A DNA stretch of 64,000 nucleotides from an uncultured virus (IMG/VR IMGVR_UViG_3300027805_000013) (Duplodnaviria > Heunggongvirae > Uroviricota > Caudoviricetes): the IMG/VR virus record IMGVR_UViG_3300027805_000013; one strand, 5' to 3'. Shown here piece after piece: positions 1 through 64,000 of this stretch. Each line of letters starts with the position of its first letter. Within the stretch, counting starts at the first letter, position 1. Made by a program: the position numbers and the translations under genes. The notes below the pieces were generated by a model. The model was not told the DNA's origin, made no database searches, and worked only from the letters and a program-made list of their open reading frames with translations.

Positions 1-276
1 TTCGCAGTTACCACCCGTACCAATTTCTTCCATGTATGGGTTGTTTACTGTGCCACACTTATCACACTTACCATTCGTGTGCCAAGTGTCATGCATACAG
101 TGTACGCAAGTGTAATGTTTTTTATCCATTTGTTTTCTCCTTGTTTGCTGATTCAATAAACTGTTTGCAACATTTAATTAATAATTCTTCTGCATCTTTA
201 TAATGTATTTTACCATCGTCCCATTGTTCATGGATATCGTTGACTGAAAAATGCAAATCATCAATGGTGTATAAAA

Positions 277-462
277 TCATACAGTTTCCTCCTCTAACAT
301 GGATTCAATTTGAGCGAGTTTTGTTTTCTGTTCTTGCAAGAATTCCAAAACAGTTTTGAACTCATCAAAACCATCGATGCGGACATCATACAAATTGCCC
401 TCATCAATCGCATCACACAAATCAAAATAAACTTCTTGAACTTTAGTTTTTAGGCTGCTCAT
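277..462 (-). CDS. hypothetical early protein
   Basis: ORF in a tightly packed leftward cluster; GAGGAG RBS; ATGA overlap. Confidence 0.7.
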   Translation of the reverse strand: MSSLKTKVQEVYFDLCDAIDEGNLYDVRIDGFDEFKTVLEFLQEQKTKLAQIESMLEEETV

Positions 463-650
463 ACAGTTTTCTCCTCAAATGAAATATCCCAGTTACCTAC
501 AAAATTACCATTAACATCTCGCACAGTACCCCAGTCGTTAGCCTCTTCAAGCTTGGCTATGATATCTTTTAAGTTATCTATCAATTGGTATTGCACTGGT
601 TGATTGTGATACGCATCATTATCTATGTCAATAGTTAAATTAAATTTCAT
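459..650 (-). CDS. hypothetical early protein (MKFNLTIDIDND...)
   Basis: Start moved to ATG 650, which has an AAGGA RBS. Confidence 0.7.
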   Translation of the reverse strand: MKFNLTIDIDNDAYHNQPVQYQLIDNLKDIIAKLEEANDWGTVRDVNGNFVGNWDISFEEKTV

Positions 651-670
651 GATGGTTTCCTTTTTTAAAA

Positions 671-835
671 TTAAGCGTAATACGAAATGCCTTCGGGGAT
701 TGCATTGACATCTGTGCATTCCTCAAAGTGATCCACACTATGGACGGGCATACGATTCCCGTCCACCCACACAAACACCTTACTATCTGGCGACTCAAAT
801 GCCTGTAACGCTGATATCAGTTCTTGTATTGTCAT
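671..835 (-). CDS. hypothetical 54-aa early protein (MTIQELISALQAF...)
   Basis: Hand-translated; ATGA overlap with the upstream ORF; not in the ORF track. Confidence 0.6.
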   Translation of the reverse strand: MTIQELISALQAFESPDSKVFVWVDGNRMPVHSVDHFEECTDVNAIPEGISYYA

Positions 836-1197
836 GATAGTTTCTCAGTTAAGTTACCTTCGTTCCACATGGCTCTAGCAAAATTAATAATGTCATCACT
901 TACTGGGAAATCATAACTCTCGGCATGATGCTCAATAACATCCATAGGACATTGATCTTCTGTGGGGAAATTGTCGCCCCACAATTCACCCCATGATTTC
1001 TCATTGGTTTTTTCTACCCAGTAATCGCACACACCGACTTCCATTGAACGCATTACCATTGCATTCATGCAATCCAATGACAAGTAACCCCAATTAGATA
1101 ATTCATTGCGGACATCCAAAACATTCTTATTGGGATTTTTTGCGATGTACTCCTTGATATAACTATCATCCACTTCAAATACCATTTTGATTTTCAT
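832..1197 (-). CDS. hypothetical early protein
   Basis: ORF with AAGGAG RBS. Confidence 0.75.
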   Translation of the reverse strand: MKIKMVFEVDDSYIKEYIAKNPNKNVLDVRNELSNWGYLSLDCMNAMVMRSMEVGVCDYWVEKTNEKSWGELWGDNFPTEDQCPMDVIEHHAESYDFPVSDDIINFARAMWNEGNLTEKLS

Positions 1198-1322
1198 AAC
1201 ATTCTCCTTGTAAGAACCTTAATTGTCGTACTACTGGTGCAAAAATATATAGGGATAAACCCTGGCCAAGTCAGGCCAGGGTAAACCCGGGTCTTTGGGC
1301 TGCGGGGTATCCCTATGCATTT

Positions 1323-1532
1323 TCATGAGTCTACTTCTACTTCCGCCACCCTCCAATCGTGGGCATTGTAGTCCTCCATGTAACCCTTCTTAACTGCGTA
1401 TGCCATGCCTTTTATGAGATCAGCAAGTTCTGCCTCTGCCTCCTCACGAGTATCAAACAATTCAAGATCCTCTTCATTAGGCACTTCCCACCCCCCATCA
1501 AAAAACAATGCCTCAATTTGGTATTTTTTCAT
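1323..1532 (-). CDS. hypothetical acidic early protein
   Basis: ORF with RBS; overlap-coupled. Confidence 0.7.
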   Translation of the reverse strand: MKKYQIEALFFDGGWEVPNEEDLELFDTREEAEAELADLIKGMAYAVKKGYMEDYNAHDWRVAEVEVDS

Positions 1533-1771
1533 TTGATCCTCTGAATAAACATATTGTCAAACCAATCACCCACACCCGTTTCGAGTTCATCAAATACATT
1601 GTGGATGGTTTTATTAAACATATTGATGAACTCATTGTCATCATACACATTGGTATCTTTATATTGGTGATAGAACGAATTGACAGTATGAATTTCGATG
1701 ATCTCGCCACCATTCCATTCACATAAAAATAATTTTTCGGTTTCTTTACTTAAATTAATTGGATATTGCAT
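1529..1771 (-). CDS. hypothetical early protein
   Basis: ORF with GGAGG RBS. Confidence 0.7.
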   Translation of the reverse strand: MQYPINLSKETEKLFLCEWNGGEIIEIHTVNSFYHQYKDTNVYDDNEFINMFNKTIHNVFDELETGVGDWFDNMFIQRIK

Positions 1772-1940
1772 TTTCTAATACCTCCATGTTTGCAGTTACA
1801 TTTTCCATTTTATTGGTGCGAAAACAATTCTCAAAAATTGCCCATTTGAAATCGTACTTTTGTAATTTTGCTAAATACTCTTCCGATACTTCCAAATCAA
1901 ATTGAGCATTGACTCTAATTTTGAATTTCTTTTTTGCCAT
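1755..1940 (-). CDS. hypothetical early protein
   Basis: Start moved to ATG 1940 after GGGAG. Confidence 0.65.
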   Translation of the reverse strand: MAKKKFKIRVNAQFDLEVSEEYLAKLQKYDFKWAIFENCFRTNKMENVTANMEVLENAISN

Positions 1941-2011
1941 GTTAACTCCCTGTAAACTTATGATCAATATTGATCCAGTAATGCACTCATAGAATGCACT
2001 ACTAGGCAACA

Positions 2012-2476
2012 TTAAATAAATTGGTATTTACCCTCGCCAAACATTTTGTTTAATTGTTTCGTTGCCAAATCCATGTCATGGGTTTTGATTGTGCGAAATG
2101 CATTTTCGCTATCAGTCAATAACTTAAACAAAATACCCTTTTTGCGATGCTTAGACATTTCGTACTCTTCCACCAATATGCCAATTGCAGTATCAGTATC
2201 GTGATCAAAAAATTCTGTGCCATTGATCTCGCCAAAACTGGATTTCCATTGCCCTAGTGATTTGACATACTTGCCCCAAATAATGGCGGAGGGTGACTCA
2301 TCCCACCCGTATTGCCCACCCATAAATTTGAGATCATAAAATTTCATATCAATGCATCCACCATTGCCATCATTGTGGACATACGCAAATTTTTTACCAT
2401 CAAGATATAGGTTGAATTGATATCCGCCACCATCATCGGTTGCCCATGATTTAAAACCCTTAATTTGAAAATTCAT
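2012..2476 (-). CDS. hypothetical early protein
   Basis: 154-aa ORF; AAGGAG RBS. Confidence 0.75.
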   Translation of the reverse strand: MNFQIKGFKSWATDDGGGYQFNLYLDGKKFAYVHNDGNGGCIDMKFYDLKFMGGQYGWDESPSAIIWGKYVKSLGQWKSSFGEINGTEFFDHDTDTAIGILVEEYEMSKHRKKGILFKLLTDSENAFRTIKTHDMDLATKQLNKMFGEGKYQFI

Positions 2477-2682
2477 GCTATCTCCTTTAAATAGGTTGTG
2501 TTGCTAAAAAGTGGTGCTTTACCATTACGATTAAATACTTCAGTCAAACAAGAATTTTCACTACAAATAATTCTGACTGAAAAATGTTTGGAATGAAACC
2601 ACCCAGTACCATCGGCTAAAAAATAATCACCATGAAATAATTCACGATCTTCCCATCCGTTGCCTTCGCTAAATTTTTTCAT
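2473..2682 (-). CDS. hypothetical early protein
   Basis: Start moved to ATG 2682 after GGAG. Confidence 0.65.
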   Translation of the reverse strand: MKKFSEGNGWEDRELFHGDYFLADGTGWFHSKHFSVRIICSENSCLTEVFNRNGKAPLFSNTTYLKEIA

Positions 2683-2774
2683 ACTACTCTCCAATTGTTG
2701 ATTAAAAACTACTGACTCCAACAAAAACCACTCTATAGAATGGTTTTTAGTAGATCAATAGGGGTAAACCCTAG

Positions 2775-2966
2775 TCAGGCTGCCCTAGGGGGGTTGTTGA
2801 CAATTAAACCCGCACTAATCAATTGGTTTAAGGTTCTGCCAAAATGCCCTTGTAATTGGTAACCCAATCGAGTGTCATGCAAGTATTGCCAAGCCTCAAA
2901 AACTGTATCCTCGTCATCGCACTCAATAAAACCCTCTGCAATTCCTACTGCTTGATAACTATCCAT
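2775..2966 (-). CDS. hypothetical early protein
   Basis: GGAGGAGG RBS. Confidence 0.75.
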   Translation of the reverse strand: MDSYQAVGIAEGFIECDDEDTVFEAWQYLHDTRLGYQLQGHFGRTLNQLISAGLIVNNPPRAA

Positions 2967-2968
2967 TT

Positions 2969-3310
2969 TTATACCTCCTCCATGTTAATAAAATCTTCTA
3001 CAGTTTTATTTAAAACCAATTGCTTTACTTCGTCAATGGTTTCAAAATTACCCAATACTTTTGGGTTGATTTGTTTGCGATCCATTGCCAAATCGAGAAT
3101 TACACAATAGCGATAATACTTTTCGCCACCATCGTGACACTCGCTTAACTCTGGATTTTTGTAATCACAATAGATCATTAAATATTGCTCGTTACCAAAA
3201 TCCTTACCAATACAAGGGCAAGCATCATTCTTATATGAATAATCGTCAAACCCTTCAATGACGGGTAGATCATCGTCATATCGTGGAAATGCATTTTTTA
3301 CTAATGACAT
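2969..3310 (-). CDS. hypothetical early protein
   Basis: ORF in operon. Confidence 0.7.
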   Translation of the reverse strand: MSLVKNAFPRYDDDLPVIEGFDDYSYKNDACPCIGKDFGNEQYLMIYCDYKNPELSECHDGGEKYYRYCVILDLAMDRKQINPKVLGNFETIDEVKQLVLNKTVEDFINMEEV

Positions 3311-3312
3311 TG

Positions 3313-3549
3313 TTAAACCCCTTTCAATAGATTTTTTAATTCGGTTTTTAAAACCTTAGCATCGTTGCCTCTAAAGGTTGATGCATTGGCTAAAAAGTAC
3401 ATCACAATAGAACGGGCATCATCATTAATAAATTTATCGTTGATACTACCCAATTGAGTCATGGCATCCAAATAAGGTTTAGCACCAAAATAAGGTTTTG
3501 CCCAAACCCGTTTGATATCGTAAGCAATACTAGAAATTGATCGTTGCAT
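3313..3549 (-). CDS. hypothetical phage early protein
   Basis: AGGAG RBS; first gene after a non-coding block. Confidence 0.75.
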   Translation of the reverse strand: MQRSISSIAYDIKRVWAKPYFGAKPYLDAMTQLGSINDKFINDDARSIVMYFLANASTFRGNDAKVLKTELKNLLKGV

Positions 3550-3654
3550 TTTTTACTCTCCTATATAGTGGGCACAATTGCCCTACCCTTAAAATATCAT
3601 ATTGGTATAAAATTAATACTAGGATTTTCCCTATACTATCGAGGCCAGGTTTTT

Positions 3655-4033
3655 GATAGATTTTGACTATATCGATTTAAAACTGGTTTTTAGGGGCATA
3701 GAGCGGTTTTGATTGGGGTTGATCCATATGCATTAGGTGGTTTGTGATCGTTGAATATGGGGCATTCTGATCGTTAGGGTTTTCCCCTATGGTTTTGGCG
3801 CATTTTGGGGTTGTCAATAGGTATTTACCCTAAGATCAGCACTACACCAAAAAATGACTCTGGTCAATAGGGGTTTACCCTAATGCTGCCATAGCATGAT
3901 CGATAGATTTTAACTAAACCCTCCAAAACCGATTAAAACGAGCATAGAGCGGTTTTATGCTTAATTGATCCATATGCATTAGGTGGTTTGTGATCCTTGA
4001 ATATGGCACGATCTGATCGTTAGGGTTTACCCT
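3655..4033. repeat. imperfect ~130-bp direct repeat (about 3655-3785 and 3902-4033)
   Basis: Shared GCATAGAGCGGTTTT...TTGATCCATATGCATTAGGTGGTTTGTGATC.TTGAATATGG...CTGATCGTTAGGGTTT. Confidence 0.9.
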
Positions 4034-4105
4034 GGCCAGGCTGCCTAAAAAATAGGCAAATTAAAAATGTCAATAGGGGTTTACCCTATAGCCAGTTTTT
4101 GGGCA

Positions 4106-4137
4106 TAAAAAAACCCCTAGTAGAAAACTAGGGGTTT
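4106..4137 (-). terminator. rho-independent terminator
   Basis: AAACCCCTAG/CTAGGGGTTT stem followed by a T-run on the minus strand, just after ORF 4154-4906. Confidence 0.8.
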
Positions 4138-4153
4138 ATTGGGGTTTACTGGT

Positions 4154-4906
4154 TTAGATTGTATCTACCACAAATCCGCTCGTATCCTTTTTGGCTTTAC
4201 CCTTAGCATACAATGCCACAATGCTATTGGGTTTATCTAGGTGTCGAATGTCTGAATTATCCCCGCTTACTACTGGCAAACCTAAAAATTCTGTAGGGAT
4301 ATGATCTACTGATCTAAATACTGTTGCAATTCTCATTTTATTGTCGATTGCTTTTTTAACATATTTTTGGAATGTCACTACTCCACTATATGAATAAGTA
4401 AGATCATAGTTTTTTGGGATGTCAATCCGATTTGCAATTTTTGTGTAATCGTAAAATTGTACTTCGGGAAATAGATCGAAAATGGTAATAGATCTAATTT
4501 TGCCATTCATGAATTCATAATCAAAATACACATTTTCCCATTTAATATCACTTGTACCATTTAACCTAATCAAAAGGGTTAGATCTTGCTTTTTTGCTTG
4601 CTTGATACCCTTTTGAATATCGAGTACCAAATTGAGCATAAAATTTTGGCGATCATTAAAAAAGTATTGGGTTTTAGCAATACGAGCATTTTGAATACTG
4701 GTAAATGCCCCTCTACCCGCACTATATAAACAAGCATTTTCGCATTGTGCTAGTTTTGCCATTGGGCATACTTGAAAACCCGAAATGTCACTAGGTGCTA
4801 AATAGAGAATGCCCGTATAAAATCCTAGGGTTTGCCCCTTTACTGTTTTGCTATTGGTATCAAATCCCAATAAGGATTTGCGTATTACTGGCTTATTAAT
4901 TTGCAT
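4154..4906 (-). CDS. GP88-like phage protein (Cys cluster CX7CX3C)
   Basis: CPMAKLAQCENACL, IRLNGTSDI and FYDYTK motifs recalled from the gp88-like family; start at 4906 after AAGGTG. Confidence 0.65.
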   Translation of the reverse strand: MQINKPVIRKSLLGFDTNSKTVKGQTLGFYTGILYLAPSDISGFQVCPMAKLAQCENACLYSAGRGAFTSIQNARIAKTQYFFNDRQNFMLNLVLDIQKGIKQAKKQDLTLLIRLNGTSDIKWENVYFDYEFMNGKIRSITIFDLFPEVQFYDYTKIANRIDIPKNYDLTYSYSGVVTFQKYVKKAIDNKMRIATVFRSVDHIPTEFLGLPVVSGDNSDIRHLDKPNSIVALYAKGKAKKDTSGFVVDTI

Positions 4907-5262
4907 ATATTCACCTTGTAAATGATTAATAAAATTTACTACTAACATAATTTTATTGTTTAGTTAAAGCAAAATACAGATAAATAAACCCTAATAGGGT
5001 TATCCCTGGTCTTTATTGGTACATTTCTTGCTTGTCATTCTAGATGATAATCATTTGCATTTGCCCTATGCCTCTCGCACGCTCGTATAGCCCCATAGTG
5101 GCATTTTGCCTATTTTTGATACTTACCCCTTAACTCAATGCCGATCGTTCAATATGGATCGTTTTGGCAAGCACCAATTTGGGGCAGCTTGCACCAAAAC
5201 AATGCAGCCCAAATTGTCAATAGGTACTTTCCCTATTAGGGTAAACCCTGGGCCGGTAGTGT

Positions 5263-5500
5263 GTGAGTACTTACTAACTTACCGGATTGTTGCACTGCAC
5301 CAAATTGCCATGCACCAAATTGGTGCGGCCAGGATGTGAGTGAGTGCTAACTAACTAATCTGGTCAGTAAGTGCTCACTAACTTGGCCGATGTGAGTGAG
5401 TGCTTACTTACCACATTGTTGCACTGCAACAAGTAAGTGAGTGCTTACTTCAGCGCTGCACCAAATTGGTGCATTGTCAGGTTAGTGAGTGCTTACTAAC
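5263..5500. promoter_or_regulatory. cluster of six SlmA-binding-site-like palindromes
   Basis: GTGAGTACTTAC 5263, GTGAGTGCTAAC 5340, GTAAGTGCTCAC 5367, GTGAGTGCTTAC 5396/5437/5485; compare E. coli consensus GTGAGTACTCAC. Confidence 0.65.
5457..5473. promoter_or_regulatory. NtrC-type binding site
   Basis: TGCACCAAATTGGTGCA matches consensus TGCACCA-N3-TGGTGCA perfectly; near copies at 5311, 5170, 5190. Confidence 0.65.
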
Positions 5501-5650
5501 CAAGGGGGGCAATTTGTTGCGCCGCACCATCCTTTTTTGACTCCCTGAGTTTCGGGCGCGGGGGTCCCACACCAATCTCAAGGCCGTGCAAATTTCCCAA
5601 TATTTTTTTATTTTTCATAATGTGGAATAAACTTGTATAGAATTAGGCTC

Positions 5651-5671
5651 AAATGATAATCATTCTCATTT
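5651..5671. promoter_or_regulatory. Fur box
   Basis: AAATGATAATCATTCTCATTT; second copy ATGATAATCATTTGCAT at 5044-5060. Confidence 0.7.
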
Positions 5672-5681
5672 AGAAATGCTG

Positions 5682-6018
5682 TAAGTTATTGATTCTACTA
5701 GGTGCTGTATAGAACTATCCATAGAATGTATAGATTCTCAAAAGTTATGTGCTTGATTTGTAACGATAAAAAAAAATTGCTGCACTGCATCCTGGATACT
5801 GTGGATAGTTCTATACAACTTTTGAGTGTCGTAAGTGCTTGATTAAGTTAAATAAAAAATTTCAAATCCATAGTATCCATAGTATCCACAGTATTTCTCT
5901 ATTATTTCTCTTTTAAAAAAAAGAATAATACTAGTAGGGGGTATAAGTGAAATATACTGTGGATACTATGGATACTGTGGATTGAAGTTCTATACATTGG
6001 AATAAAATCAATCACTTG
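5682..6018. promoter_or_regulatory. IHF consensus sites (three)
   Basis: WATCAA-N4-TTR matches at 5682-5694 (-), 5832-5844 (-), 6006-6018 (+). Confidence 0.6.
5863..5980. repeat. origin-like element copy A: inverted arrays of 9-bp TATCCAYAG repeats flanking an AT-rich spacer
   Basis: Three repeats, AT-rich core, three inverted repeats; near-identical copy at 58077-58195. Confidence 0.75.
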
Positions 6019-6095
6019 GAAGAAGGGCTGGTGGACAAAAACATCGTTTTTTGTATCCTGTCTTCTGTGGATACTATGGATAGTTCTATACAATA

Positions 6096-6127
6096 GGGCG
6101 GATGTTGTATAGAAATTGCATAAGTAG
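6096..6127 (+). promoter_or_regulatory. phage late promoter GGGCG-N16-TGCATAAGTAG
   Basis: One of six copies with identical spacing; ATG begins at the 5th base after the motif (probably leaderless). Confidence 0.85.
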
Positions 6128-6131
6128 ATGT

Positions 6132-6359
6132 ATGAAGAGACTTAATCCACTTACCAAATCCCCATACCGTTGTGGCGATCAGCACGGCGATATGTTCTTT
6201 TACAACTACAGGACCGATGTCCTATCCAACGGATTCCGTGGCGAACGTTGGCTCAGTCCGATTGCTTTTGAAAAAGCGCTAAGACGGGATAGACTAGCCA
6301 AACTGAAAAAACGGCGACAAGCTGGTAAGCTGCGACGCAGGTCTAAATATGACGATTAA
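6132..6359 (+). CDS. hypothetical basic protein
   Basis: ATG at the predicted transcription start. Confidence 0.6.
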   Translation: MKRLNPLTKSPYRCGDQHGDMFFYNYRTDVLSNGFRGERWLSPIAFEKALRRDRLAKLKKRRQAGKLRRRSKYDD

Positions 6360-6630
6360 GTATTACGCATACCAAATCAAAGGTTTGCTTGAGAAACCCG
6401 ATAAAAGCATCGGAGCGATTTTAGTAATGATTTGCACCCCTACGGCGTTTGAAGAAGTCCAAGTGCCAGCCTCCGTTTTTAATAGGGAGACTCTGGCGTT
6501 TTTAAGATATCGAATTGCGGTGAACGATTTTATGGACATCAACAAACTACCATGGGACGTCATTAAAAAGATTCGAGGGCCATTGAACCAGTACCTCGAT
6601 GATTGGATTGCGGATGGCAATCTCAAGTAG
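6349..6630 (+). CDS. hypothetical protein
   Basis: ORF overlap-coupled in the late operon. Confidence 0.65.
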   Translation: MTIKYYAYQIKGLLEKPDKSIGAILVMICTPTAFEEVQVPASVFNRETLAFLRYRIAVNDFMDINKLPWDVIKKIRGPLNQYLDDWIADGNLK

Positions 6631-7594
6631 CACCCCCATCCCTGTTCTAGATGGTTGGGCTTTAGCAAAAGACTTATCCAAAGGTGATTGGGTCTTTTCT
6701 AAGGAGGGCAAACCTATCCAGATCAAAAGCATCCAGACTTACACCCCGGCGGAAATGTTTTGCGTGGCACTGTCCGATGGGGTTTATGTGGATGTGGATC
6801 AACACACCAAGTTCCCCGTCCAAACCCTTTTTGATCGGCAAACAGAAAGCCGTTACCGTGGCATCTATAAACGCTGGGCAAAGCAACGCTATGCCAGCCC
6901 CTTAGAAATGCTCGAGCGTGGCTTAGACGGCGGGTACGATCAGGGGTTTTATTCGGTGCGTACTACGAAGCCCATCCATTTTCCGTTTGAAGACCACCCC
7001 GTGCCACCCTTTATCGTGGGGATGTGGATGACACGAACCAACCCCAACAACCGTTACATGTTACGGGAGAGCGTGGTGGAGTATGTGCAAAAGGAAATCC
7101 GCAAAACGGGCTGGAGTTTTAAGATGCAATCCCGTAATGTCATGGAGATTCGCCCCTCAATTCGGACATCCTTCCTTACTCGGTACCAGACTGTGCCGTC
7201 CAAACTGCCAATCGAGTACACCTTTGGCTCGGTGGAGCAACGAATTGATCTGTTACGGGGTGTGATCGCCACAAAACCAGGTTCGTACAACGAAAAACTC
7301 GATAAGTTCTTGATTTTTAGTAGAAATTTAAACTTTTTGATTGTTTTGCAAGGGATTTGCGAGTCTCTTGGCATGAAAACGCAAGTTTTTGAGAATAAAT
7401 CGTCTTTTACGCACCAACTTGCATTTAAGTCGCAACTTTTTTTAAATCCCCTTCAAAAAAGTCGCAAAATTTCGAAGCATTTTGATCGTAGGATCGTAAA
7501 AACCATCGAAAAGATTGACCCTAAACCCAGTATACACATCGTTACTGACGAACCATTTGTCGTAGGACAAGGATTTTTACCAATATGGCATTAA
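6614..7594 (+). CDS. free-standing intein-derived protein (Hint plus degenerate LAGLIDADG)
   Basis: N-term AISSSTPIPVLDGW..KDLSKGDWVF..EGKP resembles intein block A; C-term IVKTIEKID..FVVGQGFLP resembles blocks F/G; SVEQRIDLLRGVI resembles the endonuclease block; no exteins. Confidence 0.75.
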   Translation: MAISSSTPIPVLDGWALAKDLSKGDWVFSKEGKPIQIKSIQTYTPAEMFCVALSDGVYVDVDQHTKFPVQTLFDRQTESRYRGIYKRWAKQRYASPLEMLERGLDGGYDQGFYSVRTTKPIHFPFEDHPVPPFIVGMWMTRTNPNNRYMLRESVVEYVQKEIRKTGWSFKMQSRNVMEIRPSIRTSFLTRYQTVPSKLPIEYTFGSVEQRIDLLRGVIATKPGSYNEKLDKFLIFSRNLNFLIVLQGICESLGMKTQVFENKSSFTHQLAFKSQLFLNPLQKSRKISKHFDRRIVKTIEKIDPKPSIHIVTDEPFVVGQGFLPIWH

Positions 7595-9030
7595 CCAAAG
7601 GACAAGAAAAGTTACTTGCTAACTTTGCACAGAAAAACAAACATTGGCCCAAGGATCAACTGGAATTAGCCCTGTGGCGGGTGCGTTGGGAGCTCCAAGC
7701 GCTTGATCACCAACGAGAACCCGACAACGGCGAGTATGACACCATGCTCATGTTGGCTGGTCGTGGTGCAGGTAAGACTTACACCGCCTCAAACTGGATT
7801 GGACTGCGTGCAGCCCTTAACAACGGCACCCGTTGGCTCGTAACTGCCCCGACATCGAACGACATTCGCGCGACATGCTTTGAGGGCGACTCGGGTTTAA
7901 TGAATATCATCCCGCCCGTCTTGATCGACACCTACAACAAGTCGCTCTTTGAGATCCACCTTAAAAACGGCTCGATTATCCAAGGCATCCCCGGCTCCGA
8001 ACCAGAGCGTTACCGTGGTAAGCAGTTCCATGGGGCGTGGTTTGACGAGTTGGCTGCGTTTGACTACCTAGACGACGCTTGGGATCAAGCACAGTTTACC
8101 TTGCGTTTGCGTGACCCACGCATAGCTCGAGTTCAGCAGATTGTTACCACCACCCCCAAGCCCAGAGAGTTGATTGTTGACTTAAACGAGGGTAAGGTAG
8201 GGGGCGATGTGTATGTGGTGAACGCCAGCTCGTACGATAACCGAGCCAACCTCTCTAAATCGTTTTTTAAAGCCCTCGAGACATACGAAGGCACCGACCT
8301 TGGTAAACAGGAGATCTACGGTGCGATCCTCGATCCAGAAGACGCTGGTATTGTCAAGCGTAAGTGGTTTAAGATGTGGCCAGCCAAGAAACCAACGCCC
8401 GTCTTGGAGTATGTGATCGCTTCATACGATCCAGCGACTTCGGAAAAGACTGTCAATGACCCAACCGCATGCGAGGTGTGGGGCGTGTTTGAGGACACCG
8501 ACAAAGGAACTTGCATCATCCTTTTGGATGCATGGGATGCTCACATGTCTTACCCTGAGTTGCGTAGGAAGGTGGTTGACGATTACAAAGAGGTGGTGTA
8601 CGGTGCGGACAACGACTTTGCCAAGGGTAGGAAAGCAGACCTCATTCTGATCGAGGATAAGTCGGCAGGCATTTCGCTCATCCAAGAGCTCCAGCAGTCT
8701 GGCACCCCCGTGCGGGGTTACAACCCGGGCAAAGCGGACAAAGTGCAGCGTTTGAACATCGTGGCACCGCTCATTGCCAAGGGCAAAGCGTATGTGCCAG
8801 AGAACCCCGAGATACCCGGCGAGTTTGCTGATTGGGCAAAACGGTTTATCCGTCAAGTCTGTTCGTTCCCAGAGTCTGGTGGGCACGATGACTATGTCGA
8901 TGCCCTATCCCAAGCGTTACGGGTTTTACGGGACTCGGGTTGGATCTCGCTCGATCCCCTGCCCCACCGAGACTACGACTATGCCGACGATGAGATGCGT
9001 AAGAAACGATACAACCCCTATGCGGTGTAG
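7585..9030 (+). CDS. terL: terminase large subunit
   Basis: Walker A GRGAGKT, Walker B WFDE, TTTPK, nuclease YDPA and HDDYVDA. Confidence 0.95.
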   Translation: MALTKGQEKLLANFAQKNKHWPKDQLELALWRVRWELQALDHQREPDNGEYDTMLMLAGRGAGKTYTASNWIGLRAALNNGTRWLVTAPTSNDIRATCFEGDSGLMNIIPPVLIDTYNKSLFEIHLKNGSIIQGIPGSEPERYRGKQFHGAWFDELAAFDYLDDAWDQAQFTLRLRDPRIARVQQIVTTTPKPRELIVDLNEGKVGGDVYVVNASSYDNRANLSKSFFKALETYEGTDLGKQEIYGAILDPEDAGIVKRKWFKMWPAKKPTPVLEYVIASYDPATSEKTVNDPTACEVWGVFEDTDKGTCIILLDAWDAHMSYPELRRKVVDDYKEVVYGADNDFAKGRKADLILIEDKSAGISLIQELQQSGTPVRGYNPGKADKVQRLNIVAPLIAKGKAYVPENPEIPGEFADWAKRFIRQVCSFPESGGHDDYVDALSQALRVLRDSGWISLDPLPHRDYDYADDEMRKKRYNPYAV

Positions 9031-9061
9031 GGCGGAAACACATCCCTTTTTGCATAAGTAG
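9030..9061 (+). promoter_or_regulatory. phage late promoter
   Basis: GGGCG-N16-TGCATAAGTAG. Confidence 0.85.
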
Positions 9062-9093
9062 TAATAGAAGTCTTATCTAAACTTTCTCACCCT

Positions 9094-9906
9094 ATGCTCC
9101 CATATCCAATCAAATCACCGCAAGAAATGATGTTTGAGTCTGCTGGCATTCCTCACATGCAAGCCGGTGGTCAACCACCGTCGCCGGGCACAACTACTCG
9201 ATTATCACGAGCAGCCACGCAAGATGGCGTGAGCGGTTTGGGTTCTATTGGTCCGTTGGTAGATATGACACCACCCAACCCCGTTTCGTTTTATCGCTCT
9301 AATCCGCAAAACAAATTTGGCGCAAAAGATCGATTGGAAACTTTGCCGTCTCGTGTGGATAAAACCACCATGCAAGATTTTATCAAGGCAATGAGAGCGG
9401 GTGAAAAGTATGGCGTGCCACAACTACCGCCCGAATATTTGGCGGCGTTAATGTTGCAAGAAGGTCGTAGCGACTTTGGGTTTAATGAAATGAACATGAA
9501 CAATCCAAGAGCTCGAATGATTGCAGAAATGTTAATGAAAGAAGGCTTTGATGATACTTCCGCTGGGTTTGGCGGAGCATTGTATGATAAAATGCAAACT
9601 GCAATGCGATTAAAAAAACCCTTCTCAACCATTTGGAATGGCACAGGCGTTAGCATGTACGGCCAAACAGGAAAACAATACACCGATAAATTTGGGCAAG
9701 GTTTTGGTGCGGTCATGCATCCCAAAAACGAACCTTTGCTTGGATCGATCAGAGAAGCGTATAATTACCAACCACCGCAACCACCGCAAGGTATTTCTGC
9801 TGAAGGTTTAGCAAACGCCATGCCAATGTTTAATGCGGGTGGTTCGACAACACCGTTTTATGACATGAGTAAACTTGTCATTCAAAAACATTTATCTGGA
9901 ACATAA
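9094..9906 (+). CDS. putative internal virion protein, possibly lysozyme/transglycosylase-like
   Basis: LAALMLQEG...WNGTG pattern; MQAGG and FNAGG motifs at the ends. Confidence 0.45.
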   Translation: MLPYPIKSPQEMMFESAGIPHMQAGGQPPSPGTTTRLSRAATQDGVSGLGSIGPLVDMTPPNPVSFYRSNPQNKFGAKDRLETLPSRVDKTTMQDFIKAMRAGEKYGVPQLPPEYLAALMLQEGRSDFGFNEMNMNNPRARMIAEMLMKEGFDDTSAGFGGALYDKMQTAMRLKKPFSTIWNGTGVSMYGQTGKQYTDKFGQGFGAVMHPKNEPLLGSIREAYNYQPPQPPQGISAEGLANAMPMFNAGGSTTPFYDMSKLVIQKHLSGT

Positions 9907-9909
9907 TTA

Positions 9910-12666
9910 ATGGCAAACCCTATTCTCCCCGTCCAAGCAGGAGCAAACCTTGCAGCTCTTGAACGAGATGAAGACATCGAACAAACACAGATGTCCGAAC
10001 AAGAGATTGAGAATCTAGAAGAAGCTCTTGGTTTAGAAGACGGGGGCGAGTTAGATGAAGAGGTGATTGAGTTAGAAGATGGCTCTGTCATCATCAACTA
10101 TGTTGCGACCGAAGGCCCCATGAAAAATCCAGAGTTCTATGCGAACTTGGCAGAAACCATGGACGAAGGCACACTGCAAAGTCTAGCCGTAGAGTTTTTG
10201 GATTTAATTGATGTCGATAGAGAATCACGAAAAGAACGAGATAAACAGTATGAAGATGGATTACGAAGAACCGGTCTTGGTAAAGACGCACCAGGCGGTG
10301 CCACGTTTGATGGCGCTAGTAAAGTGGTACACCCAGTTATGGCAGAGAGTTGCGTTGATTTCGCGGCTTCGTCAACTCGTGAACTACTTCCACCAGAGGG
10401 TATTGTAAAGTCCCACATCCGTGGTGAGGCAGATCGTGTTCGTTTAGAAGTGGCAGAACGCAAGGCAAACTTCCTTAACTGGCAGTTAACCGAGCAAGTG
10501 CAAGAGTACCGTGATGAGATGGAGCAACTGCTCACTCAGTTACCGTTAGGTGGTTCGCAGTATTTAAAGTGGCGTTACGACTACGAACAAAAACGCCCGA
10601 TGACAGAGTGGATTCCGATTGATAACCTTCTGTTACCATACGCAACAACCAACTTTTACACCTCGGCTCGTATTACCGAAGTGCAAGACATTACTGAGGA
10701 TGTGTTCCAACAGCGAGTAGATCAAGGCATCTACCGTGATATTGAAACAACCCACATTAGTGCAATTGAGTCAGATGAAATGACTCAGTCTCAAAAAGCA
10801 AATAACAAAATTGAAGGTAAGCAAGAGCCATCTAAGAATGTTGATGGCGTGCGTCGTGTTTATGAAATCACATGTTTCTTGCGTTTAGATGATGATTCAG
10901 AAACCGAAGGCAAGCGTGCCCCGTATATTTTAACGATTGATGACTCCACCAGCAAGGTGTTGGCACTCTACAGAAACTGGTGTTATGGCGATGAAAAACT
11001 GGAAAAATTGGATTGGTATGTTGAGTTTAAGTTCATTCCTTGGCGTGGCGCTTACGCTATTGGCCTTCCACATCTCATTGGTGGCCTTTCTGCTGCTCTT
11101 ACCGGTGCTTTACGTGCTTTGCTTGACGCTGCTCATATTAACAATAGCCAAACGATGCTCAAGCTTAAAGGCGGACGCATCAGCGGACAAAGCGACAGGA
11201 TTGAACCGACGCAGGTTCTAGAAATTGAAGGCGCACCCGGGGTTGACGATGTACGCAAGCTGGCAATGCCCTTGCCGTTTAATCAGCCCTCCAATGTGCT
11301 CTTCCAACTGCTTGGATGGCTAACCGATGCTGCCAAAGGTGTGGTTACCACATCCGAAGAGAAGATCCGTGATGTTAATTCCAACGCTCCTGTTGGTACA
11401 ACCCAAGCACTAATTGAGCAAGGTGCAAAAGTATTCTCCAGCATCCACGCTCGTCTACACCGCTCACAAGCCAAGTCATTAGCGATCCTCTCTCGTATCA
11501 ATCATTGGTATTTGGGAGAGATGAACAACGAATCGGGTGAACCGATTGAGATTCGTGACTTTGCAGTCAACAACGATATTCGTCCCGTTTCAGATCCTAA
11601 TATTTTCTCTGAAACCCAGCGTTTGGCACAAGCTCAAGCCATTTTGCAATTGGCACAAGGTGCACCCCAACTGTACAACATGCGTGAAGTTCATTTACGC
11701 ATCTTACGCCAACTGAAGATCCCGAACATTAACGACATATTGCCAAACCCAGACGGCATCAAAGAAGCCAACCCAGCGTTGGAGAATGTGTCAATGACGA
11801 TGGGCAGACCCGCAGCGGCGTACCCCGATCAAGATCACTTGGCTCACATCAAGGTGCATTTGATGTTTGCTATGGATCCAAACTACGGTGCCAATCCAAT
11901 TATTGGACCGGCGTTTACCCCGCACTTGCTTGAGCATTTGAAACAACACATTACGCTGCACTATCTGCAAACCATGCGTAACTATGTTGGCCAAGCATCC
12001 GACGGCAAAGACATCTTTAAACTTAATGAAGAGCGTCCGTTGGATAAAACCAGCGAACAAGCCTTGGCAATTGCATCACAGATGGTGCAGATGGATGGGC
12101 AGGTTGAGTTCCAGCCAATCCAACCAGCGATCCAGCAATTGATCCAGAAAGTACAACAAGGTCAGCAAGCTCAACGCCAGCAAATGGCTGAGTCTGATCC
12201 AACGGCTCAAGTACTCATGAAGACTCAAATGGCTGAAACACAGCGTAAGGCACAAGAGGCTCAAATGAAGGCTCAGATGGAGTTGAAGAAACAAGAGCAA
12301 GACTTTGACATCAAGATCGTTGAGTTGCAACAAAAAGTTGACGAACTCATGGCGAAGTACAACACCCAAAGCCAGATTGATAGCCAGAAGAACGCAAAAG
12401 ACATTGCCTTGGCAAACATCAACAACGCAGCTAAAGAGCGAGTCGCACAAATTTCTGCAGGTGTTCAGATGGATCAACTGCAACGCCAACTAGAGCACGA
12501 GCAAAACCAAGCCGCCATTCAAGCGACTCGAACTGCCGAAACTGAGATTTTAAAACATGGTATTGCAGTTGAACAACAAGCATTCCAACAACAAGCCCAA
12601 GCAGTACAAGCACAATTAGAACAAGCTGCACAACAACAACCCCCAACAGGAGTAACAAATGTCTGA
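9910..12666 (+). CDS. portal protein
   Basis: 918 aa after TerL; acidic N-terminus; Gln-rich coiled-coil C-terminus as in P22-like portal barrels. Confidence 0.85.
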   Translation: MANPILPVQAGANLAALERDEDIEQTQMSEQEIENLEEALGLEDGGELDEEVIELEDGSVIINYVATEGPMKNPEFYANLAETMDEGTLQSLAVEFLDLIDVDRESRKERDKQYEDGLRRTGLGKDAPGGATFDGASKVVHPVMAESCVDFAASSTRELLPPEGIVKSHIRGEADRVRLEVAERKANFLNWQLTEQVQEYRDEMEQLLTQLPLGGSQYLKWRYDYEQKRPMTEWIPIDNLLLPYATTNFYTSARITEVQDITEDVFQQRVDQGIYRDIETTHISAIESDEMTQSQKANNKIEGKQEPSKNVDGVRRVYEITCFLRLDDDSETEGKRAPYILTIDDSTSKVLALYRNWCYGDEKLEKLDWYVEFKFIPWRGAYAIGLPHLIGGLSAALTGALRALLDAAHINNSQTMLKLKGGRISGQSDRIEPTQVLEIEGAPGVDDVRKLAMPLPFNQPSNVLFQLLGWLTDAAKGVVTTSEEKIRDVNSNAPVGTTQALIEQGAKVFSSIHARLHRSQAKSLAILSRINHWYLGEMNNESGEPIEIRDFAVNNDIRPVSDPNIFSETQRLAQAQAILQLAQGAPQLYNMREVHLRILRQLKIPNINDILPNPDGIKEANPALENVSMTMGRPAAAYPDQDHLAHIKVHLMFAMDPNYGANPIIGPAFTPHLLEHLKQHITLHYLQTMRNYVGQASDGKDIFKLNEERPLDKTSEQALAIASQMVQMDGQVEFQPIQPAIQQLIQKVQQGQQAQRQQMAESDPTAQVLMKTQMAETQRKAQEAQMKAQMELKKQEQDFDIKIVELQQKVDELMAKYNTQSQIDSQKNAKDIALANINNAAKERVAQISAGVQMDQLQRQLEHEQNQAAIQATRTAETEILKHGIAVEQQAFQQQAQAVQAQLEQAAQQQPPTGVTNV

Positions 12667-12880
12667 TGAAAATTTAAAAGGCTTTCGCCAAACCTACCAA
12701 GAAACTGGTAAGTTAAGCAGTGGTGGCGGCCCCGGCGAGAAAAGCCTTGATGCTGGCCCATCTGGCTCACACCGTGACAATAACTGGAAGATCGGTGCTA
12801 AACAAGGCAACCTAAAAAATGCTAAACCTATCGGCCCAGGTAAAAACCTCAAAGATATCAAAGGCGGCAATTTTTATTAA
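12659..12880 (+). CDS. small Gly/Lys-rich protein
   Basis: AGGAG RBS; overlaps portal stop. Confidence 0.65.
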   Translation: MSDENLKGFRQTYQETGKLSSGGGPGEKSLDAGPSGSHRDNNWKIGAKQGNLKNAKPIGPGKNLKDIKGGNFY

Positions 12881-12883
12881 TTG

Positions 12884-12915
12884 GGGCGGAAATTTTAGTC
12901 TTTTTGCATAAGTAG
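12884..12915 (+). promoter_or_regulatory. phage late promoter
   Basis: GGGCG-N16-TGCATAAGTAG; ATG 12920 at the same offset as 6132. Confidence 0.85.
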
Positions 12916-12919
12916 TAAT

Positions 12920-13123
12920 ATGAAGGACTTAATTTCCGAACTAATCGAGCGCTTGAAAAGCGCTGACAAAGATATAACCGAGGCACTAGCCTCTGGTTCC
13001 AACATCCATAACTTTGATGACTATCAGAGAATTTTGGGTAATCGTGAGGGCATACAACAAGCCCAAGCGATTTTAGACAGCCTCTTACGAGAGGATTCAG
13101 AAAACGACGAATGGAAGCCGTAG
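12920..13123 (+). CDS. hypothetical head-module protein
   Basis: Leaderless ORF before groES. Confidence 0.7.
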   Translation: MKDLISELIERLKSADKDITEALASGSNIHNFDDYQRILGNREGIQQAQAILDSLLREDSENDEWKP

Positions 13124-13144
13124 GGCTTTATGGAGGCATGCCGT

Positions 13145-13585
13145 ATGGCACTCGATTTAAATCAAAAAGACGAACCAGATCTTCGCTCAGAGGAAGAGTG
13201 TTTTCCAACGATAGATCCTGGCATTGATGTAGCTGGTGACAGAGTTCTTGTGCAGTTAAGGCGAGAAAAAACCACTAGCAAAGGTGGAATCATTCTGGTT
13301 GATGAAACCAGACAAACATTGCGGTTTAACGAAACCGTTGCCAAAGTAATACAGATTGGACCATTAGCATATAAAAGTCCCGATAACTTAGAGCCTTGGA
13401 TTGAAGGCGCTTGGTGTAAAGAAGGGGACTTAGTTCGGACAATCAAGTACGGCGGTGATCGATTCGTAGTAAATCCCGATGACGGCGGTGCTCCCGTGGT
13501 GTTTATCACCATACAAGCACGTGAGATCATTTCTCGCATTAGGAGTTTTGAATATGCGCAGAAAATGAAAGCCTTTGTAGACTAA
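13145..13585 (+). CDS. groES: co-chaperonin GroES-like protein
   Basis: GDRVLVQ...TSKGGIILV...KVIQIGP...EGDLV..KYGG. Confidence 0.85.
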   Translation: MALDLNQKDEPDLRSEEECFPTIDPGIDVAGDRVLVQLRREKTTSKGGIILVDETRQTLRFNETVAKVIQIGPLAYKSPDNLEPWIEGAWCKEGDLVRTIKYGGDRFVVNPDDGGAPVVFITIQAREIISRIRSFEYAQKMKAFVD

Positions 13586-13600
13586 TTTTGAAAGAAAATT

Positions 13601-14614
13601 ATGGCAGATAATAATATCCCAGTTAAAGAACTGGAAGATGGTAGTGCAAAAGTTGCTTTTGAGGTTGAGCAAGATCCTTTTAAAGAAGAGGATGCTGCAC
13701 CTAAAGCAGAAGAAACAAAACAGTCTGAAGATGTGTCCGACGAAGACGAAGATGATGATGTCGAACAGTATGCTGAAGGCGGTGAAGTAGATAACGAAGA
13801 CAAACCCGAAGAAACAAATGAAGATCGGGAAAGCATTCGTCAAGCACGTCGTGAAGAGCGTAGGCTAAAGAAAGAACTAGCCAAACAGCGTGAATACACG
13901 GCAAAGAACAAGATTACTGCACTTGAGCGCCGTAATGCTGAACTAGCAGAACGGTTGTTAAAATTGGAAAGCACAACAGCTTCCTATCAATTTGCTCAAG
14001 TTGATAAGGCGATTGAAGACGAGGCAACTCGTGTTGAATACGCCAAAATGAAATTGGTGCAAGCAGCACAAGCAAATGATGCCAATGCACAAGTAGAGTA
14101 TTTAGAGCAACTTCAAGATGCTAAAACAAAGTTAGCACAAATTCAAGCTTACAAAAAGCAACAACTTGAAGAAGCCAAACGACCAAAGCAAAATGTACCT
14201 AACGAGGTTTCTACCGAGGTACAAAAAAATGCTACAGGTTGGTTAAAAAAGAATACTTGGTATGATCCACAAGCAAGAGACACAGATAGTCGTATTGCTA
14301 AAGTGATCGATCAAGATCTAGCAGCAGAAGGTTGGGATCCAGCAGACCCCGAATATTGGGACGAGTTGGATAATCGACTGTCTGCTCGTTTGCCACATCG
14401 ATATTCGGCAAAGGGAGCAAATAGTGTGCGGCGTGTTACGCCAACTGCATCCAGTAGGACAGCAAACCCCTCTGGAAAAACAGCAAACACTATCACCCTT
14501 AGTAGAGAGCGTGTACAAGCAATCAAAGATGCTGGTGCGTGGGATGATCCCGCACGTCGCAGCAAAATGATTAAAGCATACGCTGAATTCGATAAACAAA
14601 ACCGTCAAGGATAA
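13601..14614 (+). CDS. putative capsid scaffolding protein
   Basis: Acidic N-terminus, long coiled coil, upstream of capsid. Confidence 0.6.
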   Translation: MADNNIPVKELEDGSAKVAFEVEQDPFKEEDAAPKAEETKQSEDVSDEDEDDDVEQYAEGGEVDNEDKPEETNEDRESIRQARREERRLKKELAKQREYTAKNKITALERRNAELAERLLKLESTTASYQFAQVDKAIEDEATRVEYAKMKLVQAAQANDANAQVEYLEQLQDAKTKLAQIQAYKKQQLEEAKRPKQNVPNEVSTEVQKNATGWLKKNTWYDPQARDTDSRIAKVIDQDLAAEGWDPADPEYWDELDNRLSARLPHRYSAKGANSVRRVTPTASSRTANPSGKTANTITLSRERVQAIKDAGAWDDPARRSKMIKAYAEFDKQNRQG

Positions 14615-14619
14615 TCAAA

Positions 14620-15171
14620 ATGGCAAACGCAAGAATTAAACGAGATATAGATGAACGCTTGGCAGATCGTGCTCAAGAAACAAAAGAGCGTATGACTGCT
14701 GTAGGCGAAAAAGATTCAAATAGGGAACGTATTGAAGCGTTCCGTGACAGGTGGCAAAACAGCGCCTTACCTGAAATCCCAGAGGGTACTCTCGCTGGGT
14801 TCCATTTGTGTTGGTTGTCCACCACAAATAATTATGACAGTATCGACAAACGTATGGCATTGGGTTATGAGCCAGTGAAAGCCGCGGAATTAGGAAAAGG
14901 CTTTGAATCGCTAGGTAAGATGAGCTCGGGCAAGTTTGAAGGCTGTGTTAGTTGTAACGAGATGGTTCTCTTTAAGTTACCAGAAGAAGTCTATCAAGAA
15001 GTGATGCGCATGATGCACCTCGAGGATCCCCTTGAACATCAACGCAATATCACCGCATCCGTTCGGAGCACTGCTCAAGACGGCAAAGGCGGCAGATCTA
15101 TTCTTGAAGGTGGAGTTTTGGAAATGGAAAAAGAGGCCGCAAAAGCAAATAGTAATATTCGCTTCCAATAA
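14620..15171 (+). CDS. hypothetical head-module protein
   Basis: ORF between scaffold and capsid genes. Confidence 0.65.
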   Translation: MANARIKRDIDERLADRAQETKERMTAVGEKDSNRERIEAFRDRWQNSALPEIPEGTLAGFHLCWLSTTNNYDSIDKRMALGYEPVKAAELGKGFESLGKMSSGKFEGCVSCNEMVLFKLPEEVYQEVMRMMHLEDPLEHQRNITASVRSTAQDGKGGRSILEGGVLEMEKEAAKANSNIRFQ

Positions 15172-15202
15172 CATTCTTCAAAATAACAAAGGAAAAACAT
15201 AA

Positions 15203-15880
15203 ATGTCCACAACATTTAAACCCTTTGGTCTGAAGCCTGCATACCATCCAAGCGGTTTGGACCGTGCCATTGCATTCGTGGGTACGAACTCCTTCCAAGC
15301 TGCTACTGATAATAGCTATAACGCTCCCTACTCTTTGAGTGCTGGTCAAGCGTTCTATCAATATCAGCCAGTTGGTCTAAATGCCTCAAACCAATTAACA
15401 ATTGCTGCTGCATCAGCAACCGGCGGTTCCGCTGGTACTGTGTACGGCGTATTTGATGGTGTAGAGTTTACCGACTCCCAAGGTCGTCGTTCCGTAGCTA
15501 AGTGGGCCTCTAAGACCCAATTAGATTCTTATACACAAATCGTTTTCTGGCTCTGGACAGATCCAGCTATGGTTTACGAAGCGCAGATCAATGGTTCTGC
15601 TGACGCCAGCTCTATCGGTGCACAGTATGACTTTAGTACTGCAACTGGTTACACAACTGCTGATGGTATCTCCATTGGTAACGGTGGCGCTGGTTTCTCA
15701 ACCACTGCATTAGCAGCGGCTGCTGTGGCTACCACAGTACAAGGCCAGGTGCGTGTAGTTGGTCTAGGACGTGAAGTAGCTTACCCACCCGGCGAAACAA
15801 ATGCTTGGGGTGACACTTACACGATTGTTCAAGTACAGATCGCTAACAACACGTTTGTAGCGCCCAAGGCTTCGGTCTAA
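15203..15880 (+). CDS. putative capsid decoration/minor head protein
   Basis: PFGLKP N-terminus; Ala/Gly/Thr-rich; directly before the major capsid gene. Confidence 0.55.
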   Translation: MSTTFKPFGLKPAYHPSGLDRAIAFVGTNSFQAATDNSYNAPYSLSAGQAFYQYQPVGLNASNQLTIAAASATGGSAGTVYGVFDGVEFTDSQGRRSVAKWASKTQLDSYTQIVFWLWTDPAMVYEAQINGSADASSIGAQYDFSTATGYTTADGISIGNGGAGFSTTALAAAAVATTVQGQVRVVGLGREVAYPPGETNAWGDTYTIVQVQIANNTFVAPKASV

Positions 15881-15903
15881 CATTTAACGAAAGGAACTAG
15901 CAA

Positions 15904-16821
15904 ATGGCAACCCCAATGCGCAGTACAGACTTTCGTGCGGTAGTCGAGCCGATTATCAACGAAGTCTTTGATGGCGTTTATGAACAACGCGCTGACGAGT
16001 GGAAGGGATTTGTAGAACAGATCCAAGGTATTCCACGTAATTATCACGAAGAAGTAATGCTGTACGGTATGAATGCAGCTCCTGCTATGCCTGACGGAAC
16101 TCCTGTCAGCTATGATCAGGGCGGTACTCTGTACATCACCCGTTTCATCTATCAAATCTATGGTTTGGCATATGCCTTGACCAAGGTATTGATGGAAGAC
16201 GGTGATCACATCCGTATCGGCAGCACCTTCGCCAAGCACTTGGCTCAGTCTATGATTGAAACCAAAGAGACATTGTGCGCTAATTTACTAAACTTCGCAT
16301 TTACTTCCGGCTATACCGGTGGTGACGGCGTAACCTTAGTAAACACAGCTCACCCTGTAGCTAACGGTCTCACCTATAGCAACAAGTTGACTACCCCTGC
16401 CGCTTTGTCGCAGACTTCTGTTGAGCAAATCCTCATCCAGATCCGTTCTGCAATCGACAACAACGGTAAGCGTATTCGCTTGAAGGCCGAGCAGTTAGTA
16501 GTACCCCCAGCACTCGAGTTCCAGGCAGAGGTAATCCTCAAGTCTGTTCTCCGTTCTGGTACTGCTGACAACGATCTCAACCCAATCAAGTCTACTGGTA
16601 TGCTTCCAAAGGGTACACATGTTGTAACCCGTTTGAGCTCTTCCAAGGCATGGTGGGTACAGACCGATGCTGAGAATGGTCTCATGCTCGTAATGCGTCG
16701 TCCAATGGAGAAATCCATGGAAGGCGACTTCGAGACTGATTCTATGCGCTACAAAGCCACCGAGCGTTATGCGACCGGCTGGCACGATGCCCGTAACATC
16801 TACGGTACTCAAGGCGTTTAA
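15904..16821 (+). CDS. major capsid protein (Mu gpT-like family)
   Basis: LVVPPALEF, GTADNDLNP, EGDFETDSMRYKATERY motifs; followed by a terminator. Confidence 0.85.
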   Translation: MATPMRSTDFRAVVEPIINEVFDGVYEQRADEWKGFVEQIQGIPRNYHEEVMLYGMNAAPAMPDGTPVSYDQGGTLYITRFIYQIYGLAYALTKVLMEDGDHIRIGSTFAKHLAQSMIETKETLCANLLNFAFTSGYTGGDGVTLVNTAHPVANGLTYSNKLTTPAALSQTSVEQILIQIRSAIDNNGKRIRLKAEQLVVPPALEFQAEVILKSVLRSGTADNDLNPIKSTGMLPKGTHVVTRLSSSKAWWVQTDAENGLMLVMRRPMEKSMEGDFETDSMRYKATERYATGWHDARNIYGTQGV

Positions 16822-16840
16822 TCAGCACCTATGTAGTCCT

Positions 16841-16869
16841 AAAAGCCACCCTACAAGGGTGGCTTTTTT
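16841..16869 (+). terminator. rho-independent terminator
   Basis: AAAAGCCACCCT...AGGGTGGCTTTTTT. Confidence 0.9.
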
Positions 16870-16877
16870 ACTTTTTA

Positions 16878-16909
16878 GGGCGTTTTTCCTCAATAGTTTG
16901 CATAAGTAG
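16878..16909 (+). promoter_or_regulatory. phage late promoter
   Basis: GGGCG-N16-TGCATAAGTAG. Confidence 0.85.
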
Positions 16910-16913
16910 TTAT

Positions 16914-16992
16914 AGGAAGATTCATCCCATTCTGACCGCCGTTCCTTCCCGGTGAGACGACTCAGAGACAGCTTGGGATACCCACTGAGATA
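16914..16992 (+). ncRNA. candidate structured RNA, possibly the Mu-gpT-DE motif
   Basis: GC-rich leader with ATCCCA/TGGGAT and TCTGA/TCAGA pairings, just downstream of a Mu gpT-like gene. Confidence 0.45.
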
Positions 16993-17004
16993 AGGAATCA
17001 AATA

Positions 17005-17577
17005 ATGTCTAGCACATTTACATCCCCCATTCGTGTATTTAAGCGTAACAACCCAACCAACGACGGCACAATCGCCCCAGACAATACTGGCGCCGTACGT
17101 CTAAGTCAACAAGATGTAATTTTAAATCCAATTACTACAACCACTGGTGCAGCAACTGCATTAACAACCGCCCCCGTTGGTACAACCACAGCAGTTCCTT
17201 TTGTATTGCCAGCCGGCTCTATTATCGAGTCATTCTCGCTGTACCAAGACGTAGCCGCTGGTGGTCTCGTTGGTGGCGTAATTACAATGTCTATCAGCAT
17301 CACCAACCCAACAACTGGTGCTATAACCACTACCGCTCTCGGCACAATTACCCCAACAGCGGCCGGCGGCCGTATCGCTGGTGTGTTTACTGCAACCGCA
17401 GCAACCGCAGCTATCATTGGTAACATTGGACCACTTGACGCCACATTGACATTCTCTGCGGCCTCTGTGACAACATTGTCAAGCGGTTCTTTGGGTGGCA
17501 CGTTGGATGTTAACTACACTGCACGTAACAATGACGGTTCTATCATCGCCTACGGTTCTGGTTACACCAATAACTAA
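17005..17577 (+). CDS. virion structural protein
   Basis: Thr/Ala/Gly-rich; late operon. Confidence 0.6.
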   Translation: MSSTFTSPIRVFKRNNPTNDGTIAPDNTGAVRLSQQDVILNPITTTTGAATALTTAPVGTTTAVPFVLPAGSIIESFSLYQDVAAGGLVGGVITMSISITNPTTGAITTTALGTITPTAAGGRIAGVFTATAATAAIIGNIGPLDATLTFSAASVTTLSSGSLGGTLDVNYTARNNDGSIIAYGSGYTNN

Positions 17578-17590
17578 TTAGGAGCCAATC

Positions 17591-17893
17591 ATGCGTCAAG
17601 TAACCGTGACGGCTGATGCAACTGGGGTAACTACTCCAGTTGTACTCGACCAATACATTACTCCATTCCAAGTAACATATTCAAAGACTGGATCTGGTAC
17701 CGTTCAAGCAACGGCAACAGACCCATATCCCGTTGAAAACGGAAACTTTGTCTCTGCCACTTTTACATGGATTACTGCACCAGTAACAGCACCAAACACT
17801 GCAACTTTTTTAGCACAGCCCTACCGTGCTATTCGTTTGTCTGGCGCTGCTGAAGGTGACACTTTAACGGTAATTCAATCCGGAGTTAAGTAA
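17591..17893 (+). CDS. virion structural protein
   Basis: AGGAG RBS; beta-rich. Confidence 0.6.
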   Translation: MRQVTVTADATGVTTPVVLDQYITPFQVTYSKTGSGTVQATATDPYPVENGNFVSATFTWITAPVTAPNTATFLAQPYRAIRLSGAAEGDTLTVIQSGVK

Positions 17894-18504
17894 TGCCTGT
17901 CTACCTCGACACTCGGGGTAATAGTGTTCTGTCTGTAGCGATCTGTGATCGCTGCAGCAGGAAGTTTGCGTATACAGATTTAATGCCCGATCCAAATTTT
18001 CCTGGTATGCGGGTATGTGCAGCAGATAGAGATAATTTTGATCCCTGGAGATTACCAGCGCGTCAAACAGAAAACATTGCGTTGCGTTTCCCTCGCCCAG
18101 ATGTATCTGTGGCAACTGGGCCAAACTTGTTGAATACACAAGGTAACGCCAACGATCCACAACAGTACGATAACTTTACCTTAGAAGGCATTTTACCAGC
18201 CGCAGCTGCTCAAGGTAATTTGAACACCATGAGTGGCACCGCCGCGCCCGTGCGCGCGTCTGTCAGTGAGATTACTCCAAACAGCGGATCAAGAGCTGGT
18301 GGTTACACTGCAACAATTGGCGGTGATAACTTTAGAAATGTGTCTAACGTATTAATTGGTGGTGTGCCCACCAGTTTTACTGTGTTAAATGAAAACAGTA
18401 TTAACGTGACAATACCAGCGTACGGTTTGCCAGGCAGTGTGGAAGTTGTTGTTACAACCAATGTTGATTCGGCAATTGCCTTAAACTTATTTACATACAC
18501 CTAA
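17893..18504 (+). CDS. protein with CxxC N-terminus and IPT/TIG Ig-like domain
   Basis: CDRC...[22 protein letters not shown]. Confidence 0.7.
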
Positions 18505-18505
18505 A

Positions 18506-20236
18506 ATGGCTAATCAACCGATAACAAGACTGCCAGTAGCGACAGCACTGACCGGTAACGAAGTTACGGTTGTTGTCCAAAATGGCGTAACCAAACAAAC
18601 ACAGCTCCAAGATATTTCTAATCTTGGTGGCCCAACCGGACCTACTGGCCCGCAAGGCGCCCCTGGTCCGACAGGCCCAACTGGTCCACAGGGACCAACC
18701 GGAGCACAAGGACCAACTGGCCCAACTGGAGATACTGGACCACAAGGACCAACTGGTTCAACAGGGCCAACTGGTCCACAGGGCCCAACTGGCCCAACCG
18801 GAGCGCAGGGACCCACTGGCCCAACCGGCTGGACTGGACCGACCGGCCCCACTGGCGATACAGGACCACAAGGTCCACAAGGAATACAAGGACCAACTGG
18901 CCCGATTGGACCGATTGGCCCAACTGGTGATACAGGACCGATTGGTCCGACAGGTGACACAGGACCGCTAGGCCCAACTGGACCACAAGGAATACAGGGA
19001 CCGACTGGTCCGACAGGTTGGACCGGACCGCAAGGCATCCAAGGCCCCACTGGTGACACTGGACCACAAGGCATACAAGGACCGACAGGCCCCACTGGTT
19101 GGACTGGACCTCAGGGCATACAGGGACCGACTGGCGACACTGGCCCGCAAGGAATACAAGGCCCAACTGGCCCAACGGGCGACACAGGACCGCAGGGTAT
19201 ACAGGGTGTCACAGGACCGACCGGACCACAAGGCCAGACGACAGGATTAACGCTGTTCCTCGATGGTGCTACGGCAACTGGACCACAGGCATACGATTTA
19301 TTAGTGGTTCCAAACACCGGCGCGCAGACTGATCTTTCAAGAGCAACAAACGCAAGCACGCCAGTTTTATTAGGTTCATTTGTAACTGCTGCTGATGTAC
19401 CTAACAACACATCTTTCACAGGTGGCTTGTGGGAACTGTATGCGTGGATGCAACACACCGGAGGTGGTTCAACGTTTAGGTTTTGGACTGAGGTTCAAGA
19501 GGTCGCATCAGACGGCACGACGGTATTACAAACTTTAGCAAGTGGAAATTATGCTGGCGGAACTGCCGTTGCGAGTGCAACTCTTGGATTGTATGAGTAT
19601 GATCTATTTGTCCCAACTTCTACGTTAGCATCTACAAGTAGCCGCATATTAGTTAATGTTTATGTTCAAGCGCAAACAGGAACGCCAACGGCTTCTTTGC
19701 ACATGCGCGATAATGCGCAGTCGCACGTTGTTACGACAATTGCATTTAACGTAATTGGACCCACTGGACCACAAGGTCCAACTGGTGACACCGGACCACA
19801 GGGCCCAACAGGCCCGCAAGGAATACAAGGGCCCACCGGCCCAACTGGAGACATTGGACCAACTGGTGATACAGGACCACAGGGGCCCACTGGACCGCAA
19901 GGAATACAAGGTCCCACGGGGCCGCAAGGAATACAAGGCCCTACTGGAGACACCGGACCACAAGGACCCACTGGACCTCAAGGCATACAAGGGCCTACCG
20001 GCCCAACTGGCTGGACTGGACCGCAAGGCCCAACCGGAGACACCGGACCGACAGGACCAACGACTTACCCAGCAGCTGGAGTGGCAGTATCCACTGGCAC
20101 GGCGTGGGGTACGTCATTAGTAGCAGCAAGTGCAAACACCGCAAGCGCGCTGGTACAGCGCGATACCAACGGTGACTTTAGCGCTGGTACAATAACCGCA
20201 ACGGCATACATTGGAGTGAGTGGCGGTACATTTTAA
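18506..20236 (+). CDS. collagen-like fibre protein
   Basis: Two long Gly-X-Y tracts (GPT/GPQ/GDT) flanking a globular domain. Confidence 0.9.
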
Positions 20237-20249
20237 TTAGGGGTAGCAC

Positions 20250-21293
20250 ATGAAAATCGCCGTATATGCGATTAGCAAAAATGAAGAGCAGTTTGTAAAA
20301 ACATTCTGCGAGTCCAGTAAGTTAGCTGATTATATTATGATCGCCGACACTGGTTCTACGGATGGTACGGTCGAGGAGGCTAAAAAGTATGGGGCTGTTG
20401 TTCATAGCATTTGCATTTCTCCTTGGCGCTTCGATCATGCTCGGAATGCCGCTTTGGCACTACTACCCGCTGACATTGACGTCTGCATATCGCTAGATCT
20501 GGATGAACAGTTAGAGCCAGGCTGGCGTGAAGAATTAGAGTGTCTCTGGACACCAGAGACCACCAGACTCAGTTATAAGTTTGACTGGGGGCATGGTAAA
20601 GTGTTTTACAGTACGAAGGTACACACCCGCAAGGGTTACCACTGGCATCATCCCTGCCACGAGTACATTAGGCCAGACCATCGGACCAAAGAAGTGTTTG
20701 CGTATAGTGAGATGTTGATGATTACGCATCATCCTGACGAAACAAAGTCACGAGGCCAGTACTTAGATCTACTGGAGATGTCGGTCAAAGAAGACCCAAG
20801 CTGCCCACGCAATGCGTTTTATTATGCTAGGGAGCTAACGTACTACCAGAAGTGGAACGATGCAATTGTGGCACTACAAAAGTATTTAGCGATGCCAGAG
20901 GCGACGTGGAATAACGAACGAGCCTACGCATTTAGGTTAATTGGTAACTGCTACGATAACTTGGGGTATGATGGTATGAATTGGTACCGTCGTGCAGTGT
21001 CCGAAGACGCGGGCGTGCGTGAGACTTGGTGTGAGTTAGCACAGGCGTGCTACAGAAAAGGATTATGGGAGGAGTGTTACGGCGCGGCATGTAACGCACT
21101 CAAGCTGACAGAGTGTACATTCACATACACAATCGACGCAAACAACTGGAAGGCAAGGCCGCACGACTTGGCGGCAATTGCAGCCTACCGTTTAGGATTT
21201 AAAGAAGAAGCAATTAAGCACGGCACTAACGCCTTGGAGTTTGAACCCAATAACGAGAGATTAATAAAAAACCTCGAGTATTATAAGGAATAA
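20250..21293 (+). CDS. GT2-family glycosyltransferase with TPR repeats
   Basis: KNEE..DTGSTDGT..FDHARN..SLDLDE (DxD); C-terminal TPR-like helices. Confidence 0.85.
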   Translation: MKIAVYAISKNEEQFVKTFCESSKLADYIMIADTGSTDGTVEEAKKYGAVVHSICISPWRFDHARNAALALLPADIDVCISLDLDEQLEPGWREELECLWTPETTRLSYKFDWGHGKVFYSTKVHTRKGYHWHHPCHEYIRPDHRTKEVFAYSEMLMITHHPDETKSRGQYLDLLEMSVKEDPSCPRNAFYYARELTYYQKWNDAIVALQKYLAMPEATWNNERAYAFRLIGNCYDNLGYDGMNWYRRAVSEDAGVRETWCELAQACYRKGLWEECYGAACNALKLTECTFTYTIDANNWKARPHDLAAIAAYRLGFKEEAIKHGTNALEFEPNNERLIKNLEYYKE

Positions 21294-21295
21294 AT

Positions 21296-22156
21296 ATGGC
21301 ACAGGCAGGTTTTACACCGATCAGTTTATACTACAGCACTACTGCGAGTGCTGTGCCGACCGCTGGCAACCTGGTTCCTGGCGAGTTAGCAATAAACATT
21401 AACGACGGCAAGCTGTACTTTGAAAACAGTTCCGGCGTTGTTACATTACTGGCGCAGAGCAGCGCGTCGTCCCCTGTCACATCTATCTCGTTTGGCACGA
21501 CTGGATTAACCCCCTCTACGGCAACGTCGGGCGCGGTAACTGTCGCCGGCACACTCGTTGTTGGTAACGGCGGCACGGGTTTAACTTCTCTAACAACTGG
21601 CCGCATACCTTACGGCGCTAATACCGCCGCGTTTGGTAACTCGGCAAATCTGTTTTTTGACAGCGCAAATACACGACTTGGTGTTGGTACATCATCGCCA
21701 GCTGTAACAGCCTCGTTGGTTGGTATTGATGCGATGTTAATCCCCAAGGGCGCAACAGGCGATCGGCCAGCTGGCGTGTCTGGTTATTTGCGCTTTAACA
21801 CAACGACAAGCGAGTTTGAGGGATACAACGGCACGGCGTGGGCATCGGTTGGTGGCGCGGCGTTAAGTAACGACACTACAACTTCAACTAATATTTATCC
21901 GTTGTCTGCCGCGGCAACAAGTGGCACGGCAGCAACACTCTACACATCGAACGCTAAGTTTTTATATAAGCCAAGTACTGGCGAACTACAGGCTAGTGCA
22001 GTAGTTGCCAGCAACGGTATTTTTGTAAACAGTCAAACAGTAGCTACTAGCTACACCATTGCTGCAGGAACTTCAGGAATGTCTTCTGGTCCCGTCACCG
22101 TAGCAAGCGGACAATCAGTAACCGTCGCCAGCGGAGCTCGCTGGGTAGTTTTATAA
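21296..22156 (+). CDS. tail fibre-related protein
   Basis: GELAININDGKLYF and LRFNTTTSEFEGYNG fibre motifs. Confidence 0.7.
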   Translation: MAQAGFTPISLYYSTTASAVPTAGNLVPGELAININDGKLYFENSSGVVTLLAQSSASSPVTSISFGTTGLTPSTATSGAVTVAGTLVVGNGGTGLTSLTTGRIPYGANTAAFGNSANLFFDSANTRLGVGTSSPAVTASLVGIDAMLIPKGATGDRPAGVSGYLRFNTTTSEFEGYNGTAWASVGGAALSNDTTTSTNIYPLSAAATSGTAATLYTSNAKFLYKPSTGELQASAVVASNGIFVNSQTVATSYTIAAGTSGMSSGPVTVASGQSVTVASGARWVVL

Positions 22157-22165
22157 GGAAATAAT

Positions 22166-23272
22166 ATGGCAAGCATAGTCGTAACAGGCGATACAAGTGG
22201 TTCAGTAACCTTATCGGCTCCATCCGTATCAGGATCAACTGTACTCACTCTACCCACCTCATCGGGAACCCTAGTCGTTACTGGTGGAGCGCAGACTATT
22301 GAGTTTGCAGACGGCTCTGCTTCTGCTCCTTCGATTACCAACTCAGGCGATACAAACACGGGTATGTTCTTCCCAGCAGCCGACACTATTGCATTTACAG
22401 AAGGTGGTGCTGAGGCGATGCGTATTGATTCTAGTAGTCAAGTTGGTATTGGCACTAGTAGTCCTGCTTTTAAAACTGAAATAGTTGGTGGTGCAGATAC
22501 AGTAGAAACCACATTGTTTCAAATTAGGTCAAATGCTGGTGGAATTAATACAGGTAGCACAATTGCCCTTGCCAATTCTACAAACGCAACAGCAGGTTCA
22601 GGGCGAGTAGAGTTAGCTGGACTTAGAGATACTTTAAGCGGAAGTTCATTTGTAGTTAGAACTGCTGATAGTAGTGGAACAGTTACAGAACGGATGCGTA
22701 TTGATTCTTTTGGAAGGGTATATTTAAATGCCTATAGCAATAATTTATATGGCAATAACGCTCAACAGTTAGCAATTAATACTGGTACAACTGGTTTAAG
22801 TATTCAAACTACTGACACTAGAAGTACAGGTTTTTGGACTAATAGCGGTTCTGCTGGAACTTCTAATGCCGCCACTTATTTGCAATTTTTTAATAATTCA
22901 GCACAAACCAATGTTGGTTCTGTTACTTCTACAGGAACAAACTGTTTATATAACAACTTATCAGACTATCGATTAAAAGAAGATATTGCACCAATATCAA
23001 ACGGATTAGCTTTAGTTTCTGCATTAAAACCTATAAATTTTAAATGGTCATCAAATAAAACTGAAGATTTTGGATTTATTGCACACGAGTTTCAAGAAGT
23101 AATACCAAATTTTGTAACTGGCAATAAAGATGCCGTTGATGAAAAAGGAAAACCAATTTATCAAGCAATGGACTCGTCAGGAGCAATACCATTATTGGTA
23201 GCCGCAATCCAAGAACAACAGCAAATCATCAACGACCTCAAAGCCCGCATAGAAACTTTGGAGAACACATAA
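22166..23272 (+). CDS. tail fibre with peptidase S74-type intramolecular chaperone
   Basis: ERMRIDS repeats; SDYRLKEDI...GFIAHE...coiled coil. Confidence 0.85.
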   Translation: MASIVVTGDTSGSVTLSAPSVSGSTVLTLPTSSGTLVVTGGAQTIEFADGSASAPSITNSGDTNTGMFFPAADTIAFTEGGAEAMRIDSSSQVGIGTSSPAFKTEIVGGADTVETTLFQIRSNAGGINTGSTIALANSTNATAGSGRVELAGLRDTLSGSSFVVRTADSSGTVTERMRIDSFGRVYLNAYSNNLYGNNAQQLAINTGTTGLSIQTTDTRSTGFWTNSGSAGTSNAATYLQFFNNSAQTNVGSVTSTGTNCLYNNLSDYRLKEDIAPISNGLALVSALKPINFKWSSNKTEDFGFIAHEFQEVIPNFVTGNKDAVDEKGKPIYQAMDSSGAIPLLVAAIQEQQQIINDLKARIETLENT

Positions 23273-25338
23273 TGTCATCGGTCATAACCGCATCTACAAC
23301 AAGTAACACAGCCCTAACGCTGTCTGGTGATACCAGCGGTCAATTAGAGATCAAAACAGGCTCAGGACCAACTACAGCTATTACAATCAGCTCCGCCCAG
23401 CTAACCACAATCGCTAACGATGCTTCTATATCAGGTCTTACTGTTGGTAAGGGTAGTGGTGCTGTAGCTACTAATACTTCTGTTGGAGCTAGTGCTTTAG
23501 CAAGCAATTCATCTTCAGGTTCGATGACTGCTGTTGGTTATCAGGCTTTGTATTTAGCTACATCGGGTCAAAATACTGCGGTAGGTTCACAATCATTTTA
23601 TACAAATGGTGCTGGTGGATATAACACAGGGGTTGGTGTTCAGTCAGGATATTTAAATACATCGGGTTCATACAATGTTGCATTAGGACATTCTGCACTT
23701 TATTCAAACACCACCGCATCTAACAACACAGCAGTAGGTTATCAAGCTGGGTATTCAACTACCACGGGAGAAGAAAATACTGCTGTTGGTCATCTTGCTC
23801 TGTATTCCAATTCAACCGCATCAAACAACTCAGCATTTGGTAGAGCATCTCTATACTCTAATACAACTGGAACAAGCAATGTGGGGTTAGGCTACCAAGC
23901 CCTTTTTTCAAACACCACCGCATCTAATAACACAGCAGTAGGTTATCAATCCTTATACACAAATTCAACTGGTGCTGAAAATACTGCTGTAGGTTATTTT
24001 GCATTAAAAACATCAACTACAGGCTCGCAAACTGCTGTTGGTTCTTATGCAATGCAAAAATCCACTACTGGAATTTCCAATACAGCTGTTGGTCATGTAA
24101 CTTTGTATGAAAATACCACAGGCTCTTATAATACTGCTCTTGGGCAAGAAGCATTAAGATTTAACACCACCGCATCTAGCAACACAGCAATAGGTTATCA
24201 AGCTTTATATAGCAACACAACAAGTGGCACAAATACAGCAATAGGGTATCAATCTCTTAGAAGTAATACAGGAGATTCAAGCGCAGCAGTAGGCTTTCAA
24301 GCTCTATACTCTAATACAACTGGAAGAAATCAAGGCTTTGGAACATACGCACTTTATACAAATACCACAGGCACACAAAATAATGCTTATGGAGATTCTG
24401 CACTTTATCTAAATACTACGGGAAATAATAATACTGCTCTTGGTTATGTTTCTGCGTTTAACAATACAACAGGCGCTAATAATGTAGCCATAGGACATTC
24501 TGCACTCCAAGCAAACACCACAGCATCTAATAACACAGCAGTAGGTTATCAGGCTGGGTATAACAACACTACAGGCGATAAAAACACATTCTTAGGAACA
24601 TATGCTGGTTTTGAAGTTAGCACGGGTGTAGAAAATACATTTGTTGGGTACGGTGCTGGACCAAATGGGACTGCATCTACAGGTTCATATAACACAGCCG
24701 TTGGGCGAGCCGCACTTCAATCAAATACCACCGCATCTAACAACACAGCAGTCGGTTATCAAGCTGGGGTAAATACTACAACTGGCGGCACTAATGTATT
24801 TCTTGGTAGGCTTGCTGGAAACAATGTAACCACTGGATTTTCAAATGTCTGTATTGGAAATAGTGCAGAAACTGGGGCGGTAGGAAATAATAATGAAATT
24901 GTTATTGGTAATTCAGCCACAGGTAAAGGTTCAGCTACAGGATTTATTAACCCTAATGGTGGTGGCGTATTTCAAGGCAATAATAATTCTACTTGGTCGC
25001 AAACCTCTGACCAGCGTTTAAAGAAAAACATTGTTGATAATAACGAAGGTTTGAATAAAATTACGGCTATTAAAGTTCGTAATTTTGAGTATCGTTTGCC
25101 CGAAGAAGTTACCGAATTGCCTAAAAATCAAGCAGTTAAAAAATCAGGCGTTCAACTTGGTGTGATTGCTCAAGAACTTCAAGAAGTTTGCCCTGATTGT
25201 GTAACTGAACAATCAACTGGAGTATTGTCGGTAAATACCGATGATGTGTTTTGGCATCTTGTAAACGCAGTAAAAGAACTTAACGCTAAAGTAGATGCAC
25301 AAGCAGCCGAAATCGCTGCTTTGAAAGGAGCTAAATAA
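23272..25338 (+). CDS. beta-helical tail fibre with S74 chaperone
   Basis: NTAVG repeats; SDQRLKKNI...GVIAQE. Confidence 0.85.
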   Translation: MSSVITASTTSNTALTLSGDTSGQLEIKTGSGPTTAITISSAQLTTIANDASISGLTVGKGSGAVATNTSVGASALASNSSSGSMTAVGYQALYLATSGQNTAVGSQSFYTNGAGGYNTGVGVQSGYLNTSGSYNVALGHSALYSNTTASNNTAVGYQAGYSTTTGEENTAVGHLALYSNSTASNNSAFGRASLYSNTTGTSNVGLGYQALFSNTTASNNTAVGYQSLYTNSTGAENTAVGYFALKTSTTGSQTAVGSYAMQKSTTGISNTAVGHVTLYENTTGSYNTALGQEALRFNTTASSNTAIGYQALYSNTTSGTNTAIGYQSLRSNTGDSSAAVGFQALYSNTTGRNQGFGTYALYTNTTGTQNNAYGDSALYLNTTGNNNTALGYVSAFNNTTGANNVAIGHSALQANTTASNNTAVGYQAGYNNTTGDKNTFLGTYAGFEVSTGVENTFVGYGAGPNGTASTGSYNTAVGRAALQSNTTASNNTAVGYQAGVNTTTGGTNVFLGRLAGNNVTTGFSNVCIGNSAETGAVGNNNEIVIGNSATGKGSATGFINPNGGGVFQGNNNSTWSQTSDQRLKKNIVDNNEGLNKITAIKVRNFEYRLPEEVTELPKNQAVKKSGVQLGVIAQELQEVCPDCVTEQSTGVLSVNTDDVFWHLVNAVKELNAKVDAQAAEIAALKGAK

Positions 25339-26606
25339 TGACTACAACAATCGGTGGTTCATACCCAGCCGTTAATAGTGATAGTGATGCAACTATCAAT
25401 GGTGTAACTGTTGGTAAGGGTGGTGGTGCTTTAGCTTCCAATACCGCAATCGGCAATGGTGCTTTAGCCGCTACAAATACTGTGGGTTTTAATGTGGCTG
25501 TTGGGGCTAATGCTTTTAATGCAAACACTACAGGTCAAGGTGGAGTCGCTGTAGGAAGTGGTGCTTTACAAAATAACACGACAGGCAATAACAATACAGC
25601 AGTTGGCATCAATTCCCTTTTATTCAACACAACTGGGCAATATAGCTCTGCTTACGGAACTGCATCATTACAATCTAATACAACGGGTGCAAATAATACG
25701 GCACATGGATATGGTGCTTTACAAAATAACACCACAGCATCTAATAACACAGCAGTAGGTTATCAAGCCCTGTATACCAACACAACAAATTCAAATTCCA
25801 CAGCCGTTGGTTATCAAGCTGGCTACGCCAGCACAGTATCACCTAATACATTTATTGGATATAGGGCTGGAAATGCTCAAACAACTGGTCAATTTAATAC
25901 ATTTGTAGGGCATGAAGCTGGTCAAGCAAACACAACAGGAGTTCAAAACAATTTTTTTGGACACCAAGCTGGTTATTTTGTAACAACTGGAACTAAAAAT
26001 ACTATTGTTGGTGGCTACAACGGCAACCAAGACGGACTAGACATTCGCACCGCTTCTAACTACGCAGTTATCTCTGATGGTGATGGCAACCGCTTGCTTA
26101 CAATGGCAAACGGACAGACGCTTGCTTTAGATGGTGGAGCAGTACCTAACTCAGGCACAGGCATTACATTCCCAGCAACCCAATCCGCTTCATCTAATGC
26201 AAACACACTAGATGATTATGAGGAAGGGACTTTTACACCAACTATTATCGGAACAACATCTGCTGGAACAGCTTCATATGTTGCTCAAATAGGCACATAT
26301 ACAAAAGTTGGAAGATTGGTTTTCTTTGAAATTTATGTTAATTGGAGTAGTGGAACTGGAACTGGATTTTTAAAAATAGACAATTTGCCATTTACTTCAG
26401 GAAACACTAGTGGATATCCAGCAGTATCTATTGGTTGGTTTAACCAAGTTGCTTTAAGCGCAAATAGTGTTGCAACTGCATTTGTTGGAAATAATGAATC
26501 TCAAATTTATTTTTATGAGTATGCAACTGGCGGTGGAGCTTCAGGACAAGTTGCTTATGATGCTGCTGGTGGAATTCAAATAGCTGGATGTTATCAAGTT
26601 GGTTAA
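25338..26606 (+). CDS. beta-helical tail fibre
   Basis: NTAVG repeats; LDDYEEGTFTP...YTKVGRLV. Confidence 0.8.
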   Translation: MTTTIGGSYPAVNSDSDATINGVTVGKGGGALASNTAIGNGALAATNTVGFNVAVGANAFNANTTGQGGVAVGSGALQNNTTGNNNTAVGINSLLFNTTGQYSSAYGTASLQSNTTGANNTAHGYGALQNNTTASNNTAVGYQALYTNTTNSNSTAVGYQAGYASTVSPNTFIGYRAGNAQTTGQFNTFVGHEAGQANTTGVQNNFFGHQAGYFVTTGTKNTIVGGYNGNQDGLDIRTASNYAVISDGDGNRLLTMANGQTLALDGGAVPNSGTGITFPATQSASSNANTLDDYEEGTFTPTIIGTTSAGTASYVAQIGTYTKVGRLVFFEIYVNWSSGTGTGFLKIDNLPFTSGNTSGYPAVSIGWFNQVALSANSVATAFVGNNESQIYFYEYATGGGASGQVAYDAAGGIQIAGCYQVG

Positions 26607-26650
26607 CTAGACCAGATTAGTCTAGTCAGATTTTTAATAGGAGAAACAAA

Positions 26651-26908
26651 ATGGCATTAACAAAAGAAGTAGCAGTAGACCAAATTACAGTAACCGAGAA
26701 TGGTATTGTATTAGTCAGAGAAACCACAACCATTAAAGAAGATGGTGTAGAAATCTCTAAGAAATATCATCGCACTTCATTTGTGCCTGAGCAAGATGTA
26801 AGTTCTCAGCCAGCCAATGTTCAGGCTATCTGTGCTGCTGCATGGACACCAGAAGTAATCGCTGCATATAAAGCACAGCAAGAATCTAACAAACCCCTAG
26901 GAGTATAA
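26651..26908 (+). CDS. putative fibre assembly protein
   Basis: Small ORF after the fibres; AGGAG RBS. Confidence 0.55.
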   Translation: MALTKEVAVDQITVTENGIVLVRETTTIKEDGVEISKKYHRTSFVPEQDVSSQPANVQAICAAAWTPEVIAAYKAQQESNKPLGV

Positions 26909-26909
26909 A

Positions 26910-27134
26910 ATGACTGAAATCGTTCAAGAAAAACCAACAGCAGAAGAAATTGCTCGCCATTATTCAGCCGCAATGGATTCAGTAAACCTTATCAATGCTG
27001 GTAAGCCAGAAGAGATGTCTGACGAAGACTGGGCTGACTGCGTTGCTCGCAACAAAGAGCACCTCAAGATCATGCTTGCTAAAGACTTTTGGACTACGGA
27101 AGATTTAAGTCCGCTAGAAGCAGCAGCACAATAA
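26910..27134 (+). CDS. hypothetical protein
   Basis: AGGAG RBS. Confidence 0.65.
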   Translation: MTEIVQEKPTAEEIARHYSAAMDSVNLINAGKPEEMSDEDWADCVARNKEHLKIMLAKDFWTTEDLSPLEAAAQ

Positions 27135-27304
27135 TGTCCGACCTAATTGACAAAAACGAGGCCGCCTTGTCCGCGCACGAGGCGGTCTGTGCCGAGCGCT
27201 ACGCCGGCATCAACGCGCGGCTAAAACGCATCGAGCAGATCCTAGTCGGGTCGGTGGGATTCATTGTGGCGACCATGATCGCCCTACTAGTAAAATTACA
27301 CTAA
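27134..27304 (+). CDS. small coiled-coil plus TM lysis-module protein (XhlA-like)
   Basis: HEAVCAERY..RLKRIE followed by a C-terminal TM helix. Confidence 0.55.
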   Translation: MSDLIDKNEAALSAHEAVCAERYAGINARLKRIEQILVGSVGFIVATMIALLVKLH

Positions 27305-27310
27305 TGAATA

Positions 27311-27754
27311 ATGTCAGACCAATTTGGCTTTTTAGAAGGAGCAAAATCTCTTGGTAGCACCCTTGACTCCGCGCGCGGGGTCAGCAAGGAGTTATCTACC
27401 AGCATCGCCAACGTACAAAAAGAAGCAACCGACCTAGCCCAGCAACGCGCCCAAGAGCGCATCAGGGCACAAAAGGTCCACGTCGACCAGACCATACTAA
27501 AGGCATTTGACGAGTTCAAAATCATCGAGGAAGTCAAGCGCCTCGAGCAAAAGATGAAGGCCGAGGTGACACGAAACTACGGCCCCAAGGCGTGGGATGA
27601 CATACAGGTCATCAAGGCGCGTCTCTTAAAGGAGAAAAAAGAAAATGAAAAGCTGTTTAACAAAGACCTACACGAAATTAAAAGAGTTCAGCTCTACTGT
27701 TTTATCGCGGCTGGTGTCGTTGCCTGGTACCTTACTTGGGGCCATAAGGGGTAA
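27311..27754 (+). CDS. hypothetical protein with C-terminal TM helix
   Basis: ORF in the lysis module. Confidence 0.6.
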   Translation: MSDQFGFLEGAKSLGSTLDSARGVSKELSTSIANVQKEATDLAQQRAQERIRAQKVHVDQTILKAFDEFKIIEEVKRLEQKMKAEVTRNYGPKAWDDIQVIKARLLKEKKENEKLFNKDLHEIKRVQLYCFIAAGVVAWYLTWGHKG

Positions 27755-27760
27755 AAAATA

Positions 27761-28174
27761 ATGTTCCCGCTAACCGCCATCGTCGACGTCGGGATGAAGA
27801 TCCTAGACAAGTTTATCCCAGACCCAGAGGCTAAGGCCAAGGCGCAACAAGAGCTCCTCAAGATGCAACAAGAGGGCCGGCTGGCAGAGCTTAACGCCGA
27901 CAACATCGAGGCACAGGAGCTTACCAAACGCCAGCAGGCCGACATGGCAAGCGACTCGTGGCTGTCCAAGAACATCCGCCCGATGACACTGATCTTTATA
28001 CTGATCGTGTACACCATATTCGCCGCCATGAGCGCCGCAGACATCGAGGTCAACAACAACTACGTCGAGCTTCTGGGCCAGTGGGGCATGCTAATCATGT
28101 CATTCTATTTCGGCGGACGCTCGCTGGAGAAGATCATGGAAATGAAGAAAGGCAAAAGTGAACCTAAGCCCTAA
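27761..28174 (+). CDS. holin (3TM holin family)
   Basis: DSWLSKNIRP...TM...FYFGGRSLEK. Confidence 0.75.
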   Translation: MFPLTAIVDVGMKILDKFIPDPEAKAKAQQELLKMQQEGRLAELNADNIEAQELTKRQQADMASDSWLSKNIRPMTLIFILIVYTIFAAMSAADIEVNNNYVELLGQWGMLIMSFYFGGRSLEKIMEMKKGKSEPKP

Positions 28175-28592
28175 CTTTACACTAGAAGAACTAACCGCCA
28201 GCGAGGTGGCACAGCGCAAGGGGCTAGACAACACCCCAAACGCCACCGAGACGGCTAACCTAGTACGCACCGCAGAGTTACTAGAACAGGTCAGATCGCT
28301 ACTTAACAAGCCGATCCTTGTAAACTCAGCGTTTCGCTCTAAGCCAGTTAACGACTCTGTCGGCAGCAAGGACACTAGCCAGCATAGGTTGGGTTGTGCC
28401 GCCGATATCAGAGTCCCCGGATTGACCCCCAAACAGGTCGTACAGGCCTGCATCGATGGAGGAATACCATTTGACCAGATCATTGAAGAGTTTGGCTCCT
28501 GGACGCACATCAGCGTGCCAAACACTAAAGAACAACAACCAAGGCGTCAGGCCTTAATTATTGACAAGAACGGTACCAGACCGTACAATTAG
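28158..28592 (+). CDS. peptidase M15 endolysin
   Basis: LSPNFTLEE, NSAFR, SQHRLGCAAD, WTHIS. Confidence 0.9.
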   Translation: MNLSPNFTLEELTASEVAQRKGLDNTPNATETANLVRTAELLEQVRSLLNKPILVNSAFRSKPVNDSVGSKDTSQHRLGCAADIRVPGLTPKQVVQACIDGGIPFDQIIEEFGSWTHISVPNTKEQQPRRQALIIDKNGTRPYN

Positions 28593-28611
28593 TCTAAATT
28601 AAGGAGACGTT

Positions 28612-29145
28612 ATGTTACGACATCACCTGGCGGTGTACGCCTGTGCGATTGCTCTTGTCTGGGGTACATGTTTTCATGATCCCCTAGCAAAATGGGCACA
28701 AGCCAACACCCCATTCCAATGGGTTGCAGACTCAACCGTTGAGCTAATCGAACACTTTGAAGGAAAGCGCTACCGAGCCTACCAAGATTATGGCGGCAAC
28801 TGGACAACTGGCATCGGTCATTTAATACGCCAAAAGGACATCCATTTGCTCCACAGGGAGCTTTCTGAGGCAGAGGTGGTGGGTATCCTACACCGTGACC
28901 TAGAAAAGTGCTCTAAAGCCCTAGAATCGGCTTTAAACAGCATTCCTAGAAGGCACCAGATCGATGCGTTAATGAGCCTATGCCACAACATTGGGCCAGA
29001 CAACATGACCCGCTCAGAGGTGGTTAGACATCTTAACGAGGGTAATGTACACAAGGCGGGGGATGCCTTCCTCAACTGGAGCACCCCACCAGTTCTTAAA
29101 AAGCGTAGACAGATAGAGCGGTCGTTGTTTTTAGCTGGGGCGTAA
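28612..29145 (+). CDS. GH24 lysozyme with N-terminal hydrophobic (SAR-like) segment
   Basis: E-X8-D-X5-T triad in FEGKRYRAYQDYGGNWT; RRQIERSLF. Confidence 0.9.
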   Translation: MLRHHLAVYACAIALVWGTCFHDPLAKWAQANTPFQWVADSTVELIEHFEGKRYRAYQDYGGNWTTGIGHLIRQKDIHLLHRELSEAEVVGILHRDLEKCSKALESALNSIPRRHQIDALMSLCHNIGPDNMTRSEVVRHLNEGNVHKAGDAFLNWSTPPVLKKRRQIERSLFLAGA

Positions 29146-29169
29146 ACCCTTGATTTTTTGCATAAGTAG
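29138..29169 (+). promoter_or_regulatory. phage late promoter
   Basis: GGGCG-N16-TGCATAAGTAG. Confidence 0.85.
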
Positions 29170-29209
29170 TATTAGGGAATTGATCACATTTTAACATTGA
29201 GGAAATACC

Positions 29210-29833
29210 ATGGAAGGCTTTAAATCTCTACCAAAGATGCAGTGCTTTAAAGATGGTGGTGCAGTCAAGTCAGCATATTCTAACGGTGGCAAAGCCTATA
29301 AAAATGGCGGTCATTCTGAATCCAAAGAAATGGAAAAAGACATTGCCCAAGACAAGAAGATTGTCAAAAAGGCACTTGCTATGCACGACAAGCAATCACA
29401 CGAAGGCGAGAAGACCGATCTTAAAAAATTAAATAAGGGCGGTCGCATGAAGAAAGAAGGCGGTTGCGTAGCTCGTTATCAAGCTGGCGGTTCTATCAAA
29501 ATGAAGAAAGACTCTGGCGACAAAGACGACATTAAAAAGATCAAATTGACCAAGCCTAAGAAAGCAAAAGCTCCTAGTGCTGCAATGAAAGTAAAAGAAT
29601 CAAACATTAAAGAAAGCATGCCAAGTGGTGGTTTAGATACCATCATGCCTCCTTCTTTAAGTAGCGAAATGCCTTCTCCTCCCATGATGCGTAAGGGTGG
29701 TAATGTTAAAAAATGTTCTACTGGCGGAGCATTAAAAAATGTTGATGCAGAAGACAACCCTGGTTTAGCAGAACTACCAACCCATGTTCGTAACAAAATG
29801 GGTTACAAACGTAACGGCGGAAAGATTTGCTAA
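29210..29833 (+). CDS. Lys-rich protein with nine xxxGG repeats (putative internal head protein)
   Basis: FKDGG, YSNGG, YKNGG, LNKGG, KKEGG, YQAGG, MRKGG, CSTGG, KRNGG. Confidence 0.65.
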
Positions 29834-29834
29834 T

Positions 29835-30002
29835 ATGCCAATAGAGTCTAAACAGCAACAGAAGGCAATGTACGCCGCCGCGGCTGGTAAGTCAACCCTT
29901 GGCATTCCTAAAAAAGTTGGTAAAGAGTTTATTAAAGCCGGCAAGGCAAAACCAAATCTTCCACAAAAAGTAACTAAACGCGCTTCTGGGCGCGGGAGAT
30001 AA
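29835..30002 (+). CDS. small basic protein ([12 protein letters not shown]...)
   Basis: ATG 29835; Lys/Ala-rich. Confidence 0.65.
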
Positions 30003-30004
30003 TT

Positions 30005-31072
30005 TTGGCGTATTCTAATACAACTGGTCAGACAACCATTAATGTTGATCAGTTAATTTCATATGCGTTTCGTGATGCTGGTAAAACGGCAGAAGAAATG
30101 ACGCCTGAGTATATTGATGCAGCCAAGCAAGCGTTATTTTATAACTTGCAAAATCTGTCTAACTTAGGTGTTAACCTTTGGTTATTAGAAAACCAACTGT
30201 ATGGTGCGGTAACTGCACAACAACAATTATATTTACCTAAGACCACAATTGATGTGCGTGAGGCTAACTGGGTATACATTATTAATTCACAGGCAGCCGA
30301 GTATTTACCCGTATCTAATCCCGACTCACCCGCAGCATTTGACCAAAACCTCGATGTCCCAGCAACCTCAACCATTGGTGCAAATTTTTTTGGTCTTGAG
30401 TACCAAGATGCACTCCCAGTCTTTTATGTCGGCTTTAACGGGTATGCATCTGGTGGTGGTACTACGACTTACAATTTTGCGTATGAGGTTAGTGATGATG
30501 GTGTAACTTGGACAACTGTAAAACAGTTACCAGAAACTACATTAGCAGATCGTGAGTGGGCGTATTTTAATATTAGCATTACACCAAACCATTACTTTTA
30601 TCGTTTGCGTGAAACCGTGGCAACCACATTCACCGTACGACAGATTGTATTTTCAACCAGCCAACAAGTTATTCCATTAGCACGCCTAAACCGTGACGAC
30701 TACTGGAACCTTCCAAATAAACAGTTTCCATCGGTAAGATCATTACAATACTGGTTTGATCGTACGATTGAGCCTTCTATGTATTTATGGCCGGTACCTA
30801 ACAATGACTTCCAAATGTTCCAATTAATTGTAGAAAAACAAATGGAAGATGTTGGTTCATTGACAAACCAAATTTATGTGCCAGATCGTTGGATTAACTG
30901 TGTGCAAAAACAGTTGTCCCACAGCATGTCTTTGCAACTACCTAATATTGATTTAAACAGAATTCAATATTTAGAAGCACAAGCACAAAAAGCCTACATG
31001 GATGCAGCTAGTGAAGAGCGAGATAAGTCGCCAATTTATTTCCAACCTAACATAAGTTACTACACACGATGA
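30005..31072 (+). CDS. head-tail adaptor/structural protein
   Basis: TTG start after GGAG; YWNLPNK...LWPVP motif. Confidence 0.6.
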   Translation: MAYSNTTGQTTINVDQLISYAFRDAGKTAEEMTPEYIDAAKQALFYNLQNLSNLGVNLWLLENQLYGAVTAQQQLYLPKTTIDVREANWVYIINSQAAEYLPVSNPDSPAAFDQNLDVPATSTIGANFFGLEYQDALPVFYVGFNGYASGGGTTTYNFAYEVSDDGVTWTTVKQLPETTLADREWAYFNISITPNHYFYRLRETVATTFTVRQIVFSTSQQVIPLARLNRDDYWNLPNKQFPSVRSLQYWFDRTIEPSMYLWPVPNNDFQMFQLIVEKQMEDVGSLTNQIYVPDRWINCVQKQLSHSMSLQLPNIDLNRIQYLEAQAQKAYMDAASEERDKSPIYFQPNISYYTR

Positions 31073-31689
31073 GCGGCGCATATGTAATGACCTACGACAA
31101 TCTAGTCGAAGACGTTCAGCGTTACATGGAACGTGATGACGCTGGTTTTGTCGCACAGATCCCCAGCCTAATTGGTTTGGCTGAAGCGGCTATTGCGGCT
31201 GAGTTAAAGTCATTGTTGCAGTTGACTGTGGTAGAAACCACATTGGCAACCAACCAAGATGTGTTGGCTAAACCAGCACGCTGGCGTAAAACAGTATCTA
31301 TGAAAATCAATGGTGCGCCAATATTGTTGCGTTCACAAGATTTTATTGCACAATACCAATCTGAATCTGATAACGCCCAGCCAAAATATTACGGCGAGTA
31401 TGATTATAACAACTGGAACTTTGCACCAAAACCAGATCAAGACTATTCGGTAGAAATTATTTACTATAGTTTAATCCAACCATTGGATTTTTCAAATCAA
31501 CAAAATTTATTTACCCGTGAGTGTCCGCAGGCAATGTTGTTTGGCACTTTATTACAAGCACAAGGCTACTTAAAAGCACTAGACAAGCTACCTGTGTGGA
31601 AAGCATACTACACTGAGTCTTTAGCGGCGTTGAAAAAGGAAGACAACTCACGTCGCATTGATCGAAATACTACGGTCCAGGAACCATAA
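31069..31689 (+). CDS. head-tail adaptor protein
   Basis: P..MLFGTLLQA..YLK pattern; position. Confidence 0.6.
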   Translation: MSGAYVMTYDNLVEDVQRYMERDDAGFVAQIPSLIGLAEAAIAAELKSLLQLTVVETTLATNQDVLAKPARWRKTVSMKINGAPILLRSQDFIAQYQSESDNAQPKYYGEYDYNNWNFAPKPDQDYSVEIIYYSLIQPLDFSNQQNLFTRECPQAMLFGTLLQAQGYLKALDKLPVWKAYYTESLAALKKEDNSRRIDRNTTVQEP

Positions 31690-31692
31690 TAT

Positions 31693-32955
31693 ATGCCAAT
31701 ATTTACATCACCGTTTACCGGCACAGTCGTACAACCAACCGACGTATCGTACTACGAGCTTAATTTTAGTGCAAATGTACAGTTATATTGGCCTGCGGTT
31801 GTTAACCCCCAACAAGTGCCTGCCGCACGCATTATTGACTGCACACCATCCACATCGGGCTTGGTTGTTTCATTACCACAAGCAGATCAAGGTGCTTTAG
31901 GCACAGACATTTTAATCCGTAACTTTGGTGCAAACACATTTACGGTTGAGGATTTTGATGGTACTGGGTCAGTCTCAATCGCTGCTGGTGTATCTAAATA
32001 CTTCTACTTATCTGATAACACCACCTCCGCAGGTATTTGGCAAAATGTCACCTTTGGTGCTGGCACATCATCTGCCGATGCCGCCTCATTAGCCGGTGCT
32101 GGTTTAGTGGCGCTTGCTGGCAAACTAAACACCACACAAAACATTGTGTCTGTGTCATCAACCCCATCAATTACAGACGCAAGCCGTGCCTCCACATTTG
32201 TTTGGACGGGCGGTAATGGTGCGTTTACTCTACCTACGGCGGCTAGTCTAAGTAGCGGTTGGTATATTGCGTTTAGAAATAATGGCACGGGTGCAATCAC
32301 AATTACGCCACAGGGCACTTCGACTATTGACGGTCTAGCTAGTATTACCGTTAATCCAGCCGAATCTGGTTTTATTTTATTCCAGCAATCTACTGGTAAC
32401 TTCTTTACCGTTGGATTATCTGTACCATCGAATGTAACCTTTACATCGGCAACATACGACGTAGACTCTATTGTTGGTAATACATTTAGTTTAGTGTCCT
32501 ACGCACCAATCATTCAAACCTATGTTGCCTTAGCTGGCACTCGTTCGGTTGACTTAGATGTAACATTACCAGCAACCACCCAGTTATATGTGTTGGTAAA
32601 CAACACCGGTCAAGCGGGCTACAATGTTACATTCCAAATTTCGGGCAGTTTACAGACACCCATTCAGTTAGGTAACGGCGGTGTTATTTTGGCGTTAAGC
32701 GACGGTAACCAACTGTATGTGATTAGCCAAACAACAGTAGGTATTTACCTTGCTGATAACGGTTCGGCAGCAGCACCATCGTTTTCCTTTACAAATGATA
32801 CCAACACGGGTATGTATTTAATCGGCACCAGCAACTTAGGATTTACAGCTAACTCAATACTCATGTTAGACATTGATAACACCAACACACTAAGCCCTCA
32901 AATATCTACACCAGCAACATTTAACGCAGGGTTAATAGGTGGCGGGACGTTCTAA
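31693..32955 (+). CDS. tail structural protein
   Basis: Beta-rich; DNGSAAAPSFSF..DTNTG. Confidence 0.6.
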   Translation: MPIFTSPFTGTVVQPTDVSYYELNFSANVQLYWPAVVNPQQVPAARIIDCTPSTSGLVVSLPQADQGALGTDILIRNFGANTFTVEDFDGTGSVSIAAGVSKYFYLSDNTTSAGIWQNVTFGAGTSSADAASLAGAGLVALAGKLNTTQNIVSVSSTPSITDASRASTFVWTGGNGAFTLPTAASLSSGWYIAFRNNGTGAITITPQGTSTIDGLASITVNPAESGFILFQQSTGNFFTVGLSVPSNVTFTSATYDVDSIVGNTFSLVSYAPIIQTYVALAGTRSVDLDVTLPATTQLYVLVNNTGQAGYNVTFQISGSLQTPIQLGNGGVILALSDGNQLYVISQTTVGIYLADNGSAAAPSFSFTNDTNTGMYLIGTSNLGFTANSILMLDIDNTNTLSPQISTPATFNAGLIGGGTF

Positions 32956-35090
32956 TGGCGGAACAAAGTGCAACACAACAGCAGTATAATTTAGTTTATA
33001 CGCTTGGTGTAAAGCCTGGCATTAAACGAGATGGTACTATATTTGAATCACAAGAGTTTAGTGATGGAGAATGGTGCCGTTTCCAGCGTGGTGTGCCTAG
33101 AAAAATGGGTGGCTACCGTGAGTTGTTTGCCACATTTACGGGCATCCCCCGTGGCATGATCTCCAACTCGTTTAACGGCGTTAACTATGTATTCGTTGGC
33201 AACCAATATGGTTTAGAAGTATTTACAACAGGCACTACATTTGGCGTTGGTAGTGGTCCGCTTGTTGCAAATATTTTACCCGGCTACTCGCCATTTACTT
33301 TGGTGTCCAACACAACCAGTACCTTTGTAATTGCTGGTGATGTTACGGCGGCGTTTCCTGCCGCAATGACGGTTATATTTGACGACGACATTACTACCGC
33401 AACTACAGTAGTTAGTGCGGTATATTCGTCACCAAATACAACGGTAACTGTAACGGCCTCCAGTATTGCTGGAACGCCCACAACGGTAGCGTTGTACGAT
33501 GTTACATTTACACCAGATCCAAATCTGTTGTGGCAGTTTGACTTACAGTATTCGCCTGCGGGTGGATCGTTACAAGTGTTGGCGCATCCGGGTCAAAACT
33601 TAGCAAACATTGACAACGCCATCCAGACCCAAGTATTAACGGGTGGGTTGTTACCCGACTCGTTAAACGAGTGGAATTTTTATGGATTGGCTGATACGGG
33701 TGGGCAGAACCCAACCTATCGTCCAATTGTAGTAGACGGCGGTGTGTGCGTGTTGTACCCCTTTACATTTGTGTATGGATCAGACGGATTTATTGCTAAC
33801 AATAATGTTGATACTAATACGACATTAGCGAACTATAATCAGCAGACAATTACTGATTGGAATGGCCCAATAGCTAACCAAGTCAACATGGCTTCGTCTA
33901 AGATTGTTAAGGGCATACCCGTGCGTGGTGGTACTAACTCACCATCTGGATTGTTCTGGGCAACCGATAGTTTGATCCGTGTTTCGTTTACTGGCACGAC
34001 TCCGTTGTACTGGCGTTACGATATTATTTCTAGCCAGATCTCTACCATATCATCTTCGTGCTTTGTTGAGATGGATGGTATTTTTTACTGGATGGGTGTT
34101 GACCGTTTCTACCAATACAATGGTACGGTCTCTGTACTGCCAAATGATAAGAATGTAAATTGGCTATATGATAATCTCAACTTCGTACAGCGCCAAAAGG
34201 TATGGGCGACCAAAGTACCTCGGTATAATGAGATCTGGTTCTTTTATCCCCGTGGCGATGCAACGGAATGCACTGATGCAATCGTATACAATGTTAAGGA
34301 CAAAATTTGGTACGATGCGGGTAGTGCACCAGGGTCACGCAGATCGTGTGGGTATACCACCGAGGTATTTCCAACACCAATCTGGGCTGGATGGGAAGAC
34401 ATTAATACATTTAGCGTACCGTTTGAAGTGATTGACGAGCCACCTAGCGAGTCGCCACCTAATAATAACCAAGTGTATATTAATGGTGATGTAACAGCCA
34501 CCTTTGGTGCTGGCGATTATATCTCGCTGACAAACACAGGAAGCCCTGTGGTTTACCAAATTGTTACTAGCGTGTTTATGTTTACATCTGCCATAACGGC
34601 GACTAACCCAGAGGGTGTGACTTTAATCACAGTGTCTGAAAACTTCGATCCTATTCAAGTAGCTGGCGATTACATCTATTACATTGAGGGTGGTTACCCA
34701 CTCTGGCAGCATGAGTTTGGTACCAACGCAATTACATTTAACCAAGAGTTTGCCATTACTTCTAGCATCACAACTTGTGATATCAGTTGGGTTGGCGGCA
34801 CACCCGCACAAGACTCTGCTAGTGGCATTAATCGTCGCATGCATTTACGCAGAGTAGAGCCAGACTTTGTTCAATCTGGTACAATGGGTATGACAATATT
34901 AGGTCGTAAGTTTGCCCGTGGTGCAACAGAAAATTCTGGCCCATTTTATTTTGATCCAGACACAGGCAAAATTGATTTGCGTGTAGAACATCGTGAAATG
35001 CGATTAAAGTTTGAATCAAATGTATTAGATGGTAATTTTGAAATGGGGCGTTTGCTGTTAACCGTTGAATACGGAGATGAACGTCCATGA
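32955..35090 (+). CDS. tail nozzle/DNA stabilisation protein (P22 gp10-like)
   Basis: 711 aa, beta-propeller-like; NEIWFFYP; position before ejection genes. Confidence 0.6.
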   Translation: MAEQSATQQQYNLVYTLGVKPGIKRDGTIFESQEFSDGEWCRFQRGVPRKMGGYRELFATFTGIPRGMISNSFNGVNYVFVGNQYGLEVFTTGTTFGVGSGPLVANILPGYSPFTLVSNTTSTFVIAGDVTAAFPAAMTVIFDDDITTATTVVSAVYSSPNTTVTVTASSIAGTPTTVALYDVTFTPDPNLLWQFDLQYSPAGGSLQVLAHPGQNLANIDNAIQTQVLTGGLLPDSLNEWNFYGLADTGGQNPTYRPIVVDGGVCVLYPFTFVYGSDGFIANNNVDTNTTLANYNQQTITDWNGPIANQVNMASSKIVKGIPVRGGTNSPSGLFWATDSLIRVSFTGTTPLYWRYDIISSQISTISSSCFVEMDGIFYWMGVDRFYQYNGTVSVLPNDKNVNWLYDNLNFVQRQKVWATKVPRYNEIWFFYPRGDATECTDAIVYNVKDKIWYDAGSAPGSRRSCGYTTEVFPTPIWAGWEDINTFSVPFEVIDEPPSESPPNNNQVYINGDVTATFGAGDYISLTNTGSPVVYQIVTSVFMFTSAITATNPEGVTLITVSENFDPIQVAGDYIYYIEGGYPLWQHEFGTNAITFNQEFAITSSITTCDISWVGGTPAQDSASGINRRMHLRRVEPDFVQSGTMGMTILGRKFARGATENSGPFYFDPDTGKIDLRVEHREMRLKFESNVLDGNFEMGRLLLTVEYGDERP

Positions 35091-35338
35091 GTATTCAAAC
35101 ATACTTCCCGATCAACCCAGAGTATATGTCATGGGAAGATTGGAATGGTAATTTTCTTCACTACTTTGGTGAAGAGCCAATTATGTATGACACTGAGGAT
35201 AACTGGAAACTAGTTGCTAAAAACATTAGTCAGTTAACCACATTTGAAAGTTACCCTGTGCCAGATCCAGAGGCTTTTGATACATGGCAAGAATGGGCAT
35301 CTGCATTGAGTTTTATTTTAAACGGTCCAACACAATAA
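35087..35338 (+). CDS. hypothetical protein
   Basis: Coupled ORF. Confidence 0.65.
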   Translation: MSIQTYFPINPEYMSWEDWNGNFLHYFGEEPIMYDTEDNWKLVAKNISQLTTFESYPVPDPEAFDTWQEWASALSFILNGPTQ

Positions 35339-35339
35339 A

Positions 35340-35702
35340 ATGACACCGACAGAGATTATTAAAGCTGACGCCATTGAGCGCAACATTGATCCTAGTAAAC
35401 TTCTTGTTTCTTTGAGAAAACATCTCGAAGCGCAAGTGGCTGTCATGCTCAGAAAAAATGACTCTGTTCTTATTCTAAAAGAACTTGAGGGTCACGCAAT
35501 GGAACTGCATTTATTTACAAAAGACACGCCGTTAACTTTGGCTCGTTCCATTAAATATTTTGTAGATAAAATTAAGGCATCGGACATTGAAGCAGTTTAC
35601 GGAAAAGCCGATAATGCCGAAATTATAGAGATGCTCAAACGGTTAGGTGTTCCTGTTGAAAACTCTGATCGTCCCGAATTTAACTGGATGGCAAGAGTAT
35701 GA
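35340..35702 (+). CDS. hypothetical protein, possibly GNAT-like
   Basis: Size and position before ejection genes; C-terminal MLKRLG. Confidence 0.45.
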   Translation: MTPTEIIKADAIERNIDPSKLLVSLRKHLEAQVAVMLRKNDSVLILKELEGHAMELHLFTKDTPLTLARSIKYFVDKIKASDIEAVYGKADNAEIIEMLKRLGVPVENSDRPEFNWMARV

Positions 35703-37198
35703 GATATAACCTCGAGACAATGCTCCCCCTCGGTGCTTTTGAGCACTATGGCAATCGCCACATAAAACTTTATGGTGGTGGCGGTTCTTGGAATCCAGTT
35801 GAAATAGTAGAGAATGCTGTCAGTTCCGTAGGTGATGCGGTAAGTGATGTGGTTCAAGGCGCTGGCGATGTATTGGCGGATGTGGATGAATTTGTAGGTG
35901 ACACAATCCCCGGCGGTTGGACAACCGTTGCCTCCGTTGCCGTACCCTATGCGGCTCCCATGGTTACAGGAGCGGCATTAACCGCTGGGCAGGCCGCCGC
36001 ATTAGCTGCCGCAACAAGCGCGACTTCTGGAGCTATACAAGGCAAAGATCCAGAAGACATTTTAAAGAATGCAGCTTTGGCTGCCGCTGGTTCTTATATT
36101 GGCAAGGGTGGGTTATCTGATAGTGGTGTCCCAAATTGGGACGCTGACATTACCGCCGGCGCTGAGGGTTACGCAAATGCCGCTGGTGCTGCTGGTGCGG
36201 GCGCTGGCTCTGGTTTAAGCGCCGACATGAATCTTGATGCCCCATATGTAGACATGCCAGATGGTGAGTATTTATTAAACGAGTCAATAGATCAAGGCGG
36301 TTTACCTAATTGGGATGCTGATATTACTGCTGGTGCGGAAGGTTACGAAGAGGCTGGCGGTTTACCTAGTTACCCCGGCGATTCACAATACATAGAGCAA
36401 GATCTTCAAGAGCAGGCAAGAAATACTGATGTACCATCTGGTAGCTCAACATCGTGGGATCGTGGTGATACATCGCTACCAAGTTTACAAGAAACCGCTA
36501 ATGCAATTAACAAAGCAAGACAAGTATATAATTTAGGCAATGCATTAATGGGCGGTAGTAGTCCTACTGCTCGTACAAGAACTGCTGGTTATTTACCTTC
36601 TGGCATTGAGGATTTGAGTGGCGGTTTTACTGGAAGTTCTGATCTTATTAAAAATCTAACACCCGGTCTAACCGCAGCTAAACAAGATTATACTTTATCT
36701 GGTTTGCCAGATATTGATGAAACAGTTAACCCAGTTCGTTTTGAAGCGGGTGGATCTGTAGATCCGTATGCTACCGATACAACCATCGGTAAGTCTACTT
36801 TAAAACCAGCGCTTACCAAAGCTCAATTAAATTATATCCTAACTGGATTGCCGGGTAACTTAATTGGCAAAGCAGAAGGTGGTTCCATACAAGAACACAA
36901 GCCAGAGTTTTTCTCTGAAGGTGGTTTGGGATCCATGAAAAACCGCTATGTCAAAGGTAGAGGGGATGGCACTAGCGATAGCATTCCAGCCATGTTGGCT
37001 AACGGCGAATTTGTTATACCTGCCGATGTAGTGTCCTCTTTAGGCAATGGTAGTAACGATGCTGGTGCAACAATTTTAGATGAGTTTTTAAAGACAATTA
37101 GAAAACACAAAAGGGCGGCGGATGTGAAGAAATTACCTCCAGATAGTAAGGGCGCTTTGGGTTATTTATTAGAAGCAAAACGTAAGGTGAAAGCATAA
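35699..37198 (+). CDS. putative ejection/internal virion protein
   Basis: Ala/Gly-rich; C-terminal GDGTSDSIPAMLANGEFV domain. Confidence 0.6.
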   Translation: MRYNLETMLPLGAFEHYGNRHIKLYGGGGSWNPVEIVENAVSSVGDAVSDVVQGAGDVLADVDEFVGDTIPGGWTTVASVAVPYAAPMVTGAALTAGQAAALAAATSATSGAIQGKDPEDILKNAALAAAGSYIGKGGLSDSGVPNWDADITAGAEGYANAAGAAGAGAGSGLSADMNLDAPYVDMPDGEYLLNESIDQGGLPNWDADITAGAEGYEEAGGLPSYPGDSQYIEQDLQEQARNTDVPSGSSTSWDRGDTSLPSLQETANAINKARQVYNLGNALMGGSSPTARTRTAGYLPSGIEDLSGGFTGSSDLIKNLTPGLTAAKQDYTLSGLPDIDETVNPVRFEAGGSVDPYATDTTIGKSTLKPALTKAQLNYILTGLPGNLIGKAEGGSIQEHKPEFFSEGGLGSMKNRYVKGRGDGTSDSIPAMLANGEFVIPADVVSSLGNGSNDAGATILDEFLKTIRKHKRAADVKKLPPDSKGALGYLLEAKRKVKA

Positions 37199-37199
37199 T

Positions 37200-38300
37200 A
37201 TGGCTGGCTTAAATGACATTATCTCTAATACCGCGCAACAGCAAACCACGCTACCCGCTTGGTTTGACACAGCGCAACAAAATGTAGTTAGCGGAGCGCA
37301 ACAAGCGTATAATGTTGCACCAACACCCGGTCAAACTGTTGCTCAAAACGCTATCAATACTCTGTCTGGTCCAACCAATCCGTTTACGCAAGCGGCTGGA
37401 ACTTTACAGAACATTGCTACTGGTGCAGCCAATCCATGGATCACCAGCCCAACGGGACAAATAACTCCTAATACCAATACCGCATTGGGTGGATTGTTCC
37501 AAGCACAGAATCAGCAATTGGAACAGTTAATGCCAAACATTACCTCTCCAGTAACGGGGGCATCGATTGGCACAGGACAGTTTGGTAGTTTGCGTGGGAA
37601 AACTGCTGTCAACAAAGCAATGGCAGATGCTCAAGCGCAGTTGTTTGCCGATCAAATGAAAACGGCATTACAAAACCAACAGACTGGTGTAAGTGCCGCA
37701 GCCAATGTGGGTAACATAACCCAACAAGATATTAACAACCTATTAACCGTTGGTCAATACCAACAAGCCGCACCGTTTACCAATGTATCTAACTTAGGTA
37801 AAGTTATCGGTGGTATTCAAGCCCCAACTAAAGTTTCCAATCAAACACAAATATCACCACTTAACCAGATCCTTGGTATCGCCACAGCGTTGGGTGGTAC
37901 AACGGGCAATACTGGTTTACTAAGACAGTTAGGCGTAACGGGCGGATTGCCCGGCTTACTGGGCGGTGCAAAAGACCTACTTACAGGAGCATTAAAAACT
38001 CAATACTCTGGTCAAACGGGTCTGCCCGCTGGACCGGGTGCTCCATCGGAAGTTCAAGATGCAGCAGGAAATGTAAAAGAAGGATACTTCTCTGACGAAG
38101 AAGGTAACTGGTACGGCCCTAATAGCTATTTACCAATTGCTGGACCAGATTCTAGTATTGGTGGCGGTGGTGGGGGTTTTGATTATGATTGGGGATCTGA
38201 CACTGTTGACCTTGGTGATATTGGTGGCGGTGGTCTTGAACTTGGTGGTAATATTGGCGATGATTGGGGTTCCGATTTCGTGGACTTCAACTTCGGCTAA
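37200..38300 (+). CDS. putative ejection protein
   Basis: Gln/Ala/Gly-rich. Confidence 0.55.
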   Translation: MAGLNDIISNTAQQQTTLPAWFDTAQQNVVSGAQQAYNVAPTPGQTVAQNAINTLSGPTNPFTQAAGTLQNIATGAANPWITSPTGQITPNTNTALGGLFQAQNQQLEQLMPNITSPVTGASIGTGQFGSLRGKTAVNKAMADAQAQLFADQMKTALQNQQTGVSAAANVGNITQQDINNLLTVGQYQQAAPFTNVSNLGKVIGGIQAPTKVSNQTQISPLNQILGIATALGGTTGNTGLLRQLGVTGGLPGLLGGAKDLLTGALKTQYSGQTGLPAGPGAPSEVQDAAGNVKEGYFSDEEGNWYGPNSYLPIAGPDSSIGGGGGGFDYDWGSDTVDLGDIGGGGLELGGNIGDDWGSDFVDFNFG

Positions 38301-38308
38301 GGATAAAT

Positions 38309-40000
38309 ATGGCTGAAAAAGAACAAACACAAAGTGGTTTAGATCTAGCAGTTAAGACTGGTACGGCTGCTAAACCCATTATTGCCAACGAGAGTGTGTT
38401 GGCACAGATGGAGCAACTGTACAAAGACAAACTGGCTAGAAGTCAAAGTTTTTTACAAGACATGGCAGATGCCCAAGCATGGTGGTCAGGTGGCGTAGAA
38501 GGCCCATCTCGTCCATTAGCAGAGCGTGCTAGAACTCGTGCCGCTCAAGAAAAAGATTTAGAAGAATTAGCTAGAGGTATTGCCACAACCAAGGTTGGTT
38601 TGGGTCAATTACAAGAGGCTGGACAAGCAATACAACCCGGAGGAACTTCAGCACCAGTAATGGGTGGTGGTGCTCCAACGGCTGGTGGTACTACATTACC
38701 CGCTGGTTGGGCAACCATTCGTGGCGTTCCCGTTCCACCCGAAGTGGCTGCATCATACCAAGCATATTTAAGGGTTGGCGATATAACAAGAGCCAATGCA
38801 GTACTTACTGAGTATGCAAAAACTCGTGGAGCATTTCTTAATAAGCCCGAAACATTTAAACAAGAACCATTTTGGGATGAATCGCAAGGCAGAACTGTTC
38901 GGAAAATGCCTTATGAAATTCAACAAGAAACTTTGTTTGGCGGTAAACCGCCAGTGGCTGCACCTGCGCCAGTGTCAGCTACTGCCCCAGTGGCTGCACC
39001 CGCACCGTCTGCGGCATCTCAAGTGGCAGATGTGTATCGATTTGAAAATTTAAGTGCACCACAACAAGCTCGATTAAAAACTGAATTTACTAATTTGGGT
39101 TTACAGGGCACCGTTGAAGACTTGTTTAACAGATCTCCGATGGAAAAACGCAAAGCAGCTTTTGAAGCAAGTGGTGAAACATCCGTGGTTAAACCAACAC
39201 AAGCAACTACTTCAACCGCACCAGTTTCTACTGCTGAAGCTCCCGTTGCTAAACGCCGTTTTGCAAGTCCTTCGGAAGAAGAGGCGTTTAACGCTGCACA
39301 AAAAGAAGGCATGACTCAACAAGCTGGTAAAGCTGGACAAAAAGTGGGTGAGATTCGTGGTGTATTTGAAACGGCTGCTAGTGAGGCTAGGGAAAATCTA
39401 CAAAGCACTAATGTAATGCTTAACATTATTGATGAATATCCTGAAGCCATTGGTTTGGGATATAAAAATCGTGCACTAGGTGCTGTAATTGAAGGCGGTA
39501 AGTTACTATTTGGTAAAGATATTGAGCCTCTTGCCAGACGAATTGCTTTATCGCCAGAAGCCATTGAAGCGGGTAACAAGTTTGATTCTTTAGCGGAACG
39601 AAACAATCTTAAATTTAGACAAGATGTTTACAAAGGAACTGGACAAGTGTCCGACTTTGAAACTAAATTAAGTGAGCGTGCTGCTGGTCTAGCCCGTGAT
39701 AACAGCGTAGAGGCTAACCGCTTCTTTGCTGTAATCGCAGGAGAAAATTATCGCACATTAGATAAGTTGGGCAAAGCGTGGGATGATTACAAAAACACAT
39801 ATGGTGCTGGTGCAGACTTTGCTAAATTTAAACAGTCTGACATTTGGAAGAAAGCCCAAGACGAGCGTGAGAATCGTTTGAAAAAGATGTTCCCAGAAAT
39901 TGGGAGTGAAGAGCGTGGCTTTGGTCAAAAAACACCACAAGGTTTACCCAAGGATCGTTTAAATGATTTAAGAAGTCGTTACATCACAGGACCTCAATAA
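38309..40000 (+). CDS. putative ejection protein
   Basis: Start moved to ATG 38309 after AAGGA. Confidence 0.55.
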   Translation: MAEKEQTQSGLDLAVKTGTAAKPIIANESVLAQMEQLYKDKLARSQSFLQDMADAQAWWSGGVEGPSRPLAERARTRAAQEKDLEELARGIATTKVGLGQLQEAGQAIQPGGTSAPVMGGGAPTAGGTTLPAGWATIRGVPVPPEVAASYQAYLRVGDITRANAVLTEYAKTRGAFLNKPETFKQEPFWDESQGRTVRKMPYEIQQETLFGGKPPVAAPAPVSATAPVAAPAPSAASQVADVYRFENLSAPQQARLKTEFTNLGLQGTVEDLFNRSPMEKRKAAFEASGETSVVKPTQATTSTAPVSTAEAPVAKRRFASPSEEEAFNAAQKEGMTQQAGKAGQKVGEIRGVFETAASEARENLQSTNVMLNIIDEYPEAIGLGYKNRALGAVIEGGKLLFGKDIEPLARRIALSPEAIEAGNKFDSLAERNNLKFRQDVYKGTGQVSDFETKLSERAAGLARDNSVEANRFFAVIAGENYRTLDKLGKAWDDYKNTYGAGADFAKFKQSDIWKKAQDERENRLKKMFPEIGSEERGFGQKTPQGLPKDRLNDLRSRYITGPQ

Positions 40001-41322
40001 TGGCAAACATTACCGAACTGTACCAAATGCTCGACAAGGCAGACAGATTAGCTGCCACGGGCGATGCTCAAGCACAACAAGATGCTAGGGACATTGCTGC
40101 TCAAATTAAATTAGAGGAAGCTAAACAACAAAAATCGGGAGAGTTCCCAGAGTTGCTTGGTGGTGCAGCTGGCGCTACCGTTGGTGCTAGTGGACAAGTG
40201 GGTGGTAAGGTTCTTAATGTTGGTCGTAACCTAGCAAGAGCCGCAGAAAATGTTAATACATTAGCGGAACAAGCTAAGATCAATGCAACTAAACCCCCTG
40301 TGCCAACCACGGTTGGGCAGTTTCATTCTCCCCAGATGGTATCGCAATATGGCTTTGGTCCTGGTGCTATGAAAAACATTGCACACAATGTCAGCCAACA
40401 AATGGGCAACCCATTACACGCCAGCCTTGCAGAACGTCCAATACCCGGATTTCAATTAGAAGGTAACCGCATGGTGATTACACCAACCAGTATGGGTGGT
40501 ACGCCCCCCGCTGGAATGCCACCACAAGCCGCTCCATCTAGTGCGTTTTCAAATGCCGTAGATCGAGCAAAACAATTTGGTGCTCCAGCGTCTCGAGTAG
40601 GTGGTGCAGCGATGCGTGCCCTAGGACCAGTTGCTGGTGGATTTGGTGCTGGCTTTGAGGGCGCTGAAGCCTACAATCGATTTGAGCGTGGCGATCCCAT
40701 CGGTGGAACCATTAGTGGTATTGGTTCAATTGCTGGTGCAGCATCCATGTATCCTCCCGCAGCTCCCATAGGTTTGCCAATTAGTTATGGCATGATGGGG
40801 TTGAACTATTTACTAGACAAGTATCGTGGTAAACCAGAGGCTAAAAGCGTATTAGAAAAAGCCGAGGGTGGATTGGTTGGTGGCTTGTCTTCTTTACAAC
40901 CACAACAGCCGTCTGCTCTAACCGCGCAAATGGCACAACAGACTCCTCCCCAATTAGGTTTGCCTCCTGTGCATAGTTTAGACATGATGTCTTCTCCAAA
41001 CTCTGCTGGCAGTCGCCCATTCCCAGATGCATACAACCCCAACATGCGTTACGCCCCACCATTCAAAGAAGGTGGTAGCACCACGCCAGCGTGGCAACGC
41101 AAAGAAGGCAAGAGTCCATCGGGCGGTTTGAACGCTGTCGGTCGGGCATCTTACAAGCGGGAGACGGGTGGTGAATTAAAAGCCCCGCAACCTGAAGGCG
41201 GTTCACGCAAGAAGTCATTCTGTGCCCGAATGGGTGGCATGAAAAAGAAACTCACATCTAGCAAAACTGCTAACGATCCAGATTCCAGAATCAACAAAGC
41301 ACTGCGTAAATGGAAATGCTAA
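40000..41322 (+). CDS. putative ejection protein with C-terminal DUF6321-like basic domain
   Basis: TPAWQRKEGK..GGLN..RKKSFCARM..ALRKWKC. Confidence 0.6.
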   Translation: MANITELYQMLDKADRLAATGDAQAQQDARDIAAQIKLEEAKQQKSGEFPELLGGAAGATVGASGQVGGKVLNVGRNLARAAENVNTLAEQAKINATKPPVPTTVGQFHSPQMVSQYGFGPGAMKNIAHNVSQQMGNPLHASLAERPIPGFQLEGNRMVITPTSMGGTPPAGMPPQAAPSSAFSNAVDRAKQFGAPASRVGGAAMRALGPVAGGFGAGFEGAEAYNRFERGDPIGGTISGIGSIAGAASMYPPAAPIGLPISYGMMGLNYLLDKYRGKPEAKSVLEKAEGGLVGGLSSLQPQQPSALTAQMAQQTPPQLGLPPVHSLDMMSSPNSAGSRPFPDAYNPNMRYAPPFKEGGSTTPAWQRKEGKSPSGGLNAVGRASYKRETGGELKAPQPEGGSRKKSFCARMGGMKKKLTSSKTANDPDSRINKALRKWKC

Positions 41323-44300
41323 ATGCCAACACTAGAGGAAATGCGCGCAGAGATTAACCGTCTCCTGCCAGATGTTCAAACTCCACAATTTGTAAAGAAT
41401 ATTCAAACGGCATATCAAAACATGCCAGGTGCCGCCATCCCTCAAGCGGCATTGTCTTTGGGTTCTAATATCATTGGAGCACCACTTGGTGCTGCGTATG
41501 GTGTTGCACGCAACCTACTGTCCGACAAGTTCGGCACACAAGAAGGTATCCAATACGGCCAACAAGAAGCCAAGAAGGTTATGGATGCCATGCGTTACAC
41601 TCCGCCTACAAAAGCTGGGCGTGAGATTGTAGAAGGCATTGAAACACTTCCCCAAAAAATAACTGGCTCACACATGGGCTTTGGTATGTTGCCAGAGATC
41701 TGGGGCATGCCACCGCGCATTTCACCATCGGATGTGCAAGTCATGGGTGCTCGTGGCATCAACGCAGCCCGTGAGATTGGCGATATTCCAAGAGACTTCT
41801 CCGCAGCACAGTCTGGGCTTACTCGCCTAAATGCTTACAACGAGCCAACCTACGGTGCCAGAATGCAAAACGTGGCACAAGACATTGGCGATGTCATGGC
41901 ACGCCGTCAAGCCATGCGTTCAGAAGAAGGCGCTCCAGTGCTGTCTGGGTTTGGAACCTTCACCGATCTAGTTCCCGATCCCCGCATGTACGCCGTCAAA
42001 CCAAAGGGTGGCAACTGGGCAACCACTTTAGGTTCAACTGCACCATTGTCTGAGCAAGGTTTGATTGGTAAGCGTTTAGATAAAGATCAATTACAAGACA
42101 AAGAACTTGTAATTGAACGATTGTTTGAAGAACAGTTAGAAAAATACGATAAAGAAAACGGTACTCGTTTAAAAAACTACTACCTACAAAAGTATTGGGA
42201 CGAGCCTAACAAAGGTCCTACAAAATTAGATAGAATGAGTTCCTTTATTTACGACACAAATGAAGGATTTAAAGGAACCGATCAACCCCTATTGCCCACA
42301 CTGGATCGAATTCAAAAATCAATTCCCGTATTTAACCAATGGGTGATGGGACCTTATCAAAAATACATGCGTAACCAAATGGCTACAGGGCTTTCTACTG
42401 ATCCGTTACTGCAAGTCATTAATGAAGCAAACATACCATTAAGCAGATTGTTTCCTTCAAACGATGAATTAGATACTAATAAACATACCGAACAGGCAGA
42501 AGAAAAAAGACTGTTAGCAATTGAACAATTAGAAAGAAGTGGAGTGGATCCAACACAACCACAATTTCAAGATGTTGGAAGAGTAACTGCTACTACACCA
42601 GTAGGTCAACAGTATGAAAATGTGTTGGATTATGATATTGCTTTAAATACGCCGAGACAGTATGGTCCAGTCACTTTTCCTTTCGCTAGTAAATTAGATC
42701 CAAAGAGCACTGTTTATGATGTTACATATTCAAGACCACGCAGTCAGTCTGGTTTTAAAGATATAAAATCAAATGTATTGGAAGGTTTAATTTCTGGAAA
42801 ATATGATCCAGAGAAAATAAGTAATCTTGCACCAAGTGTTGTAGTGCAAGACATGATTAAAGATTATCAAAACAAATTAAAAGAGCAACAAAAAAATGAA
42901 GAATTAATAGAAACCTATCGAGTTGAACGTGCTAAACAATTACAAACCGATAGTGATTTCCCCGATGGTTCTAAGATGGTTGTATTTAATAAAGCTAGTT
43001 ACGATGCCGATCCCCAAATGTTAATTAGGGATTTTGGACAGATCACAAAAGATCTCAACCAGTGTATTGGCGCTGGCTGCCATGGTACGCGCGATTATCG
43101 TGGTCACGGCCCAGCGTTAGAACCCCATACCGGCAGACCACCTAGTGGTGCAACGGGTGAGTTATCTTACCAATCTTATTACGACATGGTAAAAGACGGT
43201 AACGGTGAAATCATTTCTTTAGTTGATCCTAATTCTAAATATCAATTTACGATTCAAGCTAAATATGATAGACGACCATTGACAAGAAACGAAGAAAAAA
43301 CAATCGCTGAAAGTTGGATACTACAACACGCCCCAGATTACTTATCTAAATTCCAAGAGTATGTTAATGATAGTGGAGATTTTTACGGAATAGGAATGGC
43401 ACTACGTGAGTATCCTGAAATTAAAGATGTCATAAAAGAAGCTCAAGTTGTGAAAAAAAATATCACGCAAATGCGTGGTGCGGATAATGGAGCAGTTGCT
43501 CCAGCGTACGAACAGCATGTTACTGATTGGTTAAATCAAAATGCAGATGTGATTAATCGTGTTTCTGATTTAGAGCAAGTCCCTGGAATAATTGATCTTA
43601 CTGATAGGTCATCTTATGTTATTGATAAATTAACTGACTACCAACCAGATTGGGATTTTGATACATTAGAAAAGTTTATTGAAACTGTAAGAAACGAAAA
43701 ATTATTGCCTCGTTTCTTTGGAGCTTATGATATAGAAAATTTAGCTAATGAGAGAAAAATTGATTTAACTGAGCCTCCACCAAGAGAATTAAGTCCATTT
43801 GAAAAAGACGCTATTTCGGATGAATTTGATCGATATATTTTAAAACAACCAGATTCATTACATGCTGACAACAATTTTAATCAAGAAGACAATTTAAATT
43901 TACTACTTGGTAATCCAATTAGATATGATTTACCAGTTGATATTCATCGTAAATTGGTAAAAATGATTTTGTCAGATAATCAAAGTTTAATTAATTCGGT
44001 TGCTGATCAACTAAGAAGTTACGTTATGAAAAATGCAGTGGCTGGGGATTTAGAGATCCCAACCCCCTTTGGATTAACAAGTTCTCAAGCTACTAACATG
44101 TTCAATATATTGAATAATTGGTATAATCGAAACCCAAGAAAAGATAGTGGAATCTGGGATGGTTTTGAAGGTGATACTCAAAAGCACCCCAACCCATTTG
44201 ACGAGGTTAAATTAAAAGAATTTTTAACCCGCCCAAGCCATGTTGATTTAATAGAACGAGATCTTAGATTATTTATTGAAAATAATATGCGCCCAAGCAT

Positions 44301-44574
44301 GTATGATACTTCTCAAGTTAATGAAGACATTCTTATCCTAATGGGTCGCCCAATGGAAGAAGCAAAAATCCCAACCGCCTTACATACAAAACTTGTTAAA
44401 GCTTTATTAAACCTAGATGAACCTCACCTTACTCGGCAAATTAGAAATTCATTAACCCGTTTGCGAAATGGCGAAAAACCAAATAACTTAACAGATGCCC
44501 AAGCCAGTAATATTTTAGAAATGCTATCTGCTTGGACAGAACGTTACCCTCTTAGAGATATTGAACCAGAATAG
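41323..44574 (+). CDS. large internal/ejection protein with PcfJ-like segment
   Basis: 1083 aa; LNQCIG...IISLVD..FTIQ...QMRG.DN. Confidence 0.5.
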   Translation: MPTLEEMRAEINRLLPDVQTPQFVKNIQTAYQNMPGAAIPQAALSLGSNIIGAPLGAAYGVARNLLSDKFGTQEGIQYGQQEAKKVMDAMRYTPPTKAGREIVEGIETLPQKITGSHMGFGMLPEIWGMPPRISPSDVQVMGARGINAAREIGDIPRDFSAAQSGLTRLNAYNEPTYGARMQNVAQDIGDVMARRQAMRSEEGAPVLSGFGTFTDLVPDPRMYAVKPKGGNWATTLGSTAPLSEQGLIGKRLDKDQLQDKELVIERLFEEQLEKYDKENGTRLKNYYLQKYWDEPNKGPTKLDRMSSFIYDTNEGFKGTDQPLLPTLDRIQKSIPVFNQWVMGPYQKYMRNQMATGLSTDPLLQVINEANIPLSRLFPSNDELDTNKHTEQAEEKRLLAIEQLERSGVDPTQPQFQDVGRVTATTPVGQQYENVLDYDIALNTPRQYGPVTFPFASKLDPKSTVYDVTYSRPRSQSGFKDIKSNVLEGLISGKYDPEKISNLAPSVVVQDMIKDYQNKLKEQQKNEELIETYRVERAKQLQTDSDFPDGSKMVVFNKASYDADPQMLIRDFGQITKDLNQCIGAGCHGTRDYRGHGPALEPHTGRPPSGATGELSYQSYYDMVKDGNGEIISLVDPNSKYQFTIQAKYDRRPLTRNEEKTIAESWILQHAPDYLSKFQEYVNDSGDFYGIGMALREYPEIKDVIKEAQVVKKNITQMRGADNGAVAPAYEQHVTDWLNQNADVINRVSDLEQVPGIIDLTDRSSYVIDKLTDYQPDWDFDTLEKFIETVRNEKLLPRFFGAYDIENLANERKIDLTEPPPRELSPFEKDAISDEFDRYILKQPDSLHADNNFNQEDNLNLLLGNPIRYDLPVDIHRKLVKMILSDNQSLINSVADQLRSYVMKNAVAGDLEIPTPFGLTSSQATNMFNILNNWYNRNPRKDSGIWDGFEGDTQKHPNPFDEVKLKEFLTRPSHVDLIERDLRLFIENNMRPSMYDTSQVNEDILILMGRPMEEAKIPTALHTKLVKALLNLDEPHLTRQIRNSLTRLRNGEKPNNLTDAQASNILEMLSAWTERYPLRDIEPE

Positions 44575-44577
44575 TAA

Positions 44578-46479
44578 TCACTTCCTGTAACGCTTGTCTA
44601 CCCACCCCTCCGCAGCTAAGGGGAAGTCTTTTGCCCATGCGGGTGCGGTTGTCATGATCTGCAACACTTGTTTTAAAACGATGTCTGCTTTGTCTTCGTA
44701 TGCTAAAAGGAGAGCCTCGTCATGAACCAAATTGATAATTTCAAAACCCTCTTTTTCAAGCAAGAGCGAACACTCGGCGAGTACATCTCTAGCCGTACCT
44801 TGAACCGCCGATTGGAAGATGCTCGATCCAATCAAGTTATTCCTACCCCATTTCCGAGTGAAGGTGTTTTGACTGCGGACGGTGATGCCGTCTCGCATTT
44901 CGCCCCATGGAGTCAACTGAGCCTCGATCTTGGGATCACGCCAACAGATGAACCGACCGCTGGGTAGTCGCATCCACAGGGCATCGTTGGCATACTTAAA
45001 CAACAGCTTGCCCAGTTCAAAGGTTTCGCTAGGGGCGTTGATTGCATCGATGCCTTTTTGTTGGCACTGATACCAACAGTTCTTTACCTTGGCGTAGGCA
45101 ACTCGGTAAGCGTTCACCGCCTCTTGACTCTGTCCCTCATCTAACTCCACTCCCATACCTTGGGCGTAGTTCATCAGCCCCTTGGCACCCTGTCCAAACA
45201 TGCACCCTAACACCGCCGACTTGGCGATCTGGCGCATGTCTTTTGTGACTTCCTCATAGGGTACTTGGTACAGTGCCGTACTGGCAAATGTTTTGTACTC
45301 ATCCAAGCCCTTTCTAAACATCTCGACCTTATCGGTTTGACCCGCAATCCATGAGGCTACTCGGTTCTCAATGGACGAGAAGTCCACATCCACAAAGACT
45401 TGCCCTCTGGGGGCTTTTATAGCACTTCTGACGAGACTTGAGAGTTCATCCATGGTACCCCCTTGCCCACCCTCTAAAACACGCTCTACGGCTGTTTTAA
45501 GGGCATCCTCGTCGATTGTTGGACGGGCTATGTTCTGTAGATTTAAACCGCCCCGAGATGCCCACCGCCCCGTACTGGCCCCGTGGTACACCAAGGTGTT
45601 GCGAATGCGCCCACCCACCTGAACATCTAGCATTTTCTCGTACTTGGCAACCGAAGTCTGGGAGCCTTGTTGTCTGAGCCGTAAAACGGCTCGAATTGGC
45701 TCAGATAAGTTAGTGTCCGCTAACTTAGCACAAACGTACTCGGCGGTCAAGTTAGCCATGTCCGCCCCCTTGGCGTTAAGCCAGCCTAACAACTTGCCTG
45801 TCTCGGTTGCTTTACACCCCGAGATGGCAAGGCTTTCCATATTAATCGATTCTTTACCCGATTCAACCGCATTAATGGCGTTCTTTAATTCGTCTGGATC
45901 GACGGGTACGCCACGCTCGTTGATCTTCTGTGTGAGTACCCACACACTTTGCTCGTGTGGTGTGAGTGGCTGTAGGTTACGCACGATGTCCATTTCGGTA
46001 CGCACGTCTTGCTTGCAGTATTCATACAACTGGTCAAGCAAAACAGGATCATCCACAAACTGCCCCTTTTTGTTGGGCTTGCACAGTTTAGTAATGAGTC
46101 GTTTGCCAACCGTATCTTTTTGTTGTGCCGTGCCAAGGAATATGGCGGCATCTTCGAGGGCTTGGGGAATGTTATTGGCGGCTGCGATTGCCATGGAGTC
46201 AGTCATCTGATCCCATTCAACATCCCAACCCAACACATATTTCATAATGTGGTATTCGAATGCGGCGTTCCATGCCTGAAATTGAATGTTCTTTAGATTG
46301 GTGGTTATCCAGAGGGGGAGTCCAAGATCTGGAGTCCACAGATGTACCTCTCCACCATTAATTGAATAAGCCATGCAAAGTACCTTTGTTGTTCGGCACT
46401 TTGCATACTTATCTAAACCGCTTGATGTGATATCAATCGTACTGCGAGTTTCAAAGTCTAAGTTAACTAACTTTTTCAT
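44578..46479 (-). CDS. polA: family A DNA polymerase
   Basis: DFET exonuclease motif, DFSSIENR, RQIAKSAVLG, VHDE. Confidence 0.95.
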   Translation of the reverse strand: MKKLVNLDFETRSTIDITSSGLDKYAKCRTTKVLCMAYSINGGEVHLWTPDLGLPLWITTNLKNIQFQAWNAAFEYHIMKYVLGWDVEWDQMTDSMAIAAANNIPQALEDAAIFLGTAQQKDTVGKRLITKLCKPNKKGQFVDDPVLLDQLYEYCKQDVRTEMDIVRNLQPLTPHEQSVWVLTQKINERGVPVDPDELKNAINAVESGKESINMESLAISGCKATETGKLLGWLNAKGADMANLTAEYVCAKLADTNLSEPIRAVLRLRQQGSQTSVAKYEKMLDVQVGGRIRNTLVYHGASTGRWASRGGLNLQNIARPTIDEDALKTAVERVLEGGQGGTMDELSSLVRSAIKAPRGQVFVDVDFSSIENRVASWIAGQTDKVEMFRKGLDEYKTFASTALYQVPYEEVTKDMRQIAKSAVLGCMFGQGAKGLMNYAQGMGVELDEGQSQEAVNAYRVAYAKVKNCWYQCQQKGIDAINAPSETFELGKLLFKYANDALWMRLPSGRFICWRDPKIEAQLTPWGEMRDGITVRSQNTFTRKWGRNNLIGSSIFQSAVQGTARDVLAECSLLLEKEGFEIINLVHDEALLLAYEDKADIVLKQVLQIMTTAPAWAKDFPLAAEGWVDKRYRK

Positions 46480-46598
46480 AAATGCTCCCAAGGCAAACCG
46501 ACGAGTCGGTGGTTAATAAAGTACAACTATATCACATTCTCCGCCACCGCCACGCTATACTAAAGTTGTATAGATTTAGCGGTGGGCACTTCCATGGA

Positions 46599-48473
46599 TC
46601 AGATCTCACAGGATCCCGCGCTACATGCTAACTGTTGCGCCCCTTCCACATTGTCTGTTACTTCTTTGAACTCGTTCCAGTTGATCGTTGGGACTTTGGC
46701 TTTGAGTTCGTTGTACTCTGCCTCGGTGCACTCTTCGTACGGGGCTTGGCGGTAGGTGCCGCCGTCGTACGGGAGGTACGAGACTCCTGAGATTTCGCTG
46801 AAGTTTTCCCAGGTCCAGGCTCCGACACTTGGCCAGTCTCTTTCTTCAACGGAAATAGTGACACTGGGTTTGTGCTCACACCAATGCCGCTGGAACGTAA
46901 GCCAGAGCTCAAGATGTTGTATAGGAGTGACATCTGATCGAGTGATTCCGGCGGGTGCTTTTTGAGGAAAGCTAAACACCACAGTTTGATCCGGTTTATA
47001 AACACATGCTTCATTTGGTATTCCTTGTTCAATTAAGAATTGGGTGAGAGGGTCTTTCTTATCTCCTCTAACTCGGCGGATGTAATACTTAGAGTGTCGA
47101 GGGTGGATTCCAGAAGCGCTATCAACGAGTTGGGAGACGGTTCCGCTTGGCTTGACGCAAGTAATCGCAGCACTCTTAGGTATTCCAAGCAATACTGCAA
47201 ATTCCTCATTGGCTCTTCGAGCCTCCTCTCGCAGTTTGGTAAGTAAGGCATTTAATTTGTCTCCTTCTGTGGTGAGCAATGGATTGTCGTAAATTCCTGT
47301 AAGCGACACTCCCAGCAGTCTCTCTTCCTCGGTGTTGCGTTGCCACACTTTGCGCAGATACGGAAACTTTGTAAAAGTGGCTTGGATTGTGCCAAGAATC
47401 GAAGCAATTCGTACTTTTCTAAGAAGCGTTTCTTCAGTGTCGTCATGTCTTACCACCGCCTCAGTGAGATTACAAAATTGGTAGGGACGTAGAATAATTT
47501 CACTACATGGATTAGTGCCAAATTCGAAGTTCGGATCACGATGTCCATATTTATCCACCGTCTTTTTTGCCGCTTCACGATTAAAGATTCCTCGCTCTCC
47601 CGAGTGAGAATTATATAAAGAGAGCCACTCCTCCATGAATTTTCCAACCGTAGGAGTCTCGCTATACACCGCACTATTGTTGGCCAGAGCTCTATGTGGA
47701 GCAGTTTCCCACCAAGGACCTGCTTTGGCATGACGAATCCTTTCATCATCAAGATCAGACAACGAGATCATTGCCGAGCGACGTACGCCACCCACAACAA
47801 CTACCTCACCAATTTTGCACATCATATCATGGCATTCTAAACTGTGCAGTTTTCTGCCTTGTGCGTGCTTAAATGTGTTGACTACAAAATTAAATAAATC
47901 AATTAGTGGTTGCGGCCCTGAAGCTCTTCCACCAAATGTTTTGAGTCTTGCTCCCGCAGGTCTAACTCCGCTGACGTCCCACTTAGGGATTTCGCCTGCG
48001 TAGAGATTTGCAATGAGTAGGCGGAGTGATTTTGCCCATCCTTCTTTGGAGTCGTGGACGACGATGGTGTGCTCGGAGTCAAATAGTTTTTCAGGCACTT
48101 CTGGCAGATTGGATATGTATTTAGCCTCCACCGAAAACCCGACTCCTGTACCGCAGAGCAATATGAACATTGCCTCATCAAACGATTTGGGGTCATCCAC
48201 CGGGAGATACGAGCAATTATAGACACAGGTGTTATCACGATCAGCACTCTTTCCTGCCGTCATCATGGCACGCATGGACGGCATCAAATCTAGGTTATGG
48301 ATAGCATCAAAAATTTCATTCTTTAATTCTACATTGTTTTGTATTGCTGGGGTGCGGCTAAAAATGTACTGGACATACCGATCTACGGTCTCTGCCCATG
48401 TTTCTCTGCGTTGTTTGTCGTCGATAAAACGAGCGTAACGGCTTGCTGCGATATATTCTTGATATTGATCCAT
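46599..48473 (-). CDS. nrdJ: class II (B12-dependent) ribonucleotide reductase
   Basis: YNCS, TNPCSEI, CNLTE, TCVKPSGT, C-terminal CxxxxC; no beta-subunit gene. Confidence 0.92.
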   Translation of the reverse strand: MDQYQEYIAASRYARFIDDKQRRETWAETVDRYVQYIFSRTPAIQNNVELKNEIFDAIHNLDLMPSMRAMMTAGKSADRDNTCVYNCSYLPVDDPKSFDEAMFILLCGTGVGFSVEAKYISNLPEVPEKLFDSEHTIVVHDSKEGWAKSLRLLIANLYAGEIPKWDVSGVRPAGARLKTFGGRASGPQPLIDLFNFVVNTFKHAQGRKLHSLECHDMMCKIGEVVVVGGVRRSAMISLSDLDDERIRHAKAGPWWETAPHRALANNSAVYSETPTVGKFMEEWLSLYNSHSGERGIFNREAAKKTVDKYGHRDPNFEFGTNPCSEIILRPYQFCNLTEAVVRHDDTEETLLRKVRIASILGTIQATFTKFPYLRKVWQRNTEEERLLGVSLTGIYDNPLLTTEGDKLNALLTKLREEARRANEEFAVLLGIPKSAAITCVKPSGTVSQLVDSASGIHPRHSKYYIRRVRGDKKDPLTQFLIEQGIPNEACVYKPDQTVVFSFPQKAPAGITRSDVTPIQHLELWLTFQRHWCEHKPSVTISVEERDWPSVGAWTWENFSEISGVSYLPYDGGTYRQAPYEECTEAEYNELKAKVPTINWNEFKEVTDNVEGAQQLACSAGSCEI

Positions 48474-48500
48474 GTGTTTTTTATTATAAGAAAGTTGTGG

Positions 48501-48530
48501 AAAAAACGCCCCACCAAACTTCGGTGGGGC
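48501..48530 (-). terminator. rho-independent terminator after the SSB gene
   Basis: GCCCCACCGAAGTTTGGTGGGGC then GTTTTTT on the minus strand. Confidence 0.8.
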
Positions 48531-48585
48531 TAACGAGGTAATACTAACAAGGAGAAGAGAGATTGAGGCTCTCTCGGGCCGTGAA

Positions 48586-49104
48586 TTATGATGCGAAGTC
48601 TACTGCTGCGGTAATACCACCACCGCCTAAACGCTCACCGTCTTCCAGTTTTTGGACATTACCTAAACCGCAAGCGATGCCTTTTGAACCTTCCATGTTG
48701 TATGGGAAGAATTCAATTGCTGCACGACCATAGCAACCCGAATAGAATTCATCTGGATCGATGATTGTGTTCATGTCTGCATCGACAACACCTGGTTTCT
48801 TGACAGAATTGGCGTTGATGAAGTAAGAGTTTGCATATGCTGCATCTTCTTTTTCTGCATCGCCATCACGCAAACCGCCCTTGAGCATCTTTGGTACAGT
48901 GCCACCAAAGTAGCCAGCGGAATTTGCCTTTGCCTCTTCAAATGCTTTGTTAATCTTGGCAATGGTTTCTTTGTCAGACTTGGGGATGATGATTGACACA
49001 GAATACTTAGGTGTCTTGCCATCGCCTTTGTCTACTGGAGTAAACACATTAGCGTAAGAGAAACGAACTTTGCCGGTTACAACACGAGGATTTTTAGTAG
49101 CCAT
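48586..49104 (-). CDS. DUF2815 family ssDNA-binding protein
   Basis: RFSYANVF..KYSVS..LRDGD..FYSGCY..GIACGLGNVQK. Confidence 0.9.
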   Translation of the reverse strand: MATKNPRVVTGKVRFSYANVFTPVDKGDGKTPKYSVSIIIPKSDKETIAKINKAFEEAKANSAGYFGGTVPKMLKGGLRDGDAEKEDAAYANSYFINANSVKKPGVVDADMNTIIDPDEFYSGCYGRAAIEFFPYNMEGSKGIACGLGNVQKLEDGERLGGGGITAAVDFAS

Positions 49105-49154
49105 CTTGCTTTCCTATTAACTTAAATTTGATTGAACTTCAGCGGTGTCAATCT

Positions 49155-49298
49155 CTACCGTACTGTCAAGAGTATACCAAGGTTTCCGATAGTATACCCA
49201 ACAAACATTATTGCAGGTCCCGTAGAACCTTTCATAAACTGATCTATTGCTACCCCTAAGTATATCAGAGTTGAAATAATAATTAGGGGCGTGCTCAT
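49155..49298 (-). CDS. 47-aa two-TM membrane protein (MSTPLIIISTLIYLGVA...)
   Basis: Hand-translated; ATGA overlap with the DUF2800 stop. Confidence 0.6.
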   Translation of the reverse strand: MSTPLIIISTLIYLGVAIDQFMKGSTGPAIMFVGYTIGNLGILLTVR

Positions 49299-50428
49299 TT
49301 AAAATCCTCTTCCAAAGTAGTGTCTTTTACTAACTTTGGTGAGCCGTCTGGTCTTTCAACCAAACCGCCAAGGATTGATACTACTTGCCCCTTTTGACCC
49401 AACTTCTCCAATTGGGGAACAGACTTCGGTTTGAGTTCGTACATGTCATCTTTGTTAAAACCTTTTTCTTCCAAGATCTTAACAGCCAAATCGTAATCCA
49501 CAATTTTACGATGCCCTTTAGGTACAACCAATTTAAATCCAGTTGGGATTTTGTTTTCATGAATTGCTTTCTCTGTTGCATATGCCTCAACATCATTTGC
49601 CCATGATTTTAAATCTTGTGCACGAGATAATACTAAATCAAACTCCTCTTCGGTTAACAGAGGTGCTGGTCTAAAGTCTAACGCAGCTATTTCGTTGATG
49701 AAGTCCGAGCGCGCTTTGCACGCGGCTTTGGCACGGCAGAACTGGCAGTGCTCTCCGGGGATGAAGTCGCCCGTACCTGCCCACGCTTTGCGTGCTTTTT
49801 GCTTGACGTAGTAGTTTGCCCAATCGACGAGTTTGGCGATTGTTGTCCCATCCGTACTGATTGAATCGAGACGAGGCTGATAGATCGTGTACTCGATTGT
49901 TTTGATCTCTGGGTACTCTTCTTGGAACTTGCTATAGGTTCCGAGTGCGTAGAGTCTAAGTTGCGTGTTGTCTTTTGCTTGGACTGGAACGCCTCTGCCA
50001 TACTTAAGGTCGATGATGCGAATGGAGTGCTTAGAAAGTATAACCACATCGGCTGTACCAAAACCATCAGGCACCCAATCGCTGAAGTCCACGCGCTGTT
50101 CAAATAGAGGCTTATCATGTTCTCCGACTTGGGAGCGGACATAGAGGACATAGTTGTCAACATGGCTTTCGAGTTCTTGGTTGTAGTAGGCGTGCTTGTA
50201 TAGTTCTGCGACTTCTTCATCGTAGTCCTTTTGTGGTATCTGGTTGTAGTGCAAGCGCAATTTGATTTCAGCCAAAGAGTGGGCTAGTGTTCCTTCAAGG
50301 CTAAAATCGAATTGTCCTGGTAACTTTTTAGGTTCTGGTAGGGTTTGCTCGAGACGAGCACTTGGTGTGCATGTTAACCACCGTTTTGAAGATGATGCTG
50401 AGAGTACTGCATGTGTCGTTGTGGACAT
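49295..50428 (-). CDS. DUF2800 family Cas4/RecB-like exonuclease
   Basis: HAVLSASS..W..C, FGTADV, IIDLKYG, QLRLYA, CQFC..K..C. Confidence 0.9.
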   Translation of the reverse strand: MSTTTHAVLSASSSKRWLTCTPSARLEQTLPEPKKLPGQFDFSLEGTLAHSLAEIKLRLHYNQIPQKDYDEEVAELYKHAYYNQELESHVDNYVLYVRSQVGEHDKPLFEQRVDFSDWVPDGFGTADVVILSKHSIRIIDLKYGRGVPVQAKDNTQLRLYALGTYSKFQEEYPEIKTIEYTIYQPRLDSISTDGTTIAKLVDWANYYVKQKARKAWAGTGDFIPGEHCQFCRAKAACKARSDFINEIAALDFRPAPLLTEEEFDLVLSRAQDLKSWANDVEAYATEKAIHENKIPTGFKLVVPKGHRKIVDYDLAVKILEEKGFNKDDMYELKPKSVPQLEKLGQKGQVVSILGGLVERPDGSPKLVKDTTLEEDFK

Positions 50429-50461
50429 AACTGTTTTCCTTATTAAACTGGTCTCGTATAA

Positions 50462-50472
50462 CTACTTATGCA
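50462..50472 (-). promoter_or_regulatory. phage promoter, TGCATAAGTAG only (no GGGCG)
   Basis: Exact motif upstream of DUF2800. Confidence 0.75.
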
Positions 50473-50528
50473 AACTTTAACAGATTTTTATCTGCTTTGC
50501 ATTTCACAATACGAAATAGTTTTTAAGG

Positions 50529-50915
50529 CTACAGTTTGGTTTCCCGCAACTGTTTGATTAGGCTGGAAACTTCTCCAGCAAAGTCAATTTGAACTTCTTG
50601 CTTGATGTCTTGCTTGATCTCCATGCGTTCTTTGTAGTCGGCTGGGAACTGGGCACGAGTAACCACTTCAAAGAGTCGGGTATTGTAGGTGCGGTTATTC
50701 AGATTAGCCAAGGCTTCTCTTTCCCACCACGCTTGACTTTCTACAACGGCTCTGTCCATGGCTTCGGCAAACTCTGGCTTTTCTTTCTTCCAGCGGTCGC
50801 CCGTTGTTTTAGAAATGCCTAGAGTGGAATACATAATCTTTTGTGATGCACCAGTCTTTCCTAACTCAATGACGGTGTCGCACATCGATGGTTCGTACTT
50901 CGTTATCGATTTCAT
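50529..50915 (-). CDS. terS: terminase small subunit-like protein
   Basis: TKYEPSMC..HTH..W...PEF.EA......QAWWE pattern of P22 gp3-like TerS. Confidence 0.65.
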   Translation of the reverse strand: MKSITKYEPSMCDTVIELGKTGASQKIMYSTLGISKTTGDRWKKEKPEFAEAMDRAVVESQAWWEREALANLNNRTYNTRLFEVVTRAQFPADYKERMEIKQDIKQEVQIDFAGEVSSLIKQLRETKL

Positions 50916-51064
50916 TTTTTAGTTTTTTTGGATGAAAATACCTTTTCAACCATTGATATTCGTTGGGGTTTAGTTGTAACCTTGCTAACGATTTTTTCTC
51001 GTTCTGGTTTCGTTTTACCTTTATCGTAAAACCCAGCCTTTTCTAATGCTTTTTTAGGTATCAT
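50912..51064 (-). CDS. 50-aa basic protein
   Basis: Hand-translated MIPKKALEKAGFYDKGK...; ATGA overlaps at both ends. Confidence 0.6.
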   Translation of the reverse strand: MIPKKALEKAGFYDKGKTKPEREKIVSKVTTKPQRISMVEKVFSSKKTKK

Positions 51065-51216
51065 TTTGGTTTTTTAGCGGTCTTTGCAGACTGAATAAAT
51101 GCGTCCTTAGTTGGGGCACCCTTAGTGCCGGGTTTACGCATCTTCTCGCCGCTACCGGCCTTGATGCGCTCTCTTTTTGCTGCGATATTGGCATAAAGCC
51201 CAGGTTTAGCTGCCAT
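51061..51216 (-). CDS. 51-aa basic protein (MAAKPGLYANIAAKRERIKAGSGEKMRK...)
   Basis: Hand-translated; resembles a common small basic phage protein. Confidence 0.7.
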   Translation of the reverse strand: MAAKPGLYANIAAKRERIKAGSGEKMRKPGTKGAPTKDAFIQSAKTAKKPK

Positions 51217-51365
51217 AAAATAACCCATAAGTTAAGCACCACAGTTCTAATAGTAACTTATATGTTACGAATAGAACTATGGGTGCGGTTAATAAAAATA
51301 AGAGTTGTTGCTTAGAAAACACGTTCATAAAGTCGGCACTTATTAATAAATACCGACAATTTGTA

Positions 51366-51623
51366 TCAGAATACAGCAGTAATTCTATTGAAACGCTTAA
51401 CACCATCAACGAGTTGTGCCTCGATTGTGCTGCTGATGAATTTGTTCATTTCAATGGCGTTGTCAATGATTTCGTGCATCGATGGGAACTGGGGTGCTTT
51501 CTCAAGCAACTTTTTACCAGCTTCGTCTGCTACTTCCCAGGCCTTTAACTGGGCGTTATACTGCTCGGTCAAAAACTCCTTGGAAGTCTTGAGTAAGTCA
51601 TAGCGTAATTCAAATGGATTCAT
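51366..51623 (-). CDS. hypothetical protein
   Basis: ORF after a late promoter; AAAGG RBS. Confidence 0.7.
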   Translation of the reverse strand: MNPFELRYDLLKTSKEFLTEQYNAQLKAWEVADEAGKKLLEKAPQFPSMHEIIDNAIEMNKFISSTIEAQLVDGVKRFNRITAVF

Positions 51624-51699
51624 GGTATTGCCTTTCTGTGTTTGTGTATGTGAATAGAGGGTTCAGAGCGTTTCCCAACGAGTCTTACTGTCTCTATAT

Positions 51700-51731
51700 C
51701 TACTTATGCAAACTTTTAGCCGTTTTCGCCC
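51700..51731 (-). promoter_or_regulatory. phage late promoter
   Basis: GGGCG-N16-TGCATAAGTAG on the minus strand, upstream of the terS cassette. Confidence 0.85.
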
Positions 51732-51967
51732 TACTTATCGTCCACAATGATCTTTTTAGTGGGCGGAGTTTCCATGGCTTTTCTCAGATGTGGCAAGACA
51801 TCGTTTAGGATGTTTTGGGTCATGGCTAGTGCCAGTTCCCGATCCGCCATTTCTTTTTGCTCAGTATCTTGTTTGGCTTTGTTTTCTACAGCCTTTTCAA
51901 TTTGTTTAGAAATGTCCGCAGAAAACCCTTTGCTTCGTAAAAGGTTTCTTAAAAATTTATCACTCAT
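51731..51967 (-). CDS. hypothetical protein
   Basis: Coupled ORF. Confidence 0.65.
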   Translation of the reverse strand: MSDKFLRNLLRSKGFSADISKQIEKAVENKAKQDTEQKEMADRELALAMTQNILNDVLPHLRKAMETPPTKKIIVDDK

Positions 51968-52181
51968 TTTTAGTTGCCTGTGAAACAGTTTCTAAATCTT
52001 TTTTGGCCTTTTCTACTTGTGGTCCAGCTTGATTTTGAAGGGTGTTAATAAAATAAACTGCCGTAGTAGTTGGCATTTGATGTGGTGTGTTTAAGCAATT
52101 TAACAGCACATTGATATCTTTTACGGACAATTCAATAGTGACTACAAAATCATCTAACATTTCTTTTACATTTTCAGACAT
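51960..52181 (-). CDS. hypothetical protein
   Basis: Coupled ORF. Confidence 0.65.
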   Translation of the reverse strand: MSENVKEMLDDFVVTIELSVKDINVLLNCLNTPHQMPTTTAVYFINTLQNQAGPQVEKAKKDLETVSQATKNE

Positions 52182-52455
52182 TTCGGCTCCAATTATATTC
52201 GTCTAGTTGAAAATACTTCTTATAAACATCTCGCAAATGCCAACATCGTAAATCTAACATTTGCTTGACTCCTTCCATCGCATTCCACAATTCATCCTCC
52301 GTCATTTTTTCTGGAGCATCCATGTAGCGTGCAATTAACATATCCAAGTCTTCGGTAGTTCCCCAGACTTGCATAATGGCTTGATCAATATCACTCTGCG
52401 TTTTTCCGAACGGATTTTCGCTTTTTTCTTGGTTTATCTTCTTCATGTGTGTCAT
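52174..52455 (-). CDS. hypothetical protein
   Basis: Coupled ORF. Confidence 0.6.
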   Translation of the reverse strand: MTHMKKINQEKSENPFGKTQSDIDQAIMQVWGTTEDLDMLIARYMDAPEKMTEDELWNAMEGVKQMLDLRCWHLRDVYKKYFQLDEYNWSRNV

Positions 52456-52663
52456 CCCTTATGGCATCAAATAAAACTTGAAAATTTAGTTGAAAACTAG
52501 AATCGTGTTCTTCTAGTTGGCGCAATACATGAAAGAGAGCTGCTTGCACTTTCTTTTCATCCATTTCCAAACACGATGTGGTTAGCGAATCGACAATCGC
52601 TACAACTCCTTCTAAATTAATTAAAACAGATTCTAGATTAGATAATTCACTATAGTACTTCAT
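52391..52663 (-). CDS. hypothetical protein
   Basis: GAGG RBS. Confidence 0.6.
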   Translation of the reverse strand: MKYYSELSNLESVLINLEGVVAIVDSLTTSCLEMDEKKVQAALFHVLRQLEEHDSSFQLNFQVLFDAIRDDTHEEDKPRKKRKSVRKNAE

Positions 52664-52850
52664 GATTTTTTCTACCTCTTAATTTGTGTAGTTCCGAAAT
52701 GGTTACGGTTGCCTCTTGCAGTGAGTCGCACACCCAAATGCCTAGGATGTCACTAAACTGTGAGGTATCTAGATCTTCCACACCGGGCACCAATGCAATG
52801 TGATACGATCCCTGTCCTTGTGGTCTGTGTTCAACAACAAAAGTAGTCAT
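52650..52850 (-). CDS. hypothetical protein
   Basis: Start at ATG 52850 (ATGA overlap). Confidence 0.55.
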   Translation of the reverse strand: MTTFVVEHRPQGQGSYHIALVPGVEDLDTSQFSDILGIWVCDSLQEATVTISELHKLRGRKNHEVL

Positions 52851-53146
52851 AGGTTCATCTCTTTCTTTATAAACTGAATTGCTTTTTCGTAATGGTAACG
52901 CCAATATTTTTCACTAACATCCATATCTTTGTAATTCATTCCATTTAAAAAAGCATCGACTATTTGCTTTTCTTTTGGAGGCATGCGTTCATCTATTATA
53001 CGACGAATGTCAATTAAATCGTCTACATCCCACGGCAGCCAACCATCGCCTTGAAAACTGGATACAGAATCAAAATCGTCTTGTTCTAGTGGATCGATTT
53101 CTTCGTCCGATAATCTGGCTCTGCTGGCGTTTAATATTAATCTCAT
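52847..53146 (-). CDS. stand-alone sigma region-4-like HTH protein
   Basis: MPPKEKQIVDAFLNGMNYKDM..VSEKYWRYHYEKAIQFIK resembles the sigma4 pattern LPERER.V......G.SY.EIA...S.........RA...LR. Confidence 0.6.
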   Translation of the reverse strand: MRLILNASRARLSDEEIDPLEQDDFDSVSSFQGDGWLPWDVDDLIDIRRIIDERMPPKEKQIVDAFLNGMNYKDMDVSEKYWRYHYEKAIQFIKKEMNL

Positions 53147-54471
53147 TTCAATGCTTCCATTAATGCATCCTGAATCGTTATTTTGTTATCTAATACTTTC
53201 ATAACCTGTTCGTCTACCGATTTCTCGACACAGAGGTGATGAATAATGACTGGTTTCTCTTGCCCTTGGCGGTAGATCCTTGCGTTGGCTTGGATATAGT
53301 TTTCACTAGACCAGGGGAGATCGTACCAAACAGTCTGCGCTGTTTCACCCGCATTGCATTGGAGGTTAATACCAATTCCTCCCGACTGTGGGTGTGCAAG
53401 CAAGACTCTAATTTTACCATCTCGCCACGCTTGAATGTTGGAATCAGTAAGCACAACGGCCTCTGGAAACGCATTCCGAATTCGTTCCAGCGAATGTTTG
53501 AAGTGATAAAATACCAAGGTCGGGGAAGAAGTCTCTTCCAAGATCGACTCGAGGCATTCCAACTTAGCCGTATGCACTTCTTGCCAACTCCCGTCCTCTG
53601 CATAAACTGCGCCACTTGTGAACTGTAATAGTTTTCCTGTGAGCGTTGCTGCGGTGGATGCGGTGACTGTCTGTCCCTTGATTTCTGTAACCATATCTTT
53701 TTTGAGCGCATCATATTTGTAACGTATTTGTTCCGTTATCCCCACTTTATGTAACGTATATGTTACCGTAGGCAGTTCCAAATAATCTTTGGCTTTCAGA
53801 CTAAAACAGATATCTGAGATTGTTTCTGTGATTATTTGATCTGCTCCCTTATTTAATTCCCAATTATAAATTACACCGGTATGCGGATTTCTTTTGCCTG
53901 GGCGCATATACTTCGTTCTAAACTTAGTAAGGCTGGTTTCCAATCGTTGTCCTAAATCCAAAATACCTACCTGTGACCACAGATCAGCCATCCCTTGGGG
54001 TGTCGGTGTGCCTGTTAGAATAATGCGCCTCTCGAAGTTCTTTAAGTGTTTCTTCAAGGCTTTGAATCTTTTCGTCGAAGGATCTTTGAAGCGACTCGAC
54101 TCGTCGATTATCAGATTGTTGAATTGCATCTTTGGTTGATCCAACAACCAAATCAAGTTCTCGAGATTGACTAAGTACACGTTCGAAGAACTCTTCAACG
54201 CTGCCAACCGTTGACTCGGTGTGCCCAGTATCTTTGCTATCTTTAGGTGTTTTAGGTGTTCCCATTTCTGTGTTTCTTCTTGCCATACGGTCTCCGCTAC
54301 TCGTTTAGGTGCAATTATTAAAGTCGTTCCCTTAAATTGTTCTGCAATGATCGTCAATGTTGTTGCCGTTTTACCAAGACCTGGTTCAAGAAATAGTCCC
54401 ATGCTAGGCACAAACTTGGCTTTCTCAATGATGTCTTTTTGATAATTGTGTAGATTTTTTCTTGATAGCAT
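53143..54471 (-). CDS. SNF2-family helicase
   Basis: PGLGKT, IIDESS, LTGTP, QANARIYRQGQ. Confidence 0.92.
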   Translation of the reverse strand: MLSRKNLHNYQKDIIEKAKFVPSMGLFLEPGLGKTATTLTIIAEQFKGTTLIIAPKRVAETVWQEETQKWEHLKHLKIAKILGTPSQRLAALKSSSNVYLVNLENLIWLLDQPKMQFNNLIIDESSRFKDPSTKRFKALKKHLKNFERRIILTGTPTPQGMADLWSQVGILDLGQRLETSLTKFRTKYMRPGKRNPHTGVIYNWELNKGADQIITETISDICFSLKAKDYLELPTVTYTLHKVGITEQIRYKYDALKKDMVTEIKGQTVTASTAATLTGKLLQFTSGAVYAEDGSWQEVHTAKLECLESILEETSSPTLVFYHFKHSLERIRNAFPEAVVLTDSNIQAWRDGKIRVLLAHPQSGGIGINLQCNAGETAQTVWYDLPWSSENYIQANARIYRQGQEKPVIIHHLCVEKSVDEQVMKVLDNKITIQDALMEALK

Positions 54472-54859
54472 TTAATACTTCTTTTGTTCGTTCGTGTAAC
54501 CAGTCTGCCACATCATACAATTCTCTTTCTGTTGCGTCGTTTTTAATCGAATTGGCTCGATTAGAAATAAAAACTACATTGTGTTTAACATAACCCAACT
54601 CTGGAATAATACGATCCAATGACGGACATTCTGATATTTTTTTTCTTCCGTTATATCTTCCCCAAACAAATTTTGTTTTAAAGATAGGGCATTCGTTTGT
54701 GGTAATTGATTCCAAATAATCTAAATCCAAATCAAAATCTAATTTTTTCTTTTTGGCTCTTACCTTTGCGTTTGCTAATAACTTACCAACATGACCACGC
54801 TTTGTTTTAACATATGCCTCAACATTTCTTCTATTCTTTAATATTTTTGATGAAGTCAT
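54425..54859 (-). CDS. putative His-Me (HNH/EndoVII-like) homing endonuclease
   Basis: CPIF...PSLDRIIPELGYVKHNVVFIS..AN..K. Confidence 0.7.
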   Translation of the reverse strand: MTSSKILKNRRNVEAYVKTKRGHVGKLLANAKVRAKKKKLDFDLDLDYLESITTNECPIFKTKFVWGRYNGRKKISECPSLDRIIPELGYVKHNVVFISNRANSIKNDATERELYDVADWLHERTKEVLNAIKKKSTQLSKRHH

Positions 54860-55109
54860 CGATATCCTCTTTTGATCGTAATATGTGAACTGGAAATCCA
54901 GCCTCACCTAATTCATCAAATATCAGTATCTGTCTTGGGCTTAGTTTCCCCTCCGCTGTCTTTAGTTCTACTAGAAATATCTTTTGGTTTAAGATCACGA
55001 TTCGATCTGGCACCCCCGTTATTGAACTCAACCATTTGTAACAAAGCCCCGATGATTTTTTGATTGACTTTGTCAGATACGCCTCGATTTCCTTTTCCAG
55101 CACAGACAT
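54831..55109 (-). CDS. VRR-NUC nuclease
   Basis: EKEIE..GVPDRI..VELK..GKLSPRQ. Confidence 0.88.
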   Translation of the reverse strand: MSVLEKEIEAYLTKSIKKSSGLCYKWLSSITGVPDRIVILNQKIFLVELKTAEGKLSPRQILIFDELGEAGFPVHILRSKEDIDDFIKNIKE

Positions 55110-55491
55110 AGTTTTTTATGCCTTCCATAATGTGATTAAAAATAAACTCGGTTAAATATGCTCGGGTTTCTTCCCCCGGCGTTTCTTCACCAACTAAATC
55201 AAACACCCGTTGAGCTGCGTGGGTTGACTCGTGGCACACAGTCGATGCCAGATAGAAATCATTATTGGGATCAATCATCTGTTCTAAATCCAAAATGACA
55301 ATGATCATAGGATGTTTTACATCGGTGATGTAATGTGTTTCAGCGACATTCTCATGATCTAACGCAACCACTTTTTGAAAAATGTTGTTGTCTTTTAGAA
55401 TGTTCCTAAAATCTTTTTCAGTAAAGCACAACTTTAAATCCGCAGCGGGAAATAGTGGTACTTCTATCTTATAGTATGGTGGTTTTTTCAT
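54916..55491 (-). CDS. HExxH-containing protein (possible metallopeptidase)
   Basis: CHESTH...EETRAY. Confidence 0.5.
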   Translation of the reverse strand: MKKPPYYKIEVPLFPAADLKLCFTEKDFRNILKDNNIFQKVVALDHENVAETHYITDVKHPMIIVILDLEQMIDPNNDFYLASTVCHESTHAAQRVFDLVGEETPGEETRAYLTEFIFNHIMEGIKNYVCAGKGNRGVSDKVNQKIIGALLQMVEFNNGGARSNRDLKPKDISSRTKDSGGETKPKTDTDI

Positions 55492-55564
55492 TTAAAGCCA
55501 CCACTCAAAAATACAATCAATATGATGCCAATTAATGTTAAGCCGATCATTTCAATTTTGCTCA

Positions 55565-57874
55565 TTAGAAAATCTCCTCTTCATCAAATAGAGTTTGTTT
55601 GTCAATAAACGCTTGTGCCTTCTCTGTTAATCTAACGCCAGTGTATTTGTGTTGTCTTTTACCATCGATACGAATTGCCGATGCAGTAACTCCCTTGTCT
55701 TGTGTGGCTGCAAGGAATCGTCTCTTGAACGACAGATCATTGCCTGGGTTTAGTCCATGCTTGACTGCCCACCGCTTAAAGCACAAGAATACATGATCTT
55801 TATCTACTTCACTCATGGCATCGTACTCCAATACTTGATCAACGAATGATCCGATTGGATTAGACATCTCTTCCATGGTTTCAAGCAGTTCTTTGCCTGT
55901 CGTGGGTTGTACAAAATAACCACCACGCTCAACCCGTCTGCGTAACCCAGCCATCGCCCAGTTAAAAATGCCCGACAACTCTTTCATTAGTTTGCTGCTC
56001 AGTGCCGTATCCTCTTTGCCATAGAATGATTTGCTCATCTTTAGCACCACCATACGGCCAGTCAACGCATTACTGGATTCTGATAATTGCAACACCTCGT
56101 TAGAATAAATTACGATTCTGGTCGGGAGGTATCCGTTCCACGAGTCTTTGTTTTTCCGATTGACAGTAACCGTATCACCGCCCACGATCCGCAACAACTG
56201 AGAAACAACAGCACCTCGATCTCTGTCAGGCGCTCTCGCATCAGTAAAAGAAGCGAGGAGCTTACCAAGCCAAGGTTGGAGACCAAACGTATCACATAAC
56301 TCTCCTAACTCTGGTGCTACAGTATTGTGTTGTCCTAACAATTCAACCAGCACCTTGTTGATTGTTCCCTTACCCGATCTACGGGGACCGATGATGTTGA
56401 AGAATTTCTGTTGGCTTGTATCGCCTGATAAAACATAACCAAATATCTCTTGAAGACAATCGATTGATTCTTGATCGTGTTCCCATAAATCATTTAAGAA
56501 GGTTTCCCATAACGGGCACTTAGCATTTGGATCGTATGGAAATGGCAAACTGTTCTGTGTAAAGAAACCCAACGAGTGTGGCAGTAACACATTGTCTTCC
56601 AAGTGAAACAAACCATTTTCTAAACTAACCAGTTTGTTTGCCTCTGGTCTGTTGGCGCTATACCCTTGCAGCCATACTGGCGGTCTTGTGTTGGCGTGAT
56701 TGGGTAAGTGCACTAGGGCTTTGATTGCATCCATAGCGCCGCTCACGCTTGCCGGGTTAGGTGAGAACGGCACAATGTTGCCCTTCTTATCTTGGCGTTT
56801 GCACTTATCTAAGAACTTATACACTTCGGAGCGAACTGTGCCGTCTTCTATTTCGGCATAGTGCGTGCCGCGATACGAATAGAAATCATTCACATAATGC
56901 ACCAACTTAATTCCCTCTTCTGAAGAAAACTTAGTGTCTAGAAATGTCTGAGCGTTCTCCATGGGTGCTAAAGAGAGAATGACATCCCCCTTTGCCAATG
57001 CCTCGGTTCTATTGTTGTACGACAGTTTAAAGATCAGCGTGCGTAGTGTCGCACCGCCACCCTTCTTGCTAAATGTCTTCCACTTTGATTCACAGGCGTT
57101 GCTTGAATAACTGGAGACACTGCCGTCCCCATATGACCAGCGATCCCATGCCTCACACGCCTCAAGATCGCCTTGGAACTGGTGGTGTAGGCACATCCCA
57201 ATCTGTAACCAATCGGTGTATCCGCAGTTTGGATCAAACTGTGGCAACAATTCTGATTCTACTTTTGCGAGATCCCAACCATCGAGCGGTGGGTTGTAAT
57301 CAGCAAACGCATCACCCGATGCCCGAACTGTACGCTCTGGAATAAGGTGGGTAAGATCTTGCATGGTGGTGGGTAGATCACCACTTAACTTGTGTCCTGT
57401 AACAGTAAAGTATCTGCCTTTGGGGTAGATCTCTAAACCCTTGTCGTGATCAACGTGAGCACCTTGTAGATCCGCTATGGTAAATATCTTTACCCCCGTG
57501 CCTGACGGGCTGATCTCTTTGTAGCCTTCAATTTTGTTGAATATGTCACACAATTCTTGGTTGGTAAACTCGTTGACGGCATCATCGTAGCAGTCGTCCA
57601 AGTCCACCCCAATGATGTGATCGTCCGCAGTAAACACAAAGCCCACGCCATCAAATAGCCCGGTGAGGTAGGCTTTCTCAACGCTTAGAAAGTCTGTCCA
57701 TGTATCGGGGTTAGTTGAACTAGCAGCCTTGCCCGATGGCTGGACGGGTAGTTTTGACCACCGCTGTGTATCGCCCTCACCAATGAGGACATAGTTCCAC
57801 AATGTCCATCGTGGCACTGAGCGAAGACTTAGGGGTATGTTTTGGAATAGTACTGGTAATGCTTTCGGTTTCAT
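55565..57874 (-). CDS. primase/PriCT-2/D5-like SF3 helicase fusion
   Basis: GVDLDDC, EISPSGTG, WLQIGMCLH, GPRRSGKG. Confidence 0.9.
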   Translation of the reverse strand: MKPKALPVLFQNIPLSLRSVPRWTLWNYVLIGEGDTQRWSKLPVQPSGKAASSTNPDTWTDFLSVEKAYLTGLFDGVGFVFTADDHIIGVDLDDCYDDAVNEFTNQELCDIFNKIEGYKEISPSGTGVKIFTIADLQGAHVDHDKGLEIYPKGRYFTVTGHKLSGDLPTTMQDLTHLIPERTVRASGDAFADYNPPLDGWDLAKVESELLPQFDPNCGYTDWLQIGMCLHHQFQGDLEACEAWDRWSYGDGSVSSYSSNACESKWKTFSKKGGGATLRTLIFKLSYNNRTEALAKGDVILSLAPMENAQTFLDTKFSSEEGIKLVHYVNDFYSYRGTHYAEIEDGTVRSEVYKFLDKCKRQDKKGNIVPFSPNPASVSGAMDAIKALVHLPNHANTRPPVWLQGYSANRPEANKLVSLENGLFHLEDNVLLPHSLGFFTQNSLPFPYDPNAKCPLWETFLNDLWEHDQESIDCLQEIFGYVLSGDTSQQKFFNIIGPRRSGKGTINKVLVELLGQHNTVAPELGELCDTFGLQPWLGKLLASFTDARAPDRDRGAVVSQLLRIVGGDTVTVNRKNKDSWNGYLPTRIVIYSNEVLQLSESSNALTGRMVVLKMSKSFYGKEDTALSSKLMKELSGIFNWAMAGLRRRVERGGYFVQPTTGKELLETMEEMSNPIGSFVDQVLEYDAMSEVDKDHVFLCFKRWAVKHGLNPGNDLSFKRRFLAATQDKGVTASAIRIDGKRQHKYTGVRLTEKAQAFIDKQTLFDEEEIF

Positions 57875-57892
57875 CTGTTTTCCTTTGCTCTT

Positions 57893-57903
57893 CTACTTAT
57901 GCA
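57893..57903 (-). promoter_or_regulatory. phage promoter, TGCATAAGTAG only (no GGGCG at N16)
   Basis: Exact motif upstream of primase. Confidence 0.75.
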
Positions 57904-57970
57904 AATTTTGCCCTACTTTTTCAATTTTCTTTATATCTTTTAGTAATAAGCATATAACTAAAAGTAATCA

Positions 57971-64000: not shown

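Follow-up and report, generated by a model that had tools for sequence, protein, structure and literature searches.

Sites for host proteins near phage genome termini are known singly, as in the IHF site at lambda cos and the DnaA boxes proposed for T5. In the latter phage, binding of DnaA has been proposed to stop injection (bioRxiv 10.1101/866236), and neither Fur nor LexA occurs in the available portion of that preprint's T5 text. For SlmA of E. coli, the available text of PMC3020112 gives the consensus GTGAGTACTCAC, with positions 1, 2, 4 and 5 conserved, a purine at position 3 and a pyrimidine at position 6. We describe here a phage locus in which predicted sites for SlmA, PhaR, NtrC and Fur stand together beside a putative packaging junction.

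The locus lies in a 64,000-nucleotide stretch of DNA from an uncultured phage of freshwater metagenomes (present as contigs in 20 runs); this whole stretch is called the window below. The window holds most of a tailed phage genome, with a gene-free gap at 4949-6101. Small early genes occupy the minus strand from 1 to 4948, the terminase, portal, capsid, tail and lysis genes lie on the plus strand past the gap, and the DNA polymerase, helicase, primase and sigma factor genes are on the minus strand (Table 1). The closest cultured relative of the terminase is that of Caulobacter phage RW, at 42% identity. Just before the terminase gene, a 331-aa ORF (6599-7594) matches the intein-like inserts of terminase families but is free-standing; at a similar place in RW there is an additional "terminase" gene, and the RW terminal repeat ends inside it. 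In many cultured phages a homologue of the gp88-family gene lies 0.3-1.8 kb from one end of the record and points inward. The gp88-family protein carries a CxxxxxxCxxxC cluster, is encoded among the first genes from the end in many unrelated phages, and is a candidate early counter-defence protein; one contig variant has no such gene. That about 750 bp of the gap are non-coding, as originally predicted, agrees with our searches, in which the gap ORF at 5106-5339 (77 aa) had no PHROG or Pfam match and no Rfam family reached its gathering score in the gap. Readings of the region as a small ORF and as a structured RNA were rejected on these two results, and a CRISPR array was rejected because the spacing is irregular (27-77 nt).

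Table 1. Features of the gap and its flanks in window coordinates (protein names denote predicted, host-factor-type sites)
Feature	Position	Strand	Detail
gp88-family gene (PF17338)	4154..4948	-	leads the early genes; transcription runs away from the array
Fur-type box 1	5043..5059		about 95 nt upstream of the gp88 start
NtrC-type 17-mers	5170..5473		strong: 5457 (perfect), 5311 (1 mismatch); weak: 5170 (2 mismatches), 5190 (3 mismatches)
Core array	5263..5529		11 close-packed host-factor-type sites, centres 18-32 bp apart
Six SlmA-type 12-bp palindromes	5263..5496		5263, 5340, 5367, 5396, 5437, 5485
PhaR-type sites	5288..5529		5288, 5417 (perfect 17-mer 5416-5432), 5515
Weaker PhaR-type site	5778		past the landmark
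Conserved landmark (putative terminase cut region)	5504..5615	+	aligned across relatives; precedes the terminase operon
Landmark parts			G run 5504-5509; G/C-rich element 5554-5570; A/T tract 5600-5615
cosQ-like heptamer element	5539..5547		GACTCCCTG; GGGTCCTG in some relatives
Terminase-side sites	5613..5694		15-mer 5613; Fur-type box 2 5649-5669 (motif match at 5652); IHF consensus 5682
Further IHF consensus matches	5832, 6006
Repeat block	5706..6114		GGATAC and CTATACA repeats; 41-bp inverted repeat with arms 5865-5905 and 5943-5983 flanking an A/T core
Terminase large subunit	7585..9030	+	operon transcribed away from the array

The core array reads S-P-N-S-S-S-P-S-N-S-P, where S, P and N denote SlmA-, PhaR- and NtrC-type sites. 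Five of the SlmA-type sites are exact to GTRAGYRCTYAC and one has a single mismatch, and a 20-bp extended palindrome surrounds most of them. The Fur-type boxes, putatively assigned by the 7-1-7 inverted-repeat consensus, have 1 and 2 mismatches to it; box 1 is polymorphic, being kept in two of six near-identical relatives at a 1-mismatch threshold. We compared the motif counts in 5040-5800 with those in 1000 dinucleotide shuffles of the same DNA. The observed counts were 6 for SlmA-type (shuffle mean 0.010), 3 for NtrC-type at up to 2 mismatches (0.001), 2 for Fur-type (0.003) and 3 for PhaR-type at up to 2 mismatches (0.027), and none of the 1000 shuffles reached any of these. At equal thresholds, matches in the remaining 63.2 kb of the window number 3 for SlmA, 0 for NtrC, 0 for Fur and 5 for PhaR. 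The 15-mer at 5613 was reached in 3 of 1000 shuffles (1 versus 0.003), with a pattern partly derived from that site itself. The IHF site is not significant alone, since 55 of 1000 shuffles reach its count (1 versus a mean of 0.059) and 11 more matches lie elsewhere in the window.

Thus the original prediction located its motifs well, all of them being present within 1-2 nt of the positions it gave, and four of its motif types exceed shuffled sequence whereas IHF does not. It had also drawn one array across 5040-5800. A dense array is indeed present, confined to 5263-5529, and 5600-5800 forms a separate block beyond the landmark. The further claim that the sites are too dense and too mixed for one promoter is supported. 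In 5040-5800 there is no sigma-54 site, and sigma-70-like promoter matches do not exceed the chance level (7 versus 11.4). In a blastn comparison with cultured phages, the Fur box was matched over 28-31 nt only and the core array had no match. In a low-depth contig of one run (X7) the sequence jumps from 5501 back to 5263, so that the array is duplicated, a structure that recombination between SlmA-type sites could have produced by expanding the array.

Two other repeated elements were seen in the early region. Two 68-nt repeats, 91% identical and 246 nt apart, lie in its second non-coding gap (3679-4032). The palindrome TAGGG-W4-CCCTA occurs before early genes at 1278, 2761, 3870, 4022, 4076, 4996 and 5238, often abuts TTGAC on the minus strand, and is found in other phage families too; it was not enriched in five host genomes (18 versus 16 for the control).

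Which proteins might bind the array was examined in bacterial genomes. The site at 5417 is the TG-N-TGC-N3-GCAA motif that, in the available part of PMC3206438, is footprinted in Herbaspirillum. A phasin, phaC, phaZ or phaR gene starts within 250 nt in 38 of at least 120 bacterial loci with the exact PhaR 17-mer (among the matches listed, 32 phasin and 2 each of the others), in a set that has no random-locus control. The PhaR identity of the predicted sites is well supported by these two observations, as the original assignment had it. The NtrC assignment also held: its motif has 7 sites against 1 for the reversed control in five host genomes, one of them before glnA, one before a TorF-family porin gene (a gene that precedes glnK-amtB), one before a PcaR-type regulator gene and 4 unassigned, and NtrC identity is moderately supported. 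PhaR and NtrC are encoded in all five SlmA-positive genomes tested. The 15-mer of 5613, originally called perhaps IclR-like, had 10 matches in hosts versus 9 for the control, upstream of aceE in two of five genomes and near a phasin gene in one, and we assign it to no factor. Among 92 window ORFs compared with PHROGs (71 of them also with Pfam) there are no TetR-, Fur-, PhaR- or NtrC-like genes. Since SlmA, PhaR and NtrC sites occur together, the site types point to a host in the Burkholderiales.

The assignment to SlmA stands on one side only. Among the 256 half-sites of 128 phage SlmA-type sites, position 1 is G in 100%, position 2 T in 98%, position 3 G or A in 84% (T in 16%), position 4 A in 85%, position 5 G in 84% and position 6 T or C in 99%, in keeping with the E. 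coli binding rules; equal-length terminase controls hold 3 SlmA-type sites. A SlmA orthologue scores above the cut-off in 50 of 61 genomes of Burkholderiales families, and in this presumed host group its HTH, recognition helix included, is near-identical to that of the solved SlmA. Chromosomal enrichment, in contrast, was not found in Burkholderiales. The exact 12-mer is present in only 14 of the 61 genomes, at 1-2 copies each, and the motif gave 51 matches against 81 for the control in five genomes and no excess in 151. Strict matches at 18 host loci are mostly inside genes with no shared neighbour, and 10 near matches behave likewise. This lack of enrichment counts against any explanation in which host SlmA coats the array. 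E. coli itself has 12 sites when up to 2 mismatches are allowed, and none of these is near Ter (1.0-2.9 Mb); at 3 mismatches it has only 78 versus 66 for the control, so that the chromosome control is blunt. Targets of the beta-proteobacterial SlmA may be few, or the sites may be bound by a different TetR protein. Most genomes of Burkholderiales families combine a clear SlmA orthologue with almost no consensus sites, and the role of SlmA in this order may differ from nucleoid occlusion.

Relatives were collected by a terminase scan in which 80 of 189 viral loci were kept; the 53 with enough upstream DNA, together with the window, gave 29 non-redundant regions. The landmark was found by script in 16 of these, the other 13 being left out of the side counts, and sites were counted in the 500 nt on its early-gene side and on its terminase side. 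Over the 16 loci, SlmA, NtrC, PhaR and sigma-54 sites number 160 on the early-gene side (66 SlmA, 59 PhaR, 22 sigma-54 and 13 NtrC) versus 3 on the terminase side (1 SlmA, 1 PhaR, 1 NtrC and 0 sigma-54). IHF sites are reversed, with 0 on the early-gene side and 17, in 12 of the 16 relatives, on the terminase side, where the mean in 200 shuffles was 0.8 and the maximum 4. The IHF site had originally been listed as a member of the array; in the window it sits across the putative cut from the array, and this part of the prediction is withdrawn. Sites in relatives are tightly spaced (median 23.5 bp, with 122 of 149 spacings at 35 bp or less), and their arrays comprise 5-16 sites of up to five factors. 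Some are of a single type (SlmA only in L034, sigma-54 only in L044) and others are mixed (sigma-54 and SlmA in L048, PhaR and NtrC in L019, NtrC and Fur in L080). The number, order and mix of sites differ freely among relatives, and all arrays end beside the conserved landmark. Site content compared in this way, as the original prediction had proposed, is conserved as a set of motifs and not as sequence.

These comparisons bear on the reading in which the sites sense host state by tuning divergent early and late promoters to nitrogen, iron and carbon-storage status, which we think unlikely. The factors are genuine nutrient regulators, Fur-type box 1 lies close to the gp88 start (Table 1), and NtrC, sigma-54 and IHF sites are all present in the family; in addition, SlmA can activate transcription in Vibrio cholerae according to the available part of PMC5519180. 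Yet close relatives swap regulators, NtrC and sigma-54 sites occur apart (NtrC without sigma-54 in the window, L019 and L049, sigma-54 without NtrC in L044 and L048), the sigma-54 sites stand in tandem runs that face both ways (14 and 8), and sigma-70-like promoter matches are no more numerous than chance would give. Free exchange, two-way sigma-54 sites and NtrC sites without sigma-54 all argue against promoter logic. An ordinary NtrC/sigma-54 promoter was rejected because 5040-5800 lacks a sigma-54 site and the sites of relatives are tandem, two-way and often without NtrC.

The same arrangement recurs in other phages. A scan for tandem SlmA sites gave at least 121 loci, 80 of them with flanks; 91 of the 125 longest ORFs were scanned, and 14 terminases came from tblastn. 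Among the matches listed, 63 of the 80 viral loci have their tandem SlmA sites upstream of a terminase gene and none has them on the opposite side, the terminase start being 449-2,570 nt downstream of the array. These 63 terminases fall into 10 clusters at 40% identity (28, 14, 12, 2, 2 and five singletons, among the matches listed), and a G run and an A/T tract follow the last SlmA site in most loci of the other terminase clusters in that set. Tandem PhaR sites have a terminase, always downstream, in 28 of 47 loci, and 25 of the 47 arrays are mixed. For tandem NtrC sites there is a strong terminase match in 12 of 19, all in this phage's own terminase family. No terminase was found within 3.5 kb in 17 of the 80 SlmA loci among the matches listed, nor in 19 of the 47 PhaR loci, some of which are short contigs. 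At six such SlmA loci (L289, L312, L348, L294, L298 and L301) the tandem sites stand beside a primase-helicase, methyltransferase or integrase gene; these may be long-repeat phages or represent another use. In one prophage, read by eye, two NtrC sites are flanked by an apparent HNH gene and a G run.

No such array is present in the regions examined of RW, MW202545, DC31, MW202701, DSL-LC05, RpY1, LUZ24, T7, RSB1 and JG068, and the array is therefore an accessory trait that is not generally needed. The stretch of BPP-1 examined is all coding. In DSL-LC05 (L477, 2340-2790) a G-rich landmark is preceded by a different repeat array of the GACCCAC/GTGGGTC type, possibly sites for the regulator of another host. 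Most T7 end loci are non-essential according to the available part of PMC11482910.

Placement beside so many terminases has to be accounted for by any other use of the sites. We consider it very unlikely that they serve mainly as decoys, by which genomes would draw off low-copy regulators as they replicate, or as a division block, in which SlmA loaded on them would inhibit FtsZ and halt division of the host. The SlmA-type site is the commonest element (66 of 160) and near-perfect where host chromosomes hold few, and the contig with a duplicated array would suit titration; but three relatives (L019, L044 and L080) have no SlmA site, and the position to one side of the packaging site, seen in 10 terminase clusters (among the matches listed), is left unexplained and argues against a simple decoy. 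Still less do we favor the idea, in our judgement highly improbable, that a phage protein (a terminase small subunit, origin binder or repressor) binds the repeats, the SlmA type especially, and that their host likeness arose by chance. The absence of SlmA-motif enrichment in candidate host chromosomes is what this idea expects, many small window ORFs belong to no family, and the window may fall short of the full genome by a few kb. Against it, the 128 SlmA-type sites vary by the tolerance pattern of E. coli SlmA, the PhaR and NtrC motifs mark expected host genes, and the SlmA motif recurs beside terminases of 10 unrelated clusters among the matches listed.

The array stops just before the landmark, whose makeup and alignment across relatives suggest that it is the region where terminase cuts. 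The repeat block past the terminase-side sites is probably a replication origin or a cosB-like terminase-loading region. The GGATAC inverted-repeat block occurs again at about 57960-58200; this copy lies upstream of the primase-helicase gene, has two PhaR-like sites, and is a possible second origin or autoregulatory site. The order of array, cosQ-like site, cut region, IHF sites with repeats, and terminase genes matches that of lambda; by this analogy the array is placed where the last-packaged, first-entering end would be expected, and both the cut position and the leading end are put forward on that footing. No physical end is visible in the assemblies: contigs bridge the array region in four of four runs examined, and depth is higher at about 5045-7130 in two of the four, which may be strain mixing. 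Among 111 loci with an array and a G run, contigs end within 1.5 kb on the terminase side in 14 and on the array side in 17, with no clear pile-up; four of the 111 end 49-87 nt past the G run, and G runs alone could cause such ends. The deposited RW genome has a terminal repeat of 2,940 bp; this repeat is on the terminase side and its inner edge falls within the gap that corresponds to ours, and the available part of the RW paper (PMC11053796) does not state the method by which the ends were set. Should that repeat be genuine and present in our phage too, the array would sit 2-3 kb in from the leading end. The edge of the RW repeat nevertheless gives indirect support to an end in this gap, as do the gp88 homologues close to record ends and the G/C runs found within 60 nt of the left end in LUZ24 and Lo5R7ANS.

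Our best explanation, held tentatively and at somewhat under an even chance, is that host proteins coat the last-packaged, first-entering end of the DNA and act there by occupancy, probably as a shield. The gap would be the junction at which terminase cuts the concatemer, and the early-gene side of the cut would carry tiled high-affinity sites for host proteins (SlmA, PhaR, NtrC and Fur, and sigma-54 holoenzyme in relatives). The array side would be packaged last and, by analogy with lambda, would enter the cell first. If it is occupancy that matters and not the identity of the protein, lineages could swap site types, and factors active in different nutrient states could provide a coat whatever the state of the host. 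The likeliest use would be to protect the leading end from end-loading nucleases and end-sensing defenses for the minutes before early genes act. Both binding and shielding we infer from the arrangement of the sites, and close tiling in particular suggests occupancy as such. Four functions had been proposed at the outset: a ratchet for DNA entry, a shield against exonucleases, titration of nitrogen, iron and carbon regulators, and sensing of host state. The free exchange of factors argues against titration and sensing as the main purpose, and the need for a ratchet is smallest when ejection begins. Two considerations count against a shield as well: RecBCD evicts bound proteins, and the 40-130 bp between the last site and the landmark leave room for a nuclease to load.

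Packaging itself offers another use for a bound row. Host proteins there might slow terminase, whose motor would arrive from the array side, or mark the junction for cutting at the cosQ-like signal, or let a terminal repeat be duplicated; such a brake or termination aid seems to us rather unlikely. Polarity and interchangeability fit it equally, a cosQ-like heptamer follows the array, and the Fur box of lambda and phi80 (below) abuts cosQ. On the other hand, packaging motors are strong, lambda cosQ alone is held to be sufficient, and many phages with the G-rich landmark have no array. No result separates shielding from a packaging brake; we prefer shielding because sharing of the landmark by many phages without an array is as expected for an optional counter-defense.

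No description of such mixed arrays was found in the literature searched, in which coverage of subscription journals is incomplete. What is new here is the interchangeable, mixed set of sites, their strict polarity at a packaging landmark, the tests of PhaR and NtrC in their host context, the negative outcome for SlmA in host chromosomes, and the Fur box at cosQ of lambda and phi80. An interchangeable set, one-sided and beside terminases of 10 unrelated clusters, points to a common role for which no phage gene is required, and it suggests that many unrelated phages use host proteins to cover the first-entering DNA end, each with a different site mix. That a modular row of host operators is a widespread gene-free strategy, in which host proteins cap the leading end and guard it against end-attacking nucleases or defenses before phage proteins exist, is a generalization we find attractive and still rather doubtful. 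The question touches on the survival of incoming phage DNA ends in the time before early gene products appear, as well as on the as yet unexplained injection stop of T5, and the site mix hints at the host group of uncultured phages.

The array shares sequence with several described systems and differs from each in arrangement. The chromosomal SlmA sites of E. coli have the same 12-bp consensus and tolerances in the available part of PMC3020112, but they are dispersed outside Ter, whereas the phage sites stand head to tail, interleaved with other operators. PhaR/PhbF operators and NtrC enhancers of beta-proteobacteria share sequence with the window sites and lie before phasin and other PHA genes and before glnA; the window sites, unlike them, have no regulated gene or matched sigma-54 promoter.

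In the lambda right end (NC_001416; L500, 248-275) and in phi80 (L505, 485-512), a perfect 7-1-7 Fur core immediately precedes cosQ at a distance of about 35-65 nt from the right end. The central base and flanks differ between the two phages, and the phi80 box lies inside the annotated cosQ/R4 feature. We found no paper naming the lambda Fur box, and older lambda and T5 papers may mention Fur boxes. In both phages the IHF and terminase sites (cosB) are across cos from the Fur-box side. HK97 has a weaker Fur core before its terminal G run. Four Fur-like boxes lie in a gene-free gap of phAPEC8 (L084, 4916-5022), followed by a G-rich run, and the box is matched in more than 100 records of related coliphages and Salmonella phages. 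Lambda and phi80 resemble our phage in the succession of protein site or sites, cosQ-like heptamer, G/C-rich cut region, IHF sites with repeats, and terminase genes. They differ in having one Fur box where relatives of our phage have 5-16 sites of up to five factors; moreover, the terminase here is closest to that of RW and not to lambda's, and any cohesive ends here are hypothetical.

T5 (L506) has a Fur box at 228-252, near its left end. A cluster of six or seven Fur-like boxes with LexA and DnaA sites occupies 9400-9710, inside the annotated injection-stop signal and shortly ahead of the nick at 9748. No DnaA boxes occur in our array, and no A1/A2 homologue was detected in the window. If the cap reading is true, the Fur boxes at cosQ of lambda and phi80 and the boxes of the T5 injection stop would be minimal versions of the cap. 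Repeat Region 3 of the T5 terminal repeat is, like the array, gene-free, palindrome-dense and furnished with host-factor sites; its repeat order is conserved among T5 relatives, whereas here both the order and the identity of the sites are shuffled.
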